Assembly: GCF_030028105.1 (NCBI RefSeq)
Contig: NC_092379.1
Span: 25,041,821-25,105,820 of the forward strand
Reading direction: 5' to 3'
Length of the DNA stretch: 64,000 nucleotides
Source: Mobula birostris
Lineage: Eukaryota
The position numbers were made by a program, and so were the translations under genes. Positions 1-64,000 of this stretch are shown here, one piece after another. Each line of letters begins with the position of its first letter. Position 1 is the first letter of the stretch. The notes under the pieces were generated by a model. The model was not told where the DNA came from. It ran no database searches and saw only the letters and a program-made list of their open reading frames with translations.

Positions 1-59
1 ACCAATATATTTTGTATTTAGAATTTTTTTCCGGAAAGAAAATGCTGAACACCTGAATA

Positions 60-2400
60 AAAAGAAACAGGTAGCTCTGGACGTATTGAAAGGCCAAATA
101 ATATTAGTAACTGATTTGGGCTACTTTTTGTGGAACGACTTACGATGTTTATCACCAAACCGCCCAGGCTCTACCCGGTTATGTGGCACTTCAAAGTTCC
201 CATATTTGTACAAAACCCATAACGGTAATTTTACTTTCTGTATATTCCGCGATAGCAACTCTTTCCCGCTCCCTCATTAATTGATGTCCTAAAAAATTAT
301 TTTCAAATTCATTGAAGTTATAAGCGTTTTCTTTTTTTTAATTTTTTGTACTATGTCGTACGATTCGCATATTGCCTTAGTTATCGTGCAAAAATAATAT
401 TATTTTCATCATTCTCTTCTCCTAGTTAACAAAGGCAAGTTAATATAACTTGCCACCAAATAAAATGAGTGGGGAAGCAGCCATGGGTGTGATCTGAATG
501 TAGTCTGGTGTCTCACAAATATTGCGCTGAACATTATTTCGTCTTGCCTTTTGTTTATCTGCCGATTTCGCCAGATAATTAAAATCAATAAATTCCTTAT
601 CCGAGAGATGAATTGAAATTATGTGGTCCAATTTTGTCTCATGGCTTCTGAAATCTGCAGTGTTTATGCAAACAATGACATCGAAAATACGAGTGCTTTC
701 ACACCGGAGTGACCTTGGGTCGTTTATTATTCAAGAGTTCAGTAGTTCAATAGTACCATTTTATATCACAGAATGCATAGAGTAAGCAACCAGAATTTCT
801 TGTTCTTCGCAGACATCCACAAAAAAAAAGAAAAGCACCCCGATGATTTAATAGCAGTATAAACTTGCTAACCTAAATCTCCGTACCCGTACTTCCCATG
901 ACTAACAGCAGTAAAGTAACAACCCATCCAGTCAGCAAACTTACTTTAGCAAAGAACATGGGCACCCACCGATCAAACAACTGCAAAGCCCTTTACAGGA
1001 AAAAGAGAACGAATCCTTCACCTGACCAGTTCGACATACCATAGCCTCTTCCCCCCTCTAATAAAGGGAAGTGTACAGAGGCATACGTTTTCATTCGAAT
1101 GATATCAATGTCTCTAAATAGTTGAACTGTTAGTTGATAACTCCGATTGACAACATTTTCTTGAGAAAGAAACTGCATAATCCAAGAAAACAGGTCTCAA
1201 CGTATTTGTGTGTTATTTTCCTCCCGGGATGAAAACAAACAAGCAAAAAAAAATGTTTCAACTGAGGCATTTGTCTGGAGTAAACAGTGAATGGTTTTGC
1301 AGTTTAGTTACGTCATGTAAAAGTCAGTCAAAATTCTGTTTTCCATATTTTTGTAAAATTGATCCGAGAATGTAAATGTAATGCTTTATTTTGGCGATAT
1401 ATGTCACTCTACAGCAGTGGGAGGTTAGCTGAAAGATATAAATAAATCTGAACAGAATAAAGACCAAAACATGCCGCGAGTGAAAATTTGCATAAAATGA
1501 TTGACTGCAATGTTCAAAAAATGGAGGGGCTAAGTGTGGAGGTTTTCACGAAATATACCGTTATACAATGGGCGTTTGCACCGACTATGGTGAGTCTCCA
1601 ACGTATGTTGAAGTTCATTTTTTAAGTCATTCGCTAACGTGATATCAGTGACAACGGCGACTTTCCTATGATAGGTCAAGCTCCAACTTCGAAATTGTGC
1701 AATCTGTTATTGAGAACGATGGCCAGATGGCTATTCTGCACCTGTCCCGTATTCGATTTACTCTTCCTGTCTGCAATCCGCTTTCCTGCATCCTGCAACT
1801 TGCGTGCGACGACTTCTCTTTGTGTCCTCTCTATGATCCCCTGAGATTCCCGAATGTTTCAGAAATCATTCAGTTCCAGCTCCAACATCTCAACGCGGAA
1901 TGTTAAAATTTACAACTTGTCCACCTCGCAGTTTAAGTCGTCAGGGAGAGTGAAGGTTTCCCTGCCATTTCACACCCCACATGAGAAGCATTTAAATATC
2001 CTGCCTGATATCCCTACTCTCCTATCTGAGCAGCTATAAAAAAGGAGGGCGGAAGAGACATAAACATAAACGAACTCTTCATTTGCATTTTCTGACTGCA
2101 GCCTCTTTTCTCTGAATCCTCAAGATGACCATTCTTCCTCTGTCCACACAGGCACCAGCTGCTGCGCGTGCCAGTGCCCTACTTTAAATTTCTCTTGCTG
2201 ATCAATCCCAAACGCTGATGTGTCCCTGACCAAAGTTATTTTCCGTAAATCGCTGCGATACTCTACCTTTAAAATCTACCTTGAAAGGTAGCACTCTAGC
2301 GGACGAACACCAGTCCTGCGCGCCCCTACCCGTCGTAGATTGTGTAACTCATAGGAAACCAGCGCGGAAGTTCTGCAAAAAAATTTGAACGCGAACCTGA
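60..2400 (-). mobile_element. Old, heavily decayed CR1-like LINE (5'UTR/ORF1 ~2400-1600, EN ~1200-990, RT remnant ~600-60)
   Basis: Minus-strand translations resemble CR1 ORF1 coiled coil (RVEMLELELNDF) and the RT motif KAFDKVPH (here NFEVPHNR); many stops. Boundaries approximate. Confidence 0.4.
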
Positions 2401-2736
2401 CTGAAATGAAGCTCTTTTTAAGCACTACCAGTGTCGTGTGATCGCTCTTCAACTGAGGGAAAATGTTGCAAAAAGCTACCTTTAGATTGTCTTTGAAAGT
2501 TTCAAGCTTGAAGGTGAATGCAAAGTAAATGCTAGCTCACTTAACACTCTGAAGGAATAGATGGATCCTCTTGCCCGCATCTGGAGGTCCCTTAACGTAA
2601 TAGCATAATTTGACAGAATAGGTAATGGGGCGCAATGCTTGCAGGTATTTATTACTCAATACATTATTTTCAGGAGACCTAAGGTAATCTTAGATCTGTC
2701 AAACCCTGGATAGGCAGACACTTGGAGTTAGTTCTA

Positions 2737-3125
2737 GAGACATAGAAACAGAGAAAACCTATAGCAAACTAAAGGCCCTTCGGTCACAATGCTGTACCAA
2801 ACATGTACATACTTTAGAAATTACCTAGGGTTACCCATAACCTTCTGTTTTTCTAAGCTCCATGTACCTATCCAGGAGTTTCCTGAAACAACCTCTAGCA
2901 CGTTCGCCGGCAGCCCATTCCACGCACTCAGCACTCCCCGCGTAAAGAACTTACTCCTAACATCGCCTCTGTACTTGCTTCCAAGCACCAAATAACTGTG
3001 CCCACTCGCATTAGCTATTTCAGCCCTTGGAAAAAAAAAACATCTCTGGCTACCCACACGATCAATGCATCTCATGATTTTATACACCTCTATCAGGTCA
3101 CTTCTCATCCTCCATCTCTAAAAAG
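2737..3125 (-). mobile_element. CR1 LINE 3' fragment
   Basis: ORF 2821-3108 (MRSDLIEVYKIMRCIDRV...) matches the C-terminus of the other CR1 copies in the window; tail-like catagaaacagaga at ~2740. Confidence 0.75.
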
Positions 3126-3880
3126 AGAAAAAAAAAAACAGAGTTAACTTAATCTATGCTCAACTTATTTAATTTATGTTGTAGCGGTATAATGTTATGA
3201 AGGATATGGAAGCTTTAGAGAGGAGACATAGCAGCCTTAGCAACATGTTGCCGTAAATATGTAGCATGTTTCACGTGGATAGACTGAACATGCAAAACCT
3301 TTCCTCTCGGTAGCATACGAGGATGTGTTGTGACCTGATAGAGACGAGCAAGACCATGAGAGACTCAGAATTGTGAACTATGTTTTTTTTTTTCAGTCAT
3401 GGAAACGACCAATACAAGGGCGTATGCTTTTATTGTGTTCCTTGGAAAGTAGAGGGGGTACATTTTTATATATTGAGTGGCATGTATGTGGAAGGCGTTG
3501 CTACGACAGATCACAGGGACACAGACAGTGATGAGTGAAGAACCGGGGCTACATAAGGGAGAATGGTTTGAATAAACTCAAGGAGTTTTTACTGGTCAGC
3601 GCAGCATCATTGGCCGCCAAAGAAGCTATACTGTGCATGTACTTCTACATTTTCAGTTCTCTATAAACTACATCACGCATAGATATTTATATTTTACACT
3701 GTAAGTTAATATGCTATTGGCAAATTAATGTTTCACATTAAGCACCAGTCAGTAAACACACGCCTTGCTTCCAAGGCATAGTTCCAATGACAAGCAGCCA
3801 CTGCACTTCTGCATCAATGCTTGAGAGTTTGTGGCAAAGAGCCCGAAACAAATAGCAGACGTGCCTCAGGAACTTTCGGC

Positions 3881-3919
3881 AGTTATTGTTCGGGGGTACA
3901 ATCAGTTCCTATCACTGTG
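3881..3919 (-). other. Recombination signal sequence (23-RSS) of the V segment
   Basis: Minus strand: consensus heptamer CACAGTG (3919-3913), exactly 23-nt spacer (3912-3890), nonamer ACAATAACT (3889-3881; consensus ACAAAAACC). Immediately follows TAT TAC TGT GCG GTA CAT. Confidence 0.93.
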
Positions 3920-4221
3920 ATGTACCGCACAGTAATAGGTTGCTCTATCATAGTGCCGCAGCGCCTCGATAGTCAAACGATACTCCATCAGAGACAACTC
4001 GACTACATCAGCATACCGGCCTTTAGCAAAATCAGCCTTCAGGTCGTCACGATTAAATATGTTTCGACGGGCCACAATCTCGACCGTTCCACCTGGGTTT
4101 TGGCGATACCAATATAAATAAAAAGCATCACTGCTGTAGGTGCACGTTAGAGTAATACCTTGGCCCTCAGTTCCCATGACTGCAGAATCCTTCTGAGTCA
4201 CGTAATCAGCGTCATTTTGTT
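3920..4221 (-). CDS. TRAV/TRDV: T-cell receptor alpha/delta-type variable segment, V exon (open frame)
   Basis: Acceptor ttttccag|AA at 4221. Translation EQNDA-DYVTQKDSAVMGTEGQGITLTCTYSSDAFYLYWYRQNPGGTVEIVARRNIFNRDDLKADFAKGRYADVVELSLMEYRLTIEALRHYDRATYYCAVH has Cys23, Trp41 (WYRQ), hydrophobic 89 and D-x-A-x-YYC Cys104, followed by a 23-RSS. KADFAKGR is typical of elasmobranch alpha/delta V; alpha vs delta cannot be resolved from V alone. Confidence 0.93.
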
Positions 4222-4760
4222 CTGGAAAACAGGCAAAAAAGTAAAATAATATTTGCAACTTTAACATTGAAGACCACTTGATTGCATGTGGTTTTCATAA
4301 AAAAAATACACACCTTAGATCATAGAATTGTATTATATCTCTGTGCTCGTGCAAATTTTCACAATTCATTACCTCTTATAATCATAGTAGTCCGGGTTTT
4401 GTTCTATCTTTTGTTTCCCGAAACTGCCTGTAACTCTTCCCCAGGATTTCAGAGAATACCGAATATGCATTTGCCATCGAATTCGTCAAGGACCATTAAT
4501 CTGATGTTCACACTCATATGATGTCAACGATAACGATGCTGATGTAGTCTTTCGAAGTAAAAAAACCTGGAAGGATCTCTACAATCGATCCTCTTATTTA
4601 AAATATTTAACTCCATGTAGCCATGATAACAGTTAAAATATCACACATTTAGTTCAAAGATGCCTTACCAAAATTTAATCTGTGACTCAAAAACAGTAAC
4701 ATGGTCTATCCGCTGTATCCCAGAAAATTAGTAACCGTGTAAATCAAATTGCCTCCTTAC

Positions 4761-4806
4761 CAATGAAAAATACGACGCACAGCACAGCTAGTAAATTGTG
4801 CAGCAT
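4761..4806 (-). CDS. TRAV/TRDV: Leader (signal peptide) exon of the TCR V segment
   Basis: ATG CTG CAC AAT TTA CTA GCT GTG CTG TGC GTC GTA TTT TTC ATT G|GTAAGG = MLHNLLAVLCVVFFI + phase-1 donor. Joins the V exon in frame (G+AA=Glu) across a 539-bp intron, giving 348 nt / 116 codons. An in-frame upstream ATG exists at 4854. Confidence 0.82.
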
Positions 4807-4899
4807 TTTTCTTTCCGCTCCCAAGAGCCAGACTCGTCGGCATCTCAGGGACATGCTTGCCACGGATCAATATGAGAGGAAAGCGCAGACTGGCTAGTG

Positions 4900-4914
4900 C
4901 AACGTCACTTCCTG
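4900..4914 (-). promoter_or_regulatory. Overlapping ETS + CRE-like motif in the V promoter
   Basis: Minus strand CAGGAAGTGACGTTG about 95-108 bp upstream of the leader ATG. GGAA ETS core overlaps a TGACG CRE half-site; CRE-like elements are established in TCR V promoters. Confidence 0.55.
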
Positions 4915-5109
4915 AAGAAATGAAAGGTGATATATTTTTCTGTTCCTGGCTGCTTGCTATGGTCTGGTTTCATGTCAGAGAATGAGGTGTGCTATGAATT
5001 GATAAAATAAAAAAAAAACGGTAAATCGGTTTGATTAACATGGAACGTTTAAAATGAATATAAAGCACTGAGTGTATTTCTCAGATATCGGAGAGCGCCA
5101 GACGTTTTC

Positions 5110-5117
5110 ATTTGCAT
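5110..5117 (-). promoter_or_regulatory. Octamer motif (ATGCAAAT on minus strand)
   Basis: Exact octamer ~300 bp upstream of the V ATG; could be chance in AT-rich DNA. Confidence 0.25.
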
Positions 5118-5799
5118 TTTCATGCTATTGCCTATTCAATGTATATTATGTTGTTTTAATTGACAAACGTATTATTACAAAATAATAACTGGAAAATAAT
5201 CAAGATCAAAACTGATAATTTCGCATTAATCATCACGGTCAATCTTTTATGATATTCAGTAACAGTGACACAAACATTTCCTATTACCTTTTTCTCAGAG
5301 TGTTTAGTCAGTGAGCATATTCCACTCTTACCTGTTCTGTAACTTCAAATCGCTGCCTTATCAAAGGGCCAATGACCCGAATAATGACCCATATTTTACA
5401 CTGTATAGAAACTGCATGACATGTGGGTAATTTGGGCATTTCTATCCTATTTACGAATTCCAGCATTGTCCCTGTTTAGCCTGTATAACGTGGTCTATAG
5501 TAAAGCTTACCCTCGGCACAGCAGCCATGTTTCTGTGCATATTACATTTCCCTTGAGTCTGCTCGATGAGTTCATAAAAAGTAGACACACTTCACAATGC
5601 TACACTAGTTTCATGCTATTGTTGTCATAATTAAAGATACCGCAGTCGCTGCTCTTAAATTTAAAAATAGTCATGAATATGTGGTACAGATATGTTGCTA
5701 AAATCCCTGCGAGAGTAGGAGCAAACTTGCTTAATATCATTAGAATATGTATCCTTTATTCGGACTTTGAAGAAATTTCGCATATCAAAAAAATACACT

Positions 5800-6245
5800 C
5801 AAACTCTACTCCAGTTGTATCGTGGATAACATTCTGACAGGCTGCATCACTGTCTGGCATGGAGAGACTACTGCACAGAACCGAAATAATATGCAGAAGG
5901 TTTAAAATCCAGTCAGTTCCATCTTGGGTACCAGCCTACAAGGTACGTAGGACATCTTCAGGGAACGGTATCTCAGGAAGACATCGTACATTATAATTGG
6001 CCTCCAGCAGCCAGGTCATGCCCTTTTCTCACTGTTACCATCAGGCAGGACGTACAGAATCTTGAAGACACACACTCAGCGATTCAGCAACAGCTTCTTC
6101 TTCACTGCCATCAGATTCCTAAATGGATATTGAATCTTTGGACATTATTTTTGTTTTTAGTATAGAGTACTTCTGTTTGTGCAAGTGTTTTAAAATCTAT
6201 TCAATATACGGATACTGTAACTGGTTTACTTGTATATTATTATTT
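5800..6245 (+). mobile_element. Rex1/Babar-like LINE 3' fragment
   Basis: Resembles Rex1-type 3' coding end and UTR (…ggctgcatcactgtctggcatgg…, …aacagcttcttc…); recognised from memory of the family. Confidence 0.5.
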
Positions 6246-6249
6246 ATAT

Positions 6250-6785
6250 TACGAGGGGTGATTGATAAGTTCGTGGCCTACGGTAGACGGAGTCAATTTT
6301 AGAAAACCGAGCACATTTATTATCCAACATAGTACCCTCTTCCATTTGCACACTTATTCCAGCGGTCCTGGAGCAAACGGATCCTTTTTTTTTTTTGTAG
6401 AAGTCAGCATCTTGGGCCTCCAGAAAAAAATGGTCCATAGCTGGGGTGACTGATAATTTCGTGGCCTAATGTAGAAGGAGATGAGCTATGCAGCTTTCCT
6501 TAGATGCACGTGCAGTTAGACTCATTGAGTGATTATGCAGAAAGATTGACGTTAATAATTCACTTCCTTCTACCTTATGCTACGAACTTATCAATCAACC
6601 CTGCTGTGGACCAAGTTCTGGAGGTCCAAGAAGTCGACTTCTACAAAAAAGGGGTCAGTATGCTCCACGACCGCTGGACAAAGTGTGTAAATGTACGAGG
6701 TGACTGTGATGGAAAATAAATATGCTGGATTTTCTTAAGTTGCCCCCTTCTACCTTAGGGAAGAACTTATCAATCACCCCTCGTA
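6250..6785. mobile_element. Non-autonomous Tc1/mariner fold-back element (MITE)
   Basis: Perfect terminal inverted repeat TA-CGAGGGGTGATTGATAAGTT ... AACTTATCAATCACCCCTCG-TA with TA TSD. Both arms carry the mariner transposase C-terminus (DFYKKG..MLHDRWTKCVNVRGD) in opposite orientations. Confidence 0.9.
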
Positions 6786-7399
6786 TTTGCGTTGCCATAT
6801 CACTGCAAGACCTATTGTTAGATTAAGCCCGGAAAAGGCAACAGCTGCGACCCAAATAACTGGCAGTTATTGAATGAGGATTTACCCTGCTCCGGTAACA
6901 GTAAGACTATGCACGCAAATGCATTGAGTGCAAGACAGGTGCAAAGCGGGCATGGAAATTAATACTCTCTTTCTAAGAACTGGACTATACCATCAAAGGG
7001 TCTTTAGCGTAACCGGGCTGAGGTTCATAACGAACTGGTCCTACTCTTTGGAAGGTGAGTTCCATCTTTTCTTTAGTATTATAGTAGCAACACAAGAAAG
7101 AACAATTAAACAACAACACTCCAGCGCTGTAAGGCAGAGACCCGTTCGTCAGTGTTGAGTACCGACTCAAATGCGTTATGCACCAATGTGCTCGCTGTGT
7201 TAATTTTAAAGATCCATGACTGACATTTACAAATGTGTTTCGTGCGACGGCAAGCTAAGCATAATGATTTTATTGTTGTCTGACTGGATTCCATTCAGTA
7301 GTGAATGGGTACAAAGTTCAAAAAAATCAATTTGTAAGTAAATATATTATCAAAGTGTGCATTCGTTATACTACCTTGAAGTTTGACATCAGCAGTAAC

Positions 7400-8953
7400 G
7401 AAACCATAGAAACCATAGAAACTACAGCAAAGAAACAGGCCTTTTGGCCCTTCTTGGCTGTGCCGAACCATTTTCTGCCTAGTCCCACTGACCTGCACAC
7501 GGACCATATCCCTCCATACACCTCCCATCCATGTATCTATCTAATTTATTGTTAAATATTAAAAAAAGAACCCGCATTTACCACCTCGTCTGGCAGCTCA
7601 TTCCATACTCCCACCACTCTCTGTGTGAAGAAGACCCCCCTAATGTTCCGTTTAAGCTCCCCCACCACCCTAAACCCATGTCCTCTGTTTTTTCTTTTCT
7701 CTCCCCTTGCCTCAGTGGAAAAAGCCTGCTTCCATTCATTCTATCTATACCCATCATAATTTTATACACCTCTATCAAATCTCCCCTCATTCTTCTACGC
7801 TCCAGGAAATAAACTCCCAACCTACTCAACCTTTCTCTGTAACTGAGTTTCTCAAGTCCCGGCAACATCCTTGTAAACCTTCTCTGCACTCTTTCAACCT
7901 TATTTATATCCTTCCTGCAATTTGGTGACCAAATCTGAAATCAATACTCCAGATTCGGCCTCACCAATGCCTTATGCAACCTCAGCATAACATTCCAGCT
8001 CGTATACTCAATTCTTTGATTAATAAAGACCAATGTACCAAAAGCTCTCTTTACGACCCTATCGACCTGTGACGCCACTTTTAGGGAATTTTGTGTCTGT
8101 ATTCCCAGATCCCTTTGTTCCACTGCACTCCTCATGCCTTACCATTAACGCTGTATGTTCTACGTTGGTTTGTCCTTTCAACGTGCAATACTTCACACTT
8201 GTCAGTATTAAACTCCATCAGCCATTTTTTAGCCCATTCTTCCAGCTGGTCCAAGTCCCTCTGCAGGCTCTGAAAACCTTCCTCGCTGTCTACTACACCT
8301 CCAATCTTTGTATCATCAGCAAACTTGTTGATCCAATTTACCACATTATCATCCAGATCATTGAGCCTAACCCTAACCCTAATGTGATGACAAATAACAA
8401 TGGACCCAGCACTGATCCCTGTGGCACACCACTAGTCACAGGCCTCCACTCAGAGAAGCAATCCTCTACCACCACTCTCTGGCTTCTTCCATAGAGCCAA
8501 TGTCTAATCCAATTTACCACCTCTCTATGTATACCTAGCGACTGGATATTCCTAACTAACCTCCCATGCGGGACCTTGTAAAAGGCCTTACTGAAGTCTA
8601 TGTAGACAATATCCACTGCCTTCCCTTCATCCACTTTCCTGGTAACCTCCTCGAAAAACTCTAATACATTGGTCAAACATGACCTACCACGCACAAAGCC
8701 ATGTTGACTCTCCCGAATAAGTCCCAGTCTATCCAAATGCTTGTAGATTCTGTCTCTTAGTACTCTCTCCAATAACTTACCTACTACCGACGTTAAACTT
8801 ACTGGCCTATAATTTCCCGGATTACTTTTCGATCCTTTTTTAAACAACGGAACAACATGAGCCACTCTCCAATCCTCCGGCACCTCACCTGTAGACAGCG
8901 ACATTTTACATATTTCAGCCAGGGCCGCTGCAATTTCAACACTAGTCTCCTTC
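7400..8953 (-). mobile_element. CR1 LINE, 5'-truncated (RT + 3'UTR)
   Basis: ORFs 8338-9039, 8132-8344, 7941-8135 and 7578-7889 give NYRPVSLTS, DFSKAF, SGVPQGSVLGPLLF, FADD; (aaccatag)n tail at 7400-7420. Confidence 0.92.
8366..8382 (-). repeat. Short interstitial telomeric repeat (TTAGGG)~3 inserted in CR1 RT
   Basis: cctaa-ccctaa-ccctaa lies in a 21-nt segment that replaces 4 nt (tata) present in the sister CR1 copy at ~33645. Confidence 0.75.
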
Positions 8954-8958
8954 ACACA

Positions 8959-9000
<42 letters not shown>
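8954..9000. repeat. (CA)n microsatellite
   Basis: Direct. Confidence 0.95.
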
Positions 9001-9002
<2 letters not shown>

Positions 9003-9872
9003 TGGAACCCGCTGAAAACAAACGAAGACCAGCCAACACAGAAAAAGAAAAAAAAAAAAATACAAGATGAAGCTCTCATGGGCAGAGATCGAAGATTAAA
9101 AAAAACAAAAAAAAACAAAAACAAACAAAAAAAAAACACACACACATCGACTGTGCTACATCCTGCATAGCCTGTGTCTGGATTGTGACAATTTCTCTTT
9201 CTTTCCTTTCAAATCAGATGGAAATTCACCACGGTTCGAACTTGATTTGTTGCAAATCAAGCCTTGTGGCTATAACGCACTCCAAGAGAGCTATTATTGT
9301 GGCTAGTCAATCCCCAGAATAAGAAAACCAATTCGGCATAATCAGCTGCCCCTTGCCTTTACAAATCGGTGCAATACCAGCCTAAAAGCAATACAGGCAA
9401 TTTCACAATTTCACTCACCTGGATGATTTCCATATCCCGTCCAGTAACAGTATATCAGATCGGCGTCATCGTCTCCTTTTTTATAAAAAAAAGAAAAGCA
9501 AACAAATAGATAGACACGATAAAATTGTTTCAGATCTGTTACATGCATCTTATAGGACTTGGAAAAAAATCAAGAAAACATCGAGGTAGAGAAACACAGA
9601 TGTGTTAGGTACTTTCGTTAGGGTGGCATTAATAAATGATAGAACACAGACTTAACGTTGACCAACCCAAAGGACACGACAGAAATTCATCATTGACTGT
9701 TGGAATATTAAAGACTATCTTCCGCTCATCCCATCACGAATACTGATTACATTATAAGCATCTAATAAGTCCGGTATTTTGGAAAGTACCTGTCGTTTGC
9801 AACCATTCAAACGTTGTATTGATTTTCTGAATATGAGGCAATTGTGATCGGATATTTATGTATATATGTATG

Positions 9873-9874
<2 letters not shown>

Positions 9875-9922
<48 letters not shown>

Positions 9923-9927
9923 TGTGT
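9875..9927. repeat. (TG)n microsatellite
   Basis: Direct. Confidence 0.95.
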
Positions 9928-10800
9928 TTTGCGTTGTATTCTATACAACGTATCAGTCTCCCAGCTTTTTATGGTTACAATAAAGAACACTGATGTCATA
10001 CAAGATGTGAACAGTCTGATGAACCTGGAGGCGTGTGGGTCTGGAATCTACTTGTCTAAGTCCAGATATTCGGGTCCAGATAGGGAAAGAGAACTCCCTC
10101 GTGGTGTATAGATTCTTTGCAATAACTCAATGTCACAATCATCTCTGTGTTGGGGCTATAGTGTAGGTGCCATCTGTTTATTAAAACATTCAAGGAAATC
10201 GAAATCAACGGTAGGATTTTTTTTTTTTTTGATCCTCATCAATCCCAAACTAGGGGATGCCAAATAAAGATTCTGAAGCACGGGTGGCAGACTCTGAAAC
10301 AGAAGTATCTTCTGGCAGACAGCCCTGGTGACATTTAAAAGATAGGCCCAGGGTACTGCCATCATACTAGACTATAACGCGACCATCCTGCGACAAAGAC
10401 AGATACGCCAAGATTGAGAGATCCCAGGGACATAGAAGAAGTGAATCTAAGCAGTTTAGACTGATCTCCTAACTGGATGCGAAACGGATCTGAAACATGA
10501 CACAGTGCTCCAGTGTTCTACCAAGTAATGGTTGTCAAACAATGCTCTGACTCTCTGATCTAAAAGAGGAGAGTTTGCAGCGCTGACGTCTACAATTAGC
10601 TTGGTCGTCTGAAACCAATACTGAGCGCGCACGTTCCCCAGATGTCGCAGCATTAGCAAGCATATTTGGGCCCAGACTTAGTTATTTGACTCGTCAACTT
10701 GTCGACGCAGGGCTGGAGTGAGCGTCATAGTCTTCCCTCAAACGGACGGCACTTTGAGTTTCCCGCATTCTCTGGAAAAGTTATTTGAAAGTATCTTTAT

Positions 10801-11577
10801 TCTTGCTCAGTAATACCCCCGTTTCTCCATCTCTCTCATCTTCCTGTAGAGCCAGGCAGAGTTTAGACCGGTCCTGCCCATTTGCAAGCCTATGCGATTG
10901 TGGATGTGGACTATTTCGGTGAGTACTTGGACAAGTATAAATATGGGTTAATAACGGGAACAGAAGGAAGTATAACAGGGGATATCAGCATGACACCCCC
11001 TCTGGCTCTGAGACATCCGGTTAACAAGTACGATCTCTAAGTCAATCAGACATTCGAAGTCCTGAAACTGTACAAGCGCCGACTTTTCAAGAGCAGCTTT
11101 GCATTCGGCCTTCTTAAGGTGATTGGAACGAGGGCTTCTCCATTCCATCCTCTCTGAAGTAACAGACTCTCACAACTCGGCCGTGGTCTGCGACCCCTGT
11201 CACATATGGAGAAGTCGGCTTGTGACCTGCTTCCACTCGACGGGGTAATAGAAGTCCAGTCTTTTATTACTGGAGAATATGGCAATGATAAAGCTTAAGA
11301 GAACGACTTCCTTCTTCAGTGCCTCAAGCCGCGCCAGGGACATATTCGACAGGAGAAAGATAATATATACCGCAGCGCTTCGTTCAGAGAATAACTGGAT
11401 TTGTAGCAGACCGATGGTAATGGGACATTCCGTTAGCATCCCACGGCAACAAAGTGCGTTCCCATTGAAGCACTCGGCATAAGACCTATAGTACGATATT
11501 TCGATGCCGTGTTGGATTTTCCTGTCTGCTTAGCACTGCAGATCTCTCAGAAGAAAATCAGCTTGAAAACACACAAA

Positions 11578-11621
<44 letters not shown>

Positions 11622-11788
11622 ACATTCTGAAATGAGTTTTCCTGCAGCTCCCTCCGCTGGATGTTACCGTATAATTTGCAAACTATCACACTGACGGATT
11701 TCGTTCGCTCACCTTGCTCTACAATCTGTATTGATACCTTACGAGCGAATCAAGCCAACGCAGCAAACGGCAGCATATTCATCACCAT
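10801..11788 (-). pseudogene. Possible decayed antigen-receptor V relic (alternative: decayed non-LTR RT on + strand)
   Basis: 46-nt leader-like exon 11743-11788 (MVMNMLPFAALA*FA + GTAAGG), acceptor tttcag|GA at 11061, GAG GGG..TGT TAT, TAT TTA TAC TTG, and GGG TAT TAC TGA GCA AGA at the end. Needs frameshifts and a ~55-nt deletion, and has no RSS. Confidence 0.3.
11579..11618. repeat. (CA)n microsatellite
   Basis: Direct. Confidence 0.95.
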
Positions 11789-12244
11789 AGCCTTTTTTGA
11801 TCGAGCTGTACCTGGGGTGTGTCTCTAGGGTAGGATTCACGTGGTCTGCCCTTGGATTGGAGGCTGCCAGTTAACTGAGTACGGGCTGAATTAAGGATGT
11901 ATGTAGAACAAAAGGACAGTGTCCACAGCACTGCGCGTCCACGTAGATAACTACGTTTTTAACACAGTGCAGACGCTAGATTTCCTGTTTTGGGGTTTCC
12001 ACGTACCCATGTGAACTAGTCGAGAAGTTGAATGTCTCCCTCATTCCAAGAGTTTGCTCAATATTATCACCGCTGGCCTAACTGCCTATTGGCAGCCTTT
12101 TCTATCCACAGAAAGTGGCAAAGAACATTAGTTCGCAGGTCTAGAAAGTGAAAGAGAAAACACTGATTGTTAATAAGTAATTCAATCATTTATTTACAAT
12201 CAGTAAAACGTCGACCAAACATTCACTTTGCCAAAGTTAAATCC

Positions 12245-12985
12245 AGGAATATGAGATGCCGATTGATTTGGGCGTCCTTGTGCCTAACAGCCTGAATGCT
12301 AACTTGCAGGTTGAGTCGGTGATGAGGAAGACAAATGCCATGTTAGTATACTTTTCAAGAGGTCCAGAACATAAGAGCAGGGATGTGGTGCTGAGGTTTT
12401 ATAAGGCGCTGGTGAGGCCTCACCTCGGGTACTGTGAACGGCTCTGAGCCACTCATCCTAGAAATGGTGTCCTGGCAGAGGGTTCAGAGGAGGTTTACAA
12501 GGATGATTCTAGGAATGAAAGTGTTATCATACAAGGAACGTTTGACGGCTCTGGGTCTGTAGTCGCTGGAATTCAGAGAATGAGGGATGATCTTATTGAT
12601 TTTTTTCGAATGTTGAAAGGCCTAGACAGAGATAATCCGGAAAGGATGATTCCCATGGTGGGAGAATCTACGACAAGAGGGCATAGCCTCAGGATAGAGG
12701 GCGCCCTTTAAAAACAGAGATGTCAAGAAATTTCTTTAACCAAAGGCTGGCCAATTTGTGGAATTTATTGCCACATGCAGCTGTAGAGGCCAGGTCGTAG
12801 GTCGCATTTAAGGCCAAGATTGATAGGTTCTTGATTGCACATTACATCAAATGTTACGAGGAGGAGTCTGGGAACTGGGGATGCGGAGGACATAGATAGA
12901 AAAAAGGATCTGCCATTATTGAATGGCGGAGCAGACTCAGTGGGCCAGATGGTCTAACTCTGCTCCTTTGTCTTATAGTCTCATG
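12245..12985 (+). mobile_element. CR1-like LINE 3' fragment
   Basis: ORF 12256-12447 (DLGVLV..SL....QV..V.RK.NAML..F.RG..Y...VVL.FYKALVRPHL.YC) is a CR1 C-terminal motif. Confidence 0.8.
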
Positions 12986-14281
12986 ACAGCACATTGTTGA
13001 ATCTTCTATTGCATGCAATCAATCAACATACTGAGTTGACAGCTCGCATAGAGGACACCTTCCCAATGACTATGCCCACTGCTTGCCTTAGAGAAGGAAA
13101 TAGAATGAGAACGTTGTCCCACGTCTCTAACCTCCCACTTCCCTCCCCCCCCCCCCCCCCCCCCCACACACACACGTACATACGAACGAGCTCTCTATAT
13201 AACCAGGATATGTGAAACTGGACACAGCGCTGCAAAACCAATGGGAAATGCGGCAGTTTCTATACTGAACTATAATGATGGAATTTCTAAAAGGACACTG
13301 AGGAACACTCCCAAAGAGACACACCACCACTCCAGATATGCGAATGTTATGATTCAAAACTCAGACTAGTGGTTCTCACAAGCTCCTTGAGTTAGTTTTA
13401 AAACACAAGAACACATTGGCCACGACAGTACACCCAATAGTCACATCCCAGTACACTACCGTAGTCTACCAATGCCTCACCCAATACCCAAAAAGCCACC
13501 AGCACCATACAGGAGTATAATAGCAAATTATATGAGCCCTCCACTTGATCTTATATACTGAATCCAATGATCAACCTGTTAGGCGACGTTTCTCGACCTG
13601 TACAAGTCGCAAATTATTTGATGAGCTGGCAATCTAAAGCATTTGAAATCGGTAATCGTGTGATTCTAACCCTGCGATTCATCAAAGGATAGTATTCAAC
13701 GCTTTCTTTCCTTGCAGTATCGAGCTTACCGGCCAGCATGTGGAATGTGCTGATCCAGAGCCCGGTCGTGTGAGTACGGAACCACATATCAACAGCACAG
13801 CGGTGTGAAAAACACGGGGGTGCTTAGGAGCTGTATAACTAGCAAGTGAAATTTGGCGTTTAACAATGACCCGCCTTCACACCACGATTTAGCACAGTCT
13901 CGGGAGTTGCAGGTAACTGTTGCAGCCCACAAGTACGATCCACCTTGTACCTTGCACCTGCATTCAACCTACCACGTTGACCAACACTCTGCCTGGCGGG
14001 AAAACTAAGAGCCAGAACATTCCAATTCAACAAATGGAACGCAGACAATCGTTAGCCCTAAAATACATATACTCCAACAGCGACATTATGTGAGTTTACT
14101 TAAGCGTGTGTCGATCCTCTGGGATGAGGTTGGCCGGAAAAGATTTCCCATTCCCCACTCCCCCCAAAAAGAACCTAAAACTTCAATAAGATTCAGAATC
14201 AGATTTATTACTGACATGACGATTGAAACTTGCTAAATTCGCAGTAACAATTCAATGTAATACCTAATATAGAAGAATATA

Positions 14282-14458
14282 NNNNNNNNNNNNNNNNNNN
14301 NNNNNNNNNNNNNNNNNNNNNNNNNNNNNNNNNNNNNNNNNNNNNNNNNNNNNNNNNNNNNNNNNNNNNNNNNNNNNNNNNNNNNNNNNNNNNNNNNNNN
14401 NNNNNNNNNNNNNNNNNNNNNNNNNNNNNNNNNNNNNNNNNNNNNNNNNNNNNNNNNN
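14282..14458. other. Assembly gap (177 N)
   Basis: Run of n. Confidence 1.
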
Positions 14459-14759
14459 GTAGTGACCATGGGTTCAATGTCCATTTACGAAACTGTCTGC
14501 AGAGGGGGAATAACCTATATCTGCGTCCCACTGAGTGTGTGCCTTCAGAGTTCCGTACCTCCTCTCTGATGGCAGCAATGAAAAAAGGGCATGCCTTATG
14601 TGCTGAGGTACATAATTATGAACACTGCTTTTCTGAGGCACCTTTCTTTGACGATGTCCTGAGCACTTTGTAGGCTTGTACGCAGTATGGTATCCACCAA
14701 ATTTACGACCCTTTAATTTTACGAGAAGTTGTATATTTACCATGAAATTATTTTTCCTT

Positions 14760-16100
14760 GTCAAAGCTATCAATATCAGTGGCATTTCCTCCGCGATGTA
14801 AGAACCAATCTTTATACAAATTAAGCAATCTAACACGTTGTTCCAGTGTGTAGATTCAAATATCATCCCCGAGGATGTATTGTTGCATCTCCCAGCACAA
14901 ATCAGCACCCAACAATTTGTCGTTTTGTATTGCAAGGGGAGCAAAATGCATTATCTCCTAATTAGAAGATTCAAAATGGCAACAGATCCAGTAGAATTGC
15001 TCCCGAGGTTTTCAGTCTCAAATTAAATGTGGGCTTCTCATATCCATAATGTTGTTGCCCACATTTCTACTCTACAATCTAAATTTTCATTTCACCAGCA
15101 TACAAAGCGAGTCCCGCTCAAAATAGAGAGAAAATAGAACAGCAACAGCAAGAACGACAACAACAAAAAAAAATACAATCACACTGGGAAACGAGGAACA
15201 GAAACATAACATATTAAGACACAATATGCACAGACAGGATAACAGAAAAAAGAGACAATTACAAAAACAAACAGCAATGTAACAGACAAAGGAAACAGTG
15301 AAACAACGGACAGATTAAACACAAAAACAAAGCCGAGGCTGTACTCCTTCTTAAAAATTACAACATCCAGCTATCTTCCTACAGAGAAACATCACACTTA
15401 TCAAAACAACAGGGAATGAAAAAAGTAACTGGCCGGGGCACAACACAGTAACAGAGTTGCACACAGACACACACAGAAGCACACACACACAAAGACTGAA
15501 GCCTGCGGCGACACATCACGTTTCAGTGCATTGAAAATCTTGGCACTTTATTTAACCGGGGGGGGGGGGAGGGCGGGAATGCAGGGCGGATGATATCTTT
15601 GATAAAACAATAAGGTTCTAACTGCCCCTTGATTGCCACTGATGGCGACGGTCAGACGCCGCCATTTTAAATTTTTATAGAGGGTTGTAAAATCAATCAT
15701 GAATGCAATGTGAGGAATCTAGCAGAGTAAAAAAGGAGCTCTTCTTTGCAGAGGATTGAAGGATATTTTTTTCACCTCAGAAGTCTCCGTCCCTTCATTC
15801 CACGGACAATACATTCTTCACATTGCATTCACGTTCGGTAAAGGATCCTCGGTTTACATGCTCCCCCAGGTCCCAGGCTTTGAACAAAACTATAACAATT
15901 TCTTTACGGGGCATGTGGGGTCCTTCTCCCCGCAACCCCCTTCCCTATTGCTTACTCATTGTTCGTCTTTGGGTACATATACACACTTCTTCATACTTAA
16001 ACTTTTTAATTGTAGAATTACTTTGCCTTTGCTGAGACCAACATACAACGCTATTTACAACGACACTACAACTTATGTTGGAAAATCTGCCTCTTTAACG
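14760..16100 (-). mobile_element. Possible decayed L1/Tx1-like LINE 5' region and endonuclease remnant
   Basis: Minus strand GSVAILNLLIRR resembles the L1 EN motif GVAILI.K; A-rich spacer at 15100-15500. Confidence 0.3.
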
Positions 16101-16283
16101 AGTCCAGAATGATACTACATTTATGGTACAATTCTGTGAAAGAACCTACCGGTGTGGAACTTTACTGCGCCCCCCACAACCTTCTAATGTGCTCCAATCT
16201 GCTCGGAATTTTACATTCCATTCAAAAGATTGGGTACAGAGGTTTAACTGCAGCGCTTACACGAACCCACGGTGATGCTGTGA

Positions 16284-16552
16284 GGCGACACGGTACCGTA
16301 GCGATTAGCTACCAGCGACGCGGTTCAATTTCCGCTGCTTTTGGAAAGGAGATTTTTGCACTCTGCCCGCGGACGCGTGGGTTTCCACTGCGTGACACAG
16401 ATTCCTCCCATATGCCAAAGACGTATCCGTTGGTCGGTTTATTGGCAAATGTAAATTGTCCCATGATTAGTCTAGGATTAAGCGGCACGATTGCTGGGCG
16501 GCACGGCTTGAGTGGCTGAAAGAAGCAACTCCGTGCTCGATGTTAATAAGTT
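16284..16552 (+). mobile_element. tRNA-derived SINE
   Basis: ggcgacacggtaccgtagcg (A-box-like), ggttcaatttcc (B-box-like), central gcgtgggtttcc..ttcctcccatatgccaaagacgt as in vertebrate V-SINE-like elements. Confidence 0.65.
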
Positions 16553-17951
16553 AAATTATGCAAAGGGTATGCAGGCAGCATTCGCAAAAGGTTATTATCA
16601 CGGGTTGGTACGATAGGCTCCATAATGTATCTATCTGTCTCTTAGCTAGGAACACTTTGGTACCCACCCCATCACGCTCTACTTTCACTTCCGATAAGAA
16701 ACACGTGTCTAAGATCCCTCAAGCGCTTTTTTTCCTGTACCTAAAAATTATTAATTCCTTTGAGGCGAATTTTCTTAGACCAGTTGGTTGTCTCTATGAT
16801 TGTAACCAGTAATTAATGCAGTATCATATCGGTCAATACTGAGACCGTTGACGTTCGTCATCTATAAGAACAACAGGGATGACAACTCTGGTTAACACCA
16901 ATATTGGTGTGTGGTGGCCAGCGAGGAAGTAACCTAAAGCTTCTAGCGCAATCTCAACCAGCTAGAACTTCATGCTGACAGGTGCCAGGTTCTACACTTT
17001 AGGAGATTGAATCGGGGAGATCGTACACAGCAAACGGCATGGCATTGCTGAGTGCGGTAAAGCAATGGGATATTGGAATACAGATCGATAATCTAGTGAA
17101 AGTGGTGTCACGGGTAGCTTGGATCGTAAAGAATTGCTTTTACACATCTGTCTTCATAGATCAAAGTCTTTAGTGGAGGTGTTTTGATGTTACTCTGAAA
17201 TGGTATAAGATGTTGGTGAGGCCTAATTTAGAGTGTAGTGCGCTTTGTTCTTCACTTACCAAGGGGAAAGACGCAGATAGAATTGAAAGACAATAGAGAA
17301 AGTTAAAGACATGTTGGCTGGACTAGAAGACCTCAAAACTTAGGAGCGTTTTTTGAATAGGTATGTATTACCGAGCACAGAGTACTTGGTTGAGATTTCG
17401 GAAACATATGCACATTTATTAGGGCTACAGATGGAGTAAATGCAAGCAGATAGTTTTCAGTGGGTTTGGATAAAACTTCAGCTGAAGGTCTTTGGTTAAT
17501 GGTGAAAGATAGAAGTCTTAAGAGGTACAAGAGGGGAAACAAGCAGTAGCACGGTGGAGTAGTGGTTATCAGTACAACGAGCGTGTTACAATTCCTGCCA
17601 TTATAAATTACCCTCCTACTGTGGAAGGATAACGCTTAGGAAGTTAATTGGTCAAAGGAAATAGTCCAGTGTTCAGTTTATGTTAACATGCAGTTTGCTT
17701 TGCGGTACCTCTCGAAAGGCCGAAGAACGATTTTACGTACTGCAACTCAATAACTCAATCAATAAATAAACACACACACATATATATATATATATATAGT
17801 CGTTTGTAAGATGGATGAATAGCAAGATCTATTTATAGAAAGATAGACAGATACAAAAGTAAATGTGTGTAGAACTTCGTCCCTCAAAGGCTTGTAAGAG
17901 TGTGGGGACGAGATTGCAGTTTAATTGTAGATTGGATTTCAATTTCAAAAT

Positions 17952-18200
17952 TTAACCCTTATATCCTGCTCATGTCAAATTTGACCCGTATCTACTGAAA
18001 TAGATTTTAGATCTCTGAAACTTTAATTGCGGATTAATCACCCATTTATTAATGTCAGATAGGCTATTTATACATTCTGAATAGATCTGTGGTGCAAAAT
18101 TCCGTATAGACACATGTTATGAGGGAATTCTGGGGCCGGGTCAAAATTGATCCGGACCATACTGTGAAGGTATAGAATATGAACAGTAAGTAAAGGTTAA
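17952..18200. mobile_element. piggyBac-like MITE
   Basis: TTAA-CCCTT... and ...AAAGG-TTAA ends; imperfect TIR (atcctgctcat / atgaacagtaag) plus sub-terminal inverted gtcaaatttgacccg / cgggtcaaaattga. Confidence 0.5.
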
Positions 18201-19002
18201 ACGAACTTCCGATACATAGATGGTCGATAGGAGTATAGATGCTATTGTCCGAATGCAGATCGGTGGGACTGGTAGTTCAAAATTTTCGACAGATATTAGA
18301 TAGGCCACTGGGCCTAATTCTCTGCGGTAGTGGTCTGTAACTCAAAAGTCACATATGCAAGGAAATCTCAAATACAACCTGAGTTACTTCCTTTGTTAAC
18401 ACTCGCCATTCTTTAAAAATACGCGGTTTACTTCGTTCACATGAACCAATCTGAAAGTGAATATTTGATGAGAATAAACTCTATTAGATGAGAAATATGT
18501 TTTGTTCTGAATTGTCTGTCAAACAATCCTCGAGAATGAGTGCAGCAGCTGATTGATAAAGATAAGCGGATGAAATTTGAAGCGTATTAGTGTCAGGCAC
18601 ACGGTTTCTCAGAGCAGAAGAAAGATTAGGCACACCGGCTTTCAAAGACGAACTAAAATCACAGAACATGCATTTCTAACGGTCTCAAGAGCAAGCATAA
18701 AGGAAGATGAATGAGTACTCTGGAAATGTATCTTCTTACCCTCTGTAATCGGTGGACTCTTATAGTTATTCCATCCTCAGGTGTATTCCATTTCCAAAAC
18801 TCATGCAAAATACGCAGGAATGGCTATATTCGTTCACACGATTTTTAAATAATCTTGTCATGAATATTTATCTATCCATGTTGCTGAAACAATTGGAGTA
18901 GGTACTTGAAATATGAATTTATCAGTGGTAGTTTCATTGGAGCAAGGGCGAATTAATATAGGTTAGCTGAGTTGTGTCATTGCTTCTTTTTTGCTGGAAA
19001 TT

Positions 19003-20125
19003 TGTGGGATGTGGACATGTACCTCCAGATTCCTCTGCTTCTTCACATTACCAAGTATCCAGCCATGTAATTTGTACTCTGCCTTGGAGTTTGTCCTTCC
19101 AAAGAGTACAACCTCATACTTCTCCTGGTTGAACTCCATCTGCCACTTCTCAGCCCACTTCTGCATCCTATCAATGTCTCTTTTCAATCTTCGACAGTCA
19201 TCAACACTATCTAAAACACCACCAACATTTGTGTCTTCTGCAAATTTGCCAACCCACCCTTCTACCCCCACATCCAGGTAGTTAATGAAAATCACGAAAA
19301 GTAGAGGTCCCAGAACAGATGCTTATGGGACACCATTAGTCGCAATCCCCCAATCCGAATGTAGCCCCTCCACCACGACCCTCTGCCTTCGAAAGGCAAT
19401 TCAAATCTGAATACACCTGGCTAAACAGCTCTGGATCCTTGTCTTCTGACTTTCTGAATAAGCCTACCGCGTGGAATCTTGTCAAATGCCTTAGTAAAAT
19501 CCATTTAGATCACATCCACTGCACTACCCTCATCTCTATGCCTGGTCACCTCCTCAAAGAGCTCTATCAAGCTTCTTAGACACGATCTGCCCTTCACAAA
19601 GCCATGCTGACTGTCCCTTATCAGATCATGATTCTCTACATGTCCATAGATCCTATCTCTAAGAATATTTTCCAATAGCCTTTCCAACACAGACGTAAGG
19701 CTCACTGGTCTATAATTACCCGGACTATGCCTACTACATTTTTTGAACAAGGGGACAACATTCGCCTCCCTTCAATCATCCGGTACCATTCCAATGAACA
19801 ACGAGGATGTAATGATCCTAGTCAGAGGCTCAGCAATCTCTTCCATCACCTCATGGAGCAGCCTGGGGAACATTCCGTCAGGTCCCGGGGATTTATCCAT
19901 CCTAATGTACTTTAACAACTCCAACACCTCATTTCACTTAATATCAACATGCCCCTGAATATCAACCTCACTCATATTGTCCTCACCATCATGAAGTTTC
20001 CTCTCATTGGTGAATACCGAAGAGAAGTATTCATTGAGGACCTCGCTCACGTCCATAGCCTCTTTGCAGATTGTCCAACCTTTATCTCTAATCGGTCCTA
20101 CCTTCACTCCTGTCATCCTTTTGAT
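19003..20125 (-). mobile_element. CR1 LINE RT fragment
   Basis: ORFs 19505-19750 (NYRPVSLTS..SQHGFVKGRSCL) and 18963-19295 (FAEDT). Confidence 0.88.
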
Positions 20126-20782
20126 CTTAGATATATCGATAGGGAAACCGATGGATAGTTAAAACTTCGTCACTTAAGAGACTGCTGGAAGTATAGCGGG
20201 AACGGCAAGTGTAAGTGTTCGAGAGGGCTCCAATTTTAACGTTAAAGAGAACTTTGGATAGGTCCATGGATGGCAGGATTGTGGATGCTATTGTCTGAAT
20301 ATAGATCGGTGGAACAAAGCAGGTTAAAATTCTCAGCAATGAATCGATGGACCTTTGGGCCAGTTTCTCTGCTATAATCGTCTATGACTTAAAAATCATA
20401 CTTGCAACGAAATTTCATTGAGAAATGGCTGCATTGTAAATGCTCACCATGCTTTAAAAACACGGTGTTTACTTCGTTGAGAGGAACAAGTCCGAAAATG
20501 AATATTTCTAGACATAAACACTAATCGGTGTCAATTGTTTTGAAGTTTCCCTCAAACAATTCTCAGGAATGTATGGGTCAGCTACATGATAAATATATGC
20601 AGCAGATATCTGAGGCGTGTTAAGGAGAGGCATTTGTTTTCGCAGTGCAGCTGAACGATAAAGGACATGGTCATACCAAGGCAAACTGAAAATCACTGTG
20701 CATGTAGTTCCAACGGGATCACGAGTGTGTATAAAGCGCAATAACTGAGCAGTCTCCAAATTTAACTTCCAAATCTTTATAA

Positions 20783-21488
20783 ATCCATAAGACAAGACCC
20801 TAAGAGAAAGGCGCAGAAATCGGCCATTCGGCCCGCCGAGTCTGCTCCGCAATTGTATCCTGAGCTTCTCCATTCTCCCATTTAGTGCCACTCTCCCGCC
20901 TTCTCACCATAACCTTTGAAGCCCTGGCTTCTTAGATACCTACAATCTCTGCCTTAAATGCACCCAATAATTTGGACTCCACTGCCGCCCGTGGCAACAA
21001 ATTCCATAGATTCACCACCCTCTGGCTATAAAAAAAAAAAAAAAAAAATCTTCGGATCTCTGTTCTGAAAGGGCGCCCTTCAATCCTTAAGTCATGCCCT
21101 CTCCTACTAGACTCCCCCACCATGGGAAATTATGTTGTCATGTCCATTCTGTCCATGCCTTTCAACATTCGAAATGTTTCTATGAGGTCTCCCCTCATTC
21201 TTCTAAACGCCAAGGAATACAGTCCAAGAGCGGACAAACGTTCCTCATATGTTAAACCTCTCATTCCAGGAATTATTCTAGTGAATCTTCTCTGAACCCT
21301 CTCTAACGTCAGCATACATATATATATTTTTTTTTAAGTAAGGAGCGCATAACTGCCCACAGTATTCCAAGTGAAGTCTTACCAGTACCTTATAGAGTCT
21401 AAGCATCTCATCCCTACTTCTATACTCTATTCCTCTAGAAATAAAATCCAACATTGCATTCACCTTCTTCACTACCGACTCAAACTAG
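20783..21488 (-). mobile_element. CR1 LINE 3' fragment
   Basis: ORFs 21278-21472, 21130-21315 and 20932-21123 are CR1 C-terminal motifs; ccataagacaaga tail. Confidence 0.85.
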
Positions 21489-22431
21489 AATTTGTATGTG
21501 CTTAAAGACACTCTGTGGCAGATAAGGTGATGCAAACAGGCAGAATCCATGTTGTAAATTTAGGAAATTGGGTCGAACGTATTAGTGATGAGGGACTGAC
21601 AGATTTACGTGTCCAGAAATGGGAATTTCAACAAAGTTATTGATCATCAACGAAAATACAAAGTCCAAAACTGAGATAGTCTGTATTTTAGATAAAAATA
21701 TTTCTGAAAGTTAAACTGCTATTCGGTGGACTCCCAAAGGCGTTGGATCCTCCCGTGAATTTTCTTTACAAAATTCATACTAAATACGCAAAATGCGCAA
21801 TTTGGAGAATCTTGTCATGAATATTTAGAGATCCACTTTGCTGAAACAAATGGAGTAAGTAAACAAACTGTGACATTAGCGCTGGTGGTTTCATTGAAGT
21901 GAAGACCAATTAAGATAGGTTTCCTGAGTTGTGCAGTTTTTTTTTTTCTTTGCTGAAATTTCAAAGTGGAACATTAAGAATGAAAACCAATATGGGCTAC
22001 TAATAGGAGGGACGACTGCACCCTGTATACACTAACTCCTTTACGATGGCATATGCATCTTCACGAAATTCATTTCAGGATGACGAACTAGTATAGTTTT
22101 GTTTCATGATTTTAAATTCTGAGTATTGATTTGGTATGTGGTTCAATACACTCAGTGGCAGATATGGTGCTGCAAGCAGGCTGAATCTATGTTGTAAATT
22201 TAGAAAATTGGATCGAAAGTATTAGTGCTGAGGGACTGACAGATTTATGTGTCCAGAGAAAGGAATTTCAACAAAGGCATTGATCATCAATGGAAATACG
22301 AAATCCCAAACTTAGACAGACTGTATTTTTAGAGAAATATATTTGTAAAAGTTAAACCGAGCATCGTGGCAGGTCGCATCGCGGTTAGGTATGGAAGATC
22401 CAATGTCACGGATCGCCAGACGGTACAGATC

Positions 22432-23723
22432 TGCCATGGTCCGGTCCTTGAAGCCGCATTCCGGTTCACGATCCGGTCCATGGACTAAGGACTCCGGGTC
22501 TTCCAGCTGTCCCTTGCTATGGTTGAGTTACTCATAGGCACCTGATTCATATCTTGGAGATGGGAATATAAGTAGCCTTGGAGTTGATTGTAGGCTGCTG
22601 GTTTGTCTTGTCAAGATCCCCTGGGTGCAACCTGCTGATGGAAGGCTAGAGAGGTCATTTGCCATTTCTAGGCCGCGTTGGTGAACTATCCCCTCATGGA
22701 GCCTTGCTGTCAGTTGTCGGAGCTGTCTTTGCTGTATGGATTCGGCTGTTTCCAGGGCCAGCTGAGTGACTGCCAGCCACTCCTATCTAGGTAGGGATCC
22801 GGCTGTTTCTGTAGACAGCTGAGGTTTCCGAACTGAGACTCGGAGCTACCCGGAACAGAGATGGAACTGCCTGTCGTTCTTTGGTGTTTGCATTCCTTTT
22901 TCCTCGCCTCCATGGGGTAAGTCAGGTCGCTTTTCCGTTGCCCTGCGGGAGCATCTGTATTGTCTTGTCTTTACCTCTGTTCGGTATGTCCGGCCGTTCT
23001 GCCGTTACAAGACGGATTGTCCTGTTCCACCTTGGTGTGGAGAAGAAATTGAGTCCCGGCTTGTATAAGTCCCGGCTCCATATCTATAGACTGTCCTGTC
23101 TCATTTTGGTGTTGTGTTAAAGATGAGTCCCGGCTTTTCGTCGGATAAGTCCCGGCTCTATGTTGATGCATAGTTCCCAGTCTGTCTCCGTGCTCCAGCC
23201 TCCGATTTATCAGCCTCTGCATTCCAAGACCCAAGGCCCCAGCCTGCAGCGAAGCTCAAGACATAAGACCTCAGCCTGCAGACAAGATCAAGAACCAAGA
23301 TCCCAAACTGCAGCCAAGCTCAAGATCCAAGGCCGCAGCCTGCAGCCAATCGCAAGGCCCAAGACCCCAGTCTGCAGCCAAGCTCAAGAACCAAAACCCC
23401 TGCCTGTCTCCAAGCTCTGGACTCTAGACCCCAGCCACGTCCTGTCCAGAAGCCATGCCATGTCTTTGCCTGGTTCTGGGGTCCGAGCCCGACGCAAGAC
23501 CCAGGTTCTGAGTCCTTGTCCAGTGTCGGGCTCAGAGTCGAAGCCTTGTTTCATAATCCTTGGTATCTAGTCTTGGTCCCGCTTTCCCTAGTACAAGTCT
23601 GCGTTCTGGTCCCTGCTGCATGCCTGTATGCTGTCACGTCCCTACTCTAGTCAATTCCTGTTCCTTGTACTTCAGTGTCTGTGTCTTGAATTTGGGTCCG
23701 CCATCAACGCCCCCTTTGTGACA
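22432..23723 (+). mobile_element. Solo LTR, family copy 1
   Basis: TGCCATGG...GTGACA ends; flanks agatc/agatt (5-bp TSD, 1 mismatch); homologous to 35772-37028 and 61548-63059; internal ~27-bp tandem units. Confidence 0.82.
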
Positions 23724-26160
23724 AGATTATTGTAAGTTCAGCTTTGTTGCGCACGAGGTCAAAACTGTCCGTCATTGAGGGCATCTACAGCTGTTCGGAT
23801 TCTTCAGTAGGCGGCATTCAACGCAAAAAGACAATTAATATCCGGCATGTACTCGTACCATTCCTGCATCGAGAAGGGGTGTGGTAACCAGCATACCGAA
23901 CTGAGCGATTTAGGAATAGGTACAGTATCCTCTCTATCAGCTTTCTGAACGGACCCTAAAACCATGGACACTTAAACGTTATACTATTCTGACAATTTAT
24001 ATTTAATTTATAATGCAGAGCAATTTACCTGATTGCACAGTTATCTTGCTTTAAAGCAACAAAGCTTCAGGCATTTAAGACAAATAATGCTACGTTTCAG
24101 GACAATATTTGTTAATTTATCTAGCACAGCTGATACTGAATTAATACACCACTTCTGTATAATGTGCCATGGATTGTTCGACATGCTTCAAATTATTCAA
24201 TTAGCAAATACACTGGTTTTATGGTCACATTCATGAATAATGGAGGAGATAAGGAAGGACATTATGAAGAACATCACAGGAAGTGGGACACCAAAAAATC
24301 CTGAAAGAATATGGACAGATACTGGAAACAAATCACACTGTTTAAACCTTAAACTGAAGGTGTTATGATGCGTATTGAGTATTGCAGCGGTAGCTTAATA
24401 AGTTGTGTAAGTCTATACACGTTTGAAAAAAAATATATATATATAAATTGTAATTTTAAAAACTGAAAATACTTTTTTTTCATTAATAACCTGATAACAG
24501 TGAAGGCACATTGAAGCTAGTGGATTCACTCAATTTTGACCTTTCTCTATGTCGCCGTCCAAATTATCGTATTTATCAGCAGTTCAGCACCTGAAACACT
24601 ATACTCAGATTGTTCCAATGCTACAAACTGGTTCGTTAAACCTCTGGGACAAATTAATTTCTTACATCGACAGAAATCAAAACTAGCTGGATTATGCGAG
24701 TAGTAAAATAATAGTCGTCCTACTGTTCACTATCTCGAGGTCCACTCTCCTATAGTCCCGCAAGTCTCTGTCAAACCGAAAAGCCGCCTAAACCTGCCTG
24801 TTGTAGGGGCATTCAGCAGCACAATCAAAGAGTTGAAATGCTGGAGACAACAGTTGCTTTATCTGATAAAGTACAATCCATGTGGAATAATAATACGATG
24901 TAATCAGCATACGAAAAGTCACTGAATATATTTTAATAGCGAAAAAGTGTGCACCTTACAAAAAAGACTAAGCAAAGTTCGTAAAGCAGGAGATCGCGCT
25001 CAGTGTCACCTGAACTGCCATTGCTGGTGTCTCGGTGCAGCATTTGAATGTCAGATTTTTGACTGGAAATCGCCACAAATGGCCGAAACGTGAAAACAAT
25101 CGTAAACCAAACAGACAAAAAAGTTGATTGTCGCGTTACCACGAACAGAATTACTTTGCATACAGGAGTTTGCGCAAGACACCGTAACACGTATACAATC
25201 CAGAAACCCGGTGAAACATCATCTTGCATAAAATCGCCGAGAATTCTGCTGTCGTCATAGGCATCCGATAACGTGTGATGCATTTGGAGAGTTCACATAT
25301 TCAGCGGGACAGCGTCAGAATATTCACCTGGTTCATTGGGAAATGTGCGCCTTCACTTATCTGTACCTCGTTCCCGATGGTAGCAATGAGGGCAAGGCAT
25401 GAGCTGGGTGACGGGGTCCATAATGGTGAACGCCGCCTTTTAAAGCTGTCACTCTTTGAAAATGCCGTGGATACGACGAAGGATTGTTCTGGTGATTGTG
25501 TTGATCAGGATTACAACACTCTGCATATAACTTCTATCTTGTGCAGTAGCCCCTGCCCCCTTACCAGGATGATATAGCTAGCTCTAATGCTCTCGACCAT
25601 TCATCTGTAGAGCCTTAAAAAGCTCGGAATATTGAGCTACCAGCCCAGTCCCTCCTGCAATCATGTCTCACTAAACAATAATCGCTGCAATGTAATAATT
25701 CCAAACGTGCATGAATTGCGAAACCTCTTCTATCATTTCTATAATACTCTGGAATTACTCCGGAAGCCACACTACTCTATCTTGTTGTTTATACATATAA
25801 TCAGGGGATTTTGTAATAGTACAATTTCTGCTGCATTGACTGGTATTTACTTGTTTACTTAACAAAGATGTCGTGGAATAATACATATCGACGTGCACAC
25901 ACAGCTTTTCCACATCCTGCACGAAAAATAAAACAATACAAAGTGTAGTACCTGGGCAATTGGTTTTGTAATAGTCTGGCGTTCTTCATCAGCAGACGAT
26001 TTATCAAGCTTGTTCTCTATCTTTACACCACATGGCTATGATTGACTATTTTTCAATTCTGAATGTATGCGCTCGTGCGTTTGTATGTGTGTGCGTGTTT
26101 GTGTGTATGCGTGGAGCGACAGCGAGTGTGCATGTGTGTCAGACTGCCTCTTTATATGTG

Positions 26161-26165
<5 letters not shown>

Positions 26166-26197
<32 letters not shown>
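26166..26197. repeat. (GA)n microsatellite
   Basis: Direct. Confidence 0.95.
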
Positions 26198-26200
<3 letters not shown>

Positions 26201-28904
26201 GTTGGCGAGCGTAACATATTGTTGAAATTTGATTAGACAGGTATTTCCACGTACAGGAACAGGTGAAAATGTAGTGGTGACAGTATGCAAGGAATTAACC
26301 ATGTTTAGGCACAATTGGACCGTCCACATTTATAACAATAGAAAACATTGAACAACAACAGAGATGTATTTACTGAACAGAGCACCCAAATCACTTCCGA
26401 ATTAACAGTGATAAAATGCCTAGTAGCGTTACAAACTTTATAATGCAGTTGGTACAGGAAAGTTAGCTAGTTATCGAGGAAGAAAGTGTGTTTAGGCTCT
26501 CTGTTGAAATAAGAGCTAAACCATGAAGTTGCTCTTGCTGTGTCGTTAGTCTGTCATTTCAAAATTGTATGATCCATTAAATGAAAACAAAGTCGACAAA
26601 ATAAAAAAAAAGGGCCTACCGTGAATGTTCTTAACGCGTGTTTGCAATTAAGTGCATTCAAGTAGATTTACATAATAATAACGAAGAGGATGGTGATTAA
26701 TAGAACAGGATATTTTAGTACACATTTTGACAATAACACAAACTGCGTCGAGCAGTGATAAGAGTAATCTCATTGCGAAATCAGAGTTCTACGATAATGC
26801 AATATGAATGCAGACGTTTCCGTCAAACGCCTCTTTGTCCACTGAAATGCCCCATCAATTTGTCACATTTGCTTATCTTTAGCGATCTGTCTTCAGCTTA
26901 TTTTCTATCTATGTGCCTGTCAAATGTTTGTTGCTGCGTTTGCATCGCCCACATCCTGTTGCATTACATGCCATATGCAAACCATATTACCGTTGAAATA
27001 TTTCCCCCTTCCACTCAATTTCTAGACTAACCCCTCTTATTTAACCGGTGTACTTATTTTGTTGTTGTTTTTTTTCATTCTCTTGACCTGAAAGAGTTTA
27101 AGTGCTCATTAATCTATCTAAATCACTTACTGTTTTATACACCTGTTTATGTGGACACTCTATTTCATAGGCTCCAACAATATGCTTCTCTATCTCGAAC
27201 ACGTTTCTACCTCTTCGGCCGACGAGCCTTCGGACAATTACGCGATAGAGATCCTTCTTGGCACCATTTTGAGATCGACGTCTTTTTGATAACAGGCTAA
27301 CTAAGCGTTGAAAGAATGCACCCCATAGCGTCTAGAGCAACTACAACAAATTGTGCTAACTCTTGTAATCAGTCCTCTGAGTTATAATGCTCAGGGTGCC
27401 AGGAGCATTCTTGTTCAAACTGTCAACCTATGACACTTTTTCAGCGAACGGAGTACTTGCAATCAATGTATTCAGTTAACCATTCAAATAGACCCCAATG
27501 CTCACTGTAGAAGACCCACATGATTTAAATGCACTAAATGCAAATTATCGATCTGGACAGTACGCCTTTTGCAACATCTCTAATCACGATATCACATTTT
27601 AATATTGTCTGCAAAGTCTCCAATCTTGAGCCTACAAACCGCAAGTAAATAGACCAATATTCGGGGCATACTTTTAGTTTCACGGCACTAGACTGAAAGT
27701 GCCCAATTATTTATCATCTCCTTTTTTTCTGCCATCAGTCTGTAGACTTTACAGTTAACCAACTCCATATGAGCCACATCCAATCTAATTTTCCAGACTA
27801 TATTTTCAGGTAGAATTTTCAGGAATGTCTTCTGGAAATACATCCGGAATATTTCTACGATCATGCTGTCATCTGTACCATTCGCAGCCTCTTCAACCAA
27901 ATGTAATTGGCTTTATAGTGACATTCATGCCGTCGTAAAATAATTAAAGTAATACTAATGACTTCCTTTGCGGTCCTTAACAGCTCAAATGTTTGGAGAA
28001 TTGTAAGGCGATAGCAGGTGTGGGGCAACATCTCCAGCTACGGAATCACTGATGCTGCTGTCATGCGACTGTATGAAATTGTCATTTCTAATGCAAAACC
28101 AGTGAAGGTTCACTTATATTTAGCTGAGTACAATGTGAAAAAGAGACAGTGTCTGATAGAACAGCAACAGTATTCATGTGATCAACTATAGAATATAATC
28201 TGTTATTCCGTGATATGAGCATGGTGAGTTCTCTTTAACTTTACTGCCTTCTTCAATTTCATGGTGCGCTATGATGCAAATGTACACAAAGAACAAAGTT
28301 AACGTACATTCTATAATCAAAATGTGCATATTTCACCATTTACAATACTAAGAAACATTCCTTGCGGGCATACATGGTAATTACAAACAGAAAGACACAA
28401 TCAGAATTTACACAGTGAAAATATTCAATGCACATTGAGACAAAGAGAAGGGGAATCCTTGATATTTGATCCAATTTAGGTTTGGGTTTAATGAAGTTCA
28501 TTGTAATCATCCCATTTGAAACAAGGGTCTTATAGTCGTGAGTAAACACTGCTACTTAACGTGAGTTTGAAGTCTCTTGTGCCTCCTTCCTGATCGCTGG
28601 AGCGTCAAGAAGCGTGCCCTGAATAATGGGGTCGCTTGATGATGGATGTTGCTTTCCTGCGCAAGCACTCATGGCAGCAACACTGTTCATACAACCATTT
28701 CGACATTCAGTATTATATCTAGATGTCTATTATAATCGATCGATTGTTATATCACGTTCAGGACTCTAACTCTCTAATACTGGTTCACGCTTGTGTTTAC
28801 AGCAAGGTATGTTTTTTTTTATGCGTACGTATTTCAAAACAAGATTTTGTTGAATGACGCTGGCCGCTCGTCTGTCACTGTGTAAGTAAACGGATTGAGT
28901 TAAA

Positions 28905-29810
28905 CTGCAACACACATACAATGCTGCTGGAACGCAGCAGGCTAGATAGCATCTAGAGGAAAACAGTATAGTCGACGCTTCGGGCCGAGACCCATGTCAG
29001 GACTAACTGAAAGAAGAGATAGTGCGAAATTTGAAAGTAGAAGGGGGAGCGGGCGATCCGAAATGATACGAGAGGACAGGAGAGGGGAGGACAGAGGCTA
29101 AGAGCTGGAAAGTTGATTGGCAAAACGGATAGAGAGTTGGAAAAGGGGGAGGATAATGGGACAGGAGGCTTAGGGAGACAGGAAGGGGAAGGCGAGCCAA
29201 GAGGAAGATGGAGAGCAGGCAAGGAGTGAATGTGAGAGGTACAGCAAGAGAAGAAAAAGAAGAGGGTGATATAAATAAATAAGGGATTGGGTAAGAAGGG
29301 GAGGAAGGACATAAAGGGAAGTTCGAGAAATCAATGTTCATATCACCAGTTTGGAATCTACCCAGATGGAATATAAGGTGTTTTTTTTCTCCAACCTGTT
29401 TGTGGCTTCTCCTTGACAGAGCAAAATGGGAATGGGACTTGCAATTAAAATGGGTGGCCAGTGGGAAATTTTGCTTTCTCTGGAGGACAGAACGTAGGTG
29501 TTCAGCGAAACCGTCTCCCAGTCTGCGTAGTGTCTCACCAATACATAGGAGGCAACAGCGGGAGGACCGGACGCAGGGTATCACACCAGCCGGCTCATAG
29601 GTGAAGTGTGGGCTCACCTGGATGGACTGTCTAGGGCCCTGAATGGTAGCTAAGGAGGAAATGTAAGGATAGGTGTATCACCTGTTCTGCTTACAAGTAT
29701 AAGTGCCGGGAGAGAGATCGGTTGGACAGGATGGGGATAACGAATGGACAAGGGAGTCGCAGACGACGCGATTCCTGCGGAAATCAGAAAGAGGGGTGGA
29801 TTTAATCTTG
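28905..29810 (-). mobile_element. Penelope-like element 3' part (GIY-YIG endonuclease remnant + pLTR)
   Basis: ORF 29003-29617 contains CIGETLRRLGDGFAEHLRSV (GIY-YIG YIGET..RL..RF.EH motif); hammerhead-like motif near the 3' end. Confidence 0.85.
28969..29005 (-). ncRNA. Decayed minimal type-I hammerhead ribozyme motif (Penelope pLTR)
   Basis: UAGUC-CUGACAU-GGG UCUCGG CCC-GAAG-CGUC-GACUA: stem I and stem II intact, core mutated (CUGANGA>CUGACAU, GAAA>GAAG). Confidence 0.6.
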
Positions 29811-29814
29811 AGTC

Positions 29815-29974
29815 TAGAGGAGGCCACTCACAATTACTCCTTGCCTGCTTTCGTCCCTCTCACAATCACTCCGTGATTGCTTTCCATTTTCCTCTGGGCT
29901 CTCCTGCCCCTTCCTTCTCATAGGCCGCCTGTCCCATGATCCTCCGCTTTTTCGAACTCTATATCACTTTTGCC
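29815..29974 (+). mobile_element. Penelope-like inverted pLTR fragment, left part (split by RTE insertion)
   Basis: Inverted homology to ~29130-29300; continues at 37354-37620 after the 9-bp TSD acttttgcc. Confidence 0.6.
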
Positions 29975-30119
29975 CTTCTCCGTGGATTGTCACCTTGTCG
30001 CGGTGGAGAGGCTTGTGATGTCCTGAGATCCCGAGAACGATGCCGTCTAGAGCTACGCAACTGGTAGGGTCACCCATGGTGGTATGTTCGAGGGTGAGGT
30101 CCCTGACAAAGAACATTCC
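29975..30119 (+). ncRNA. HDV-like self-cleaving ribozyme candidate at the RTE 5' end
   Basis: P1 CUUCUCC(29975-81)/GGAGAGG(30005-11); P2 GGAUUGU(29984-90)/ACAUUCC(30113-19), one U-U mismatch; P3 ACC/GGU; L3 UUGUCGC; J4/2 C30107-AAAG-A. P1 starts at the first base after the TSD. Confidence 0.68.
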
Positions 30120-32384
30120 AACCAAGACCTCAACGGTGGAACAGGCGGACGATGTTACCTCAAACTCAACAACTGAGAAAGCGAATGAAGGCTGCAACAA
30201 ATCTATCAGCTCCAATCGTGGTGGTTTCATACCATTAGAATCAATTGGTTGATTTGTGAAGAAACGTGTGTTTCTTGAAGTGCAACATCAAGTACACGCT
30301 AAAGAAACAAACACACAGGCGTCTTCGCTCTGTGATCCACTTCAAGTCTTTCAACGATCGGGGAACGGCGACGGGAGCAGGCAATATGATGTCCGGAAGC
30401 TCCTCGTCAAGAACCAGCACGGAAGCGGTGAATACTTGTTTCAATAGCTCAGCTTTTGGACAAAAGCAGGAAAGTTGTTCGGCAGCCGTTTTCACATTTG
30501 AGCAGCCCTTTATTTGGATCCACTCTGCTCACCCTGAGCTATGAAGGGGCTATAAAAGATGCCCTAAAATATTCTGTTTCACCTCATCCTGTATGGAAAG
30601 CCGTGTCCAGAGGGATCACCTTCATGCGGTCAATAATCATCGAGAAGTGAAACTATGAAATTTGGAACCTGGAATATACGAACTCTGATGGATAACCCGA
30701 ACTCAGACCGACCAGAGAGGAGAACTACCTTTGTTGCCCGGGAACACCAAAAAAAAAAATCAACTTTGACATAGTTGCTCTGAGTCAGACCCGCAGAGCT
30801 GGAGAAGGGCAACTAAAGGAAGAGCAAGGTCAACGCAACCTTTTTTTTTTCTGGAAGGACTTGATCCTGAACAATCAAAGATCCATAGAGTAGGTTTTGC
30901 CATCCGAAAGAGCCTACTTCAGAAGCTGACAGAGCAACCACTGGGAATCAACGAGCGTCTCATGGTTCTGCGAATCCAGCTTTTCAAGAACCTACACGCC
31001 AGCATCATCAGCACCTATGCTCCAACTCTGGATGCTGAAGGTGAAGTGAAGATCAACTTTACCAGGTCCTTTCTTCCGTTCCCAACAACGACAAGATGAT
31101 TCTTTTGGGAGACTTCATTGCCAGAGTCCGGAAAATTCATAGCCTCTCTCCGGCTTAATTAGCAAGGAAGGAGTTTGCAAGATTACGCCAATGGAACACT
31201 CCTCCTCACTAAATGTGCTGAACACAAACTGGTGATTACAAAGACCCTATTTCGCCAGAAAAAACAGGCACAAAGTCGCTTGGCAGCATCCACACTCCAA
31301 TTACTGGCACTCCATCAACTACATCATCGTATGATCTCGGGGCCAACAAGATGTACTGATAGCGAGAGCTGTTAGTTGAGCTGACGAGTTGAGCTGACAG
31401 ACCATCGACTCATCTCGTCCACCATGAGAATGAAAATTCGGCCCTAAAGGAAACCGCCAAATCAGAACACTATTAAGATATTTAATGCTGACTTCATTCA
31501 AGGCATCAGCCATGTATAGAAGTTTCAGAACAATCGTCAAGAACAACTACCTCAACAAACCCCACCATATGTAGAAGAAGACTGGAATCATTTGAAGAAT
31601 ACAATCATCAGCTCCTGCAAATAAACAGTTGGGTTCAAGACGAAAAAACAACATGATTGGTTCGATTATAACGACAATTACTCCAACAACTCATCGACGA
31701 TAAGAGAAGAAGTTTCAATACCTTGCAAAATGACCAACAATCAGCTACCAAAAGGAAACACTATCAGGAATGTAAGGCTGCAGTCCAGAAGAGCAGCCGA
31801 ACCTGAAAAAAAAAAACAATGGTGGAGGAATAAATCTCTGGTAATCCAACAACCAACGGAATCCAAACACACTCAAGGCTTTTTCAACGCAACTACAGCT
31901 ATTTTTGGCCATTCCGCTCGTGGTAAAGCCCCTCTCAAAAGCAAAGATGGTTCAATCATCCTGAAGAGCCATGCTGACATTAATTCGAGATGGAGGGATC
32001 ACTTTGAAGATCTTCTAAATCAAACAGTCTCATTTAGCAGGAATGTGATTAACACCATTCCAAGACAGCCCGTTGACAAATCCCGAAGCAAAGTACCAAC
32101 ATTTGAAGAAGTCAATAAAGCCATCAAAACCTCGAAAAACATCAAGGCAACTGGACTCGATGGAATACCAGCCGAGGTCTGCTAAAATTGGAGGTAACCC
32201 GCATCATTATCAACTCCATCAACTTCTCATCAAGATATGGATAAATGAAGAAGTACCAGCAGACTTTAGAGACTCAGCAATCGTTACCATCTACAAAAGG
32301 AAAGACGATCGATCCGAATACAGAAACTATTGTGGAATTTCCCCGTTAGTCACAGCAGGAAATATCCTCACCCGTATCATGAAC

Positions 32385-34607
32385 ACCGGTCTGGTCCTAG
32401 GGTTGAGGTTCTTAACTGGAAGAAGGCCAAATTTGAAGAAATGAGAAAGGATCGAAAAAGCGTGGATGGGGACAGATTGTTCTCTGGCATGGATGTGATC
32501 GGTAGGTGGGAAGCCTTCAAAGCAGAAATTTTGAGAGTGCAGAATTTGTATGTTCCTGTCAGGATTAAAGGCAAGGCCAATGGGAATAAGGAACCTTATT
32601 TTTCAAGGGATATTGCAACTCTGATAAAGAAGAAGAGGGAGTTGTATGACGTGTATAGGAAGCAGGGAGTAAATAAGGTGCTTGAGGAGTATAAGAAGTG
32701 CAAGAAAATACTTAAGAAAGAAATCAGGAGGGCTATAAGAAGACACGAGGTTGCCTTGGCAGTCAAAACGAAGGATAATCCACAGAGCTTTTATAGTTAT
32801 ATTAAGAGCAAAAGGATTGTAAGTGATAAAATTGGTCCTCTTGAAGATCAGAGTGGTCGGCTATGTGCGGAACCAAAGGAAATGGGGGAGATCTTAAATA
32901 GTTTTTTTTTTGCATCTGTTTTTACTAAGGAAACTGGCATGAAGTCTATGGAATTAAGGGAAACAAGTAGTGAGATCATGGAAACTGTACAGATTGAAAA
33001 GGAGGAGGTCGTTGCTGTCTTGAGGAAAATTAAAGTGGATAAATCCCCGGGACCTGACAGGGTGTTCCCTCGGACCTTGAAGGAGACTAGTGTTGAAATT
33101 GCAGGGGCCCTGGCTGAAATATTTAAAATGTCGCTGTCTACAGGTGAGGTGCCGGAGGATTGCAGAGTAGCTCATGTTGTTTCGTTGTTTAAAATAGGAT
33201 CGAAAAGTAATCCGGGAAATTGTAGGGCAGTAAGTTTAATGTCGGTAGTAGGTAAGTTATTGGAGGGAGTACAAAGAGGCAGAATCTGCAAGCATTTCGA
33301 TAGTCCGGGACTTATTAGGGATAGTCAACATGGCTTTGTGCATGGTAGGTCATGTTTGACCAATGTATTAGAGTTTTTCGAGGAGGTTACCAGGAAAGTG
33401 GATGAAGCGAAGACAGTGGATATTGTCTACGTGGACTTCAGTAAGGCCTTTGACAAGGTCCCGCATGGGAGGTTAGTTAGGAAAACTCAGTCGCTAGGTA
33501 TACATGGAGAGGTGGTAAATTGGATTAGACATTGGCTCGATGGAAGAAGCCAGAGAGTGATGATAGAGAATTGATTCTCTGAGTGGAAGCCTGTGACTAG
33601 TGGTGTGCCACAGGGATCAGTGTTGGGTCCGTTGTTATTTGTCATCTATATCAATGATCTGGATGATAATGTGGTAAATTGGATCAGCAAGTTTGCTGAT
33701 GATGCAAAGATTGGAGGTGTAGTAGACAGTGAAGAAGGTTTTCAGAGCCTGCAGAGGGACTTGGACGAGCTGGAAAAATGGGGTAAAAAATGGCAGATGG
33801 AGTTTAATACTGACAAGTGTGAGGTATTGCACGTTGGAAGGACAAACCAACGTAGAACATACAGGGTTAATGGTAAGGCACTGAAGAGTGCAGTGGAACA
33901 GAGAGATCTGGAAATACAGATACAAAATTCCCTAAAAGTGGAGTCACAGGTCGATAGGGTCGTAAAGAGGGCTTTTGGTGCATTTGCCTTTATTAATCAA
34001 AGTATTGAGTATAAGAGCTGGAATGTTATGATGAGGTTGTATAAGGCATTGGTGAGGCCGAATCTGGAGTATTGTGTTCAGTTTTAGTCACCAAATTACA
34101 GGAAGGATATAAATAAGGTTGAAAGAGTGCAGAGAAGGTTTACAAGATGTTGCCGGGACTTGAGAAACTCAGTTACAGAGAAAGGTTGAATAGGTTGGGT
34201 CTTTATTCCCTGGAGCGTAGAAGAATGAGGGGAGATTATAGAGGTATATAAAATTATGGTGGGTATAGATAGAGTGAATGCAAGCAGCCTTTTTCCACTG
34301 AGGCAAGGGGAGAAAAAAAAAAAAACAGAGGACATGGGTTTAGGGTGAGGGGGGGAAGTTTAAAGGGAACATTAGGGGCGGCTTTTTCACACAGAGAGTG
34401 GTGGGAATATGGAATGAGCTGCCAGACGAGGTGGTAAATGCGGGTTCTTTTTTTAACATTTAAGAATAAATTGGACAGATATATGGATCGGAGGTGTACG
34501 GAGGGATATTGTCCGTGTGCAGGTCAGTGGGACGAGGCAGAGAATGGTTCGGCACAGCCAAAAAGGGCCAAAAGGGCTGTTTCTGTGCTGTAGTTTCTAT
34601 GGTTTCT
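32385..34607 (+). mobile_element. Young 5'-truncated CR1 LINE inserted in the RTE
   Basis: ORFs 32330-33574 and 33593-34087 are in the same frame, separated by one TGA (TGC in the sister copy); SGVPQGSVLGPLLF, FADD; gtttctat tail. Confidence 0.93.
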
Positions 34608-35771
34608 AATCGGCTCAAACTTCTAGCTGAGAAGATCGTTCCGGAGACACAAGCCGGTTTTAGACCATCACGTGGAGCAATCGCCATGATCTTCACAGTG
34701 CGATAACTACAAGAAAAATGTCGTGAACAATTTCAACCTTTGTACATGGCATTCATCGACCTCACGAAAGCATTTGACTCTTTATCAAGGGACCTCCTAT
34801 GGGATGTCCTATCCATCTATCAGTGCCCTGAAAAGTACATTCGAATCCAGAGACTCCTCCACGATAGCATGCCTACCACAGTCATGGTCAGCAACAGTAA
34901 CTGTGAGACTTTTCAAGTTAAATCAGGAGTAAAACAGGGATGCGTGATTGTTTCAACTTTGTTCACCATCTTCATTACGACAATCATCCTCATTATCAAG
35001 GAAGACCTACCCCCAGTAATCGAAATTGTCTACAGAACAGATGGCAGACTTTTCAATCTTGCCCCTCTCAAGTCCAAAACGAAGGCATTCATGGGTTTCC
35101 TCATCGAGTTCCAATACGCACATGACAACAGTGTTGCAGCTCTTTCGGAAAACTACCTACAACAGATTCTGACTACCTTCAAACGTGCATACACGAAACT
35201 TGGATTTACCATCAATTCTTGAAGACTCAGACCATCTATCAACCGTCACCAATTGAGATAAATCTGATAGAACCATCCATTCAATTTGGCGAAACCACCC
35301 TGGAAAACGTGGACCACCTTCCGTATCTTTGAAGTCACCTCTCCTCCAATGTCGACCTCAATGACGAGAATCATCATCGGCTTAAGTGCGCTGGAACAGC
35401 TTCTGGACGTCTCCGAACAAGAGTCTTTCACGATCGTGACATCCGAACAGACACCAACATGTTAGTGTACAAAGCAGTGGTAATCCCAACGCTCCTGTAT
35501 GCATCAGAAACTTGGACAGCATACCGATGACATCTGAAGGCACTTGAAATGGACAATCAATGTTGTCTTCGAAACATCTCAAATATCAGCTGGGAGGATA
35601 GAAGAACCAACGTCAGTGTGCTAAATGAAGCAAAAACAAGAGACATTGAAACCTACGTCATCAAGAACCAACTAAGGTGGAGCGGTCATGTTGTTCGGAT
35701 GAAAGACGAAGGTATTCCGAAATAATTCTTCTACTCCCATATTAAAGAAGGAAAACTTAAGAGAGGCAGAC

Positions 35772-37028
35772 TGTCATGGTCCGGTCCGCGAAGTCCACAT
35801 TCCAGTTCACGGTCCGGTCCTTGGACTCAGGACTCCGGGACTTCCAGCTGTGCTATGTTTTGATTAAGTTAAGCATAGACACCTGATTCCCAAATTTGGG
35901 GCCTGGAATATAACTAGCCTTGGAGTTGAGTGTGGGCTGCTGGTTTGTCTTGTCAGTTCCCCTTGGAGCAACCTGCTGATGGAAGGCTAGTGAAACCATT
36001 CGTGATCTCTAGACCTGGTGGGAGGAACAGGGCTTCATGGAGCCTTATTCCCACATGTCGGAACAGTTATCGTGGTATGGATGTGGCTACTTCTGTAACT
36101 AGCAACGGTGGCTGGCTGCACCGAGACTCAGAGCCAACCCGGATTGAGCTCCTTTCCTGTCCCTGCCTCCGTTGGATAAGCCAGGCCGTAATTGCCGTTA
36201 CCCTGCGGTTAGCTTTGTCCTTTCCTGTCCCTTATCTCCGACAGATAAGCAGGCCGTTTGCCGTTACCCTGCGGTTGTGACGGTCCCTCCCTGTCCTTAC
36301 CTCCGTGAGGTGAAGTTCCTGTCCAGGAGTTCCGCGTCCTGCCTGGGTGATCCGCATCCTGCCCAGGAGAAGCTCCAAGTACCCAAGCCTCGAGGATCTC
36401 AAGCCAAGCTCCTAGAACCCAAGCTTCCAGGTTTCCAAGCCAAGCTACAAGTACCCAAGCCAGGAGGATCCCAAGCCAAGCTCCAAGAACCCAAGCCTCG
36501 ATGATCCCATCCAAGCTCCAAGAACACTAGCCTCGAGGATACCAAGCCAAGCTCCAAGAACACTAGCCTCGAATATCCCAACCCAGGATCCAAAAACCCA
36601 AACCTGAAGTCCCCAGCTTCCAAGCTCAAGACCCAAGGCACCAGCGCTGCAGCCAAGCTCAAGACCCAACGCCCCAGCCTGCAGCCAAGCTCAAGACCCA
36701 AAACCCCAGCCCCTCTCCAAGCTCAGGCGTCTAGACCCCAGCCACTTCCTATTCTGAAGCCATGTCATGTCCTTGTCTAATTTTGGGGTCCAAGCCCTAG
36801 GCAAGACCAAGTTCTGGGTACTTGTCCAGTCTCGGGCTCGGAGTCGAAGCCTTGTCCCCCAGTACATGGTTTCTTGTCTTGGTCCCGCATTCCCTAGCCC
36901 AGGTCTGCGTTCCTGTCCTTGCTCTTTGCCTTTATCCTGTCACGTCCCTACTCTTGTAAAGTCCTGTTCCTTGTACGTCAGCGTCTGCGTCTCGCATTTG
37001 GGTCCGTTTCCAGCACCCCATTGTGACA
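35772..37028 (+). mobile_element. Solo LTR, family copy 2 (inserted in RTE ORF)
   Basis: TGTCATGG...TTGTGACA; flanks cagac/cggac; removing it restores RTE aagagagg-cggac-aacagaagagattcaaagac. Confidence 0.88.
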
Positions 37029-37353
37029 CGGACAACAGAAGAGATTCAAAGACGTCTTAAAAAACAACATGAAGGAATTTAATATCGACATAACAATTGG
37101 GAAACAAATGCAAGCCATCATCCGAGAAGGAACAGCAACTTTCGTGGTCAACAAATGTGCAGAATTAGAAGAAAAGAGAAGAAAATTGAAAGATACGTAA
37201 CAACAACCAATGACCGATCTGTCACCTGGAACTGTTCTGAATGCGGAAGATCGTTCAAGGCCAAGACTGGATTCATAAGCCACTTGAGAGCCCATAAGTA
37301 GATCACAGAACGAAGACCATCATCCTCGACCTCGACCGATAGCTACGGCGATT

Positions 37354-37620
37354 ACTTTTGCCAATCAATATTCCAGCTCTTTGCTTCTTACCTCCTCCTC
37401 TTGTATTCTATGATTTCGGATCTCCCTCTCACCCACTCACTTTCAAATGTCTTACTGTATTTTCTTTCAGTTAGTCCTGACGAAGGGTCTCGGTCTTAAA
37501 CGTCGTTTGTACTTATTCCTATAGATGCTGCCTGTCCTGCTGCGTTCCGCCGGCATATTGCTTGTGTCGCTTGAATTTCCAGCATTTTCAGATGTTCTCG
37601 TATTTGCGTTAAACTGCTGC
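37354..37620 (+). mobile_element. Penelope-like pLTR fragment, right part
   Basis: Inverted homology to 28905-29130 (…cagttagtcctgacgaagggtctcgg…atagatgctgcctgtcctgctgcgttcc…). Confidence 0.7.
37472..37509 (+). ncRNA. Decayed minimal type-I hammerhead ribozyme motif
   Basis: UAGUC-CUGACGA-A-GGG UCUCGG UCU-UAAA-CGUC-GUUUG: CUGANGA intact, GAAA>UAAA, stems partly eroded. Confidence 0.55.
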
Positions 37621-39940
37621 AGGTTAGTGCTGCATGCATCTCTTCTGAATATTTTACACTGATCATCTTGACTTTGTCGGTCTGTTTTCAGTATGTTTGT
37701 GTGTTTACCACCTGGTCCTGTATTGCCACGAAAAAGCATTCTGTTTCTGGGAAGTGTATTCGACCTCTGAGCCAGATAATGCTGAAACGTTGAAAGACGC
37801 TTGTAGGACGCTAGTCAGGCTGCTCTAGGGATATTATACACAGTTTCTGTCCCATTTCTCAGAAAGGACGTGTTGCCATTTCAGAGAGTCCAGAGAAGTT
37901 TCACGAGGGTAAATCCGGCAATACAGATGTTAACATGGAGGAGCGTTTGGCAGCTTTTAGCCCGTACGCAATGATATTTTGAAGATTGCGTCGGAATCCC
38001 ATTGAAACCTATCGAATGTTGAAAAGGAATATATAGGGTCAATGTGGAGACGATTTTTCCTATGGTGGGGGTATTTGGAACTCGGGAGCACATCCTTAAA
38101 AATTCACTGCGTGACCTTTAAGAAAGGTTGTTACGTGGATTTTTTTTTTTCTTTTTAGAAAGGTTGTAGTTAATCTGTGGAATGCTCTGCCACAAACTGC
38201 GGTCGAGGCCAAGATTATGGATATATTGAAGGCGCACGTTGATATTTTCCAAATCGGTCAGGTAATCAGTGCATATGGCCTGAGAGAAACAGTTCTGGGT
38301 TGACTGGTATCCCGGAACAGGCAGGATTGAATGGCGGAGCAGGAACGATCGGCGGATTGATCCATTTCCGATCCAACATCTTTTGGTCTTATGGTGTTAA
38401 CGCATGTGCAAGTTATGGTTATGCGAACTACGGATACCTGTTTGCATCTAGAGAGAAAAAAAACGTGTAGAAATTATGTTGAGATTATGTTAATATGAAA
38501 TAGAGCGTACCTAATGACAACCGAACCCCAATCGTTCTCTACATTCAAAAGTTTGTAATTTGGCATGCTCCACTTAGAAAGAGTACATCATGAGATAATA
38601 CTGATCAATTCACAAAAAGACTGCAACTGTTTCATTTTTTTCCCAAATATCTTGGCAGGTTATTTGAGAGCTTGAGGATGCTCGTTCCTGAAATTCCATG
38701 GAGGCATGGTATAAATGGCAGTGCATTTTTTTTTTTAATCTTTTTGGCTGCTAATGCACGACCGCATCTTTGGAAAACCTGACACAGGGCTTCCCCATGT
38801 ATTGTGCTAAATAATTCAGAGCTCTCAGATCAAATGAAATGTCCTTAAATTAAGTGTAAGGGGTTTTTGTTTTTTTTATGTTACTGCGTAAGTTAAACAG
38901 TGTCTTATTTGTCATGCTAATCTTTTATATTACTGTGTATGTTAAGCAAAATGGCTTCTTGGTTATGGTAAGTGCTGAGCGGGTTCTCTCGCTGCAGTCG
39001 GTTTGGGTTATTTTATTGATAAGAGTGTAAATGGACCAATGGGTGTCCATGTTATTCTTTCTTTGGTTGATATGATGTCTCATATGGCTGGGAAACGGGG
39101 ATTTTAGCGGTGAGTTGGAGGAGAGACCGGGAAGACGACGGACGTGCTGGAGGTGCTCTGGTCGATGACTTAGTGTGGTCCCGAGCTGTGAGTCGAGGGG
39201 GTCAGAATGGATCAGAGGGTAAAGAAAGAACGTCCCGAGCTCCAACTGTGTGCATGATGAAAATGAACTTTGATAAGTCTGGCGCCTTTTTCATTCCCTT
39301 TTGTATTGTACCTCTAATAATCTGATAGACCTAATAAGATGTATAAAGTGCAATGTTTAAAAAGTACTTTGCGTGCTGGCTGATAATTGATCTCTGAGGC
39401 CGAATCAGGTTGCATTGTACAGCAAACGACGTAACCAGGAGACAAGGTTGGGCGGCGGACGAGGTTTCCCCAAGATAAACACGAGCCAATATAGCTGAGC
39501 GTTACATAAACACATGGCACAAAATGATGATCACAACTTTGCGGTTCGGAAATAATAAAATGATTGATATTTTGCCGTTTGCTACCTGCTACACATAAAA
39601 TATAAAACAAAGAATATAAGCGGGAAAACACATTGTGGACCCATCATCACATGTTGCTAATTTAGAACAACTAATCTCCTTATCCGAACATTTCATCATA
39701 CAAAGACAATAAATCTTAATTTAATGTCGACAATAAATCCATATAACAGTATTTTTTAAAATATTCTCACGAATTTTCTGCCGTCCCGGCATAGATTTCC
39801 AGTCACCCTCAACTCTCTATATATAAACACTATTTCTGTTATCTGCGATCAAATTCCCATCCGGTCATCATATACGTATCATGGCTTCTCTGTAATGTTA
39901 ACTGACAAGACTATTGAAATTGCTTTTCTGTAATTTTAAC

Positions 39941-40480
39941 TGTTGTGGCAATGTTCTCTCTTTAGCTGCGATGTTTGGGTTACGACTAGAGATAACGGGA
40001 CTTCGGTTATATAGGAGTATTCACTGGGAAAAATGTTATTCTTTATTGTGTGTCTGGGAACCCGTGTTTATCGCCGGTTGTTCGGTCGATGGGAGTGCAG
40101 AGGAAGGACGCGTGTGGAGAGCGCTGGTAGACCACCGGACGGTGTATACTGTAATCAGAGGGTCCGAGAGTCGGCGACGTTTCAGCTCAGGTCGCTGCGT
40201 GAGCTTTACCGTAATTTGAGACTTTAACTGTGGGCCCTTTTATATTTGTTTATTTTTCACACTAACTCTATATTCGAATTAAGATGCATAAAGTTTATCA
40301 TTTGATTGTGTATGGCGTACTGTCTGATAATTTGCTTTGTAGGTTTGTGATGGAAATGCATTACACAGCATCCACCCAAACTTGAATACCCTGTTTGGCG
40401 GTGCCGAAAGCTCATTTCCCTAGACGAACGTGAGCGGCAAGCCTGGTAGGGTCACGTATGGAAGAATTCTGGTGTTTGTC
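39941..40480 (+). mobile_element. Possible solo LTR-like repeat
   Basis: Starts TGTTGTGGCAA; non-coding, with promoter-like and T-rich portions; 3' end and TSD not resolved. Confidence 0.3.
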
Positions 40481-43399
40481 ATTACCGCCCTAGGAAGGAA
40501 AAACAGACTATCCATGAATCTCATAATGTCAGCCAACGTTTCTCCGAAAGGAAAAGCTCTAGTTTGATCAAAAATTTCCATTAATGCATTATCCGTAACA
40601 TGAGGACTCATGTTAAATCTTCTGACCTCTTCGACATATTCTGAGGCGGACAGAAATTAGCACGATTCCCTTGGTGTTGGCACACCGGATCTTTGCAGAG
40701 GTATACAATTATCTAGCGGCTTTTCAATTTAATATCCAGTCCAATGAAGGACAGTACACCGTATTATTTATTCAATATATTTTCATAGCAGCAATGATTA
40801 ATCTAATCCAGCTAATAGATCCAACTAATACTGTACATAAGAACATCCACCTTATGAACGCCACGAGGTTGGATTTATCTGCTGCCGAGGACCCAAGTTG
40901 TTACAGACTGCATATGGCTGTGAATTATTTAAGCAGCAAAATCCTATAGAACAGCACATCTGTGGTTAGGAAGTATATCACCATTTACGACCTCCCTATC
41001 CTCCAATAGGTTGAAAAAAATGAACTCAACGCAAATCAGTATTATATTCAAACATCAACAGCTCTCAAAAGTTCAGAATGTCTATACAAAACTCACTTGC
41101 TAATCTTTTGAACCCTCAATATTTATTGAGTATCTCATATTATTATTTTTTTCTTGTATGTGAGGATGTCCATTGAACTAATAAAACATATAGTATATTA
41201 AAGTCTGTTTCAGAGATATAAAAATGAACTCACCTTTAGAGCATCGGAGAAGAATTGGTACTTTGACCTCTCGACATTGTCTCGGCCACTCGAACATAGT
41301 GTATTTATTGTAAAATTTCAACGTTATTCTCCTAGCTTCTCCCACGTGTACTGTGACAGACCTAAGTCAGAAAACATTTACCTCTGCTTGAAATGAGTTT
41401 CACTTTATCTACGAGATTCCTTTTTTTTTTTTTCTGAAGTTGTGTACCTCTGATTCTGCCATTTCCCACTGCTGCAATTATCATCCATACAGCTCAGTTT
41501 TCCAAATTTTCTCCCAATTGAGAGTATGTTCAACGACTTTGTTCAGGCGCTCCAATGACATGATTATGTCATCCGACTGCCTGTTAGATCTGCCAGTTAT
41601 TTGCCCATTTTCGTAACTTGTCCTGCCTCTTGTGGATGCTTTCTGCTCAGTACTTCTTCAACAGTACCTAGCAGCTCATACACATCCTCTGCAAAAAAAA
41701 AAAAAAAAAAAATCCATCTATTTTGTTGTGTATGACGTGAACAGCAGTGAGTGCAACAGCGACCGTTGATTAACGCCTCCAGTCACACAGAAATCTAGAG
41801 AAACTCCAGCCTTTTCTTTTGCCAGCTGAATATCCTTTATGCATGCCAGGACCTTTTCTATAGTACAGAAGGCTCCATGTGCACCCCCCTGCTGAAGGCC
41901 ACTGATTCTCCTTTGTCTCTGCTACGTGTTAATTACCTAAACGTTGCTGCTCTACCGTCATCTCCTTATAAGGAAACTTGGCATGAACTCACTCACGCAT
42001 TTGCAATTAGATTTACTGATAGCGATACATCAATATCAGGTTGCCCCTCTTAAACTGCTGTTTGAATGTTATGATATCGTCATCGCTGCCAGCCAATGGT
42101 TTATTTGCCTTAAGGATCTTTATCATTTCTAGCTCATTCCACAAAACCAAATCCAGGGTTTCCTTTTATTCCGAACCGTCGCTACCTCATTGAATGTAAT
42201 TAACATTAGGAAAATGTTTCTAGTTAGCGTCAATTGACTGCTATACTTCTCTCATATGATGAACACTAATTCATGTAGGTTAATATACCTGATGTTCCTT
42301 CTTCAAATCTTGTTGATTTCGAAACACCAAACCGAGATGGAAGAAATTCTGCCTGCCCTGGAAATCTTGCGTCATGCATACACAAACTGCTCCGGAAAAC
42401 AGCGGCAAGTCTGATGGAGAATTGAGTTTCTTAAAACGATCATGATTCCTGCAGTGAAACGTGGAAATTCTGTTTTTTTTTTTAATGTATTATGCCCTTG
42501 ACAGCATTCCTATCCCATTTTAGGTGCCAAAGAAATTTAGGGGGTATACTGAAAGCAAAGCTCATGCATGCATCCTGTCCTTAAGGCGCTTGGTTGTTCA
42601 CCAGACGTGAGGCGTTTTGATTTGATCAGAACAGGGGAAGTGTACAGAAGTTTCATCTCAATGTAAAGATACCAAGACGGCAGGTCTCAGGCTGACTGGG
42701 TGAAAACGCAGAAGTACAAGGAGGTATTACTTATATGAGTTTGGATACTTTTTTAGCAATATTAATTCCAGTATTCAAAGGAACTCGAACTTCTTTCGAT
42801 TTCCGTTACTAAGCGAGGAACTTCGTCACAAAGTTAACTCCGAGCTGGTGTCGGGATATTTTAGGTACCACTGTTAATCATGTCGTATCACTGTATTGAA
42901 TAATGACAATGATGAAAGGAAACTATCACCACTGAGAGGTGTAATGCAAACTTGCGAATATTTCAAACTTTTCTTGTTAATTCTTTACTTATTTAGATAG
43001 AAATAAAAGGTGAATCAGGCCATTCCTGCCCTACGTACCGCACTGTTCAACAGTTCACCATTACACATTAAACACTGGAGCAGAGTTAGGCCATTCAGCC
43101 CATCGAGTCTGCTCCGTCAACCAATTATGGTTGATTCACCCATCCCACAAAACTCCATACACTTCCCAACTTTTCTGTTTTCAATAGTCGCCCCTCAAGT
43201 TTCGTTCTGAATACCGTTATTTTAGGAAACATTATCCCCATATCCACACTCTCCAGTCCTTTTAACATTCTTAAGGTTCCAATGAGCTTCCCCTGATTCT
43301 TCGAATTTGTAGTGAGCATATTTCCAAAGTTGCTCAACGCTTCTGTGACAGGGTCCTGAATTACTACTATGAACTGTGCTCGATTAAAGATAGAGTGAG

Positions 43400-44330
43400 A
43401 AAAAGAGGTATTTAAGACCGACATGTGTTTTTTTTTGAAAAAAGAGCTAGAGAGAAAGAGAGATGGAAACGAAGACTAACTTTTGGACTGTCACTTTAAA
43501 GCACGAGAAGGAACTGACTAACTGTTGGATTTCTGCTGAATTCAGAGCTCGTAAGTCGCTATGGTGACCGAGGGCGGCCTTGTTTAATGGGCAATCAATG
43601 TTATGATTTTTCGGCAGCGTGTTTATACTTCTCAAGGGCATTTGCCTGCTAGTGCATTTCTTACACAGACAAAGGAAGGAAGAGTTATTTGAAGGACAGT
43701 TAGTACTCAGTACGGTAAGATAAATAAGAGGTCCGATGATATAGACCTCAGACACATGTTTTGGACACTGAATGAGCTTTGTTGTGCCCACAGGAAACGT
43801 GTTTTTTTGGAGGATCGATCAGGTAAATCGATCAGTAGCTCTTGCAGTGAGAAAAAGAGTTGACTGATGGGGACTTGTCCATGTGTCCACGCTTGTGTGG
43901 GTTGATATCTCAACCACAGGAAACTGGTCCCCTTTGTTTTGGTCACAGTCGGTGACTTTTAAAGGATTTCGGAGGACAACGACAAGATCGACGGCGTCAG
44001 CTCAACTGTCGTCTCAAACCTCTCCCCCCTCTCTCTCTCTCTCCATCACTACTCAACTTAGTACCACGAACTGAACTCAACTGAACTTTACTCACCATCG
44101 CAAGCCTGTACCTTTTTAGCCCTAGACTGGGAGAAGCTTGTTTTTTCACATATATTTCCACATTTTCTGATTTACTTACTTATATATACTTATTGCTAAT
44201 CTGTTTGATTTATCCATATTTATAATACTGTATTGTGTAGTTACTAATAAATATTATCAGTTAATAGCAATACTGGACTCCAAAGTGTTTTCCATCTCTG
44301 CTGGCCCTTTATTCCCGTCACGGGACTATG
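43400..44330 (+). mobile_element. Possible LTR-like repeat
   Basis: Non-coding with (CT)n, gaactgaact repeats and aataaa-like region; resembles LTR architecture; termini not resolved. Confidence 0.35.
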
Positions 44331-44689
44331 TTCATTCGTGAAGCTTCTCTGGCTCTCTCCAACAAGGGAACATTTATTTTTCTGAAATATGCGGCCCAAA
44401 ACTGTTGATAATACTCTATTTCTGGGCTGTTGGTTAGTATAAGTTTTCAGAGCCTTACCAGTACTCCTTCAGGACCTTTCACCAGCGGGGTATCATCCTC
44501 TTTTGAAGACGGCACAGCAGCCGCCTCTGAGCCAGAGATCAGCAGTTTGAAAGGTGCATTTGAAAGGTGCATGACTGCTCAAGCGCGTGGAGCTGAGAAC
44601 AGTGGCAAGAAGGTTTAAAAACGAGCAAGTTCATAACGCGATGGTTATTTTTTCAGCAGTTTGAACGGGGCACGAATGCGCAAGCGCAT

Positions 44690-47600
44690 GGAGGTCGCTC
44701 AGTGATAACAGCGGGAGTATTTAACAAGCAGACATCTTTACAGAGCGGGCGCCAGAGTAGTGGGAGAGAAAAAAAAAAAAAAAAAAAACGAATGTTTCGG
44801 CTCAACGGGGCTTCAGTGATATCGAGTCGAGGCGATGTAGGTTAGCTATTTGGAATACAGACAGAAAGAAAGTGTTGAGGCCGGTTTTCAGTGCTCAGTG
44901 TCAGATGTGGGAGGTCTGGAGATTGTAGCGTCCCGGATGGCCAGATCTGCACCAGGTGCGTCGAATTTCAGCTCCTTACGGACCGCGTTAGGAAACTGGA
45001 GTTGCAGTTCGATGAACTTCGTTTGCTCATCGAGAGTGAGGAGATAATAGACAGGACCTAAAGCAAATAGTTACTGCGGGGCCTGGAGAGACAGATAAGT
45101 GGGTAACAGTCAGGAGGCGGACGGACAATCAGCAGGTGTTGGGTAGCAATCCAGTGGCTGTTCCCCTTAACAATAAGTATTCCTACTTGAGTACTGTTGG
45201 AGGGGACGTTCTACCTGGGGGAAGCAACAGTGATAACGCCTCTGGCAGAGATTCTGGCCCTGTGGTTCAGAAGTGTAGGGAAAGGAAAAGGATAGCAGCA
45301 GTAATAGAGGACTCTATAGTTAGCAGGTCAGACCGGCGATTCTGTGGATGCAGCAAAGAAATGCGGCTGGTCGTTTGCCTCCCTGATGCCAGGGTCCAAA
45401 CGTTTCTGATCGCTTCCACGATATCTTGAAGTGGAACGGAGAACAGCTAGGGCCATGGTCCATACTAGTACCAACGGCACAGGTAGGAAAACGGAGGAGG
45501 TCCGGAAAACAGACTACAGGGAGTTTGGAAGGAAGTTAAGAAGCAGGACCTCAAAGGTAGTAATATCCAGATTACTGCCTGTGCCACGTGACAGTAGGTA
45601 ATGGAATAGTATGAGGTGGAGGATAAATACATGGCTGAGGGATTGCAGCAGGGGGCAAGATTTCAGATTTCTGGGTCATTGGGACCACTTTTGGGGCCGG
45701 TGTGATCTGTACAAAAATGGCGGGTTGCGCTTTCATCTGAGGGGAACCAGTATCCTGGCGGTGAGGTTTGCGATCCCTATTTAAAACTAAGAGTTAAAAC
45801 TAAGTTCAAACTAAGATTACAGCGGGGTGGGAAACGAAGTAAAGTGAAAAGGAAAGGGAGTTTAGCTCACAAATAGAGAAAGCTTGGTGACTGTACGAAA
45901 GGGAGGGTAGGCAGGTGATTCAGAAAGAAAGCACTCAGTCTGATGGTTTGAGAGTTGGCTATTTTAATGTGAGGAGAATTATGAATAACGGGGATGAGTT
46001 TAGAGCGTGGAGCAGCATTTAGAGGTATAATGTTGTGCCCTTTACAGAAAATTGGATGGTACAGGGGCAGGAATGACTACATCAAGTGCCAGGCTTTAGA
46101 TGTTTCAGAAAAGATAAGGAGGGAGGCAAAGGAGGTTGGGGCGTAGCACTGTTGATCAGAGATAGAACCATGCTGCAGGAAAAAAAAAACGAGGAAATTA
46201 TGGAGAGGTTGACTACGGAGTCACTGTGGGGAGAGTTAGGAATAGGAAGGGGTCAGTAGCTATACTGCGTGTATTTTATGGACCATCCAAGAGTGAGGGG
46301 CTTTGATGGGCTGCAGTTTGTTAAGTGTATTCAGGAAGGTTTCTTGTTATAAAATGTTGATAACCCTACAAGGGGAGAGGCTGTACTTGATCTGCTGTTG
46401 GGTAATGTACCTGGTCAGGTTTCCGGTCTCACAGTGGGAGAGCATTTTGAATATTGTCAACACAATTCTGTCTCCTTTACCATAACATTGGAGAGGTATC
46501 TGAACAGACAATTTGGGTAAGTGTTAGTTGGAGTAAGGAGAAATATGAGGCTATCAGTCAGAAACTCGGAAGCATAAATTGGAAACAGTTGTTCTCACGG
46601 AAACGTACAGAAGATATGTGGCAAAGGGTGAAGTGGATATTTGTGTGGTGTTCTAAATAGATCTGTTGCAAGGAGACGGGAAAGGGTGGTAGAGGGCACG
46701 AACCGTGGTGTACAAAGGCTATTGGAAATCTAGTCAAGAGAGAACGCAGAGATTACGCAAGGTTCAAAAGAGTAGGTAATGATAGAGGACCAGAAGGTTA
46801 TAAGGCTAGCACGATGGAACTTGTGAATGAAATTAGGACAGCGAGAAGGGGCCATGAGAAAGGCTTTGGCGTACAGCATTACGAAAATTCTAAGTATATG
46901 ACGAGTAAAAGAATAAGGCGTGACAGAATTGAACCAATCAAATGTGACAGTAGAAAAATACTTATGGAACAGGAAGAGATGGTAAAGGTACCTAATGAAT
47001 ACTTTGCTTCATTATTTACTACAGAAATGGATGCTGGCGACCAGAAAGGATATGCCCCAAACTACTGTGTGAAGCGGAAGAGGAGATTGCTGAGACTCTA
47101 ACGATGATCTTTACATCATCAATGAGGAAGGGAGAGTTTCCGGAGGTTTGCAGGGTTGCGAATGCTGTTCCCTTATTCAAGAAAGGGGAAGGGCTACCCC
47201 AAAAATTACAGACAAATGAGTCATAATTCAATGCTTGGTAAGTTGATGGAGAAGATCGGGGGAGGAGAGATTTATGAACATATGGAGAGGCATAATATGA
47301 TTTGGAATAGTCAGCATGGCTTTGTCAAAGGCAGGTCGTGCCTTACGAGCTTGATTGAATTTTTTCAGATGTGACTAAACGGATTGATGAAGGTAGAGCC
47401 GTAGATGTAGTGTGTATGGATTTGAGCAAGACATTTGATAAGGTACCCCATGCAAGGCTTATTGAGAAAGTAAGGAGGCATGGGATCCAAGGGGATATTG
47501 CTTTGTGGATCCAGAACTAGCTTGCCCACAGAAGGCAAAGTGTGGCTGTAGATGGGTTATACTCTGCATGGAGGCCAGTGACCAGCCACGTGTCTTAGGG

Positions 47601-48577
47601 ATCTGTTCTGCGACCCCTACTCTGTGTATTTTTTTTTTTTTTATAAATGGCCTGAATGAGGAAGCGGAGAGATTGGTTAGTAACTTTTCTAATTACACAA
47701 AGTGTTGAGGTGTTGTGGACAGTGTGGAGGGCTGTCAGAGGTTACAGCGGGTCATTCATTGGATGGAAAACTTGGCTGATAAGTGGCAGATGGGGTTCAG
47801 CCCAGATAAGTGTGAGGTGGTTCATTTTGGTACGTCATATGTGATGGCAGAATATGGCATTAATGGCAAGAATCTTGGCAATGTGGAGGATCAGAGGGTT
47901 CCTGGGGTCCGAGTCCATATGACACTCAAAGCTCGTACGTAGGTTGACTCTGTGGTTAATAAGGCATACGATGCATTGGTCTTCATCCATCGTGGGATTG
48001 AATTTAAGAGACGAGAAGTAATGTTGCATCTATGTAGGGCCCTGGTCAGACTCCACTTGGAGTTTTTGGAGTACTGTGCACAATACTTTTTGCTTCACTA
48101 CAGGAAGGACATGGAAACCATAGAACGGGCGCAGAGCAGATTTACTAGGATATTGCCTGGTTGAGGGAACTCTGCCTTTACTCCTTGGTGCATTAAAGTA
48201 TGTCAAGTGACCTTATAGAAGTATACAAGCTAATGAAAGGCATTGATCGTGTGGATAGTCAGAGGCTTATCCCTAGGACTGAAATGGCTAGCACGAAAGG
48301 GCATAGATTTAAGGTGCTTGTAATTAGTTACAGAAGAGATGCCAGGGTTAAGTTTATTATGCTTACAGTAGTGAGTACGTGGAATGGACTGGCAGCGGTC
48401 CTGGTGGTGAAAACGATAGGGTCTTTTAAAAGATTCCGTGATGGATACTTGGAGCGGAACAAGTAGAGAGTTGTGATTAAGCCTTGGTATTTCTAAGTTA
48501 AGGACATGTTCGGCACCGCTTTTCGGGCCGAAGGAGCTGCATTTTGCTGTAGGTTCTCTATGTTTCTATATTTCTAT
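44690..48577 (+). mobile_element. Near full-length decayed CR1 LINE (ORF1 zinc-finger/coiled-coil/SGNH esterase + ORF2 EN-RT)
   Basis: ORF 45136-45429 AAVIEDSIVSRSDRRFCG..VVCLPDARV resembles the CR1 ORF1 esterase GDS motif; ORF 47156-47374 SQHGFVKGRSCLTSLIEFF; (tttctat) tail ending at 48577. Confidence 0.88.
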
Positions 48578-49790
48578 CACAGGGATACCCCGTGCAGCAG
48601 GGATCTTCACAGCTGCAGCTATACTCCCCCTTTCAACACGGACATATATGACGTAGTATTCATCTGCTATTGAAGCCTCGCTGCCATTCATGCTGTTGGA
48701 TTTCGGTTCACAAGACATAATATCTTGCAAACATTGCCAGAGTCGTCTTACATACAAAGTCACCTCCAACCTCGGTCGAAATTGTCTCTTCGCCCCTGAA
48801 ATAGCCCTCCACATGTCATACCTAGTTTCCTTGTGCAGGCCTGGGTAGCCAGACTTGAATGCCACAGACCCAGCCTTCAAAGCAGGCGACGTAGCCCTGG
48901 CTCGTGCGCAGTGCATAGTTTGGGAAGGTATAGCAAGTATTTGTAGGCACACACCTATCCATGCAGCTTTGAATGAAGCCGGTAACAACTGCAGTATACA
49001 CAGGTAGATTCGAAGATGAGTCCCTGTAAATGGTTCAGACGACCTTGTCAAAGCAGCCCTGTCAGTGCTTCTCTGCTTCCCCTGTCCATACCTACTTGTT
49101 TCTCACTTGTGTCGCTGCCTGTACTCAGGAACTAGAAGTACAGCCAGGTGATTAGAATTCCCAAAGTAAGCACGAGTAATAGCACGGTACTTATCCCTAA
49201 TGGTGGTATACCAATTGTCGAGTGTGTTCTTTCAACGAGTATTGCAAGTGATCTGTTGATGCCAATACTTCAGTGATTTTGTCTGACTGGCCTGGTTAAA
49301 ATACCACAGAATAATGGTAAAGACGTCAGGCTGCGCTGTTTTGTGCAGGTTCATCGCATTGCTAATAGCCGTTAAAGCGTCTTTGACACTGGCCTGAAGT
49401 AGAATTAATACGTTATCAAAACGATCACAAAAATCTCCCGTGGTAGGTAAGATGGCCGGCTCCTAACTCAAAGATATTTCGGGTCCGGTGAGCAGCATTG
49501 GGGCAACACTGATGTATCTGCGCAGCAAAAAGAGTGAATCATGATGCATACACCTCCGCTTCTATCTTTGAGACTTTCTATAGATCTATCCTGCCGATGT
49601 ATAGTAATCCGGACGATATGAATCGCGTTATCCAATACGGAAGGGGTTAACCAGGATTCCGTGAAACAAAGGACACTCACAGGCCTAATGTCCCACTGAT
49701 ACAGCACCCTGGCTTTGCGATAATTGATTCTATTCACCAGAGACTGCACGTTCGCCAGCAAGATGGTCGGTACAGGGAGTTTAACCCTCC
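48578..49790 (-). mobile_element. Rex1/Babar LINE endonuclease-region fragment
   Basis: ORF 49468-49761 LANVQSLVNRI..RARVLYQWDIRPVSVLCFTESWL matches the Rex1 EN N-terminus; ORF 48566-49051 continues it. Confidence 0.82.
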
Positions 49791-51231
49791 CCCCCGCCCC
49801 CCCCTTTCTGTAAATTCACTTATAATCCTGATCTACACCTGCGTTTCCTCCGAGCTGTGCTCCATTATTTCCATCGGTTTTAATATCAGTTTTGTTCCTC
49901 AACACTCCTCCAAGATCAACCCGTTTATTCACCATAGACTTCAAGTTTTCTCGGAAGACAGTCGGTGTTGTGAGTTTAAAACCCTGTTTCATTTAACGCA
50001 CGTGTACCCCTGAACAGTGGGCACATTTCCAGGATGGAATACGGCAAAAGATAAATCCGCAATCGGCTTTATTTCCGTTAGTTTTAAGCAGCCATTATTT
50101 ATCTAATAGCATTAAGACATCTTTGTTGACTGCCCTGACCTTGGAAGCGGTTGTGACTTTCAGATGTGCCATGCTAAAACTAAAGTATTTATTCGTATCC
50201 ATGGGGAGATATGCTGCCACACCTGTCGCCAATGGAGGTGCCACGGAAGTTGATAGTAAATGCAGTGTCAAGTACGGGAAAAAAAAGAAAAAGAAAAGAG
50301 GGTTAAAACCGTTGGAAAAGTAATAATGGGGGACAAGAAGATGGCAGATTAACTAAATGAGTACTCTGCATCAGTCGTAATTGTGGCAGGCACTAGCAGC
50401 GTATTTGATGCTGAAGACTGTGATGGAAGGGAGAAGGTGCTCAAAAATCTGAAAGACCTAGGGGTATATAAATTAACCGAATTAGATGAATTGCAAACTA
50501 GGATTGTGAAAGAGGTCGCGCTAGAGATTGTGGAGCCTTTCGAAATAATCTTTCAAAAATCATTGGACTCCAGCATGGTTACAGAGGACCGGACAGAGGC
50601 TCATGTCACTGTTCTTTAAAAAAAAAACAACAACACGAGCAAGGCAGCAGTGAGGAAGTTATAGACCAGTTATCCCGACCTGAGGGGTTGATAGGATGTT
50701 GGATTCACAATTTAAGGATGAGATCATGAAGTACTTACTGTCACAGGAAAAAAAAAAGTAGTACAAAGCCAATAGGCTTTCATTAAGGGAAAATCTAGCC
50801 TGAAAAGACTTCTGAAATTATTTGAATAGATTACACACACGACAGTTACGAGGAAGCTACGGATGGTGTATATTTGGACTTTCAGAAGACCTTTGACAAG
50901 GTGCCACAGATGGACATACTTACCAAGTTAATAGCCCATAGTTTGACAAGAAAGTTCTGGCATGGTTAGAACATTATCAGACTAGTGGAACATAGGGGAT
51001 GGGAATGGAAATAATCATTTCTGATTAAATTAGTTCTGCAGGTGTCGGTGTTTGGACCACTTTCTTGGGTTGTATATTAATGATTTCAGTGATGGAATAT
51101 ATGGATTTGTTGCCAGCCTTGCAGATCATACGAAAATTGGTGGAGGGACATGTACTGTTTGGAAGCAGGTAGGCTGGAGACGGACTTAGACAGATTAGGA
51201 GAATTCACAAGGCAGTAGCAGATGAAATTTC

Positions 51232-53647
51232 TGCAGGATCGTTTTTTGTAGCAATACCTGGAAGTAGCAACTAGAGAAGGGGCAGTCTTGGATCTCCTGT
51301 TAGGGAAAGAGATGGGGCAGGTGACGGAGGTATGTGTTGGGGAGCACGTCGAGTCCAGTGATCACAATACCATTAGTTTCAATATAATTATGGAGAAGGA
51401 TAGAACTGGACCCAAGGTTGAAATTTATGCTGGGAGAAAGGCTAACTTTGCGGAGTTGCGAAAGGATTTAGGAGGAGTAGATTGGGACAACTTGTTTTAT
51501 GGAAAGGATTTAATAGAGAAATTGAGGTCATTTGAAGGTGAAACTTTGAGGGTACAAGATCTTTATGTTCCTGTTAGTTTGAAAAGAAAGGTTAAAAGTT
51601 TGAGAGAGCCATGGTTATCAAGGGATATAGGAAACTTGGTTCAGAAAAAAGAAGGATTTACAAAAAGAAAAAAAAAATATATAGGCAAGTCGGAGTTAAT
51701 GAGGTGCTCAAGGAATATAAAGAATGTAAAAAAAGAATATTAAGAAAGATATTAGAGAAGCTAAAAGAAAATACGAGACAGCTTTAGCATGTAATGTGAA
51801 AATAAATCCAAAGGGTTTCTTCAGTTATATAAATAGCAAACGGATGGTGAGTGATAAAATTGGTCCCTTAGAGAATCAGAGGGGACGGCTATGTGCGGAG
51901 CCAAAAGAGATGGGGGAGATTTTGAACAATTTCTTTTTTTCGGTATTCACTAAGGAGAAGGATATTGAATTGCGTAAGGTAAAGGAAACAAGAAGGGTAG
52001 TTGTGGAAAGTATGACGAAAAAAGAAGAGCAAGTACTGGCGCTTCTAAGGAATATAAAAGTGAATAACTCTCCGGGTCCGGAAAAGATGTTCTCTACGAC
52101 CTTGAGGGAAGTTAGTGTGGAAATAGCAGGGGCTCTGACAGAAGTATTTCAAATGCCATTAAAAACGGGGATGGTACCGAAGGATTGGCGTATTGCTCAT
52201 GTGGTTCCATTGTTTAAAAATGATTCTAAGAGTAAACCTAGCAATTATCGGCCTGTGAGTTTGACGTCAGCGGTGGATAAATTGATGGACATTATTGATA
52301 GAGATGCTACATATAATTTTCTGGATAGACAGGGTCTAATTAGGAACAGTCAACTTGGATTTGTGCGTGGAAGGTCATGTTTGACAAATCTTATTGTTTT
52401 TTTTTTGATGAGGTTACCCGGAAAGTTGACGAGAGTAAAGCGGTGGATGTTGTCTATATGGACTTCAGTAAGGCCTTTGACAAGGTTCCACACGGAAGGT
52501 TAGTTAGGAAGGTTCAATCGTTAGGCATTAATATCAAAGTAGTAAAATGGATTCAGCAGTGGCTGGATGGGAGACGCCAGAGAGTAATGGTGGATAATTG
52601 TGTGTCAGATTGGAGGGCGGAGTGTAGCTGTGTCCCTGAGGGATCTCTACTGGGTCCAATATTGTTTATCATATATATTAATGATCTGGATAATGGGGTT
52701 GTAAATTGGGTCAGTAAGTATGCAGATGATATTCAGATCGGTGGAGTTGTGGATAATGAAGTAGGTTTTCAAAGCTTGCAGACAGATTTAGGTCAGTTAG
52801 AAGAGTGGGCTGAAAGATGTCAGATGGAGGTTAATGCGAAAAAAATGTGAGGTGCTACATTTTGGCAGGACTAATCAAAGAGGACATACATGGTAAATGG
52901 TCGGGCATTGAAGAATGCTGTAGAACAGAGAGATCTAGGAATAATGGTGCATAGTTCGCTGAAGGTGGAATCTTATGTGGATAGGGTGGTGAAGAAAGTT
53001 TTTAGTATGCTAGCCTTTATTAATCAGAGCATTGAGTATAGGAGTTGGGATGTAATGTTCAAATTGTATAAGGCATTGTTAAGGCCAAATTTGGAGTATT
53101 GTGTACAGTTCTGGTCACCAAATTATAGAAAAGATGTCAATAAAATTGAGAGAGTGCAGAGGAGGTTTACTAAAATGTTGCCTGGGTTTCATCTCCTAAG
53201 TTACAGAGAAAGATATAACAAGTTAGGTTTTTGTTCTTTGGAGTGTTGAAGGTTGAGAGGGGACTTGCTAGAGGTGTTTATAATTATAAGTGGGATTAAT
53301 AGAGTTGACGTGTATAGGCTTTTTCCATTGAGTGTGGGGGAGATTCAAACAAGAGGACATGAGTTGAGAGTTAAAGGGCAAAAGTTTAGGGGTTAAATGA
53401 GGGGAAACATCTTAACTCAGACAGTGGCAGCAGTGTGGAACGAGCTTCCTGCAGAAGTGGTCGAGGCAGGTTCGATGATGTCGTTTAAAATTATATTAGA
53501 TAGATATATGGACAGGATGGGAATGGAGGGTTATGGACCGAGTGCAGGTCGATGGGACTAGGTGAGAGTAAGAGTTCGGCCCAGACTAGAAGGGCAAAGA
53601 TAGCCTGTTTCCGTGCTGTAATTGTTATATGGTTATATATTTATATG
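51232..53647 (+). mobile_element. CR1 LINE (EN C-terminus to 3' tail), frameshifted
   Basis: ORFs 51288-51743, 51796-52503, 52377-52850 (DFSKAFDKVPH, YADD) and 52890-53249; (ttatatgg)n tail. Confidence 0.92.
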
Positions 53648-55529
53648 GAAATCGCATGTTGAAAAATGCACCGTCATGCACTTTGGTCGTAGAAACAAAT
53701 GTGCAAACTCTTTTGGAAATAGGGGGATTGCAAGACTTTGTGCTGAACAGACTAAAGGTTAACTTACAGGCAGAGTCGGTGGTGAGGAAGGCAAATGCAA
53801 TGTTAGCATTTACTTCAACAGGTCTCGAATGCAACCGTGGGGGCGTGATGCGGACCCTCTATAAAGCACAGGGTAGATTTCACCTTCACTGTTGTTAACA
53901 AATTTTGCGTTATCATATAGGAAAAGATGAAGTGGCATTGGAGAAGATTCAAAAGAGGTTTACAAGGATTATTCCGGGAATAGTAAGGATAGGTCAGTGC
54001 GCTGGAGCAGGGGTTCAATTACAGACGCAGTACTGCGTAGACAGTGATTTAAGTTGGGATAATATTCCCGATGTGCAGCCAAAGTCTTCCTCAAAGTTCA
54101 TGCAGAGATTAAACATGCAGAAAAAAAAAAAATCCAGAATCAGGAAACAGACAATGCCGATATTCAGACGGACAGAGTACAGATAAGAATGCTGGAAAGG
54201 TTGAGGAAAAAATCACTGGCAAAATCTGGTAATAAAACAGGTGAAAACACAGGACTAAAATATACTGAGCAATAAACAGAGAGGCAGATGATATGTTGAA
54301 AACAATAAGACAGAAGTGGCAGCAAAACATGTAATAATGAGAAGTTGGTGAAAGGCGGAATACTCAGTAATACAGGGGCTGGAGTGGGGCAGGAGTGGGG
54401 ATAGCAGAACATGGGGCATGATAACAAACAAAAGCACATAGCAAGTCAAAAACACAGCCTAACAGATAGGGGGATAAACACAAAAAGGCAAAGTTCAACT
54501 GAAGGTACTGATAGGTTATCATACGAGGATTATTGATAGCTCTGTGTTTGTACTCGCTGGCACTTAGAAGCATGAGGAGAGATTTAATAGAAAGCTTTCG
54601 AATATTGCAAAACCGAGGCAGAGTATCTCTGGAACGAATGTATCTTGGTGGAGGAGCCTTGGACAACAGGTCTAGGCCTCAGGATATAGGGACGTCGATT
54701 TAAAACAAAGATGCGGAGGGGTTCCATTCGAGAAAAGTTGGTAAGGTTCTGGAATTTATTATCACAGGCTGCCAGTGCGGTCAGGTCATTGGTTGCATTT
54801 AAGGCATAACTTGCCATGTGTTTTAATGGACACAACATCAAATTTTATGGGGAAACGTCTGGGGAGTCAAGTTCAGGAGGCTGATTAATGATCAGCCGCA
54901 ATTGAATGGCGGGGCAATTACGATGGGACAAATGAACTAATCCTGTTCTTATATCTCATTAACTTATTCGGCGTTTTTTTTTTTTTTTTGATGTGCTTTG
55001 GGCCTGTATTCACTTGAATTGAAATGACTCAGGTGTGTCCTTATTGGAACCTATCGAATGGTGAAAAGCATTGATAGAGTGTATGAGGAGAGAATGTTTC
55101 CCCTTGTGGTAGATTCCAAGTCTAGGGAGCACAGCCTCAGAATACAGAAGCGTCTTTTAAGACCGGAATTGAGGGGCGATAACTTTAGCAAGAGAGTGTT
55201 GTGTCTGAGGAATTCGTTGCCACACGAATCTATTCAGGTGACGGCTTTGTGTATGTTTAAGACTGACGTTGGCAGATTCTTGATTGGTCAACGAGTTGTG
55301 AGATATGGGTCGAAGGCAGGATATTGCTAATGGCAAAAGGAAAGGTGGTGCAGACTCGATGGGCCAAATGGCCTAATTCTGCTCCAATAGCTTATGGACT
55401 TATGGTCTCAACTTATCTGGCTCGATACTGGATCGATGGGCTGAAGGGACTGGTTCCGTTCATTTTGTACATTTCAGTAACTATGATACGTAATGCAAAA
55501 GGACAGGGAAAAATGAAGTGGATTGTTAT

Positions 55530-58500
55530 TGTTACGTAACCGGCAACAATTAATATCAATCGAGAAAGGCTACATTAAAAAAAACGAACATTTATTAAAC
55601 ACGGATAAACGATAAGGAAGAAACACGAACAAACAAAAACCTTAACCGGAAGTTCACCGTCATGCAGCCGTTCAACTAATCATCACTCGGCACTGGTTCT
55701 TAACGTGTTAAATGCGAAAACAATTCTTAAAGCGATAAAGTCAGATATAGTTCTTAAAATGGTAAATTCGAAAGTCCAACAGATTTATACGTTCACTTGG
55801 GAGAGACTTCCCTGGAGGATTTCTTCATAGACACGACTTTCTTGCTGGTTCTGTCCATAGGTTTCACGATGCAGGAAATAAACAGTTTAAAAGAACTGGC
55901 CTTCGTTTCTAGAGAGAAAACCTTTGTTTTTTTTTTGGCAAGAGTTCTCTCGATGCCGGTCGCTACTCCTCCAAGGAAGACTCAGTAAGGTCGATCCTCT
56001 GTTCAACTGCTGAACGATACCGACTCCGCTCGATCCTTCAATCCTGTACTTTGATAAAGTCTTCATTCTCCTTTCTACTGCTGGAATAGGGTAAATTAGC
56101 ACATCTAGCCAAAAATTCCCAGTCCATCAATAATGTATCTTGCAACAGCACGCATAACTGTCTCAAAAATGAAACTGCGTAACAAAAACAAACACGCAAC
56201 AGAAACAGAGACACAGCATTTTCTACCTGGAAATCTACAAACTAAACAACTAACTGTGTCATCTGGAGTCTACCCTTATATACTCATGGTGCTTATGTCA
56301 TCACGTGACCTCACATCGACGGGAAATTACATCAGATGACCTCCAAAAGACAATTACATCATTCTCACAATAAACAAAAAAGATCACCTTGAGGCATGTA
56401 ACACCTCCCCCCAAAATAAAAAAAGAAATGGACTTTTAAAGAACAAAGTTTTCACAATTAACAATTTATAAAAAAATACAAATGATAAAATTTACAACAT
56501 TCCCAACATATGCAGTCTTATCTTTCAGCACTTTACAACCTAATGCACAATAGGCGTGTTACAAATGTTAAATCACCACTCCAAAAAACAAAACAAAAAA
56601 AGAATCATTGTACATTTAACATCTAGATGAACAATCAGCGATCACATTATCTGTACCCTTAATATGAGTGATCAAAATATTGTATTCCTGTAACATTAGA
56701 CTATATTATTTAACTGGAGTCTAATTCCTTAACCCTTTTGCTTAACAGTCACAGGTGCATGACCAAATTCACTTTTATCTAAATTAATAGTTAAGTTAGC
56801 TTTTGAAAGTATCTCAAATAGTTTCTCCACCGCAGTAATATGTGCTTTGCATGTATTATTTCCTGTAACTAAATCATCAATACAAGTATATGTATATTTT
56901 ATTCCCTGAATCACACTGTTAGTCATCCTCTGAAAAGTACCTGGTGCATTCTTCATCCCAAATGGAAGAACATCATATTCGTATAACCCAGATGGGGTTA
57001 CACATGCTCAAATCTCTCTACCTCTATCGGTCAATGGAACACACCAATAACTTGTTTTAACAAATCCATTTTTGTAAGGAATTTGGCCTGTCCAACTTTA
57101 TCCACACAATCATCTACCCCAGGGATTGGATATGCATCAGATATTGTCACAGCATTCACCTTTCTGTAAGCCGTATAAAACCGAATACTATTGTCTGGCT
57201 TAGGCACCATAACACACGGTAATCCAACTCGAGTTAGAATGTCTAATAACATCATTCTCTATTATATACTTAATTTCTTGTTCAGCAAGTTCACATTTTT
57301 TCCCTGTTCATTCGATACGGATGTTGCTTTATGGTATTTGCATCTCCAACATCTACAACATGCGTAGCTACGATCGTTCCTCTAGGGACGTCTGGAAATA
57401 AATCTCTCTATATATAGAAAAAAAAAAAAGAAAAATAAAACTGGTTCATCACCTGTCCCTGCTCTGGCCGTAAATGAGCTAATTTTGCATCAATATTTTC
57501 CAGATTTTTTTTTTTTGAATTTAGTAACCTTGCTGAAATACTGTTGGGTTGATAATGAGTTTCAGATGAGTCCTCCATTAAGTTTTTATCAATATCAGAC
57601 TCATTATTGATGACAACAGTCATAGTAGCAGCTTCTCTCTCATAAAATAGTTTTATCATATTTATGTGACACAGCTATGTTGTCTTTCTCCGATCTGGGT
57701 TTTTTTTTTTATCACGTAATCTACATCATTTACCTTCGACTTAACCTCATAAGGACCAAGATATTTGGCTTGTGATGGGATCGTTTGGACTAGGAAAAGA
57801 GTCAACACATTATCTCCCAGCTTAAATGACCTCATCCTAGCTTTCTGATCATAACATGTCTTCATCTTCTCTTGAGCTAATTTTAAATTTTCCTTGGCCA
57901 AGCTACAAACTGCATACAATCTTTCTTTAAATTTCAAAACCTTATCTAGCAAATTAATGTGTACTTCTCCATGTATCCACTGTTCCTTCAACAAGGTCAA
58001 AGGTCCTCAAACTCTATGCCCAAACACAAGTTCAAAACGACTAAAACCTAATGATTCCTGTACTGCCTCCCTTACTGCAAAAATTAGTAAATGCACACCT
58101 TCATCCCAGTCCTTTTCATTTTCCACGCAACATGTCCTAGTTATAGTTTTTTTTTTTTTTTTTTTAGTGTAGAATGAAATCTCTCCAAAGCTGCTTGTGA
58201 TTCTGGATGATAGGCTGAGGAAACAATCTGTTTTGCTCCCAGTTTATAAACTATCTGTTGAAACAACCCCAACATAAAATTACTACCTTGATCCGATTGT
58301 ATTTCCTTAGGGAAACCAATATAAGTTAAGGAATTTATAAGAGCCTTTGTCACAGCTTTGGCCGTTATATTCCTAAGGGGTACTGCCTTTGGAAACCTAT
58401 ACGCTGTGCAAATAATAGTTAATAAATATTGATGTCCAGTTTTAGTCTTTGGCAAAGCACCTAAACAGTCTACAACATTTTTTGGGAACGGCTCAAAGAA

Positions 58501-60660
58501 TACTGCAATTGGTTGCAGTGTGGCCACTGGAGTAATTTGATTAGGTTTACCCACAATTTGACACGTATGACGCGTTCTACAAAATTGGCTTGTTTTAAAC
58601 TAGGCCAATAAAAATATTTAGAAACCTTTTGTTCATAGTTTTCTTTACACCTATATGACCACCTAAAGGAATACTATGAGCCATAGTTAAAATCTTATCT
58701 CGATAAATTTTAGGAACTACTACCTGATGATTAACTTCCCATTACTCACTCGCCGAAATTGTAGACGATCTCCACCTTCTCGTTAATACACCCTTTTCAA
58801 AATAATATCTTACTGGCACTTTTTCAATTTCAATATCTGGAAGAGTTTGTTCTTTTAATTTAATTATCCCAGTATCTGTACCCTGTTCTGCTATCATCTC
58901 CTTCCGAGTTAACGACAAATCTTCCTGCTCAGACGTACCTCCAAAATCGTGATCAAATAAAGTAGGTAAGAAGGTTTCTGATACACCCTCAAATTTGAAC
59001 CTTGATTTGAACTGTCATGGGTAACAACCTCATCCTTTACATCAGTCTCTTTAGCCATAGCTCTTGTTACAACGCAGGAATAATCTGTGTTAGAATCCCT
59101 CTGTGGTTCCTCAGAATTTGAATTTATTTTCAGGAAAATTTGTCCACCTCTAAATCATTCCCTAACAAAAGAGAAACATCATTCACAGGTACGCTGGATT
59201 GTAATCCTCCTTTAATATCCCCTGTGACTAATCCTGAGCTTAAATTTACTCTATGTAAATGCACTGGCATAAGGGCACTCCCTATCCATCTTATATAATT
59301 TACGTCAGCACTGTCAGACTTATCACTAAACTTTAGCGCACTGTCTAATATTAATGACTGAGAAGCTCCAGGATCTCTAAGTATCCTTATTCCTATTGCA
59401 TTGGATCCTTCTTTCAAGGATACAAATTCTCCTGTTATAAAAGTCTTATATCCCTTCTTAACTTGTCAGACTCTGACTGATCTTCATTAGTATTTTTTGA
59501 ACCCTGTGGCTTTACAGGTTTTTCAATATGCTGCACACCAGCATCTGGGGCCACTTTTTTTCTCTTTCCTTTTCAATCTGAAGCAATTAGCTGCTACATG
59601 TCCAAGTTTCTTATAATAATTACAAATAATACCAAAATGTCTTTCCTTCACATGTCTCCATTCATCCTTACTTTTCTAACTAACTTCAGATTTAATTTTT
59701 GGTTTACCTTGACTCTCTGAGCTATTTTTCCTTAAAAAAAAAACAACCTGGAGTAAATGTATTCTTGAAAATTAAAACATACTCATCAGCTAATTAAGCA
59801 ATCTCCTACAATGTAGCAGTGTTCTCACTTCAACAGGAATTCTTCTTTTAAATTCCTCCTGCAAAATAAACTCTTTTAATTTATTATACTCCCCATTCAT
59901 ATTTTCAGCCGTTCAACAAATTGTCACTCGGCACTGGTTCTTAAATCGTTAAATGGGAAAACTATCCTTAAAGCGATAAATTCAGATATAGTTCTTAAAA
60001 TGGTAATTTCGAAAGTATAACAGATTTATACGTTCACTTGGGAGAGAGTTCTCTGAAGAAGGATTTCTTCATAGACGCGGCTTTCCTGCTGGTTCTGTCC
60101 ACAGGATTCTCGATGCAGTAAATAAACAGTTTAGAACAACTGACCTTGGTTTCTAGAAAGCAAACCTTTGCATGAACTCCTTGCTTCTTTTGGCAAAAGT
60201 TCGCTCCGATGCATGTCGCTTCTCCTTCAACGAAGACTCAATAAGGTCGATGCTTTGTTAAACTGCCGAACGATGCCGACTGCTGTCGATCCTTCGATCC
60301 TGTACTTCGATAAATTCTTCACTCTCGTTTCTACTGCTGGAATAGGATAAATCAGCGCATCTAGCCAAACATTAACAGCACAATGATATTGCATCTTGCA
60401 ACAGCACGCACTACCGTTTCGGAAATGAAACTGCTTCACAAAAACAAACACGCAACAGAAACGGAGACACAACATGTTCTACCGGGAAATCTACAAACTA
60501 AAAAAACTAACTGCGTCATCTGGCGTTTACCCTTATATACCCATGGTGCACATATTGTCACGTGACCTCACATCGGCCGGATAATTACATCAGGTGACAT
60601 CCAAAAGACCATTACATCATTCTAACAAGAAAAACACAGATCTCATTGAGTCATGTAACA
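55530..60660 (-). mobile_element. Gypsy-superfamily LTR retrotransposon with Gmr1-type order gag-PR-IN-RT-RH, internally deleted
   Basis: LTRs 59906-60660 (truncated) and 55530-56403 with TGTTAC/GTAACA ends; PPT cctcccccc at 56404-56412; gag knuckle CNYYKKLGHVAANC ~59600; PR ILRDPGASQS (59130-59417); IN with H..PLGGH, QSDQGSNF, YHPESQ..LERFH, GPY (58740-57660); RT (57400-56730); RH tail DNVIADC. Confidence 0.9.
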
Positions 60661-61547
60661 ATATCAGTGAAATGTCCATACTGAAAGCTGATTTGTTAAC
60701 TAAGTGTCTACAGTTTTTTGTATCTTCTTTTTAATAACACCAATCGGAAGAGGCATGCATTTGTTAATGGAGATTCTTTGTTACGAGTGCAGCATTATTC
60801 ATGCAGCCAGTTTTGAAGATGTGTTCGATTCTGGGAGCCTAGTGTTCTGATAATGCTTGCTGATCTATTACTTCCTAAAACTTTCTTCTACCATGTGCAG
60901 TGGCTCCACTATACCATAACGTGATACAACCATGCATTGATCTCCACGGTACTTCTGTACTAATTCCGATTATTTTTGATGACATGCCAAGTCTCCACTC
61001 CAGTACTCGAAATGAAAATTTCGAGTATTTGAATAGAATGAATTTATTTTGCTGTTTCATCAATATGTTGCGTCGAACAGAGATACACACAGATGATTTT
61101 ATCCAGAAATATTGAAACTGGAAGACAGGAAAACATAGGCGGTTGTGTGGGTCGAAGTACGAGATTGAATTTCATCTTTCGAAAGAGGTGACATAGGGTC
61201 AGATTATGTTGATTATTTGTGGGATGAGTTAAGAAACTGCAAAGTTAAAACATGCAATACTGGAATCATATATATAGACCTCCAAATAGTAGTCAAGATG
61301 TGGGTTCAGATTACACAGGCAATTGGAAATAGCATGTTGTAAAGATTATATCACAAATGCAATGGGGGCTTCAATGTGCACGCAGATTGGGAAAAAAAAA
61401 ATAATCTCTGTTGAATCACACTAGAAGAAATTGTTGATTACCTACGAGATAGCTTTTTAGAGCAGCTTGTGGGTCGAAAGTCACTAGCAGTGTTCCTCAG
61501 ATGTCAGTCTTCGGACGGCTACTTTTCAAATTATTAGTAACTGATTT

Positions 61548-63059
61548 TGTCACAGTGCGGACGTTGACGGCGGACTCCAATGAAAGAGAAAAACACCAAA
61601 GTACTAGGAACAGGACTTGACGAGAGAACTAGAGTTGGGACGTGACAAGATATAAAAAAGGAGCAAGGACAAGAAGGCAGACTTGGGTTAGGATATGGAC
61701 TACACATGGAACCTGTCTAGGGACTATGACGTAGGAGCTGGGAATTGGGTAAGCGGTAAAAGGACTAGGAACCATGAACTAGCAGCCAGAGACTGGACAA
61801 GGATCCAGAACCTGGGTCTTGCCGCGGGCTCGGACCGCAGAACGAAGCAAGGACATGACGTGTCTGGGGTCTTGGGTCTTCGGGCTGGAGGCTGCAGGTT
61901 GGAGTCTTGAGTCTTGAGGCAGCAGGCTGAGATCTTGGGTCTTGAGGCTGCAGGCTGGGGTTTGGGTCTTGGGGTTGCAGGTTAGGGTATTGGGTCTTAA
62001 GGCTGCAGGCTGGGGTTTTGGGTGTTGAGGCGTAATGCTGGGGTCTTGGGTCTTAGGGCAGCAAGCTGGGGTCCTGGGTCTTGGGTTTGCAAGCTGGTGT
62101 ATTGTGTCTTGGGGCTGCAGGCTGTGGTCTTGTGTCTTGGGGCTGCAGGCTGGGGTCTAGCGCCTTGGGGCTTCAGGCCCGCTTCTTGGTTCTTGAGATG
62201 TGGAGGCTGATAACTCGGAGGCTGGAGCTCGGAGACAGACTGGAAACTGTACATCAACATAGAGCCGGGACTTATCCTTCGAAAACTCGGGACTCATCTT
62301 TAACACAATAATAACATGAGACTGGACCGTCCATAGGCATAGAGCCGGAAGTTATCCTTAGACAAGCTGGGACTGAACTTTATCTCCACACCAAGTTGGG
62401 ACGGGCCCATCTCGTGATAAACGGCAGGACGGCAGGACTTACCCAACAGAGGCAAAGCCAGGACAAGACAGGTCTCCCCGCAGGCAACCGCAGAACAGCC
62501 TGACTTACCCCACGGAGGGGAGGACAAGTGAGATCCCCCGCTGGGCAACGGCAGAACGGCCTGACTTCCCCACGGAGGCGAGGACAAGAACAGACAAACA
62601 CCGATGAACGACAGACAGTTCCATCTCTGCATCGGGGTTGTTCCGAGTCGCAGTTACGACCAGCAACCTCGGCTGGCAATGGAAACAGCCATATTCCTAC
62701 CTAGGTCGGAGTGGCTGACAGCCACTCAGCTGGCTCGGGAAACGGCCGAATCTATACCGGAAAGACAGCTCCGACTATCGAGAGCAAGGCTCCATGAAGC
62801 TAAGGTTCTCCCACGCGACCTAAAGGTGGCAAGTAGCCGTTCTAGCCTTCCACCGGCTGGTTGCTCCCAGGGGATCTTGAGAAGACCATCCAGCAGCCCA
62901 CACTCGACCGCAAGACTATTTATATTCCAAGCCCAAGATGGGAATCGGGTGCCTTTGATTAACCCAACCGAAACAAGGGTCAGCTGGAAGACACGGAGTC
63001 CTGAATCCATGGACCGGACCGTGAATCGGAATATAGACTTCACGTACCGGACCATGACA
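61548..63059 (-). mobile_element. Solo LTR, family copy 3
   Basis: TGTCACA...CATGACA with exact 5-bp TSD gattt/gattt; expanded ~27-bp tandem array at ~61860-62170. Confidence 0.9.
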
Positions 63060-64000
63060 GATTTAGACAGTGGAATTGATTTTTTTTTTTTTTTTTTCTG
63101 GCAACATTTGCGACAACACGAAGATTGCAGTATTTCGTGCGGAGGACACAATATGACTGCAGAGGGACTAGACGTAGTTGGAAGCTAGGCAAAAATGTGC
63201 CAGGTCATATATAGTGTTGTGAAATGTACTATACGGCGTTTTGGAGAAATAAGCAACAGTGCGGATTAGAATTCAAATGGAGTTAAAATTCAAATATCAG
63301 AGACACAAAGGCAAGTGGGTATCCCCATGTTAGCCTCCCCCAATGTTAATTCATAGATTAAGTCTGTGGTTAAGATGGAAAGTGCAATGCTGGCATTAAT
63401 TTCTAGGAAAATAGAATATACAAGCACGGATATAATGCTGAAGCCTTATATAAGACACAAGTTAGCCCTCACTGAGTACTCTACAGTTTTGCAGCTGTCA
63501 TCTCCGAAAAGATTTATTACCATACGAGAGAGTCCAGAGGAGTGTGACCCGGATGATTTCAAGAACGCGAAGCTTAACACCAGGGGAACGTTTTGCATAA
63601 TTTGTCCGCACTCCTTAAAATGGAGAAGGTTGCTTTGGGATCTCAGAGAAACGTTCTGAATGTTGTAACGAGTAGAAAACGTGGATGTGTAGAGGATGTA
63701 ACCTGAACTAGCATTGAGGGTTTGCCTGCTAGAATACAGGTCCGGTGCATTTTCTCCATTTTCTAGCAAAAAAGTGGTCAATTATTTGAATGTTCTGTGA
63801 CATATTGCGGTCGAGGTCATTTACGTGGGTATAATTAAAGCGCAATTTGGTAGCATCGTGATTGTTTGGGGAATCAATGAATATGCTCATCAGGCAGGTG
63901 TATGAGTTTCAATGGTATCCAGGATCAGCCGCGATAAAATGCCAGAGCATATTTGTTCTGCTTTATGGCCTAATCTGCTCCTATGTCTAATAATCTTACT

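Follow-up and report, generated by a model that had tools for sequence, protein, structure and literature searches.

We found that an abundant family of LINEs in rays probably carries a genuine HDV-like ribozyme at its head, and that the copy in the window analysed here, a stretch of 64,000 nucleotides of Mobula birostris DNA, is a decayed relic of it. The fold occupies the first 145–146 bases of the LINE (29975–30120, + strand), and this reading, which is drawn from sequence comparison, is supported by the match to a structural descriptor, by the junction at which the copies of the family begin and by a table of base pairs compared with relatives.

The strands follow each other in the order P1, P2, P3, L3, P3', P1', J1/4, P4, J4/2 and P2', which corresponds to a nested double pseudoknot. 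All of them could be placed on the + strand, as an earlier note on this DNA had claimed for 29966–30119. P1 (CUUCUCC at 29975–29981 with GGAGAGG at 30005–30011) has 7 bp, six of them Watson–Crick pairs and the other U29976–G30010. The 5' strand of P2, GGAUUGU followed by C29991 (29984–29991), pairs at six of seven positions with 30113–30119, U29987–U30116 being the sole mismatch in the window copy. P3 (ACC at 29992–29994 with GGU at 30002–30004) consists of three Watson–Crick pairs, and its 3' strand abuts directly on that of P1 (together 30002–30011). The loop L3 (29995–30001) reads UUGUCGC in the window copy and shows U29995, C29999 and G30000 at the expected positions. In known ribozymes the conserved U and G of L3 form a reverse wobble, in which the G is important (PMC3774820); in the ray element U29995 and G30000 occupy these positions. 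P1, P2, P3 and L3 are present as the earlier note had drawn them, and its P1.1 was likewise recovered as the single pair G29997–C30012, with U29996 and U30013 opposite each other and unpaired; C30012 and U30013 make up J1/4 (30012–30013). A P4 domain of 93 bases follows (30014–30106).

For J4/2 the earlier note had proposed CAAAG with C30107 as the candidate catalytic base. C30107 does open the junction, but comparison with the relatives described below suggests a tidier J4/2 of only CAAA (30107–30110), in keeping with the canonical C-N-R-A, an unpaired C followed by purines. G30111 would then pair with C29991, A30112 would be bulged, and P2 would run directly into P3; the 3' strand of P2 (30111–30119) accordingly comprises G30111, A30112 and ACAUUCC. 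A C stands at the position of C30107 relative to P2' in the rays and in the relatives L001 and L007. The first base, which had been noted as atypical, indeed is: the G–U wobble of the cleavage site is replaced by C29975–G30011, and the same C–G pair is present in all relatives. Such a wobble is not universal, since the active L1Tc ribozyme has C1 (PMC3185411).

The descriptor asks for a P1 of 7 bp, a P3 of three Watson–Crick pairs abutting P1', an L3 of the form U-N-N-N-C-G-N, one P1.1 pair, C-N-R-A and a P2 with at least six of seven pairs, all features taken from published ribozymes. On both strands of the 64 kb it matches a single locus, which starts at 29975. Covariance models of Rfam are unable to score pseudoknots. 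Rfam returned no ribozyme family at the LINE head, neither with the whole window at the gathering threshold nor with 29800–30400 at E values up to 10. A second, compact closure with C30031 and P2' at 30037–30043 also passes the descriptor with six of seven pairs. We rejected it: a subfamily change at 30038–30041 breaks it and keeps a hairpin at 30035–30060, and a match of this type within 130 bases has an estimated chance of roughly one in three.

Independently of how the descriptor was designed, the match falls on one base that is set by the target-site duplication (TSD). The 9-base sequence ACTTTTGCC occurs as an exact match at 29966–29974 and at 37354–37362 (both + strand) and has no third occurrence in the window; the right copy lies 52 bases past the stop codon of the last reading frame of the element. 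The pair bounds a LINE of 7.4 kb on the + strand (29975–37353). The TSD ends at 29974 and P1 begins at 29975, in full agreement with what the earlier note had reported. Elements of the R2, R4, L1 and RTE clades have been reported to be cut by their ribozymes exactly at the 5' junction (PMC3774820; PMC6765202). By analogy with the tested ribozymes of other LINEs, we picture a ray LINE that would have no need of an exact promoter of its own. Its transcript would be read through from upstream DNA, and the head would fold into the nested double pseudoknot of P1, P2, P3, the one-pair P1.1 and the P4 domain. C30107 in J4/2 would act as the general acid, the chain being cut immediately 5' of C29975. 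Reverse transcription up to the cut end would finally yield new copies that begin at the same base, each beside its own TSD.

The beginning of the family could be read from other copies. The stretch 29500–30700 is present in DNA runs from four organisms, the source species among them; none of the runs is recorded as RNA, and three small ones that we guessed to be RNA contain next to none of its words. We mapped the contigs of four ray runs on 29800–30399 at 80% likeness and regarded none of them as human; all runs are stored as contigs, and the ends therefore are those of DNA copies and not of RNA. By far the commonest loose end is 29975, with 182, 23, 175 and 154 contigs in the four runs. The letters upstream of these breaks agree at only 0.33–0.38, as unrelated flanks do. 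In run X13, 37 further contigs end at 29974, about the expectation for one base that matches by chance. The junctions place the family start at C29975 and G29972 within the target site, so that the alternative +1 at G29972, which the earlier note had kept in reserve, falls away; the relatives also begin with a C that is paired to G. The 5' ends of other copies, which the note had proposed to map, hence coincide with the start of P1. End of the TSD (29974), contig junctions (29975) and first base of P1 (29975) all point to the same cut site, indirectly, being read from DNA copies. Several ray species carry this LINE family in abundance.

In each run, about 48 contigs form a second class with its break at 29984, and their clipped letters end in CUUCUCUGA. 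This is a subfamily variant of 29975–29983, in which P1 pair 7 would be U–G if G30005 is unchanged there. Contig depth, a crude measure, is highest over 29980–30019 and 30100–30139 and falls off over 30020–30059. Many family contigs (65, 9, 76 and 54 in the four runs) diverge right after 30154 into a common different sequence; they are probably short deletion elements made of head plus tail, or a subfamily.

Next, the letters carried by the majority of copies were taken position by position over the 145-base non-coding head, and not as an element-wide consensus. They differ from the window copy at 12 of the 145 ribozyme positions. Three of these lie in the core, and two of the three improve the fold. 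The change 30010 G>A (68–87% of depth) turns the U–G pair of P1 into U–A, and 30116 T>A (97% of depth in X5 and more than 99% in each of the other three runs) repairs the sole P2 mismatch as U–A; the third, 30001 C>T (77–97% of depth), makes L3 UUGUCGU. The fold is also better with the majority letters at 30080 and 30087. The candidate catalytic C, the G and U of L3 and the helices are all retained in the majority of copies. The window copy itself, with its P2 mismatch, the U–G pair in P1, broken P4 hairpins and a disrupted reading frame, is a decayed relic.

With majority letters the 93 bases of P4 fold into three hairpins, at 30019–30030, 30031/35–30060/64 and 30065–30105. The long P4 region that the earlier note had left unparsed is therefore present, but as several hairpins and not as a single stem; we discarded one long stem on the basis of this fold. 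The last hairpin, which adjoins the catalytic-position C, is on folding the best candidate for P4 proper. The middle hairpin is supported by a subfamily consensus from three runs, with loose ends at 30061, which retains a 9-bp stem at 30035–30060; the pair 30039:30056 is U–A in this subfamily, G–U in the majority and G–C in the window copy. The folding energy of P4 is not better than that of shuffles (z = −0.55 with majority letters, +1.14 for the window copy), and the P4 of the window copy folds worse than that of the majority. No clear closing stem for the region was found in the majority-letter fold. This weighs little against the reading, since active R2 ribozymes vary in P4 or lack it (PMC3774820).

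The exact 20-base core pattern, covering P3, L3 and part of P1', was scanned in metagenome contigs and gave seven loci. Three of these (L001, L002 and L005) represent a single locus, from an AT-rich eukaryote; L007 and L004 come from eukaryotes as well, each a locus of its own, and L003 and L006 are GC-rich chance matches that fail the descriptor. A longer pattern of 28 bases had no match in the metagenomes, and the 20-base pattern had none in viral contigs. In genome contigs it had three bacterial matches, which we rejected: about two are expected by chance and the descriptor failed on them. L001 (with L002 and L005) and L007 satisfy the same descriptor as the ray head. Because the search demanded the 20 pattern bases, identity of the relatives over P3, L3 and that part of P1' is uninformative. 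The 5' strand of P1, P2, the junction before P2' and the length of P4 lie outside the pattern and therefore count as independent evidence. We tabulated the pairs by script because a MAFFT alignment displaces P1 by one column.

The 5' strand of P1 reads CCUCUCC in the relatives, and pair 2 is C–G in L001, L007 and L004 versus U–A or U–G in the rays. P2 is formed by GGGGUGU/ACACCCC in L001, by GUGUCU/GGACAC in L007 and by GGAUUGU/ACAAUCC in the rays; its pairs p2, p4 and p5 are altered on both sides among the three. Compensatory changes are thus seen for one P1 pair and three P2 pairs, in a comparison of only three intact lineages, and the covariation for which the earlier note had asked is there. 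The junction before P2' is CCAAGA in L001 and in L007 and CAAAGA in the rays, a conserved C-N-A-A-G-A, while P4 measures 93 bases in the rays, 56 in L001 and 18 in L007. In L001 an A stands opposite in J1/4 and gives P1.1 a second pair, U–A. All relatives have C at +1, paired with G.

L007 (4420–4490, − strand) is a compact 71-base core; its contig, from an ENA metagenome, belongs to an AT-rich eukaryote and has no reading frame downstream of the core. Rfam RF02682 matches L007 weakly over the full length (13.2 bits, E = 4.9), at exactly the borders that we had parsed. L001 (867–975, + strand), with a regular 13-bp P4 and the two-pair P1.1, lies directly 3' of an (ACAAAC)n microsatellite and likewise has no LINE frame downstream. 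The locus L004 (2218–2385, + strand) is decayed, with U in place of the catalytic-position C and two mismatches in P2. It has parts of the ray P4 domain in common, and some 470 bases downstream of its core (to 2860) a broken start of a LINE endonuclease can be recognized by eye, in the same layout as in the ray element; the source of L004 may be a vertebrate present in that metagenome sample. A search for TSDs around L001, L007 and L004 gave nothing convincing.

How else might the fixed start be explained? The base 29975 might be the transcription start of an internal promoter in the 5' UTR, and the HDV-like drawing a conserved structure that does not cut, or a coincidence. A precise promoter would likewise give a fixed 5' end throughout the family, and the first 77 bases of L1Tc serve as promoter and ribozyme together (PMC3185411). 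This explanation leaves unaccounted for, however, the compensatory changes in the long-range P2 pseudoknot across a P4 of 18–93 bases, the conserved C-N-A-A before P2', the U...C-G signature of L3 and the rarity of the motif. We hold it to be unlikely.

A little harder still to uphold is that the fold descends from a ribozyme and now does another job, such as binding of the element's own protein or uncapped translation start, with cleavage weak or lost in rays. Protein binding in the 5' UTR and IRES-like roles have been proposed for the R2 and L1Tc ribozymes (PMC6765202); the ray P4 is large and partly conserved (hairpin 30035–30060), and neither the C–G at +1 nor the one-pair P1.1 is as strong as its canonical counterpart. 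Most copies nevertheless retain the catalytic-position C, the G and U of L3 and the helices, cutting is the simplest explanation for a family that starts exactly at the first base of P1, and additional roles are compatible with cleavage.

A mere chance resemblance in a GC-balanced 5' UTR is hardly credible: although the descriptor was drawn up after the candidate was known and Rfam is silent, 200 dinucleotide shuffles gave a mean of 0.025 loci per window, a figure which for that very reason is somewhat optimistic and states the evidence at its strongest, yet the match sits on the base set by the TSD and some 500 contig junctions, and the relatives covary.

With the ribozyme as the preferred reading, one may speculate further that the ray element, the L004 LINE and the L001 and L007 loci belong to one old lineage of LINE ribozymes, to which the rays added the branched 93-base P4 with its own conserved hairpins, serving not catalysis but a second function, for example translation start or binding of an element protein. 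We regard this as a tentative idea, less likely than not. The marks of such a lineage may be the near-invariant P3-L3-P3'-P1' core, C at +1, the flipped one-pair P1.1 and C-N-A-A-G-A.

Among known systems, L1Tc of Trypanosoma cruzi comes close, since it also has an HDV-like ribozyme at the head of a TSD-flanked LINE; its tested ribozyme has C at +1 paired with G, a G–C-rich P1 and a single-pair P1.1 (PMC3185411). In contrast to the ray head it is compact with 77 bases, belongs to another LINE clade and host kingdom, and shows no sequence relationship. The ribozymes of RTE elements (Ruminski 2011, J Biol Chem, as cited in PMC6765202 and PMC3774820) resemble the ray head in forming the first bases of the element, in a cut site that is the 5' junction and in having no obvious promoter of their own. 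They differ in that the ray host is an elasmobranch and the ray P4 is branched with 93 bases, a comparison made by description and not by sequence. R2 ribozymes share a P1 of 6–7 bp, a P2 of at least 5 bp, a variable P4, a J1/4 of 0–2 bases and few invariant bases beyond the catalytic C and the G and U of L3. R2, unlike the ray LINE, inserts at a specific site of 28S rDNA; its ribozymes often cut upstream, inside 28S, and their J1/2 loops are large (PMC3774820). In the ray element J1/2 has 1–2 bases and insertion is dispersed.

The ribozyme at the head would explain why an abundant ray LINE family begins at one base, and it would extend the host range of ribozyme-headed LINEs to cartilaginous fishes. 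The mammalian CPEB3 ribozyme has an L3 of the type U-U-N-N-C-G-U and a weak P1.1 with a U–U opposition, as does the ray head. CPEB3 is, however, single-copy and intronic, with G–U at the cut site, a short P4 and a C–G pair in P1.1 where the ray element has the flipped G–C. A literature search, whose scope excluded the key 2011 RTE paper, found no ribozyme-headed LINEs in cartilaginous fishes, and a search with the core sequence returned primers only. The principle of ribozyme-headed LINEs is already established and the gain is incremental. The natural variants (C–G at the cut site, a flipped single P1.1 pair, a P4 of 18–93 bases) nonetheless provide material for finding out what the HDV fold can do without, and the 71-base version of L007 would be a handy minimal construct.

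Finally, the body of the element is that of an old, dead LINE with endonuclease and reverse transcriptase, interrupted by a nested LINE, stop codons and frameshifts. No second copy of its 5' end is present in the 64-kb window, in which a run of N at 14282–14458 was left as is. The LINE frame starts with MKFGTWNIRTL and enters the endonuclease region (30655–31372, + strand), which carries stops and frameshifts. Pfam found no domain in the endonuclease pieces; a word search with them gave four proteins, one of them with PF03372, and the piece 30770–31096 matches this protein (P0004) with E = 6e-9. The outer reverse transcriptase follows at 34707–35219 (+ strand; PF00078, E = 1.1e-11), and a C-terminal C2H2 zinc finger with the stop codon at 37230–37298 (+ strand; zf-C2H2, E = 1.1e-4, under the Pfam cut-off). 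The 3' UTR of 52 bases is without poly(A). RTE elements are marked by one frame that codes for an AP-type endonuclease at its N terminus and for reverse transcriptase, by a short 3' UTR and by the lack of poly(A). The frame start at 30655 with endonuclease-like sequence, PF00078 and the short 3' UTR bear on this assignment, but the outer LINE measures about 5.1 kb once the nested insert is subtracted and ends in a C2H2 finger; with this size and finger RTE is only a candidate clade for it.

The nested LINE is 5'-truncated and lies inside the outer reverse transcriptase region (32385–34609, + strand, borders approximate), with RVT_1 in two pieces at 32330–33574 and 33593–34087. It belongs to another family and has the same orientation; the outer frame picks up again at 34610. 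Tandem repeats with periods of 66, 36 and 32 fill 36156–36725, between the outer reverse transcriptase and the zinc finger; they may be an array internal to the element or have been inserted later. The left flank of the LINE (29900–29974) is an 82% match to an inverted stretch at 29119–29195, 700 bases upstream, and contig depth is raised over it, from which we conclude that the LINE landed in another repeat.
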